Positions 1 to 24,701 of a stretch of 24,701 nt of DNA are shown piece after piece. This DNA is from Candidatus Woesearchaeota archaeon (lineage in GTDB: Archaea > Nanobdellota > Nanobdellia > Woesearchaeales > GW2011-AR4): NCBI GenBank assembly GCA_016181305.1, contig JACOZN010000016.1, positions 1 to 24,701 on the forward strand, written 5' to 3'. Below the pieces are notes generated by a model. That model had not been told where the DNA came from. It saw only the letters and a list, made by a program, of their open reading frames with translations, and did no database searches. A program made the position numbers and the translations under genes. How positions within the stretch are numbered: position 1 is the stretch's first letter; the number at the start of each line of letters is the position of its first letter.

Positions 1-1
1 T

Positions 2-673
2 TGCGATCAGCAAGCAAGCTATACACAAACAACTGCCCAGCAAGGCGCTGAAAAAGGCAGGGTCGTATTTGCAATTGCTGATGCGGCAGCCGACATGGGG
101 TCTGTGACAAGCGTTAAAGTCACTGTTGACGGCATAAAGGTTCATAGTGATGCAGACGGATGGGTTAACGTGTCTGCAAAAAGCCAGACTTATGATTTAA
201 TAGAATTGCACAATACGGGAACGCAGGAATTAGTTGCAGCAGCTGACATCAAGCCAGGCACCTACAACCAGATAAGGCTTGACATATCAAAGGCTGTTGT
301 TGTTGATGCCGATGGGGAGCACGAAGCAAAGCTTCCGTCAAATGAGCTGAAGATTATAAGTAATTTTGTCGTCAATGAGAATTCTACATCAACTGCAATT
401 TTTGACTTTATTGCCGATGAATCGCTTCATATAACCGGCAAAGGAGACTATATCCTTGCCCCTGTTATAAAGCTCGAGACAAAGGAAAATGCCGAAGTAA
501 GCCTGAAAAGCGGCAATAGCGTGGAAATAAAAGGAGGAATTGCCAAGGCAAGCATTAAAGTCGGAATGGACGAAAACGGGAATGTGGGGATTGGCAGGAG
601 TGTCTCCAAAGATGCTGAACTTTCAATAGAAGGCGGCAGGATAAAGGTAAAAGCAAAGATTATGATTAATTAG
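2..673 (+). CDS. DUF4382-like exported/lipoprotein (5'-partial)
   Basis: The frame is open from position 2 (CDQQASYTQ...GRVVFAIADAAADMGSVTSVKVTV). Motifs 'YNQIRLDI', 'AKLPSNELK', 'FDFIADESL..TGKG.YILAPVI' resemble DUF4382 proteins as I recall them. The first codon in the window is Cys, possibly the lipobox Cys. Confidence 0.7.
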   Translation, partial: CDQQASYTQTTAQQGAEKGRVVFAIADAAADMGSVTSVKVTVDGIKVHSDADGWVNVSAKSQTYDLIELHNTGTQELVAAADIKPGTYNQIRLDISKAVVVDADGEHEAKLPSNELKIISNFVVNENSTSTAIFDFIADESLHITGKGDYILAPVIKLETKENAEVSLKSGNSVEIKGGIAKASIKVGMDENGNVGIGRSVSKDAELSIEGGRIKVKAKIMIN

Positions 674-683
674 CTTGTTTTTG

Positions 684-697
684 GAAAAGTTTAAATA
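684..697 (+). promoter_or_regulatory. BRE/TATA promoter (GAAAAG-TTTAAATA), with SD GGTGA at 722-726
   Basis: Archaeal promoter consensus about 35 nt upstream of ATG 731. Confidence 0.55.
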
Positions 698-730
698 TAA
701 TTGAGAATAGGCAATAAAAAAGGTGATATA

Positions 731-964
731 ATGAAAAAGGTATTTTTGTTAGCTCTTATTGTTTTGGTTGTTTCTGTTGCGGCGTGCAAGCCTGCAGCCA
801 AGGCTCCTGCAGGAGATGTTATGGAAAAACCCGCAGCCACAAGCGACGCTGCTGTCGATGCTGTAGGCAATGACTTAAATAATGTTGACAGCGTTGAGAA
901 GGACTTAAGCACCAATGATCTAAGCGATCTGGACTCCGGATTGAGCGATGTTGAAAATATTTAG
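731..964 (+). CDS. Small secreted lipoprotein with acidic helical C-terminus
   Basis: MKK + hydrophobic stretch + VAAC lipobox-like motif. GGTGA SD precedes ATG 731, so the ORF-track start at 701 is probably too early. Confidence 0.75.
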   Translation: MKKVFLLALIVLVVSVAACKPAAKAPAGDVMEKPAATSDAAVDAVGNDLNNVDSVEKDLSTNDLSDLDSGLSDVENI

Positions 965-970
965 AGAACA

Positions 971-978
971 TTTATAAT
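971..978 (+). promoter_or_regulatory. TATA box (TTTATAAT) for rtcA, leaderless-type spacing
   Basis: Lies 23-30 nt upstream of ATG 1001. Confidence 0.5.
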
Positions 979-1000
979 TTAATGCTTTTTCTTTTGTTTT

Positions 1001-2092
1001 ATGATTAGGATTGACGGAAATTATGGAGAAGGCGGCGGCGCTATAGCACGCGTGGCATTGGCCCTATCGACAATAGCACAAAAGCCCTTTGAGGTTTATG
1101 ACATAAGGAAAGGGCGCAGGGATGCCGGATTGAAAAACCAGCACCTTTATTGTGTCAAATCCCTACAGGAGCTTTGCAATGCAGGGGCAGAAGGCGCTGA
1201 GCTTGGCTCCTTATGCCTGAAATATTATCCCAAAAAGATAGTAGCCAAAAACCTGGACATTGACATTGAAACAGCAGGCTCAATTACTTTGCTTATGCAG
1301 GCTTTATTGCTGCCAGCCATGTTTGCCAGCAAGCCAATGACAATATCTGTAACAGGCGGCACAGACACAAAATGGAGCCAGCCATCTGACTATTTCAGCA
1401 ACATTTTGCTGCCGCAATTGCAAAGATTTGCAAAAATTGAAGCTAGATTGCTAAAAAGGGGCTACTACCCAAAAGGCAATGGAAAAGTTGAAATAAAAAT
1501 CAATCCAAAATATAAGCTGAATGATTTTTCCAGTTTTGATGAATTTCATCAACATTTAAAACAAAATATACATCCATATAATTTAACAGAGCAACATTAC
1601 TTGATTCAAATAAAGGGAATTTCTCATGCCTCGATAGGCTTGCAGCAGGCAAAAGTTGCAGAAAGGCAGGCAGACTCTGCACAAGAAATATTCAAACAAA
1701 AATATAGTGTGCCAATTCAAGTAACAACCCAATACCAAGACACATTGTCAACAGGCTCCGGCATAACTTTATGGGCAATATTTTCAAAAAATAAAGACGA
1801 CGTTGACGAAAACAACCCCATAAGGCTTGGGGCAGACGCTTTAGGGGAGCAGGGCAAAAAGGCTGAAATAGTCGGGGAGGAGGCTGCTAAAAACCTGGTA
1901 AAGGAAATTGAAAGCAAAGCGCCTGTTGACAGGCACCTTGCAGATCAGATACTGCCGTTTATGGCTTTAGCCGGGGGTTCAATTAAAACATCTGAAATAA
2001 CAAGCCACTGCAGGACAAATATTTATACCATACATCAGTTTATGGGGGGGATTATTAGAGTTGACGAAGAAAATAAAATAATATCAACATAA
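1001..2092 (+). CDS. rtcA: RNA 3'-terminal phosphate cyclase
   Basis: N-terminal IDGNYGEGGG, 'TAGSITLL', 'RGYYPKGNG', catalytic-His motif 'DRHLADQ'. Confidence 0.95.
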   Translation: MIRIDGNYGEGGGAIARVALALSTIAQKPFEVYDIRKGRRDAGLKNQHLYCVKSLQELCNAGAEGAELGSLCLKYYPKKIVAKNLDIDIETAGSITLLMQALLLPAMFASKPMTISVTGGTDTKWSQPSDYFSNILLPQLQRFAKIEARLLKRGYYPKGNGKVEIKINPKYKLNDFSSFDEFHQHLKQNIHPYNLTEQHYLIQIKGISHASIGLQQAKVAERQADSAQEIFKQKYSVPIQVTTQYQDTLSTGSGITLWAIFSKNKDDVDENNPIRLGADALGEQGKKAEIVGEEAAKNLVKEIESKAPVDRHLADQILPFMALAGGSIKTSEITSHCRTNIYTIHQFMGGIIRVDEENKIIST

Positions 2093-2135
2093 AACAACAA
2101 CCTTTTTAAATCAACTTCTTATCCCAAATAATAAA

Positions 2136-2312
2136 ATGGCAGAACAAAAAGCAGTGTGCGCGTCGTGCAAGAGGAGGATAACAAACACAATAGGCTCTAC
2201 AAGGTTCATGTGCCCAAAGTGCGCAAAAACAGAGATTATAAGATGCAACCATTGCAGGGAGATAGCCACAAAGTACAGGTGCTCCGCCTGCAGCTTTGAA
2301 GGCCCTGACTAA
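2136..2312 (+). CDS. Small Zn-ribbon protein (DUF1610/COG2888-like, HVO_2753 family), 58 aa; not in ORF track
   Basis: Manual translation: MAEQKAVCASCKRRITNTIGSTRFMCPKCAKTEIIRCNHCREIATKYRCSACSFEGPD*. It has four CxxC motifs and a C-terminal FEGP, and lies directly upstream of EF-1beta, the known archaeal gene order. Confidence 0.92.
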   Translation: MAEQKAVCASCKRRITNTIGSTRFMCPKCAKTEIIRCNHCREIATKYRCSACSFEGPD

Positions 2313-2313
2313 G

Positions 2314-2592
2314 ATGGCCAATGTTGTTGTCACGCTTAGGGTGATGCCGCAGGATACAAGCGCAAATCTTTCTGAAATCGAGGCAAAGGCAAAAAAAGAG
2401 ATTGTTGATTTCTGCGATTCAAGGGAGTTTAGGGTAAGAGTTGAGCCAATAGCATTTGGATTGAAGGCTTTGGACATATTCTTTGTAATGGACGAGGGCA
2501 AGGGCAGCACAGAAGCCTTGGAAAAGAGGATAAGCCAGATTGACGGCGTTGAGTCAGTTGAAGTGACTGATGTAAGAAGGGCGATTGGCTAA
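2314..2592 (+). CDS. ef1b: Translation elongation factor aEF-1beta
   Basis: MANVVVTLRVMP...EPIAFGLKAL...IDGVESVEVTDVRRAIG. The ATG at 2314 lies 1 nt after the Zn-finger stop. Confidence 0.95.
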   Translation: MANVVVTLRVMPQDTSANLSEIEAKAKKEIVDFCDSREFRVRVEPIAFGLKALDIFFVMDEGKGSTEALEKRISQIDGVESVEVTDVRRAIG

Positions 2593-3314
2593 CTGAGCAA
2601 TTTCCATTCAAGCTCGGTTGGCGGTGCCTGCCAGCTTCCGCCTACAGCGGCAAGGGTGCCTTCCGCAGTCTGCACGCACAATGACTGCCCTGAATATAAA
2701 GTGGCGACTGCAGCATCCCCAATAATGCAGTCTTCTTTTTTAACATCTTTTACCGGCTTGTTCAAAGCCCTTATTTTTGCAGGCGCCAGTGCAGTGAAAT
2801 CTATATAAGTATCATACTTTCCTGAGAACAAATCGCTTCCGCTTGTCCTTATCTCGGTGAACTGGATATTGTCAAAATCATAATACATTGCAAAGCTGCT
2901 TAATTTAATCTTGCTGGAGTCCAGCATAGGCTCCGGCGCACTTTCAGGCTTGGGCGCATCAGCAGGTTTTTGCTTTTCTGCCGCCGCCGGCTGGGCTAGC
3001 GCAACCTCCACATATTCTGTTCTGCCAACCTTCACACCCACAGCCTTTTCAAAGTCTGCATAGCCCTCTTTTTTGACAATCAGGCTGTATGTGCCGACAG
3101 GAATATTGTACAGTGTTAAAGGCGTTTCGCCCTTAAGCTCGCCGTCAATATAAACCTGCGCTTGTCTCGGCTCTGAACTGACGGAAATGATTCCGGTGTC
3201 AGCAATCTCCTCTATTTCTTCCGAGAGCTTTTCCTTTGCCTGGCACCCGGCAATAATTAAAATAACGGCAAGGAATGACATAACACCTATGATTTTGCTG
3301 TTTTTCATTTTCAT
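2589..3314 (-). CDS. PEGA-domain lipoprotein
   Basis: Signal peptide ending IIAGC; PEGA motif 'ISVSSEPRQAQVYIDGELKGETPLTLYNIPVGTYSLIVKKEGYADF'; Pro/Ala linker; unknown C-terminal domain. Confidence 0.85.
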   Translation of the reverse strand: MKMKNSKIIGVMSFLAVILIIAGCQAKEKLSEEIEEIADTGIISVSSEPRQAQVYIDGELKGETPLTLYNIPVGTYSLIVKKEGYADFEKAVGVKVGRTEYVEVALAQPAAAEKQKPADAPKPESAPEPMLDSSKIKLSSFAMYYDFDNIQFTEIRTSGSDLFSGKYDTYIDFTALAPAKIRALNKPVKDVKKEDCIIGDAAVATLYSGQSLCVQTAEGTLAAVGGSWQAPPTELEWKLLS

Positions 3315-3331
3315 GCAATTACCAATGCAGC

Positions 3332-3580
3332 TATAGAGAATTTTGAAATATATTAATTTATTTAAAAATTGTTAATTTTTAAACAAAGCAAATCCAAGAT
3401 TTGCGAGTGCTCGAAAATCTGTGATTTTCGACATTTCTAAAACCTAACAGGTTTTCTCTATGTCAAAATTCTCTAAGAGAACTTTGAATGTCCTAAAAAA
3501 TTGCAATGCAATTTTTGGGAATGTCGAAAATGCTTTGCATTTTCGAACACCTCGCAATTCCAAGGACAAAGTTCTCTATA
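3332..3580. repeat. Intergenic multi-hairpin element with nested inverted repeats (MITE/REP-BIME-like)
   Basis: Six stem-loops, all with 3-nt loops (3361-3383, 3411-3431, 3439-3455, 3463-3487, 3496-3516, 3524-3546). Inner imperfect IR 3401-3437 / 3518-3557. Outer 14-bp IR with one mismatch, 3332-3345 / 3567-3580. Confidence 0.8.
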
Positions 3581-4655
3581 AAAACTTATTTATTTTCATT
3601 ATGCCAACCAGTTTCGGGTAGGGAATACCGCTTCTTAAAGAATGCCCGCTAAAATGAGTTTCGCACGCCTTATACCCAGACTTCATTATTTTCTCCATGA
3701 TTTCCTCCCTTTTCAGCAGGCTTTTTATGTTATTTTTACTGCATATATCATGCAGGTCGTAAAATCCAACAGCATTTATTCTTGACTCCTCTTTTATTGT
3801 TTTCAGGAATTTCATCAGCCCTTTGTTCTTGCTGAAATAACTGCTTTTTAATGCTTTACAATACATTGCATCAGCTAAGTTTTTATCCCATAAACCCCCA
3901 AGCCATATCGGGCCAGCGCCATTAAGCATCCCATGCTGCTTTAAGACGCTGTCAGACTTGCTTTTTCCCTTGTCATTCCTGAAAAAGACCCTCATGTAGT
4001 GCTCTTTTGAATACGAGAATATCGGAAAAAGCGCCTTGTCGTACTGAGCGCCTGCCAACTGGACTTTCCTTACCAGTATTCTCAGCCCAGTTTCATGCAT
4101 AATGGCGTCTTTTTTTGGAATTGCCCAGTATTTTCTCAAGCACGCTTTTGGAGCTGTGCCGCAAAGAGCTGAAGTGTCAGTAGCTGTTACGGCAAGAATC
4201 CCGTTTCTGGCAAGCCTCTTGCATGCAGCGTCAAGAAACGGGTTTGGGGTCCCAAACGGGTCTATATCAATATAGTCAAAGCCCGTTGAATTCAGCAGAA
4301 AAATATTGGCGTCTTGATTTTGTATGACTATTTTTGGGTTATTTTTATATTGGATATTATTTAACGCAAAGTTTTCTTTTATCAATTTTACTGCATTTTT
4401 ATCATAGTCATTAATGCAAATTCTTTTTATTTTGCTTGCACTTAGCTCCTTCAAGAACCTTATGCTTCTCACACCTGTTGCAGCCAGCGGGTCTGCCATC
4501 TGCATGCCGCTTCTGCCTGCGGAATCCAGCAACAAAACAGAAATGTCCCTGTTCAGGCTCATGGCAGGATTGTAAAAAACGCCCATGCTTCTTGACACCT
4601 TCTCCTCTTTTGGAATTTCAATTTTTGCCGAGCCTTCAATTATTTGCCTGTTCAT
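3576..4655 (-). CDS. trm1: tRNA (guanine26-N2,N2)-dimethyltransferase
   Basis: 'VFYNPAMSLNRDIS', 'DPLAATGVRSIRF', 'FDYIDIDPFGTP', 'TATDT..LCG', 'ETGLRIL'. Start probably ATG 4655, judged from TATA spacing; the ORF extends to 4673. Confidence 0.95.
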   Translation of the reverse strand: MNRQIIEGSAKIEIPKEEKVSRSMGVFYNPAMSLNRDISVLLLDSAGRSGMQMADPLAATGVRSIRFLKELSASKIKRICINDYDKNAVKLIKENFALNNIQYKNNPKIVIQNQDANIFLLNSTGFDYIDIDPFGTPNPFLDAACKRLARNGILAVTATDTSALCGTAPKACLRKYWAIPKKDAIMHETGLRILVRKVQLAGAQYDKALFPIFSYSKEHYMRVFFRNDKGKSKSDSVLKQHGMLNGAGPIWLGGLWDKNLADAMYCKALKSSYFSKNKGLMKFLKTIKEESRINAVGFYDLHDICSKNNIKSLLKREEIMEKIMKSGYKACETHFSGHSLRSGIPYPKLVGIMKINKFL

Positions 4656-4674
4656 ACGGGCAAAAAACCCCATT

Positions 4675-4710
4675 TTGAATAAAAATGTTTCCCATTACAA
4701 ACTTTTAAAA
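4675..4710. promoter_or_regulatory. Divergent TATA promoters for trm1 (-) and infB (+)
   Basis: AAACTTTTAAAA at ~4699-4710, about 25 nt before ATG 4734. On the minus strand AAACATTTTTATT lies about 25 nt before ATG 4655. Confidence 0.5.
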
Positions 4711-4733
4711 ACACCGTTCCTTTACTTTGCAGC

Positions 4734-6494
4734 ATGCTGAGGCAGCCTATAATAACCGTAATGGGGAACGTTGACAGCGGAAAAACACAGCTGCTCGACA
4801 CCATTAGAAATACGGCTATTGTTGAATCAGAGCCGGGCAGGATAACGCAAAGCATCGGCTGCTCCATAATACCAATGGAGACAATAAGGGGTATATGCGG
4901 CGCGCTGCTGGAGCAGACAAAGCTGCAGGTGAGGATCCCTGGCTTTGTCATAATTGACACTCCGGGGCATGCCGCGTTCACAAACCTGAGAAAAAGAGGG
5001 GGTAACTTGGCAGACATAGCAATAGTTGTCATTGACATAAATGAAGGAGTAAAACCGCAGACAATCGAGTGCGTTGACATACTTAAGCAGTACAAAACCC
5101 CTTTTGTCATAGCATTGAACAAGATTGACCTGCTGCCTGCATGGCAGTCAAGCCCAAAAATGGCATTGCTTGACAGCATTAAAAAACAGAGCGAGAATGC
5201 GACAATTCTTATCGAGAAAAAGCTTTACGAGATTGTGGGCAAGCTCAGCGAACTGGGCTTTGGCTCTGAAAGGTTTGACAGGGTGGAAGACTACACAAAG
5301 CAGATAGCCATCATTCCGATTTCTGCAAAGACATCAGAGGGGCTGCCTGAGCTTTTGATGGTTATAGCAGGGTTGTCCCAAAAATTCCTCGAGCAAAGCC
5401 TTAAGATTGACGTTGGAGGGAATGCAAAAGGCACTGTGCTGGAAGTAAAGGAGGAAAAAGGGCTTGGCGCAACAGCGGACGTTATAATTTATGACGGCAC
5501 TTTGAAGAAAAACGACACAATTGTCATAGGCTCTTTGAACGAGCCAATCGCGACAAAAGTCAAGGCTATGTTCGAGCCGGCGCCGCTTGCAGAGATGCGC
5601 GACAAGAGGACGAAGTTTAATGCAGTAACCCAAGTTTCAGCGGCATCAGGCGTCAAGATTTCAGCCCCTGAGATCGGGAATGTTGTTGCAGGCATGCCCC
5701 TGAGGGGCTGTGAGGCTAAAGATGTCGAAAAGGTCAAGCAGGAAATAAAAAGGGAGATTGAAGAGGTTGTAATTGAGACAGGCAAGCAGGGCATAGTGAT
5801 AAAGGCTGACACGCTTGGCAGCCTGGAAGCCCTCACAAAAATGCTGAAAGAGAAAAGCATTGAGATAAAGAAGGCAAGCATAGGCAGCATCTCAAAAAAA
5901 GATATTTCAGATGCAGAGGCAAACTATCAAAAAGACCCGTTGCAACGCGCCGTCTTGGGGTTTAATGTCGAGCTTGCCCAAAACGTTAATCCAGGCAACG
6001 TAAAAGTGCTCAGCAACAATGTAATTTACAAGCTGATGGAGGAATTTGAAAAATGGCAGGATGAGGAAAAAAAGAGGATGAGCGCTGAAACTATAGATGC
6101 ATTGTACAAGCCGTGCAAAATACAGCTGATGAAAGGCTATGTTTTCAGGCAGAATAATCCTGCCATTGCGGGATTTGAGGTGCTGGCCGGAACCCTGAAT
6201 GCAGGCACCCCTCTTATGAAAAAGGACGGCATTGCAATAACGGAAGCCAAAAGCATACAGCAGGAGCAGGAAAACATAGAAAAGGCCGAGAAAGGCAAGC
6301 AGGTCGCCGTCTCCTTGCCAAATATAACAATAGGAAGGCAGCTTCATGAAGGGGAAATACTTTACTCTGCAATTCCGGAGGGGCACTTTAAAAAATTCAA
6401 GGAATTCAAAAAGGACATTACGCCTGAGGAAATTGGGATTTTGAAGGAGATTGCAGAAATTATGAGAAAGCAGAATCCCATGTGGGGGATTTAA
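4734..6494 (+). CDS. infB: Translation initiation factor aIF5B (IF-2)
   Basis: MLRQPIITVMGNVDSGKT, 'GRITQSIG', 'DTPGHAAFTNLRKRGG', NKID, 'IKADTLGSLEAL', 'VFRQNNPAIAG'. Confidence 0.97.
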   Translation: MLRQPIITVMGNVDSGKTQLLDTIRNTAIVESEPGRITQSIGCSIIPMETIRGICGALLEQTKLQVRIPGFVIIDTPGHAAFTNLRKRGGNLADIAIVVIDINEGVKPQTIECVDILKQYKTPFVIALNKIDLLPAWQSSPKMALLDSIKKQSENATILIEKKLYEIVGKLSELGFGSERFDRVEDYTKQIAIIPISAKTSEGLPELLMVIAGLSQKFLEQSLKIDVGGNAKGTVLEVKEEKGLGATADVIIYDGTLKKNDTIVIGSLNEPIATKVKAMFEPAPLAEMRDKRTKFNAVTQVSAASGVKISAPEIGNVVAGMPLRGCEAKDVEKVKQEIKREIEEVVIETGKQGIVIKADTLGSLEALTKMLKEKSIEIKKASIGSISKKDISDAEANYQKDPLQRAVLGFNVELAQNVNPGNVKVLSNNVIYKLMEEFEKWQDEEKKRMSAETIDALYKPCKIQLMKGYVFRQNNPAIAGFEVLAGTLNAGTPLMKKDGIAITEAKSIQQEQENIEKAEKGKQVAVSLPNITIGRQLHEGEILYSAIPEGHFKKFKEFKKDITPEEIGILKEIAEIMRKQNPMWGI

Positions 6495-6496
6495 GC

Positions 6497-7102
6497 TTAG
6501 ATTTTGATTATTCTGCCGAAAGGCCCGGGGTTTATTATTTTTGTTCTTTTGATTTTGTCTTCTTTTCTGAAGTTTTCATGCAAATGCCCGCAGATCAGCA
6601 AGTCAATTTTATTATTTTTGACGAAGTCCCTTATTGACTTGTTGCCGCAGTGCCCCTGCACAAGCTTGTCAAGCCTTGTCTTGTAAGGCGGGGCATGCGT
6701 TACGAGTATTATATTTTTGTCAGGATTATTTTTGATTATTTTTTCAAATTTTTTAGCCACTATCTTTTCAAATTTTTTATCTACCAAGGCAAAGCCCCCG
6801 CCGCCATAGCCTAAGAATAATGCATTGCTTTCTATGTAATGGCTTCTATGGATAAAGATGATGTTTTTAAATGATTTTGAAAGTTTAATGAAAGTGGAAT
6901 CATCTTCATGGTTGCCATGGATAATTATTATTTTTTTATTTAGCCTATTTAATCTTCTTAGCAAGCCAACGATGCCGTGCTCAAAAATAGAGATGTCGCC
7001 GGCGCAAACAAGCAAGTCCGGATTTTGGGCTTTTGTTTTGTGCTCTATTCTTTTCAATGCAGTCAAAGAGCCATGGATGTCTGTAAAAGCTAGTATTTTC
7101 AT
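6497..7102 (-). CDS. Calcineurin-like metallophosphoesterase
   Basis: All five motifs present: DIH, GD, GNHE, TH, GHLHE. Confidence 0.92.
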   Translation of the reverse strand: MKILAFTDIHGSLTALKRIEHKTKAQNPDLLVCAGDISIFEHGIVGLLRRLNRLNKKIIIIHGNHEDDSTFIKLSKSFKNIIFIHRSHYIESNALFLGYGGGGFALVDKKFEKIVAKKFEKIIKNNPDKNIILVTHAPPYKTRLDKLVQGHCGNKSIRDFVKNNKIDLLICGHLHENFRKEDKIKRTKIINPGPFGRIIKI

Positions 7103-7163
7103 AATGCTGGGAAATAAAGCCTGTATTTAAAGGTAAGTGTTACTACTTACTGATAAGAATAAG

Positions 7164-7178
7164 AGAAAGATTTATAAA
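7164..7178 (+). promoter_or_regulatory. BRE/TATA promoter (AGAAAGA-TTTATAAA) for the mraZ-like gene
   Basis: Perfect TATA 22-29 nt upstream of ATG 7200. Confidence 0.6.
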
Positions 7179-7199
7179 GCTTAGAATTCCCCAAAAACT

Positions 7200-7580
7200 A
7201 TGGATAAGACAAAATTATTCAAAGGTAATCCAATAAAACATAGAGTACAGGATAAGCATAGGGTAAGTATACCTGCAAAATTTAGAGAATTATTGGACAA
7301 CAATATTGTTTACACGAATTATATAAATAATTACCTAATTAGATGCTATCCAAAGGCACTTTATGAATGTAGAATTTCATCCATGCTCAAAAGATCTCCA
7401 GATGATCATGAAAGACAGATATTTTTCTTAGCTGAATCTAACCAGATAGATGGTGAAGGTAGAATCCTTCTGAAAGGTCCAATGAGTGATTTAGAAGAAG
7501 TTATTTTTGCGGCAAATGGCGACGTTTTTGATATATGGAATCCAAAAGAATTTCCCTATAAGGATCACATAACTGAATAA
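7200..7580 (+). CDS. mraZ: MraZ-like tandem SpoVT/AbrB-domain DNA-binding protein
   Basis: 'QDKHRVSIPAKFRELL' matches the MraZ DxKGRxxIPxxFR motif, 'DGEGRILL' matches DxxGRI, and C-terminal 'NGDVFDIWN' matches GxGxxFEIW. Visibly more AT-rich than the flanking genes. Confidence 0.75.
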   Translation: MDKTKLFKGNPIKHRVQDKHRVSIPAKFRELLDNNIVYTNYINNYLIRCYPKALYECRISSMLKRSPDDHERQIFFLAESNQIDGEGRILLKGPMSDLEEVIFAANGDVFDIWNPKEFPYKDHITE

Positions 7581-8773
7581 TAATCCTCCAGCACAACCCT
7601 GTCAACATTCTCCAAGTTCCTGACAGCATACAGCCTTCCCTCTCCAAGCTCGGCTATTTTCTCGGCAAGCTTTTTGCCTTTTTCATCGAGGTTTATTCCA
7701 ATAAGTGAAATGGTAATTCCTTTGCTTCTTGCAATTGAAGCTTCCTCCAAAGTCGCTTTTTCAGGCTCATCGCCTTTTGTAGGCAGTGCGTCAGTTATCA
7801 AAATCAGGTGCTTTGTTATGCCTTCGCTCGGAAACAATTCAACTGCCTTCTGCAATGTTGAGACAATATCTGTTTCTTTGGAAGCCTTTATCCTTGTAAT
7901 CTCCTTCAAGAGCCTTGTAAAGTCAACTGTAGGCTCTATCACTTCTTTCACCTCGGAGCCAAACACTATCAAACCAACCTTGTCTTTTTCGTTTATTGCC
8001 TTGTAGGCAAGCGCTATCCCTGCCCTTTTGCAGGCATCGATCTTCCTGCCTTTCATCGAGCCAGAAGCATCAAGAGCGTAAACAATGTATGTTTGCCCCT
8101 TGCTCTGCTTTTCATGCACCTGCAAATCCTTATCGTTAAAATAAGAATGCCCTCTCCTGATTGCAAGCTTCAATGATTTTTTCAGCGCAATGTCCCTGTA
8201 CCTGTCTCCTTTCTTGTACAGCCTTGAGCTTTCCTTTTCCCCATAAATGAAATGCTTTTTGCTTGTCTTCTCACCCATAATGCCCTTTGGCACAATCTTG
8301 TCCAGCTCCTCAAAATACAGGACCAAAGAAGCCAGTTCAACGCCTTTTTCAGAAAATGAACCGTCTTTCTGCAGAAATCCCGATTCCTTTAGCTCTTCAA
8401 CTTTCTGCTGTATCTTTTCCTTCAGTTCCTTCTGGAACTCCGGAATCCCGATGTTCTTCCTTATGTAATCGGGCTCATATCCCGAAACAAGCCTTACCAG
8501 CGATTCGCCGTAAATCTGCTTTGCGATGGTATAGTTTTTGACAAGCTGCTCAAACATCAAGTCAGGAGAAAATGAGGACATGCCCTGGCTTATGGCATCG
8601 CTTATCAGCTTGCCGTTGTCAATTGTCTTTTTATCGTTTTCAAGTACAGAATGCATGAACTTGTCTTCAAGCTGCTGGAACTGCAGCTTCCCGGAAATCT
8701 CCTCTGCTTTGCTTAATTCTTTTACTTCAAGATGCTCGCTACCGGTAATCACCAGTTTCCTGCTCTTCCGCAT
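7565..8773 (-). CDS. VWA-domain protein (ChlD/MoxR partner-like)
   Basis: 'GDRYRDIAL..SL..AIRRG', MIDAS DASGSM, 'VGLIVF', T of 'ASKETDI', 'LILITD', 'ISLIGI'. Confidence 0.88.
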   Translation of the reverse strand: MRKSRKLVITGSEHLEVKELSKAEEISGKLQFQQLEDKFMHSVLENDKKTIDNGKLISDAISQGMSSFSPDLMFEQLVKNYTIAKQIYGESLVRLVSGYEPDYIRKNIGIPEFQKELKEKIQQKVEELKESGFLQKDGSFSEKGVELASLVLYFEELDKIVPKGIMGEKTSKKHFIYGEKESSRLYKKGDRYRDIALKKSLKLAIRRGHSYFNDKDLQVHEKQSKGQTYIVYALDASGSMKGRKIDACKRAGIALAYKAINEKDKVGLIVFGSEVKEVIEPTVDFTRLLKEITRIKASKETDIVSTLQKAVELFPSEGITKHLILITDALPTKGDEPEKATLEEASIARSKGITISLIGINLDEKGKKLAEKIAELGEGRLYAVRNLENVDRVVLEDYYSVM

Positions 8774-9779
8774 GACTCTGCCATTTGGAAGCCTCTACGT
8801 TTTTATGGAACTGCTCCTTTATGTAGTCTTCAATGCCCTGCAGATACCTCACAGAAGGCTTCAGCCTTATCCTATGCGACAAGACAGAGACAAGCACTTC
8901 TTTTATGTCATCAAACTGGACATTCTTTCTTCCATTAAGAAGGGCGTTTGACTGCGCCCTTTCGTACAGGCCGATTGAAGCCCTTACGCTCGGCTTCTTT
9001 TCCAGCTTTTCATCCTGCCTCAGCAGCCTTATGAAATAAGCCATTAGGTCAAGCAATTCATCGCTTACATTTGCAGTCTTCCTGCCTTTCATGACAACAA
9101 TTTCCTTCTCTATTCCAATGCTTTCAGGATAATCCATACAGATAACATCAAACCTGTCAAGCAGCACGTCGCTCAGCTTTTCAGTTGACGCATCCTCGGG
9201 GTTCATTGTCCCTATGAAGATAAAATTGACATCAAAATCAACATCGTAAGAGCCGATTGTGGCTTTTCTTTCCTCCAGAACCTGCAATAATGCGTTCTGC
9301 AGCTTTTCCGGGCACCTGTTCAGCTCATCAAAAAATAAAACGCCGTTGTTGGCTTTGAAGATTTTGCCGGGAGTGAAAGCTTCCAGGCTTAAAGGCCCAA
9401 ACTTCAGCGCTTTTATCGGATCTATGTCGCCAAGCAAATCTTCCACAGTCAAGTCAGGGCTTCCTTGGATTCTTATAAATCGCTTAGAGCCTTCCAATTT
9501 CGTTGTCTTGTGCCTTTTCTGCTGCCTGCACGATGGGCAGACTGGATTGTTTGGAGTGCAATGATAGCTGCAGCCTTCAACAATATCAATATCCGGCAAT
9601 AGCTTTGCAATGTTTTTTGCCAATGTTGTCTTGCCTATCCCAGGCGCTCCCACTATTATGATGTGCCTGTTCATGAGCAAGGCCGACTTAATGCCCTGTT
9701 TTGCCTGTACCTGCCCGAGTATGTCTGTGAATGGCTCCTTGCCCTTCAGGAATACCTCTTTAAGTTGTTCGCTTAGCAT
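8739..9779 (-). CDS. AAA+ ATPase, MoxR/Mg-chelatase ChlI-like
   Basis: Walker A GAPGIGKT, Cys cluster CSYHC..VCPSC, 'IQGSPDLTVEDLLGDIDP', Walker B LFFDELNR, sensor 'IGTMNP', 'LLDRF'. Overlaps the VWA gene. Confidence 0.9.
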   Translation of the reverse strand: MLSEQLKEVFLKGKEPFTDILGQVQAKQGIKSALLMNRHIIIVGAPGIGKTTLAKNIAKLLPDIDIVEGCSYHCTPNNPVCPSCRQQKRHKTTKLEGSKRFIRIQGSPDLTVEDLLGDIDPIKALKFGPLSLEAFTPGKIFKANNGVLFFDELNRCPEKLQNALLQVLEERKATIGSYDVDFDVNFIFIGTMNPEDASTEKLSDVLLDRFDVICMDYPESIGIEKEIVVMKGRKTANVSDELLDLMAYFIRLLRQDEKLEKKPSVRASIGLYERAQSNALLNGRKNVQFDDIKEVLVSVLSHRIRLKPSVRYLQGIEDYIKEQFHKNVEASKWQSHAEEQETGDYR

Positions 9780-9825
9780 TTTAAAATCGGAGAGATAAGG
9801 ATTGTTTGTTTATAAAATTATGGGA

Positions 9826-10419
9826 TTAGGACAGTCTTATAGCCCAAACAGCAGCCCCGGCCACAAGAGGCACAAGCAAATTGTCATCAACTTGCTGCGT
9901 TCCGATTTTTACCCCTATTGCCTCAACAATCATTGCAGCCAAAGAAGCAAAAAATGCCTCATGCCACGGAAGAAAAGCCAAAGCGCCGATAAAGCCGGCA
10001 GCAAACCCCGCAATTGTTCCTTCAAGAAATTTTGTCTTTGACAATGGGTGCCTCGTCCTGCCGTAATGCAGCCCAAACAAATGGCTTATTGAATCGCCCA
10101 AAGCCAAAACAATTATGGAAGCCATTGCAATGTCTTTTGAAAATAAAAATAATGAAATATCAACACCGATCAAATAAAATATCACGCCCTTACCCGGAAA
10201 TCTTTGCAAGTCTTCTTTGCGCTCGAATTTTTGAAGTAATTGGTGAATTATTGGGATTTTTGCCCTTCTGCTAAAAAAAGACAAAATCAGCCCTATGGCT
10301 ATCAAAATCAATATAGTATTTTTGCCGATAAAATCATATTCCAATAGTGCAGCAAGGAATATCCCCAGAAGAATATGGAAAAGCTGCCTGTTCCACTCAA
10401 ACTTTTTTATTTCTTCCAT
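9826..10419 (-). CDS. Dolichol/phytol kinase family (SEC59-like) membrane protein
   Basis: 'RQLFHILLG', 'ALGDSISHLFG..YG', 'K.LEGT', 'DDNLLVP'; multiple TM helices. Confidence 0.88.
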   Translation of the reverse strand: MEEIKKFEWNRQLFHILLGIFLAALLEYDFIGKNTILILIAIGLILSFFSRRAKIPIIHQLLQKFERKEDLQRFPGKGVIFYLIGVDISLFLFSKDIAMASIIVLALGDSISHLFGLHYGRTRHPLSKTKFLEGTIAGFAAGFIGALAFLPWHEAFFASLAAMIVEAIGVKIGTQQVDDNLLVPLVAGAAVWAIRLS

Positions 10420-10994
10420 AATTTCCCTTTTTCGTGCATTTCCAACAAGAATATGCCTATAAAATACCCTAAAAATCCGCCAAAAACAACATCGCTCAAA
10501 AAATGAAGCCTAAAATAAACTCTGCTGAACGCAACCAAAAAAGCGAATATAATCCAAAAAAATTTCTGTTTTGGCAGGTATTTTATTATTACTGGCAGCA
10601 ATGAAAAAGCAACCATTGCATGCATGCTTGGAAAAGAATAAACAAGTATGTTGATGAGCGGGTAAGTAAGCGGCTTTATTTGATAGGCTAATGCTTCCAA
10701 TGGCCTCTGCCTTAGCACAATTAACTTGATTACGAATGCTAAAATAACGGAAACTAAAAAAGTGAGCCATAGCAAATATACCGGCTTCTTTTTGTTCCTG
10801 TAGAATATAATTGACGGGATTACCGCCATTGCCAATATAACCAAATTAAAATTAGTTATCAAGCCAAAAACAGCATCCAATAACTGGAATTTTAAGCTTT
10901 TAAAAAGCAAATTTACCCGGTTATCGAGATTGTACGATATAACAAAAAGCAGAGTGCCGATAATCAGCAGCCAAATCCTGTTTATATTCTTCAT
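10407..10994 (-). CDS. PAP2-family membrane phosphatase
   Basis: C1 K-x6-RP (KLIVLRQRP), C2 FPSMH (usually PSGH), C3 SR-x5-H-x3-D (SRVYFRLHFLSD). Confidence 0.9.
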   Translation of the reverse strand: MKNINRIWLLIIGTLLFVISYNLDNRVNLLFKSLKFQLLDAVFGLITNFNLVILAMAVIPSIIFYRNKKKPVYLLWLTFLVSVILAFVIKLIVLRQRPLEALAYQIKPLTYPLINILVYSFPSMHAMVAFSLLPVIIKYLPKQKFFWIIFAFLVAFSRVYFRLHFLSDVVFGGFLGYFIGIFLLEMHEKGKLWKK

Positions 10995-11980
10995 GTTGCA
11001 TCTTTTTCCACAATCTTATTTTGGATTGCCTTATTGGGCCATATTTTGCAATTTTTAACAACGACATTTTTCAATTCAGCATTATCTGCCACCACAGAAT
11101 TCAATATTCTGCCGCTTAAATGCGCGTTTTGTCCTATTATGGAGTTCTCGACAACAGAGCCTTTGTCAATGATTGCGCCGTCCATGACAATAGAATTCCT
11201 GACATTGCCCTCAATAATGCAGCCATTGCCTATGCTTGAGTTCCTGGCAATGCCGCTTATTCTTGCATTATTTCCAATAGAATTCTTGCTTTTTCTTAAA
11301 GCCTTGTCGGCTTTCAGCAGGTCAGAAGGGTAACCGACAGGAATCCAGCCGCCTGATTTTACGCAATACACCTTTTCCTGCCTAGCCAACTGCCTTATTG
11401 CATCAGTAAGCTCGTACTCATTTCTTTTTGATTTTATTAGTTTTTTTAATAAAACGAATATGCCCTTGTCTAATTTGTACAATCCCGTGTTGGCCAAATC
11501 CGAGACAAACCTTTGCGGCTTTTCTATAAGCTCGGTAAGAATGTTATTTTTCTGGATTATAACCCCGAATGATTTTGGATTTTTTACTCTTGCAGTCAGG
11601 ATTGAGTACTTTCTCTTTGCAGCATTTTTGAAATCGTGGCCTGAATAAATGTCATCGCCATGCAAAGAAATAAAACTTCCTTTGATGTGCTTTTCAGCCA
11701 TTAAAAGCGCATTTCCGGTGCCCAGCTGGCTCTTTTGCTCTATATACCTTATTTTGATATTTTTATATTTGTTCCCTATATGTTTTTTTATCATGCCCTT
11801 TTTGTACCCGACAACTAGGATGGCTTCATCAACAATCCCGTTTAGATTGTCTAAATTATGCTCAAGCAATGTCCTGTTTGCAGCCTTGAGCAGCGGCTTC
11901 GGCCTCGTGAGTGTCAATGGGTAAGTTCTTGTTGATTTCCCTGCCGCCAGTATTACCGCCTGCATTTTAGACAACTTCAA
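10991..11980 (-). CDS. Sugar-1-phosphate nucleotidyltransferase (GlmU/GDP-mannose pyrophosphorylase-like) with short hexapeptide-repeat tail
   Basis: 'AVILAAGKSTRTYPLT.TRPKPLL', 'LGTGNAL', 'EKP', 'RNEYELTDAI'; C-terminal LbH repeats. Confidence 0.9.
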   Translation of the reverse strand: MKLSKMQAVILAAGKSTRTYPLTLTRPKPLLKAANRTLLEHNLDNLNGIVDEAILVVGYKKGMIKKHIGNKYKNIKIRYIEQKSQLGTGNALLMAEKHIKGSFISLHGDDIYSGHDFKNAAKRKYSILTARVKNPKSFGVIIQKNNILTELIEKPQRFVSDLANTGLYKLDKGIFVLLKKLIKSKRNEYELTDAIRQLARQEKVYCVKSGGWIPVGYPSDLLKADKALRKSKNSIGNNARISGIARNSSIGNGCIIEGNVRNSIVMDGAIIDKGSVVENSIIGQNAHLSGRILNSVVADNAELKNVVVKNCKIWPNKAIQNKIVEKDAT

Positions 11981-13223
11981 GCCTTATTGAGCTGCACCTT
12001 TCCCTGACAAACTCATCTTTCACCAGCTTTTTCATCAAATCTTCCGGTTTTACAAATTCCCTCTGCCCAATGGCAAAGATTTTGCCGTTTTTTGCAAATG
12101 TTTTTTTATGGATTTTCCTGAAATGCTCTGCGTGCTGCTTTATTTTTATCGGGGGGCCTTCAATTTGGACAGTTCTTGACAGCGGCTTTTTGTCAAGCAG
12201 AAAATACATTATGGAATCGTTCTTTTTGTCCCATTCCCAGTCGCTTCTTATCATACTGAAGCCGTGCTTTTTCAGGCCCGCCACTAAAAATTCGTAGATT
12301 TTCAGTAGCTTGCCCCCTACAACATCAATCTTCCCGCCTAATGGCGTTGCTTTTGCCCTTATTAGAATATTGCCGCCTGATTTTTCCTTTAAGAAAGCCA
12401 TGTCCATATTTTTCCTGGCAAAAAACTCTTTTGAGGGATTTTTCAAAAACTTTTTTGCAGCATTTTTGAACACATCAAACTTCCCGATGCTCAAGGCAGC
12501 TGCCGCATTCCTGTCTTTCTGCACAGGGTCTATGACAACCAATGGCGACACAAGCTTTGATGTGTTGACCAGCTTGAACACGTCTTTGCCCCTGTAATAT
12601 CTCCCTGCATCAATTACAACTTTGCTGTCCCATTTTGCTGCATTTCTTGCCAAATTCAAAAAAGAGCCGTAGTAAACTGCCAGTATCTCGCATACGTAGC
12701 CTGAAAATCCCCTTATATAGCTCTCTGCTCCGTAAACATTGTTGGCCTGGCAGAACTGCTTTGTCAATTTTATCTCATTAATCTTTTTTTTGTGCTTCAG
12801 AACCCATTTTGAGTGCAACGGGCTCACATCAGTTATGTTTTTTGCCTGCTCTGCCTTCTGTATTCTGAGTATCGGCACTATCTCAAATGTAAAATCGCCC
12901 TGCTTTATCTGAAAGTAGTCCCTTGAGCCATGCAGCCTTATTATTTTTCTGAATTTTTTTCTTAATATTCTTTCCAGAATATCCGGCAATCTGTCGCTTT
13001 TGTCCTTGTATTTTTTATAATCAAACAGCACAAATATGTCGGCATCAAAAGTCCTGAGCCAGGTGCCCTTTGCGCCGGAGCCGCCAAGAATTGCCTTGAT
13101 GCGCTTTTGCCCCTTGTTCACATTTTTGATTATGACATTCAGCTTTTCAAATATGTCTTTCTCGTATTCCCTGTCCGGCTGTATGCTCTCCAGCACTTCA
13201 TCAAGAACCTGCCTGATTTTCAT
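11967..13223 (-). CDS. cca: CCA-adding enzyme, archaeal class I
   Basis: 'GGSGAKGTWLRTFDADIF', 'HGSRDY', 'EIVP', 'DVSPLH', 'GFSGYVCEIL..YYGSF', 'VIDPVQKDRNAAAALS'. Confidence 0.95.
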   Translation of the reverse strand: MKIRQVLDEVLESIQPDREYEKDIFEKLNVIIKNVNKGQKRIKAILGGSGAKGTWLRTFDADIFVLFDYKKYKDKSDRLPDILERILRKKFRKIIRLHGSRDYFQIKQGDFTFEIVPILRIQKAEQAKNITDVSPLHSKWVLKHKKKINEIKLTKQFCQANNVYGAESYIRGFSGYVCEILAVYYGSFLNLARNAAKWDSKVVIDAGRYYRGKDVFKLVNTSKLVSPLVVIDPVQKDRNAAAALSIGKFDVFKNAAKKFLKNPSKEFFARKNMDMAFLKEKSGGNILIRAKATPLGGKIDVVGGKLLKIYEFLVAGLKKHGFSMIRSDWEWDKKNDSIMYFLLDKKPLSRTVQIEGPPIKIKQHAEHFRKIHKKTFAKNGKIFAIGQREFVKPEDLMKKLVKDEFVRERCSSIRLEVV

Positions 13224-13264
13224 AAATAGAAATCAACTTTGATGGCTATAAAAAAGTTTGTTTT

Positions 13265-14473
13265 TTATTTGCCGTTGTCCCCAGCCACCTTAACAGCGCT
13301 GACAACCTTGTCATTTTCTTCCAGCTTCATTATCCTGACGCCTTGTGTGTTCCTTCCGATAACGGAAATATCAGTTGATGGAACCCTTATGATAATTCCG
13401 TTCTTGCTTATGAAAATTACGTCATCATTGTCGGTTACAGGGCAGATTGCAACAACGTTGCCGTTTCTTTCGCTGCATTGGATGTTTATGACTCCCGAGC
13501 CGCCCCTGCTGATGAGCCTGTACTCAGAAATCGGGGTTCTTTTTCCATAGCCGTTTTCTGTCACGCTGAGCAATGACTTGTCATCAGATGCAACTTCCAT
13601 TCCTATGACTTCGTCATTGTCTTTCAGGCTTATTCCCCTTACGCCCTGCGCAGAGCGTCCTGTCGGCCTTACATCCCTTTCCTCGAACCTTACAGCCAGC
13701 CCATTTTTGGTTGCAAGGATAATCTGCTGGCTGCCGTCAGTCAATTCAACGTTTATCAGCTCATCGCCCTCTTCAAGTGTTATGGCAACGATTCCATGCC
13801 TTCTAGGATTGCTGTAAGCCATCAGCTCTGTTTTCTTTACAGTTCCTTTCCTTGTTGCCATCACAAGATAATGCGCATTGTCGAAGGCCCTTACAGGCAC
13901 AAAAGCTGTGACTGTTTCATTGTTTCCAAGCTCAAGCAGGTTCACAATTGCCTTGCCCCTTGCCTGCCTCCCCGCCTCCGGCAGGCTGTAGACTTTAAGC
14001 CAGTAAACTTTGCCCCTGTTTGTAAAGAACAGTATGTAGGAATGCGTGCTTGCAATGAAAATGTCCTTTACAATGTCCTCTTCTTTCGTTGTTGTTGCAA
14101 TAACCCCCTTGCCGCCCCTGTGCTGCAGCTTGTATGTCTGCAAAGGCAGCCTTTTTATGTAGCCGGAATTTGTTATCGTTATTGCCATCTCCTCATCTTT
14201 TATCAGGTCTTCAGTTTCAATATCTGCACTTTCGACCTCTATAATCTGTGTTCTCCTTTTATCATTGTATTTCTCTCTTAATTCAGAAAGCTCTTTCTTT
14301 ATTATATCAAGTATTTTCTGCGGATTCGAAAGTATCAGCTCTAATTCATCGATCAGCTTCAGCAGGCCTGCGTGCTCCTGCTTTATCTTTTCCTGCTCCA
14401 GGGACGTCAGCCTTTGCAGGCGCATTTCCAGGATTGCAACCGCCTGCTCGCTTGTCAGGTTAAAGTTTGACAT
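13265..14473 (-). CDS. gyrA: GyrA C-terminal fragment (C-gate plus beta-pinwheel with GyrA-box)
   Basis: 'QAVAILEMRLQRLT.LE', GyrA-box QHRGGKG, pinwheel repeats 'GRSAQGVRGI', 'GRNTQGVRIM'. Confidence 0.88.
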   Translation of the reverse strand: MSNFNLTSEQAVAILEMRLQRLTSLEQEKIKQEHAGLLKLIDELELILSNPQKILDIIKKELSELREKYNDKRRTQIIEVESADIETEDLIKDEEMAITITNSGYIKRLPLQTYKLQHRGGKGVIATTTKEEDIVKDIFIASTHSYILFFTNRGKVYWLKVYSLPEAGRQARGKAIVNLLELGNNETVTAFVPVRAFDNAHYLVMATRKGTVKKTELMAYSNPRRHGIVAITLEEGDELINVELTDGSQQIILATKNGLAVRFEERDVRPTGRSAQGVRGISLKDNDEVIGMEVASDDKSLLSVTENGYGKRTPISEYRLISRGGSGVINIQCSERNGNVVAICPVTDNDDVIFISKNGIIIRVPSTDISVIGRNTQGVRIMKLEENDKVVSAVKVAGDNGK

Positions 14474-14520
14474 TAATGCTTCTCTCGCAGTTTCTACAGA
14501 CTTGCTGTCCTTAATCAGCT

Positions 14521-15714
14521 TTATATCGCATTGTTTATGTTTGCTAATGCAATAATAAGCCCTTCAAGAATGTGGGCCCTTGTCTGAGCCTTGTTCAAAT
14601 CAAACAATGTCCTTTTCCTTACAACATCTTTTCTGTGCTCTATGTAATGGTGGATTAGCTGCTTTATGTTCAGTATCTTTGGCTCGTTATTGACAAGCGC
14701 AAGCATTATTATCCCAAAAGTTGTCTGCATCCTTGTATGCTGGTATAGCTGGTTAAGCACAACATTTGAATCAGCGTCCTTTCTTAATTCAATTACAATT
14801 CTTATGCCGTGCCTGTCGCTTTCATCCCTCAAGTCCGCAATCCCCACAATCTTCTTGTCCCTTACAAGATCAGCCGCTTCCTCCAAAAGCTCTGACTTGT
14901 TGACCATGAATGGTATTTCATTTACAATAATTACTGGCTTGTTCTTGCCATGCTCAATGCTTGTTTTCGCCCTTACAAGTATTTTTCCTCTTCCTGTTGA
15001 GTACGCCTCTTTTATGCCTGCTCTGCCGCAGATTAAAGCGCCTGTCGGAAAATCCGGGCCCTGAATGGCTTGCGTCAGCTCTTCAATGCTTATGCTGGGG
15101 TTGTCTATCTGCATTACAGCAGCGTCAATAATCTCGCCAATATTATGGGGGGGGATGTTTGTTGCCATCCCGACTGCAATGCCCGAGCTTCCGTTAATCA
15201 ATAAGTTTGGGAGTTTTGAGGGCAATACAACAGGCTCTGTTGTGCTGCTGTCAAAATTCGGGACGAACCTTACAGTTTTCTTGTCAATGTCGTCGAGCAT
15301 CTCCTCTGCAAGCCTTGTTAACCTGCATTCTGTGTACCTCATTGCAGCAGGCGCATCGCCATCAACAGAGCCGAAATTTCCCTGCCCGTCAACAAGCATG
15401 TAGCGCATTGAGAAATCCTGGGCCAGTCTGACAAGAGTGTCGTAGACTGCTGCGTCACCATGCGGATGCAGTGCACTTATCACCCTTCCCACAACAAAAG
15501 CGGATTTCCTAAATGGTTTATCATGCATTAAACTAGATTCCCACATAGCATATAGCACGCGCCTATGCACGGGCTTAAGACCATCCCTTACATCTGGCAG
15601 TGCCCTCCCAACAATAACACTCATAGAATAATCCAAGTAGCTTTGCTTCATCTCGTCTTGAATAACCCTTGGCACTATTCTTGTGCCTAATTTTTGCCCT
15701 GTTTCTTCTGTCAT
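14521..15714 (-). CDS. gyrA: GyrA N-terminal breakage-reunion fragment
   Basis: '[28 protein letters not shown]', HPHGD, catalytic 'AAMRYTE', '[18 protein letters not shown]'. Confidence 0.9.
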
Positions 15715-15834
15715 TTTTGATAGAATTTTCAAACTACTTTATCGTCAATAAAATGGTGTATTTTATGGTTTATAAGGGTTATGGTTTAGATATATTTTCT
15801 ATATAGTAAATTTCAATATGGAAAAGAAGTAAAT

Positions 15835-15981
15835 TTATCTTTGAATTTTCTTTACAACAGCCTTGTTAACACTTATCGAGAAGCCGCAATAAACGCATTT
15901 CTTTCTTTTTCCACTTAAGTAAATGTCTTTGCTCTGGTACTTCATCCTGTTCTTGCATTTTGGGCATTGGAGAAGGAACAT
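15835..15981 (-). CDS. Small Zn-ribbon protein, 48 aa; not in ORF track
   Basis: Manual translation: MFLLQCPKCKNRMKYQSKDIYLSGKRKKCVYCGFSISVNKAVVKKIQR*, with two CxxC motifs. Confidence 0.75.
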   Translation of the reverse strand: MFLLQCPKCKNRMKYQSKDIYLSGKRKKCVYCGFSISVNKAVVKKIQR

Positions 15982-16033
15982 TTTTGTTTGAAATTTTATT
16001 TTTTATCAACCTTTGTCCGAATTAAAAATTATT

Positions 16034-17047
16034 TTATTGGCCTTTCTTAATCTCTTCCTTGCTTTCTTTCCCTTGAAGCATATCTTCGACTTTCTCATCA
16101 ACCATTTTTTCCATTTCAGGGGTAAGCTTTATGCCTTCTGTCTTCTTTTTTGGTTTTTTGCTTGATTTTTCCATACCCTTTTTTTCTTCAAAAATTCGGG
16201 CAGGTTTTTCATTTATTGGGGTTTGTATGCTTTCTTCATCCCGTTTTATCTCCCTTTTTGGCGCTGTTTTTTGCACTTCATCTTCAATCACTTCCATATC
16301 GCCAAGTTTTTCCTTTTCAACAACTAGAGCCCCTTCCTGCTCAAACTCCTCTGCAACAATCTCCTTTGGCTTTGCCCCATAAGTTTCCAGCGGAACCTTA
16401 AATTCCTCCCCACTTTCGTCAAGAGACTCTATTTCCTTCTTTATTTTTTCGTCCTCTTTTTTCAGCTCCTCTGCCTTTTTGCGCTGCTCCTCCTTTATTC
16501 TTTCGACTTCCACCTCTTTTTCCTTTATAGCCTTTGCAATGCCGTCAAAGTCCCTGAAATCCTCTTTCAGCTTTTCCTCTGTCAGGTCAAAATACCTGAA
16601 GAATTTTTCAGTCAGCTTTATCAGATTGGTTCTGGAGTGCTTCTGCCTTGATATGTAGCCTGACTTTTCAAGCTCGGCAAGATGGTCGTAAGCCTTGTTT
16701 GTCCTGAGCTTAATCAAGTCTGACTGCAGGATTGGGTATTTGAATGCTATGATGGCAAGAGTCTCGAGCACGCTTCTTGTAAGCTCTGTCTCTGTAACAA
16801 TCTTCCTTACTATTGGTATGAGGTGGTCCCTTACTGTTAATTTCCAGAAATCGCCTTCCTCGACAAGCATCAAGGATGACTGCTTTTCATCATACTCCCT
16901 TTGCAGCTCTTTCAAAGCCGCAAGAGTGTCCTCTTTCCCTGTCCTGCAAAGCCTGCTTATGTCGTCAAGGCTTATCCTGTGCCCTGTAGAAAAGAGGATT
17001 GCCTCCACCTTGCTTTTAACGCTTGCTTTTTTAAGCTCTGCCATCAT
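16034..17047 (-). CDS. scpB: SMC-ScpAB condensin subunit ScpB with long charged C-terminal extension
   Basis: 'VEAILF', 'L..LQREY.....SL.L', 'ELTRSVLETLAIIAFKYPILQSDL...R', 'T.KF..YF.L'; then ~170 aa rich in E/K. Confidence 0.9.
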   Translation of the reverse strand: MMAELKKASVKSKVEAILFSTGHRISLDDISRLCRTGKEDTLAALKELQREYDEKQSSLMLVEEGDFWKLTVRDHLIPIVRKIVTETELTRSVLETLAIIAFKYPILQSDLIKLRTNKAYDHLAELEKSGYISRQKHSRTNLIKLTEKFFRYFDLTEEKLKEDFRDFDGIAKAIKEKEVEVERIKEEQRKKAEELKKEDEKIKKEIESLDESGEEFKVPLETYGAKPKEIVAEEFEQEGALVVEKEKLGDMEVIEDEVQKTAPKREIKRDEESIQTPINEKPARIFEEKKGMEKSSKKPKKKTEGIKLTPEMEKMVDEKVEDMLQGKESKEEIKKGQ

Positions 17048-17074
17048 GCCAAGCTGTACACATCATTCTCTTTT

Positions 17075-17605
17075 TTAATCCAGAAATGTTTGAAGCTCTT
17101 TTTGGTGTATTCCGGTGACTTTTGAAAGCTGCTCTAGAGAGAGATTGCTGATTTTCAAAGTTATGACAATTGCATTGCTGATTATTGCGTTCATGTTAAG
17201 CCTTAAAAAGTCATTTTCCGCCTTCATCTGCTTCACAACCATGTCAACACTGTGAAGCCTTGCCTGCAGGTCATTTAGAAAGTTGGACAGCTCAGGGTTT
17301 GTCATGACCAAATGCTCAGGCTTAACAACCTCTATTGAGGAAGGCATGTACTCAAAGCAGAAGCTTATGAGCTTTTTCGTGCCCTTTACAACCAAGTCGA
17401 GCTCAACAAACTTGCTCCAAAGCTTGCCCTGCTCCTTTATTTCAGAATAATCATCATTTAAAATTACAAGCTCAGAATCCTGCTTTATGTGCCCGATGTA
17501 CTCTTTCAGAGCAGTCTCAACGTGCTCTTTGGGCTTGCCCAAAACCTCGATGATAGTCCTGCACCTTATATGCGCGTGCTCGCCCTGTTTTTCAGCCTCT
17601 GCCAT
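17075..17605 (-). CDS. Conserved hypothetical protein (ferredoxin-like N-terminus, coiled coil, truncated wHTH)
   Basis: 'IIEVLGKPKEHVE', 'FVELDL', 'FCFEYMPSSIEV..P', 'FLNDLQARLH' match a family I recall from DPANN genomes. The C-terminal remnant IKKENDVYSLA* lies in another frame (17079-17044). Confidence 0.8.
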   Translation of the reverse strand: MAEAEKQGEHAHIRCRTIIEVLGKPKEHVETALKEYIGHIKQDSELVILNDDYSEIKEQGKLWSKFVELDLVVKGTKKLISFCFEYMPSSIEVVKPEHLVMTNPELSNFLNDLQARLHSVDMVVKQMKAENDFLRLNMNAIISNAIVITLKISNLSLEQLSKVTGIHQKELQTFLD

Positions 17606-17670
17606 AGGTTATCTGAAATATAAAGTGTTTAAAAATGTTTTTAGTTTATTTTCACAATTCAAGATTAATG

Positions 17671-18075
17671 TTAAATTTGAGGTTTCTTTCCACTTTTTAA
17701 TATTATTTTTATTAAATTCAGAACTTCTGAATTAGCAATTGCAGAAACATATACACCATCGCTATCAACAAAAAATCCCTTACCTACAAATTTTTCTGCT
17801 TTCTTTGATTGGTAATTTCCACCATACATTATTAGTGGTATATGTGGATGTCTATAATGAAATGCTATAAGTTCGCTTGCATCACCTCGCCCTGGGTGGG
17901 CTATTATCAAATCATGTTGCTCACCAATATCCTTGGCATTTTGCGTGGAATCTACATTATAACCATGCTCAATTAGAATTTTAATTACCTCCCTTAAATT
18001 TATTTCATGCTTCTGTAAATCTTCTCGTTCTAAATTGTGGTCTATAACCAAAACTGAAATATTACTCATGAACAC
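17671..18075 (-). CDS. Atypical CheY-like receiver-fold protein (AT-rich singleton)
   Basis: Alternating beta/alpha pattern: beta1 'SVLVIDH', beta3 'HDLIIAHP', beta4 'IPLIMYGG'. Probable start ATG 18069. Confidence 0.55.
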   Translation of the reverse strand: MFMSNISVLVIDHNLEREDLQKHEINLREVIKILIEHGYNVDSTQNAKDIGEQHDLIIAHPGRGDASELIAFHYRHPHIPLIMYGGNYQSKKAEKFVGKGFFVDSDGVYVSAIANSEVLNLIKIILKSGKKPQI

Positions 18076-18162
18076 TAAGTATTAGTAGTGTCTTTATAAA
18101 TATTATTCTATAGTAATATTTGTAACGAAACCTATTTAAACGCGCCATGATGCGCCTTGGTA

Positions 18163-18804
18163 ATGAGAAAAATAATCAGCTTTATTCTTTCCAAGGAAAA
18201 GAAGTTTCTCGAGATGCTTTCCAGCCAGTCTGAAATTGCTTTAGAGGCTTCAAAAATGCTGAAAGATTTTGTTGATGAATATCCGGGCTTGCAGAGAAGC
18301 GAAAGAAAATCAAGGGCACATTCAATAAAAAAAACCGGATTAAGGGCTGATGAGCTGAAAAGATCCATAGCGCTTCAGCTCGAGAGCAGCTATGCAGTTC
18401 CCGCAAACAAGGAGCACATAGCAAGGATTGCCGCTCTTCTCGGAGAGATATCTGATTTGGCAGGCCGCACGGCATTGATGCTTGTTATTTTAAGCATAGA
18501 GAGGATTGACGGCTACGCAGCAAAGATGGCTGGGATGGCGCACAGCATAATTGAGGAGACAAGCAAAGGCGTAAAAAGCCTTGGAAAGCCCAAAAATATC
18601 AAGGAGCATTGCGAAAGGATATACGGCCTCGGGGCTGAAGCAGGCGAAATCTATAATGAGGCCCTGTCTGAATTGTTTCATTTCTACAAGAACTCAATCG
18701 ACATAATAAAATACAGGGAGATTTACCGGCTTCTTAAGGCTGCCGTGGACAAGTGCAGCGAGACTGCTGAAATTCTGGAGCTTATTGCCGCGAGGCATTT
18801 TTAG
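18163..18804 (+). CDS. DUF47/PhoU-like phosphate transport regulator homologue
   Basis: All-helical; 'AD.LKR.I..QL.SS..VP...E.I..I..LL..I.D', 'IIKYREIY..L...VDKC'. TATA box (GAAACCTATTTAAA, 18127-18140) supports ATG 18163. Confidence 0.8.
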   Translation: MRKIISFILSKEKKFLEMLSSQSEIALEASKMLKDFVDEYPGLQRSERKSRAHSIKKTGLRADELKRSIALQLESSYAVPANKEHIARIAALLGEISDLAGRTALMLVILSIERIDGYAAKMAGMAHSIIEETSKGVKSLGKPKNIKEHCERIYGLGAEAGEIYNEALSELFHFYKNSIDIIKYREIYRLLKAAVDKCSETAEILELIAARHF

Positions 18805-19518
18805 CTACCTCTTCCATATCAATATTATGTTAAGCAAAACAGACAAGGTTAAAAGAAAAGCCATTATCATTCCCTTTGCCTTTTCATTGGATGACTTGTA
18901 AACAACTTCAGGTTGTTTTATCGCATATGTTGTTGCCTGCAATTGATGGCTTTTCTGATTGTTTTTATTATTGAGTTGGATAACATTATCTGTTTCTTCT
19001 CTTGCTGTTGGCTGCTTGGATTTTGTTGTTATTGCATTCTGGCTTGTTGGAGTTTGCTCTTTGCCATTTATTTTGTTATTAACCGCTTCCTGATTTTCAC
19101 TTTTGCTTTTTTTAGCCTTTGTTTCTTCATTTTTGCCTTTTATCTTTATCTCCTTAATGTCTTTGTTGTTACCCTTGTCTCCGTCATCGCACTGGACACT
19201 TACTTCTGCAATTATCTCATAGCTGCCTGGCTTGAGGTTTGGAGTGTACTCATTTGAGGTTTTTTGCCTTGATATGGGGGCGGAATTCCACGGCTTGTAG
19301 CTTTTGGCTGTTTTTCCATCTGACTTTATTTCAGCAGTGCCTGTTATGTTTGTCGGAGGCCCGTCAAGCTTTGTAGCCTTCATGCGCCACTTGAAATCCT
19401 CCTTTTCAAATTCGCTGCCATCAGCAAGTATTTCAACCTTGTAGTCGCATGCCTGCTGAGCAAAAACTCTGCAGGAAAGAAGCATTGCAAAGGCAACGGC
19501 AATGGCTAAACTCTTCAT
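18805..19518 (-). CDS. Exported, C-terminally membrane-anchored protein with Ig/CARDB-like domain
   Basis: Signal peptide, beta-rich domain ('YEIIAEVSVQCDDGDKGNN'), K/Q/T/N-rich linker, C-terminal TM helix plus WKR. Confidence 0.75.
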   Translation of the reverse strand: MKSLAIAVAFAMLLSCRVFAQQACDYKVEILADGSEFEKEDFKWRMKATKLDGPPTNITGTAEIKSDGKTAKSYKPWNSAPISRQKTSNEYTPNLKPGSYEIIAEVSVQCDDGDKGNNKDIKEIKIKGKNEETKAKKSKSENQEAVNNKINGKEQTPTSQNAITTKSKQPTAREETDNVIQLNNKNNQKSHQLQATTYAIKQPEVVYKSSNEKAKGMIMAFLLTLSVLLNIILIWKR

Positions 19519-19643
19519 TGAATGAGATTTTGCCGTATGCTATTTATTTTTTATGAAAATACCAGTTTGGCCATATTACCATTAAATAATGCTAACAAAA
19601 GTTTTAATAACAACTGCCTTATATATTTAATAGGGTGTGTTTT

Positions 19644-20291
19644 GTGGGTTTTTTGAAGTTCTTAAAGAGAGGAAAGAAGGAAAGTTCAGACGAGCTGGAT
19701 CTGCCTCCTGCACCTCCTCCATTGGAAGGCTTTGAGGAGGGCTTGCAGGATATGCCTGAACTGCCGCCTTTTGACGAGAAGATTTCAGCTCCGAAGGACA
19801 GCAGCTTTGATTTTCCTGAAGATAAAATTCCCGGCTTTGGCAAAGAGGAATTTCCTGATTTTCCGGATTTCCCTGAGCCTGAAGAGAAATTCACTGCTCC
19901 GGTAAGCGAGCAAGTGCCGCAGGCAGAGCCTATTGCAGCAATGCCGCAGCTGCCTGAGCCAGAGCCTGTGGCTCCGATGCCCGAACAAGAGGAGCCTGAG
20001 GAAAAGACAAGCTTCATGCCTGAGCCAAAAATCGAGAGGAGGCTTTTCAGCCATGAAAAAAGGGCAAGAGAAACGCCAAAAACCATCTATGTAAAGGTCG
20101 ACAATTTCAAGGCAACCCTTGGAAACATAAGCATGGCAAGGGGTAATTTGAGAAAATCAGAAGAAGCGCTTGCGAAAATGGAAAGCATAAAAAGCGCAAA
20201 AGACAAGTCATTTGACAAAATAAGAACGTCCCTTGACGACTTGCAGAAGAAGCTTGTATACGTTGATAAAATATTATTCAAAGGTGATTAA
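19644..20291 (+). CDS. Hypothetical: amphipathic N-terminus, acidic Pro-rich linker, C-terminal 65-aa coiled-coil domain (triad gene 1)
   Basis: Probable start GTG 19644 after a GGGTG SD, giving MGFLKFLKRGKKE. The C-terminal domain aligns without gaps to the next two genes. Confidence 0.8.
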   Translation: MGFLKFLKRGKKESSDELDLPPAPPPLEGFEEGLQDMPELPPFDEKISAPKDSSFDFPEDKIPGFGKEEFPDFPDFPEPEEKFTAPVSEQVPQAEPIAAMPQLPEPEPVAPMPEQEEPEEKTSFMPEPKIERRLFSHEKRARETPKTIYVKVDNFKATLGNISMARGNLRKSEEALAKMESIKSAKDKSFDKIRTSLDDLQKKLVYVDKILFKGD

Positions 20292-20346
20292 AACGAAAGT
20301 TTTAAGCACCTCCAAAATTATTAAAATTTTTGACAGGTGAGTAAAA

Positions 20347-20586
20347 ATGAGGGAGCAGAAAGGAATGCCGGTTTTCGTGAAGGTTGATGAGTACAAGGAG
20401 ATTCTCGACGTGCTCGATATGGCAAAAGCCAAGATAAAGGAGATTAGGGACACATTGGGTAGCATAAATTCCCTGCGCAACGAGGAAGACGCGGAGCTTG
20501 CCATGTGGAACAGCACAATAAATGAAATTGAGAAGAAGATAGAAAGCATAGACAAGATAATGTTCGAGCCGGAACAGGCATGGTAA
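20347..20586 (+). CDS. Hypothetical 79-aa coiled-coil protein (triad gene 2)
   Basis: GGTGA SD at 20336-20340; 'PVFVKVDEYKEIL...IDKIMF'. Confidence 0.85.
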   Translation: MREQKGMPVFVKVDEYKEILDVLDMAKAKIKEIRDTLGSINSLRNEEDAELAMWNSTINEIEKKIESIDKIMFEPEQAW

Positions 20587-20987
20587 AGGAAAAAGAGGAA
20601 GACAGCGGGCTTTTTTTCGTACAGATTAAAGAGCCTGCTGAAGTGAGGAGGAACATACTTGAAACCCTCAAAGAGATAGTTGAAGTCCTGAGGAGATTTG
20701 AGAAATTCAGGCACATAAGGCATGAAAAGCTGCAGAAAATACAGCACCTCAGGGTTTTAATCAGGCAGGCAAACAAGACGCTCGGAGTTCTGAAGGCAAA
20801 GCTGCCTCAGACGAACTTAAGAGCCACTGTTGTGAGGGAAGCCCAGCCCAGAAAAATACACCACAAAAAAAAGAAGAAGGAAAAGCACGCCGAGCCTGAG
20901 AAAGCTCCGAAAAAAGAAATGACTGAAGCGGAAAAGCTGGAAGCAGAGCTTAATGCCATAGAAAGCAAGCTCAAGAATCTGGCTTGA
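20580..20987 (+). CDS. Hypothetical coiled-coil protein with basic/charged tail (triad gene 3)
   Basis: Overlaps gene 2 by 7 nt; 'FFVQIKEPAEVRRNILE...LKAKLP'; C-terminal helix 'EKLEAELNAIESKLKNL'. Confidence 0.85.
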   Translation: MVKEKEEDSGLFFVQIKEPAEVRRNILETLKEIVEVLRRFEKFRHIRHEKLQKIQHLRVLIRQANKTLGVLKAKLPQTNLRATVVREAQPRKIHHKKKKKEKHAEPEKAPKKEMTEAEKLEAELNAIESKLKNLA

Positions 20988-21027
20988 AAGGATCGTTCAA
21001 TAAAAAATAACGCAAATTAATTCTGCA

Positions 21028-22083
21028 CTAACTGGTCCACTGGCTTGCGTCTGTTGTGAATACAAGCCTTTTTGTGCTTGTCGCTGAGAGAACTATTGCA
21101 GTCGATGTTTCGTTTATGTTGAAATTGGTGCTTGTCAGGTTGCCGGCAAGCCTTATATCCCCTGAAACCTCTAATTTTTCAGAAGGGGTAACAGTGCCGA
21201 TGCCAACCATGTCAACAGAGCCGTCAACAAACAATGTATTTGTATCAACAGTCAAGTTTTGATTGGATTGTATGAACAACGGAAAGTTGATATCAAATCT
21301 TTTGCTGGTGCTGTCCCACTTCAAGACGGCATTTGTTGTGGGAGTGCCCCTCTCAAAAATCAGCTCTACATCTCTTGCATCGTCGCCGGAGTAATTTGAA
21401 TTCAAGACAAATGTAGGCGAGATTGTACCTCCCAATGAGACATTGCCGGTTACGCTTAAATTGCTTATTGTTGCCAAGTCGATGTAAGCCCTCCTCCAGA
21501 AGTTAGTTGCCGAGCCTAAGTCGATATTATTAGCCTGAGGTATGAGGTTGGTGGTAAACTGCCCATTTACCGCTATGGTGTCAGTGCTTGCGTCGCCAAG
21601 CGCAATATTGTCAGTAACATTCAAGGTGCCGTTTATCCTCAAAAATGATGAATCGCCTGTGCCGATTGTCGAATTAAGGTCCAGCAACTCGCTTGTGTTA
21701 CTCCTGAATGAGTATGGAGCAGACGTAAGGTTAATCCTTGGCTTGCTTTCATTATCACCGCCAACTGTAATGCCAAGGTAGTATGGGTCAGCAAAGCTGA
21801 GATTTATGTTTGGCAGTATGACATCATAAATTCCATTTGCGTCAGTTGTTATGTTGTAATCCACAAGCTGCCACAAAATGCTGCCGTCAGTAAAAGAATC
21901 ATAAATCCTGAACGTGAAGTTGAACGTTCCAACCTGTGAAGCTCCGCTTGGATTTGTCAGCTTTCCCTGCAAAGTCAATGAGTTTGGAATGGCAAAGGCA
22001 AATGTTGCAAGCGACAGGAATATGACTATCCACAAAATTGAAAATGCCAATTCCCTCTTATTTTTTAAACTATTTTTTTCCAT
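21028..22083 (-). CDS. Secreted beta-rich surface protein with tail-fibre-like repeat
   Basis: Signal peptide; N-terminal 'LQGKLTN..FNFTFRIYD..G..LW..NGIY..YYLGITV..PR..LTSAPYSF' domain; 'TNTLFVDG..MVGIGTVTPSEKLEVSG'; many N-x-S/T sequons. Confidence 0.8.
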   Translation of the reverse strand: MEKNSLKNKRELAFSILWIVIFLSLATFAFAIPNSLTLQGKLTNPSGASQVGTFNFTFRIYDSFTDGSILWQLVDYNITTDANGIYDVILPNINLSFADPYYLGITVGGDNESKPRINLTSAPYSFRSNTSELLDLNSTIGTGDSSFLRINGTLNVTDNIALGDASTDTIAVNGQFTTNLIPQANNIDLGSATNFWRRAYIDLATISNLSVTGNVSLGGTISPTFVLNSNYSGDDARDVELIFERGTPTTNAVLKWDSTSKRFDINFPLFIQSNQNLTVDTNTLFVDGSVDMVGIGTVTPSEKLEVSGDIRLAGNLTSTNFNINETSTAIVLSATSTKRLVFTTDASQWTS

Positions 22084-22612
22084 TTTCCTTTTTCCTTGCC
22101 CTGCTGTACACTGTCCAGATGTTTGCCGGGTTTTTGTTCAGAAGCTGGGCAATTTTTTTGTTGCGCATTTTTTTGATGTCTTTTAGGTAGCTGGTAAGGG
22201 CTTCGAGAATGCTTTTTTCAGAGTTGAATATGGAAACAGGGACAGAGATGCTGTCGTTTATGTCAAACGGCGACGGCATCTTTTTAACGGCCCTTTTGTA
22301 GTTTGCCCACAGGCTTCTTTTATCTCTGCCAGTTAATTCAGAGATTTCATGATAATTCAGTTCATGCTTTTCCTTCAGAAATTTTGCCAATGCCTCTGCA
22401 GGGCTAAGCTTGCCTGCGAATATTGAAACAGGGACAAGCAACTCATTGTTGCCCAGCTTGAGGAGTTCCTCGTGAGAATAATTGTACTTTTGCTTCAGCC
22501 TCTCTGTAATCTGGCTGAACATGCCTACAAGAAATCTTTCTTCGGGGTTAGCACTATGGTTAAATTCGCTTGAATCACCTATTTTTTTATTAAAATCCAT
22601 ATTATTATACAT
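22070..22612 (-). CDS. Tandem-duplicated HTH DNA-binding protein
   Basis: Two ~53-aa repeats: VPVSIF..LS..EAL..FLK..LNYHEISEL.GRD.RSLWANY.RA.KK and VPVSIF...SILEAL..YLK...NKKIAQLLNKNPANIWTVYSRARKK. The start may be ATG 22600. Confidence 0.85.
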   Translation of the reverse strand: MYNNMDFNKKIGDSSEFNHSANPEERFLVGMFSQITERLKQKYNYSHEELLKLGNNELLVPVSIFAGKLSPAEALAKFLKEKHELNYHEISELTGRDKRSLWANYKRAVKKMPSPFDINDSISVPVSIFNSEKSILEALTSYLKDIKKMRNKKIAQLLNKNPANIWTVYSRARKKENGKK

Positions 22613-22853
22613 TAATTTAGATTAATATACTTATTTAGATACTAATATATAAATCTTTTGTTTTTGCAGCAAAATAACAGCGAAAATTCGCATTTTATAC
22701 CAGAAAAATTGATTTTTGTGTTTTTAAGAGGGATATAGAATATAGCTTAAATTTCCATATTGAAGATAAATTGTACTTAGCCTGTGTTATAATAATCTGT
22801 GTTTGAAATTCAGACTAAAATCTGGCAGAATAAAATCATTTTTTGTGTTATTT

Positions 22854-23654
22854 TTACCCTATTTTCAGCACTATGCTTCCATTAATGATTGAGACTTTGC
22901 TTAATATTTCTGAAATCATTTCCAATTGCTGAGGTGACAATTGCTGTGGCTGTGTTTTTTCGAATTCTTCTTCTCCAAGCTCTTTTATCTCTTTCCTCCT
23001 GAAAGTGATTGATTTTTTTATTTTTTCTTCACTTATCTTTGTCCTTTCTTGTATCTCCTTAATTACCTCATCTTCATCGCCAGAGTTTATTGTTATCTTA
23101 TTTTCATTTAATTCATTAACTACATTTGCAGTTATCAGATTGGAAGACACATTTCCAATGATATTCTCATTTATCTCAACATCAGTTATTTTATTTATTT
23201 CATCAACAACAGCAATTATTTCAATGCCTTCCTTCCTTTCCAAGTCAAGCCTTGTGTTGTTGTAACCTTTCCTTACAGCGCTTATGAGCCATGCAAACGG
23301 AATATTGCTGTTTTTGTTCCTGCCCTTCACAATGAAATACTCTTTTGCTTTTTCTGCAACATAAATTCCTGCTGTGTCAGCTTCTGGCGTCAGATAAACC
23401 TGGTAATCAGGCTCAACAGTCTCAATGAAGATTGGGTCCAAGGAAATGTTTGCAATTCCATTGCTTAATCTGGCCCTTCCCTCATCATAAAACCTTATAT
23501 CAGGAGATTCCATTGCATAAAGCTTTCTTGTTCCATAAGTTGTGTTCACAACTGCTGACTTTGTTCCAGTGGCAGAGAAGTTGCCTGTGATTGTCAAAGT
23601 GCTTGCTGGAGTTGTAGTGCCGATGCCGACGTTACCTGCAGATGTGATACGCAT
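22854..23654 (-). CDS. C-terminal part of a large tail-fibre-like surface protein (frameshift fragment)
   Basis: GNVGIGTTTP repeat, then 'TKSAVV.T.YG.R.LYAMESP...F.D.G...L.NG...I.LDPIFIETV...YQVYLTP...F.W...AVRKGY', which resembles phage tail C-terminal domains. The frame stays open upstream past 23735. Confidence 0.75.
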   Translation of the reverse strand: MRITSAGNVGIGTTTPASTLTITGNFSATGTKSAVVNTTYGTRKLYAMESPDIRFYDEGRARLSNGIANISLDPIFIETVEPDYQVYLTPEADTAGIYVAEKAKEYFIVKGRNKNSNIPFAWLISAVRKGYNNTRLDLERKEGIEIIAVVDEINKITDVEINENIIGNVSSNLITANVVNELNENKITINSGDEDEVIKEIQERTKISEEKIKKSITFRRKEIKELGEEEFEKTQPQQLSPQQLEMISEILSKVSIINGSIVLKIG

Positions 23655-23707
23655 ATATTCAGTTCCTTCAGGAGCAGTAAGGTTGTTTGCGCCATTTCCG
23701 CGAAAAA

Positions 23708-24700
23708 CTAAGTCAGCGCGTGCCGAATATGAATGTTTCCGTGCACCTGGAGCTTTTCGGTTGGTGATGCAATTCCGATGCCGACGTTGCCTGTGTTATT
23801 CTCTATTACCATTCTTGCAGTTGAGCCTTGGCTGGTGAATAATTTTCCAGAAGTTTGGGAGTCTATATTCCACCTCACACCACCTGTAGTGCTGTTCAAC
23901 GCCAAGCCAGAATCTGCACCTGAAATCTCTAAAACTCTGCTCACTCCAGTTCCAGAAGTTGGGTTTGTAGTCCCAATGCCGACGTTGCCTGCCTTGGTTA
24001 TCCTCATGACCTCATTGCCCGTGGTTGCAGAAACATCGTCTGCAGTATTTCGATTGAGAAAGACGAAGTCATTCACTCCGAAATCGCCGGTTCTTACAAT
24101 GCCAAACCATGACTTTCCTCCCGGCGCCACCCTTCTGGATTCAAATAATATTCCGGTATAATCGCCATCTACCTCGTTCTGATTGTATAAAACTAAATGG
24201 CTCCTGATATTAAGGCCAGCGACTGTGTTTCGTATTTCCAATTTGCCGCCTGGAGCCGTTGTTCCAATCCCAACGCTTCCATTTGTTCCATTCACATACA
24301 AAACATTGCTTAAATTAACGCTTCTTCCATCAGTTCCAGAAGCAACCTGCAATAAGTAGTTTGGCGAGGATGTGCCGACACCGATATTTCCTGAGCTGTC
24401 TATGACAGCCTGCACTGTGTTATTTGTGTTAAACCGCAATGCATGGGCTGAGCGTGTTCCTAAATCAAAGGTATTGGCTGACATCATAATACCTGCCCGC
24501 GAGCTGATATTCAGTTCTTCAGAAGCGCCTGTACGCCTTATCAGCAAGGCTTGTGTGTCAGCATTAGCCATCTGAATATGTAATTTTGTTTCAGGACTCG
24601 TAGTCCCAATCCCAACCCTATCGCCAGTAGCATCCACAAACAAAGTATTGCCATCAATCGATAAGTTCCCATCAACAGAAAGATTGCCCTTAATAGAAAC
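23708..24700 (-). CDS. Large tail-fibre-like surface protein, central repeats (5'-partial, runs off the window)
   Basis: The frame is open to 24700. Five (GN)VGIGTxxP repeats separated by variable beta-rich spacers; ends at TAG 23710-23708 at the frameshift junction. Confidence 0.8.
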   Translation of the reverse strand, partial: VSIKGNLSVDGNLSIDGNTLFVDATGDRVGIGTTSPETKLHIQMANADTQALLIRRTGASEELNISSRAGIMMSANTFDLGTRSAHALRFNTNNTVQAVIDSSGNIGVGTSSPNYLLQVASGTDGRSVNLSNVLYVNGTNGSVGIGTTAPGGKLEIRNTVAGLNIRSHLVLYNQNEVDGDYTGILFESRRVAPGGKSWFGIVRTGDFGVNDFVFLNRNTADDVSATTGNEVMRITKAGNVGIGTTNPTSGTGVSRVLEISGADSGLALNSTTGGVRWNIDSQTSGKLFTSQGSTARMVIENNTGNVGIGIASPTEKLQVHGNIHIRHALT

Positions 24701-24701
24701 A

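Follow-up and report, generated by a model that had tools for sequence, protein, structure and literature searches.

A two-layer repeat nested behind trm1 in Woesearchaeota, probably one copy of a non-autonomous mobile family

Positions 3332-3580 of the window (the whole stretch of 24,701 nt that was analysed, contig C14 of the genome referred to here as G000) carry a non-coding mobile repeat, which is a nested composite of two layers. The first layer is a 91-bp doublet bounded by conserved inverted arms, and the second is a set of hairpin modules lodged in the loops of this doublet. We find it reasonably likely that the region is one copy of a family of non-autonomous repeats with this two-layer organization, acting at the level of DNA and belonging to one genus of Woesearchaeota. 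The element is MITE/REP-like, i.e. a known kind of repeat in a new variant form. What we add here is the two-layer anatomy, a series of plain, expanded and empty orthologous sites, a TATA-box target, covariation that is restricted to Watson-Crick changes and a negative survey of transposases. The initial annotation of this DNA had described a MITE- or BIME-like array of equivalent hairpins. The first half of that description is sound, because the repeat has multiple copies with inverted repeats at their borders, differs between relatives and is made of modules whose stems covary, but the single array of equivalent hairpins has to give way to the nested composite.

The six hairpins on which that description was built are all present. 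Read from the sequence, they are H0 (3361-3383, stem of 10 bp), H1 (3411-3431, 9 bp), H2 (3439-3455, 7 bp), H3 (3463-3487, 11 bp), H4 (3496-3516, 9 bp) and H5 (3524-3546, 10 bp), with 3-nt loops and perfect stems except for one A.C mismatch in H3. The 3-nt loop of H3 is given as written, and this hairpin can also be read as a 12-bp palindrome with a 1-nt centre. Two hairpins had been overlooked: a seventh at 3388-3404, with a 7-bp stem and a 3-nt loop, and an eighth of which only half is left (3554-3566). The centres of H1 to H5 follow each other at 26, 28, 31 and 29 nt. ATGTC does stand ahead of H3, H4 and H5, as does GACAT after H1, and an inverted-repeat search recovered the long imperfect repeat around H1 and H5, which exists because these two are one hairpin type in opposite orientations. 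A shorter inverted repeat of 14 nt, 93% complementary, closes the region from outside (3332-3345 and 3567-3580).

The folding of the region is not a chance effect of its composition. The minus strand folded as RNA reaches -80.1 kcal/mol (z -8.2) and the plus strand folded as DNA reaches -60.3 kcal/mol (z -9.6), and in neither case was any of 200 dinucleotide shuffles as stable, which excludes chance. At the scale of the genome, G000 has 56 perfect hairpins with AAAA in the 5' arm (stem of at least 8, loop of 3-5), to be compared with 3-5 in locally shuffled genomes. The density of these hairpins is thus far above that of shuffled DNA, and the A-tract class is real and genome-wide. Only 20 perfect hairpins have the opposite polarity, with the T run first.

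The doublet consists of unit A (~41 bp: an arm, a loop of ~15 nt and an inverted arm), a single A/T, and unit B (~52 bp: an arm, a loop of ~22-25 nt and an inverted arm). Its four arms are all the same 12-nt motif, AGAGAAYTTTGA, in the order right-left-right-left. Position 7 of the motif is T in the A arms and C in the B arms, so each unit pairs perfectly with itself and pairings between A and B are mismatched. In an alignment of 43 plain doublets from 16 genomes the arms show almost no variation, and the loops are variable and form subfamilies that are common to several species. G000 has four copies of the plain 91-bp form, and its relatives have many. There are also single units with hybrid arms in G000 (at C6:620, C11:20050, C19:61504 and C21:70430), which are the expected leftovers of recombination between arms of the same direction.

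This plan can be followed along the region. After T3332, comparison of doublet flanks identifies AT at 3333-3334 as the left copy of a putative 2-bp target duplication. The outer (left) arm of unit A, AGAGAATTTTGA, lies on the plus strand at 3335-3346, and is followed at 3347-3359 by the left part of the original AT-rich, TATA-like loop, identical to that of the orthologous plain doublet of a relative, G015. A 101-bp insert (3360-3460) leads to the inner (right) arm of unit A on the minus strand (3463-3474), to the spacer at 3475, which is A or T in all doublets, and to the inner (left) arm of unit B, AGAGAACTTTGA, on the plus strand (3476-3487). The spacer and the two inner arms form H3, which is therefore the junction of units A and B. 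Beyond it, a block of ~76 bp (3491-3566) replaces the ~25-bp loop B. The outer (right) arm of unit B, on the minus strand (3567-3577), is followed by AT at 3578-3579, the right copy of the putative duplication, and by A3580. The outer inverted repeat corresponds to the two outer arms. All four arms were placed by motif search and by the aligned doublets, and the last one also by the inverted-repeat search.

We then consider how widely the element is spread. BLAST shows that the region is repeated piecewise in its own genome. The arm AGAGAAYTTTGA, with one mismatch allowed, has 49 matches at 13 loci in the 1.07 Mb of G000 (a MAG estimated at 78% completeness), and the region of the 3491-3566 block has copies 98-100% identical at C22:4730-4835, C19:23958-24057 and C2:58352-58450. 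When the 249-nt region was used as query, a match was found in 30 of the 36 congeners searched; elsewhere in the order the matches were weak and confined to 7 of 24 genomes of other families. The repeat is thus multi-copy in its genome and present in most of the congeners searched. The exact 25-nt junction pattern retrieved 100 stretches from a collection of species-representative genomes, mostly labelled Woesearchaeota/Nanoarchaeia, and had no match, as the exact doublet junction, in the viral contigs of IMG/VR. The remaining junction records are labelled Methanosarcinales and, in one case, Saccharibacteria (L156, L157, L159, L162, L163, L211 and others); as they carry the exact Woesearchaeal junction, they look like mislabelled or mis-binned MAGs. 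The genome G036 is near-complete (93%, in 8 contigs). It has 23+23 exact matches to the arm motif, versus 0 for a reversed control, and it carries four identical doublets (L078, L079, L081 and L082) and one that differs by 1 nt (L080). The presence of identical doublets at unrelated loci indicates a recent burst, which is a sign of mobilization in trans. The copies of the doublet are intergenic, and about half of them end at most 45 nt from an outward-facing start codon, with gene context taken from crude ORF calls. Gene starts lie on the A side in 17 cases and on the B side in 13, which reveals no orientation rule.

The locus in the window shows how a copy came to be where it is. The interval 3315-3575 separates two minus-strand genes, trm1 (ORF 3576-4673), which is upstream in the direction of transcription, and a downstream gene (2589-3314), whose product has a PEGA domain and, at its N-terminus, a signal-like segment. 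The stop codon of trm1, TAG at 3576-3578 on the minus strand, spans the edge of the element. The same arrangement is found at C2:58284, where a plus-strand gene ends within a B arm. On the other side, 18 nt (3315-3332, minus strand) separate the element from the ATG of the PEGA gene at 3314 and correspond, by comparison with the trm1-PEGA gaps of relatives, to the downstream remnant of a split promoter.

In G015, the closest relative in the collection (Trm1 93% identical), this site is occupied by a plain doublet, in the same orientation and between the same flanks. Aligned pairwise with G015:C30, the G000 copy has two differences: 101 bp inserted in loop A with exact boundaries (3360-3460), and ~76 nt (3491-3566) in place of a ~25-nt loop B. 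Among the relatives compared, which are a sample of the genus, nine more distant congeners with the same gene pair have an empty site, with a gap of 36-51 nt, their Trm1 being only 62-72% identical. The empty sites that the initial annotation proposed to look for between these genes therefore exist, in these more distant genomes rather than in the closest one. For two other doublets of G000, on C4 and C20, flanks were not conserved on both sides in the five relatives searched for empty sites. The empty-site relatives have a conserved A-rich BRE/TATA-like motif ~19 nt before the PEGA ATG, which probably represents a compact, near-leaderless promoter layout common across the genus. The A-rich motif with a terminal TATA box overlaps the end of trm1 in L031, L037, L039, L040, L047, L049, L050, L053 and L058. 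In G000 and G015 this TATA motif is split and the doublet is positioned inside the TATA box. The doublet probably arrived between trm1 and the PEGA gene in the common ancestor of G000 and G015. The corresponding gaps of G064 (L042) and G020 (L055) contain unrelated GC-rich hairpin repeats of 210-350 nt, which suggests that the junction behind trm1 is a recurrent landing place for different families of repeats.

The flanks of other copies give information on the target. Among 46 doublets from 17 genomes, 38 have TAT on the left and ATA on the right, two have TAA/AAA and one has TAC/ACG; further AA/AA copies exist outside these 46. The AA and AC variants change on both sides in direct, not inverted, register. 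This pattern suggests that insertion within T-A-W-A would duplicate 2 bp (A-W, once A-C), a reading that comes from the flank variants of the 46 doublets and not from a clean, high-identity pair of filled and empty sites. Duplication of TA, in the style of IS630/mariner, was considered and rejected, since the AA and AC variants fit only a 2-bp A-N repeat beside the arms.

The second layer is made of modules of ~50 bp with two hairpins each, built from A-tract/T-tract stems and 3-nt loops. Three units could be defined from expanded doublets. The first, M0, consists of H0 and H2 and is the only module in loop A of copies in G036, G028, G035 and several MAGs. The second, M1, is a 50-bp unit (3384-3433, plus strand) made of hairpin a (3388-3404) and hairpin b (H1). 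In G000, G014, G007 and others it lies precisely nested between the two hairpins of M0, H0 and H2, and its absence from the M0-only copies of G036, G028 and G035 fixes its borders. The 101-bp insert in loop A is thus M0 enclosing M1, with exact borders and no duplication relative to G015:C30, and the M0+M1 composite recurs at other loci in G014, G007 and further MAGs. The third unit is an H4-type module with a second hairpin, which lies either in loop B or within the right arm of unit A. It is found without any reversed M1 in G000 C20, G015:C22 and L230, and with a reversed M1-type module (H5 and a further hairpin), untruncated, between its two hairpins in the version of G000 C2 and G014. The block at 3491-3566 consists of H4 followed by the reversed M1-type module, here H5 and the half hairpin 3554-3566. 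A deletion shortened it and took with it the first base of the right arm, so that the B unit of the window is a deletion derivative of the C2/G014 version. No flank duplication was found at module insertions in the expanded doublets compared. Across 91 distinct doublets, unit A is plain in 73 and expanded in 15, and unit B is plain in 74 and expanded in 7. Distinct loci of separate species carry the same composites, so it is the entire expanded doublet that spreads.

Not all modules sit in doublets. Elsewhere they often form chains, whose period is 26-31 nt. In G000, A-tract hairpin chains or pairs of this kind lie at C18:62820-62940, C19:77390-77500, C16:23400-23500, C2:34590-34710 and C4:2510-2620, those on C19 and C16 being the H4-type module reversed, with common short flanks. 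Hairpins of this kind are also found within genes. The DUF192 gene of G000 (C15:577-1026) contains an in-frame chain of 108 nt, or 36 codons, with four abutting A-tract hairpins (C15:670-777). The chain is absent from the orthologues in G013 and G014, the join is clean and without duplication, and the arrangement resembles the in-frame insertions of Rickettsia palindromic elements. A membrane protein of 1091 aa that contains charged repeats has an M1-type module and one further hairpin (C15:6357-6437) in frame close to its N-terminus; this array is conserved in G004 and G011, and the same array is present in L135 and L134.

We propose the following explanation for these observations. The doublet would insert whole into sites of the form T-A-W-A, usually TATA boxes, and duplicate 2 bp, being moved by a trans-acting enzyme that is not encoded beside it. 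In the ancestor of G000 and G015 it would in this way have split the TATA box of the PEGA-gene promoter behind trm1. The REP-like modules would enter the loops of the doublet, and one another, without duplication: at this locus M0 would have entered loop A, M1 the inside of M0, and H4 and the reversed M1-type module loop B, before the deletion. The expanded doublet would then most likely have taken the place of the plain one at the trm1 site when copies at different loci recombined through their conserved arms. The strict Watson-Crick palindromes would be kept by a constraint on DNA or by a repair process, not by a transcript. Effects on the host may be side effects; possible candidates, from the layout of the sequence, are the altered spacing between trm1 and the PEGA gene, a replacement TATA in loop A, and a role as terminators for the T runs after H4 and H0.

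The search for the enzyme that moves these repeats was negative in the families considered. Neither G000 nor G017 (89% complete) has a hit to Y1_Tnp (PF01797), DDE_3, DDE_Tnp_1, rve or the TnpB zinc ribbon, and Y1_Tnp and DDE_3 were not found in G015 and G035, which both have many copies of the element. Across 41 congeners, the presence of Y1 or DDE_3 showed no correlation with the element. The arms were absent from the IS630-like, IS200-like, IS4/5-like and rve loci fetched from relatives, and no arm pairs at the distance of an IS were found in G036, G013, G016, G015 or G010, where the largest span is ~230 bp. These negatives are limited by the incompleteness of MAGs and by IS copies that drop out of assemblies. 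We infer that the doublet is mobilized in trans by an enzyme encoded away from the element. We consider it rather unlikely that the two layers represent two undescribed archaeal mobility systems. The first would be an element that integrates in TATA boxes with a 2-bp duplication, carries a substitute TATA in its loop and depends on an enzyme outside the IS families searched. The second would be an archaeal counterpart of REP/RPE, with modules that home to the feet of hairpins, even in frame within genes; an unrecognized enzyme specific for hairpins would copy them, or else fold-back (snap-back) synthesis, and templated correction would keep their stems perfectly Watson-Crick.

Among its options, the initial annotation had named the substrate of an HUH nuclease, as for REP/RAYT or the ends of IS200/IS605. 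Under this explanation the modules would be REP/BIME-type or IS200/IS605-derived (PATE-like) sequences, moved as single-stranded hairpins by a RAYT-like Y1 HUH enzyme with TGTC as its cleavage tag. The modules do insert without target duplication exactly beside existing hairpins, as in single-strand transposition, the hairpins of H1/H5 type do carry TGTC, as in the bacterial CGTC/TGTC REP superfamily (PMC3733652), and Y1 genes are present in 23 of the 41 genomes of the genus. However, no Y1 was found in the element-rich G000, G015, G017, G035, G016 and G025 (a negative that MAG incompleteness weakens), the element had no match in the Y1-rich G031 and G033, and six Y1 loci fetched from relatives had neither these hairpins nor the arms. 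Furthermore, TGTC is found at only 9 of 148 A-tract hairpins genome-wide, close to the background of 2% per 8-mer, and GTAG is lacking. As a family-wide tag TGTC was thus rejected, and ATGTC, which had been proposed as part of a general motif, turns out to be a feature of one hairpin type (H1/H5). The proposed link with HUH nucleases found no support in this survey, and we regard it as unlikely.

The conservation of the hairpins indicates on which molecule they are maintained. We collected 36 distinct copies of M1 from 20 genomes and aligned them with MAFFT, which gave an unsupervised but short alignment. Hairpin a alone has 18 different 5'-arm sequences in the 36 copies, with a mean perfect stem of 6.9 bp versus 3.3 bp in shuffled sequences. 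In the alignment, 97.2% of the cells are paired and 9 of the 18 pairs show double-sided changes. The stems contain 39 double-sided cells versus a single one-sided (G.U-type) change. The covariation score was reached in none of 500 shuffles, and pairing falls to 22-61% when the partner columns are slid by 1-3 positions. Covariation among homologues is therefore present in M1. The earlier deduction that self-complementary cores imply selection on structure holds as far as the covariation of the stems, but Watson-Crick-only changes could come from templated correction of hairpins rather than from selection. The near absence of G.U intermediates, the strand symmetry of the palindromes, the variable loops and the mixed orientation together indicate a constraint at the DNA level or a templated correction, not RNA. 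The module sequences point to hairpins or cruciforms that would be constrained or corrected as DNA.

These results bear directly on the possibility that the block is a structured 3'-UTR of trm1 (a terminator or stabilizer), a leader of the PEGA gene, or both, and that its folding is conserved as RNA. Such a role would account for the stability of the minus-strand fold and for the location of copies between genes, and runs of 5-6 T follow H4 and H0 in both directions, oligo-T being the archaeal termination signal. Yet RNA stems are normally rich in wobble intermediates and those of M1 have a single one; the loops are not conserved and the stems read the same on both strands; both modules and doublets have mixed orientations relative to neighbouring genes; and G015 lacks the hairpin modules at the same trm1-PEGA site. 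A search of Rfam at a permissive E-value gave at best 25.7 bits for a threshold of 60, with all E-values above 0.2, so that no described family comes near its gathering score. The structured 3'-UTR, which the initial annotation had listed among its options, is thus disfavoured and has in our view a slim chance of being the main explanation.

The least convincing explanation, which we consider improbable, takes the arms for operators bound by a protein of the host, or the doublet for a portable promoter or insulator cassette kept by selection, with copies spread by recombination and not by transposition. In its favour, the arms hardly change and the loops drift between species with only 62-72% identity in Trm1, and the two inner arms together make a 12+12-bp palindrome, as is typical of dimeric regulators. 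In addition, loop A resembles a TATA box, and the end of many copies lies 10-45 nt ahead of a start codon. Against it, presence and absence at trm1-PEGA, direct 2-bp flank repeats and four identical copies at unrelated loci in G036 are signatures of insertion, the neighbouring genes are unrelated, the copies follow no orientation rule and no candidate regulator is linked to them. The high identity of doublets across species with diverged proteins could nevertheless reflect a host function of the arms.

The preferred explanation, a mobile repeat with two layers, can be compared with known systems of repeats. As in MITEs, the element has terminal inverted repeats (93% complementary outer arms, with arms conserved in 43 copies), and it is dispersed and polymorphic for insertion, as shown by the 13 loci of G000, the nine empty trm1-PEGA sites and the near-identical copies of G036. 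A cognate IS with the same ends was not found in five relatives or at the transposase loci fetched. The Correia elements (CREE) of Neisseria and the modular BOX of pneumococcus are bacterial MITEs with structured cores at promoters and terminators. The element resembles them in its size of ~90-250 bp, its terminal inverted repeats, its AT-rich targets with a flank repeat of 2 bp, the lack of an internal transposase, and tens of intergenic copies close to gene starts and stops with modular length variants. It differs from them in having no sequence relation, in being a doublet of two units whose four arms are identical and which are joined by 1 nt, in its archaeal host, in a flank repeat that is A-W in T-A-W-A and not TA, and in the lack of a cognate IS even in a near-complete genome.

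The modules, for their part, recall the REP, BIME and REPIN of E. coli and Pseudomonas, with clustered palindromes that form mosaics in alternating orientation (H1 and H5 are inverted, and chains occur elsewhere), covarying stems, variable linkers and many intergenic copies. Unlike these, they have A/T-rich stems and 3-nt loops, no GTAG at the 5' foot of the palindromes and no RAYT gene in G000, at 78% completeness. Subterminal hairpins matching a resident IS200/IS605, as expected of PATEs, were not found. Archaeal MITEs and PATEs, such as the SM elements of Sulfolobus and the PATEs of Haloquadratum, derive from identifiable IS families. The doublet shares with them the status of non-autonomous repeat, and differs by having no parent IS among the families and loci searched. 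A 2024 MITE census (PMC11602168), a catalogue of unnamed elements, gives 105 MITEs per Mb for a Woesearchaeal genome, which is among the MITE-richest archaea; Woesearchaeota are thus rich in such elements. The nearest described relatives in the form of the modules are the CGTC/TGTC-tagged REPs, which include the Rickettsia palindromic elements and the Neisseria dRS3 and are known from five bacterial phyla (Di Nocera et al. 2013, PMC3733652). The likeness to these REPs includes stems of 8-9 bp starting with A/T pairs, short loops, (C/T)GTC on the H1/H5 type, the lack of a dedicated transposase, and the occurrence of dimers, clusters and in-frame copies in protein-coding genes (PMC3733652). The modules differ from them in that the tag is on 9 of 148 hairpins, the loops have 3 nt instead of 4-5, with stems of 7-10 bp, and the CCA tail is missing.

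REP/REPIN-type hairpin repeats are reported to be undetected in archaea. We observe REP/REPIN-like behaviour, with clusters, nesting, covarying stems and copies within genes, in a DPANN lineage, in element-rich genomes where the enzyme that accounts for it in bacteria was not found. The passage from an empty site to a plain doublet, then to one module and to nested modules is a natural series in which the movement of modules can be followed. The elements also matter for the annotation of Woesearchaeota MAGs, where they provide stop codons, in-frame peptide segments and contig breaks. Finally, with its copy in the TATA box behind a housekeeping gene, the locus offers a case in which the rewiring of an archaeal promoter by a repeat can be tested.

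Follow-up and report, generated by a model that had tools for sequence, protein, structure and literature searches.

Three adjacent genes of a Candidatus Woesearchaeota archaeon (DPANN), here called P1, P2 and P3, were found to form a conserved, tightly coupled triad that encodes an undescribed protein family, represented neither by a Pfam family nor in the literature. The genes lie in a stretch of 24,701 nt (contig JACOZN010000016.1, assembly GCA_016181305.1), the whole of which is referred to as the window. In the interpretation preferred here, to which slightly less than an even chance is given, the triad would be an operon that stands on its own and has its own regulation, and its products would assemble at the inner surface of the cell membrane into a hetero-oligomeric coiled coil with parallel, in-register helices.

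Gene layout and upstream control region

The three genes and the signals recognized around them were as follows:

19576..19595, + strand: operator-like imperfect palindrome TTACCATT-AAAT-AATGCTAA, directly 5' of the putative promoter
19596..19610, + strand: BRE/TATA-like element CAAAAGTTTTAATAA, conserved in the stacked upstream regions and in the matrix consensus
19633..19637, + strand: Shine-Dalgarno-like GGGTG, 6 nt 5' of the P1 GTG start
19644..20291, + strand: P1 gene, 215 aa, GTG start; amphipathic polybasic N-terminus, Pro/acidic linker and C-terminal coiled-coil domain
20335..20340, + strand: Shine-Dalgarno-like AGGTGA, 6 nt 5' of the P2 ATG
20347..20586, + strand: P2 gene, 79 aa; the domain alone, acidic
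20580..20987, + strand: P3 gene, 135 aa; start codon ATG, 7-nt overlap with the 3' end of P2

All three open reading frames proposed in the first-pass annotation were present on the plus strand with the extents given there, and the 65-aa stretches quoted from them were exact. The GTG was assigned as the P1 start because homologues begin with MGFLKFLK, and GGTG or GGGGTG was found at the equivalent place 5' of P1 in homologous loci. The conserved and tightly coupled triad that had been anticipated was borne out, with the order kept in ~100 Woesearchaeales loci (P1-P2-P3 in 30/30 loci of one set and in 74/80 of another). Most intergenic gaps fell between −7 and +18 nt, and start and stop codons often overlapped (~100 loci); the spacing between P2 and P3 was −7 to +15 nt in 103/104 loci. 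Such gene coupling is typical of subunits that are produced in a fixed ratio.

Between −65 and −79 relative to the P1 start, the pattern YACYATTNNNNAATRNT (at most 1 mismatch) was detected in 73/100 triad loci (expected 0.005). The palindrome was also the sole strong site of its kind in its own genome, scoring 28.7 bits compared with 19.2 bits for the next best, and the adjoining BRE/TATA-like element probably acts as an archaeal promoter. In other genomes, exact copies of the palindrome preceded thyX (twice), a TrmB-family regulator, a methyltransferase, a radical SAM enzyme and unknowns, sites that were too few for a conclusion on a regulon. The TrmB orthologues of the own genome carried different upstream palindromes.

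Architecture and kinship of the three proteins

Within P1 and P3, the following parts were distinguished:

19644..19679, + strand: P1 residues 1-12, (M)GFLKFLKRGKK, candidate membrane-targeting amphipathic helix; hydrophobic moment 0.71-0.76
19680..20063, + strand: P1 residues 13-140, acidic, Pro-rich linker of variable length; 128 residues, of which 27 are Pro and 34 Asp/Glu
19689..19721, + strand: P1 residues 16-26, DELDLPPAPPP, conserved LDxPPPP motif inside the linker
20085..20279, + strand: P1 residues 148-212, putative strand-plus-coiled-coil domain, paralogue of P2
20613..20807, + strand: P3 residues 12-76, extended segment followed by a long basic helix, with layout and heptad phase as in the P1 C-terminal domain (P1C) and P2
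20808..20924, + strand: P3 residues 77-115, Lys-rich disordered linker; pLDDT 45-57
20925..20981, + strand: P3 residues 116-134, conserved acidic amphipathic C-terminal helix ELExLExELxxIExKLxxL

The anchor-linker-domain layout ascribed to P1 in the first-pass annotation was confirmed and was conserved across the family. The motif M[GA][FL][LF]xxFKKKK, which we take to be close to the membrane-targeting sequence of MinD, was kept at the N-terminus, and no transmembrane segment was found in P1 (maximum KD19 = 0.38); residues 1-12 would bind the membrane as an amphipathic helix. P24 and P27 were invariant in the P1 family alignment, and a PPxP motif occurred within the first 60 residues of 97/110 family representatives. 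The linkers of the P1 family ranged from 15 to 336 aa (median 120) and contained 19.5% Pro and 14% Glu. Ten long family members (288-425 aa) were examined for fusions to other domains; no Pfam domain was detected in them, and only their linkers were longer.

P2 was the most conserved of the three, with a mean pairwise identity of 0.49 (P3 0.35, P1 0.29), and its AlphaFold2 monomer (pLDDT 87.6) was a single helix from residue 13 to 73. Its net charge was −3 to −10 in 30/30 homologues, and residues E47, D48 and W54 were invariant. The AlphaFold2 monomer of P3 showed a helix at 19-74, disorder at 75-115 and a second helix at 116-134; across the family, the P3 linker varied in length and was basic on average (+5), and the C-terminal helix had a mean charge of −3.2. 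In one P3 homologue (L016), a C2H2 zinc finger was observed in the linker. The earlier statements on composition held, with net charges of −12 for P1 including its 128-aa linker, −6 for P2 and +13 for P3. The family mean charges were complementary (−6.6 for P2, +4.3 for the N-terminal helix region of P3 and about 0 for P1C), and the linkers of P1 and P3 were of opposite charge across the family.

The three proteins had been described as paralogues sharing one 65-aa domain, and this was upheld for P1 and P2 but not for P3. Residues 148-212 of P1 aligned without gaps to residues 9-73 of P2 with 17/65 identities (BLASTP E 4e-11), and the hhalign profile comparison of the C-terminal 70 aa of P1 with P2 gave a probability of 99.5% (E 9e-23). 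As judged by sequence comparison, the C-terminal domain of P1 and P2 are true paralogues, far beyond chance. P3 was identical to P1 or P2 at 10/65 positions, other gapless offsets also giving 9-10, and BLASTP of P3 against P1/P2 returned no significant match. The claimed register of P3 was recovered by hhalign at 10-19% probability with a score of 18.65, compared with 18.06 for reversed P3, and 6/40 heptad-block shuffles reached the score. Because reversed or heptad-shuffled P3 scored as well, paralogy of P3 is unproven, and at the level of sequence its likeness to P1 and P2 is that of generic coiled coils.

In layout, P3 matched P1C and P2, having an extended N-terminal segment, a ~56-residue helix, the same heptad phase and the same polar layer. 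P1C, P2 and P3 all had a 3-4 heptad core that began at position 8/11 and continued without interruption to 64. The all-hydrophobic columns named in the first-pass annotation (22, 29, 32, 43, 46, 50, 53, 57, 60, 64) proved correct, as did the polar columns 36 and 39 in all three proteins, and these columns are part of that core. Polar position 39 is occupied by E47 in P2 and by K50 in P3, both of which are invariant. Of the leading beta-strand, the non-helical N-terminal segment was seen in the AlphaFold2 monomers of P2 and P3, and this segment may form a strand.

The absence of a characterized family was corroborated by searches of Pfam, NCBIfam, PDB, PADLOC and PHROG. No Pfam family, PopZ and SepF (PF04472) included, was matched by P1-P3 to E 10, and PF04472 was absent among 50 domain sequences as well. 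Sequence-profile searches of the PDB returned generic coiled coils only (E ≥ 0.07), a Foldseek search of the PDB with the P3 model returned no match, single long helices being uninformative, and PADLOC/PHROG gave only weak coiled-coil matches (E ≥ 0.002). No ribbon-helix-helix (RHH) or other DNA-binding family was matched by the 80 member sequences scanned (E up to 0.1). No SNARE-motif family rose above threshold, the only related match being that of one member to the N-terminal domain of syntaxin 6 (E 0.017). Snf7 was matched neither by P1-P3 nor in the own genome (78% complete), and the MIT domain (PF04212) passed the cut-off in 0/61 phylum genomes, with one sub-threshold match, and was absent from the own genome. 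P1-P3 contained no hydrophobic segment or C-terminal transmembrane anchor (maximum KD19 0.42) and no cysteine, and no paper naming these proteins was found. Memberships in SepF, ESCRT-III/MIM and SNARE were rejected, as no SepF-domain, Snf7, MIT-partner or SNARE-family match was obtained.

Distribution, predicted complex and possible roles

The system was nearly universal and single-copy in its phylum, to which all genomes surveyed belong; P2-like genes were detected in 286/301 sampled genomes and P3-like genes in 259/301, adjacent in the places listed, and the exhaustive homologue search yielded 3839 clusters without taxonomy. Given that DPANN genomes are tiny and that the set was kept in about 90% of the sampled phylum genomes, coupled and with its own control site, it is almost certainly central to these cells. 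A defense or phage identity is disfavored because the distribution is near-universal and single-copy. The flanking genes varied among triad loci: homologues of the own flanking genes (PhoU_div, membrane protein, surface protein, HTH, ScpB) were absent at 30 short loci, and the recurrent neighbors at 85 further loci were an LTD surface protein, RNase J, PhoU_div, PHO4 and a radical SAM enzyme. The neighborhood yielded no coherent theme and no functional clue. A neighborhood link to ftsZ, sepF or cdv was not found, none of these lying in the flanks (about 110 loci for ftsZ/sepF).

Prediction of the three-chain complex P1C+P2+P3 weakly favored the heteromer proposed earlier, P3 included: the median ipSAE was 0.45, compared with 0.03 for the best control, a value that the prediction tool rated as weak support and that lies in the range (≤ 0.60) where most of its passes prove incorrect unless the complex was likely beforehand. 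The runs agreed in at least 84% of contacts with partner pLDDT of at least 68, and one of the three runs scored 0.08. The heteromer and its geometry, the membrane binding and any cellular role are inferred. In the proposed mechanism, the amphipathic polybasic helix at the N-terminus of P1 would bind the membrane, and a flexible acidic Pro-rich tether (128 aa) would carry the 8-heptad helix of the P1 C-terminus. This helix would in turn pair with acidic P2, its paralogue, and with the basic P3 helix. Short N-terminal strands may cap the bundle, and P3 would serve as the output end, with a Lys-rich tail and a conserved acidic terminal helix that could reach a partner or a polyanion. Our best guess is that such a complex would organize the division apparatus or the cell envelope. 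Points against this preferred interpretation are the canonical FtsZ1/FtsZ2/SepF set already encoded by the genome, the degenerate N-terminal motif of the N. equitans orthologue NEQ121, the calibration of the complex score, the generic coiled-coil likeness of P3 and the uninformative neighborhood.

A narrower role as a division adaptor is considered unlikely; here P1, with P2 and P3, would tether or organize one of the two FtsZ rings, in the way that CdpC serves FtsZ1 in haloarchaea and SepF serves FtsZ2. The own genome encodes FtsZ1, FtsZ2 and SepF elsewhere (SepF on contig C5), and every one of the Nanoarchaeia genomes tested had two FtsZ and one SepF. This complement, together with the fact that CdpC is reported only across haloarchaea, leaves room for another FtsZ1 anchor in the phylum, and both the near-universal single-copy occurrence of the system and the layout of P1, which is that reported for CdpC and also that of SepF and ZipA, speak for the adaptor. 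[quoted passage not shown] On this account CdpC resembles P1 in layout only, as a lineage-restricted archaeal protein with an amphipathic N-terminal helix, a fast-evolving long linker and a conserved C-terminal domain, whereas P1-P3 are cysteine-free and the C-terminal domain of P1 consists of one coiled-coil helix, for which two further proteins would be the partners. SepF has an amphipathic N-terminal targeting sequence, a linker and a small oligomerizing domain, a layout to which P1 would correspond, its conserved amphipathic, polybasic N-terminus being a candidate targeting sequence; but the PF04472 domain of SepF is absent from P1-P3 and a genuine SepF is encoded elsewhere in the genome. 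The SepF domain adopts an alpha/beta fold rather than a long helix. ZipA of gamma-proteobacteria, with its membrane anchor, charged Pro-rich tether and C-terminal binding domain, offers an analogy only; it is anchored by a genuine transmembrane helix, its C-terminal domain is globular, and no sequence match of ZipA to P1-P3 was found. The adaptor is opposed by the lack of ftsZ or sepF linkage in about 110 loci and by the lack of zinc fingers or any Cys in P1.

Alternatively, and again with low probability, the proteins would act in the manner of PopZ, as a hub or as a scaffold for condensates in the cytoplasm, in which the P1 N-terminus is a partner-binding peptide, the linker a spacer and the helices an oligomerization module; the acidic Pro-rich spacer would then tune the material state. 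Caulobacter PopZ has a short N-terminal helix, a disordered region rich in Pro/Glu/Asp and a C-terminal helical oligomerization domain, which the three-part layout of P1 matches; the conserved LDxPPPP motif looks like a ligand of a binding domain, and the opposite charges of the P1 and P3 linkers also count in its favor. However, the P1 N-terminus is hydrophobic and polybasic, which favors acidic lipid surfaces, and no Pfam family, PopZ included, was matched at E ≤ 10; PopZ is moreover a single, cytoplasmic, bacterial protein with no sequence match to P1-P3. A nucleic-acid or chromatin complex, possibly autoregulated through the palindrome, is quite improbable. Its N-terminal strands would pair as an RHH ribbon, the motif xVxVxVDExxxxL presumably resembling the strand and first helix of RHH proteins, and the Lys-rich tail of P3 would bind DNA or RNA. 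A dedicated conserved palindrome does adjoin the TATA box, and P3 is strongly basic with a poly-Lys tail, the zinc finger of L016 also fitting such a role; but RHH and other DNA-binding matches were lacking among the 80 members, the AlphaFold2 helix is continuous over ~60 residues with no helix-turn-helix pair, and the same palindrome type before thyX and a TrmB-family gene elsewhere points to a separate transcription factor. Equally small is the chance that no single complex exists and that three homo-oligomeric coiled coils with roles of their own are adjacent by co-regulation only. The weak heteromer support with one failed run and the lack of demonstrable kinship of P3 to P1/P2 would agree with this; the strict order with frequent start/stop overlaps over ~100 loci, the conserved charge complementarity and the placement of the invariant P2 E and P3 K on one core layer argue for a joint assembly.

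A SNARE- or ESCRT-III-like fusion or remodeling device, with the P3 C-terminal helix as a MIM1-type motif for a Vps4-like ATPase, was largely refuted and is extremely unlikely. The SNARE-like size mentioned in the first-pass annotation stands as an analogy only: the helix is SNARE-like in length and has a polar central layer, but there is no C-terminal transmembrane anchor and no SNARE or Snf7 family match. The start MGFLKF..KK of P1 resembles some ESCRT-III proteins, and the end of P3, IExKLxxL, fits what we take to be the MIM1 consensus; against this, no MIT domain passed the cut-off in 61 genomes and no Snf7 was found in the own genome (78% complete), and the MIM1/Vps4 reading of the P3 C-terminal helix was rejected on these two grounds.

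In its widest form, the preferred membrane-associated complex would be an unrecognized core machine of Nanoarchaeota, namely a membrane-tethered heteromeric adaptor that evolved independently of SepF, ZipA and CdpC and acts as the missing anchor or organizer of one FtsZ ring or of the host-contact zone, for which we see a slim chance. To our knowledge, no anchor of FtsZ1 has been described outside haloarchaea and few studies have addressed how the cells of DPANN symbionts work, and a membrane adaptor for division or the host-contact zone, if true, would fill a known gap.

The two-gene form and its orthologues in Nanoarchaeum equitans

N. equitans and 5 genomes from other orders were found to have a two-gene form, in which a gene for an anchor-linker-domain protein is followed by P3; this form looks ancestral. 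In N. equitans it consists of the chromosomally adjacent NEQ121 (Q74N93) and NEQ123 (Q74N92), which are genuinely homologous to the anchored domain protein and to P3, respectively. They differ from the triad in having no separate P2 and in the degenerate N-terminal motif of NEQ121. A homologue search with NEQ121 gave no match except NEQ121 itself; both genes carry locus-tag annotation only, and literature naming them was not found apart from a proteomics table. The proposals made here are testable, since P1-P3 are small, cysteine-free and easy to express, and since N. equitans is cultivated and both orthologous proteins were detected in its proteome, with adjusted spectral counts of 79/80 for NEQ121 and 51/80 for NEQ123 (PMC3149612, Table S1).

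The P1-P2-P3 operon and its neighbourhood

Three open reading frames were found on the + strand at exactly the coordinates claimed by the first-pass annotation, in a window with archaeal DPANN-type gene content in which aIF5B, Trm1, RtcA, GyrA and ScpB are also encoded. The nearest public relative, with 99% P2 identity, is labelled Candidatus Woesearchaeota RIFCSPHIGHO2_02_FULL_40_54. The three genes were as follows:

19644-20291, + strand: P1, 215 aa, GTG start
20347-20586, + strand: P2, 79 aa
20580-20987, + strand: P3, 135 aa, ATG overlapping the P2 end by 7 nt

The GTG start of P1 was fixed because homologues begin with MGFLKFLK, and a GGTG-type ribosome-binding site was present ahead of both P1 and P2. 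P1-like, P2-like and P3-like genes occurred in this order in 30/30 same-order loci (phmmer on ORFs), the P1-like gene being weak or undetected in two of them, both from one genus, and in 74/80 further loci of public genomes. The spacing was mostly -4 to +18 nt between P1 and P2 and -7 to +15 nt between P2 and P3, with numerous overlaps. No conservation of the flanking genes was found across the loci compared, and the operon was therefore regarded as a self-contained unit. Across the phylum, P2-like sequences were detected in 286/301 and P3-like sequences in 259/301 sampled genomes (tallies that take in two unpublished genomes, G243 and G244, on which no conclusion depends), mutually adjacent in the places listed. 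An exhaustive profile search for the domain (E up to 1e-3) returned 3839 clusters (50% identity); among the 150 listed matches, the domain either occurred by itself as a protein of 72-84 aa or lay at the very C-terminus of one of 94-425 aa.

A PhoU_div (DUF47) gene (18157-18804, + strand) lies upstream of the triad, as in 19/85 other loci, and is often accompanied by a PHO4 phosphate transporter (8 loci); the two are probably an unrelated neighbouring pair. On the - strand, 18805-19518 encodes a protein of 237 aa whose N-terminus resembles a signal peptide and whose C-terminus carries a hydrophobic anchor. This ORF had no Pfam match and no homologue in 30 related short loci, and looks like a variable surface protein beside the conserved operon. 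The Woesearchaeota-specific operon, with P2 identity of 75-88%, also occurs in many MAGs titled 'uncultured Methanosarcinales archaeon (binchicken...)' (loci L037, L044, L048-L050 and others), and this organism label looks like a placeholder or mislabel. The neighbouring - strand ORFs at 13265-14473 (402 aa) and 14521-15732 (403 aa) were also noted; the latter, the one scanned of the two, matched positions 1-353/432 of the DNA gyrase/topoisomerase IV subunit A family, and gyrA looks split into two ORFs here.

Relationships among the three proteins

The proteins had been proposed as three paralogues sharing one gapless 65-aa domain. For P1 and P2 this was borne out: P1 (148-212) and P2 (9-73) aligned significantly over 65 residues without gaps (BLASTP E 4e-11), and profiles of 28-30 orthologues matched over 74 columns (probability 99.5%, E 9e-23). 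For P3 the proposal was not confirmed, its score being no better than controls. BLASTP of P3 against P1/P2 gave no significant match, the identity was 10/65 where unrelated offsets yield 9-10, and hhalign recovered the proposed register with a probability of just 10-19%. The hhalign score of real P3 was 18.65 compared to 18.06 for reversed P3; heptad-block shuffles averaged 14.7, with 6/40 at or above the observed value, and free column shuffles averaged 10.2 with a maximum of 17.6. The likeness of P3 to P1/P2 is therefore no greater than that of a generic coiled coil of the same phase, and P3 may be either a very diverged paralogue or an analogue, as judged from these comparisons.

All columns annotated as hydrophobic were hydrophobic in P1, P2 and P3, polar core positions 36 and 39 were present in each, and a heptad core with 3-4 spacing ran unbroken from position 8/11 to 64 in all of them. 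In AlphaFold2 models made with alignments, P2 consisted of a non-helical N-terminal segment and a single continuous helix (13-73; mean pLDDT 87.6), and P3 of a non-helical N-terminal segment, helix 19-74, a disordered stretch rich in Lys and a final helix (116-134). The common layout was confirmed by this heptad core together with the single-helix models.

Two genes only were found in five genomes from other orders of the class. The first encodes a protein of 127-174 aa that has MGLFxxKKK, a proline motif of the LP..FPELP type, and a P2-like domain on a short linker; the P3-like gene follows directly. The same pair in Nanoarchaeum equitans is NEQ121 and NEQ123. The two-gene pair looks like the ancestral form; P2 would then have arisen by a domain duplication confined to the window's order, and P1, the anchored copy, would have diverged more quickly afterwards (mean pairwise identity 0.31 for the P1 C-terminal coiled-coil domain, P1C, vs 0.49 for P2). 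Table S1 of PMC3149612 records both NEQ121 and NEQ123 as detected in the N. equitans whole-cell proteome, with adjusted spectral counts (co-culture/purified cells) of 79/80 for NEQ121 and 51/80 for NEQ123, and gives no arCOG, signal peptide or transmembrane domain for either. A literature search found no paper text naming either protein. Two genes upstream of NEQ121 is NEQ119, whose annotation is MinD-type ATPase; it was the sole division-related neighbour in any locus seen and may be there by chance.

Known systems and the proposed complex

No family passed for P1-P3 in Pfam, NCBIfam, PADLOC or PHROG, and PDB sequence profiles and Foldseek gave no match. Scanned singly, 80 member sequences showed scattered coiled-coil matches only and no recurring family; the atlas clusters of the family are 'hypothetical', lack a Pfam family and come from Nanobdellota. 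SepF membership was rejected, as the SepF domain is absent from P1-P3; a real SepF and two FtsZ are encoded elsewhere in the same genome, and also in five other Nanoarchaeia genomes. A SNARE identity was likewise rejected for proteins with neither membrane anchor nor family match. The P3 C-terminal helix fits the MIM1 consensus; the ESCRT-III/MIM1 reading was discarded, with the MIT domain above cut-off in 0/61 genomes and no Snf7 in the window's own genome (78% complete). CdpC has the same layout as P1, but its defining zinc fingers are absent here (bioRxiv 10.64898/2026.07.16.738847).

At the N-terminus the P1 family keeps a motif that is both hydrophobic and polybasic (hydrophobic moment up to 0.76), with LDxPPPP directly after it; the C-terminal helix is kept as well. 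Its linker, of 15 to 336 residues with about 20% Pro and 14% Glu, is by this variable length and composition the signature of a tether, not of a folded domain. The N-terminal motif comes close to the membrane-targeting sequence of E. coli MinD; no transmembrane segment was found in P1, P2 or P3. Charges were conserved and complementary: P2 is always acidic, the P3 helix basic and its terminal helix acidic, and the linkers are acidic in P1 and basic in P3. Counting from the N-terminal strand places two invariant residues, E47 of P2 and K50 of P3, in one core layer, as would be required for a parallel in-register heteromer containing a buried salt bridge.

In a prediction with three chains (P1 138-218, P2 and P3 1-82), P3 was the chain scored and the verdict was 'weak support': ipSAE had a median of 0.45 (runs 0.46, 0.08 and 0.45) vs 0.03 for the best control. 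By the tool's calibration, a pass at or below 0.60 is more likely to be false than true, except where the guess was already probable. The runs agreed on no fewer than 84% of contacts, and the partner pLDDT was 68 or higher. The prior for predicted P3 binding to P1C and P2 was considered fair in view of the strict operon and coupling. The bundle would be about 8 heptads long, P1 would suspend it from the membrane's inner face, and the P3 basic tail and acidic terminal helix would form the end meeting a partner. By analogy, division or envelope organisation is our best guess for the role, because the layout is common to SepF, ZipA and CdpC and the FtsZ1 anchor is open in the phylum.

A palindrome upstream of the operon

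Two elements were located ahead of P1:

19576-19595: imperfect palindrome TTACCATT-AAAT-AATGCTAA, abutting a BRE/TATA-like element
19596-19610: BRE/TATA-like element, directly after the palindrome

The palindrome pattern occurred at -65 to -79 in 73/100 loci vs 0.005 expected. The triad palindrome was the only strong site in the window's own genome, and across 25 further genomes of its order exact copies were enriched relative to a reversed-pattern control. The palindrome type (TTACTATTCTAAAATAGTTA) was found upstream of thyX in two genomes (loci L131, G038:C1, and L135, G071:C18), and in a third (L129, G009:C1) a related copy lies ahead of a TrmB-family regulator gene; some exact copies precede other genes. 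This distribution suggests that a separate transcription factor with a small regulon may act at the palindrome. One P3 homologue (locus L016, G148:C4) carries a C2H2 zinc-finger insertion in the Lys-rich linker (Pfam zf-C2H2 E 9e-4, zf-C2H2_6 E 2.5e-4), which hints that the P3 tail may meet nucleic acid.
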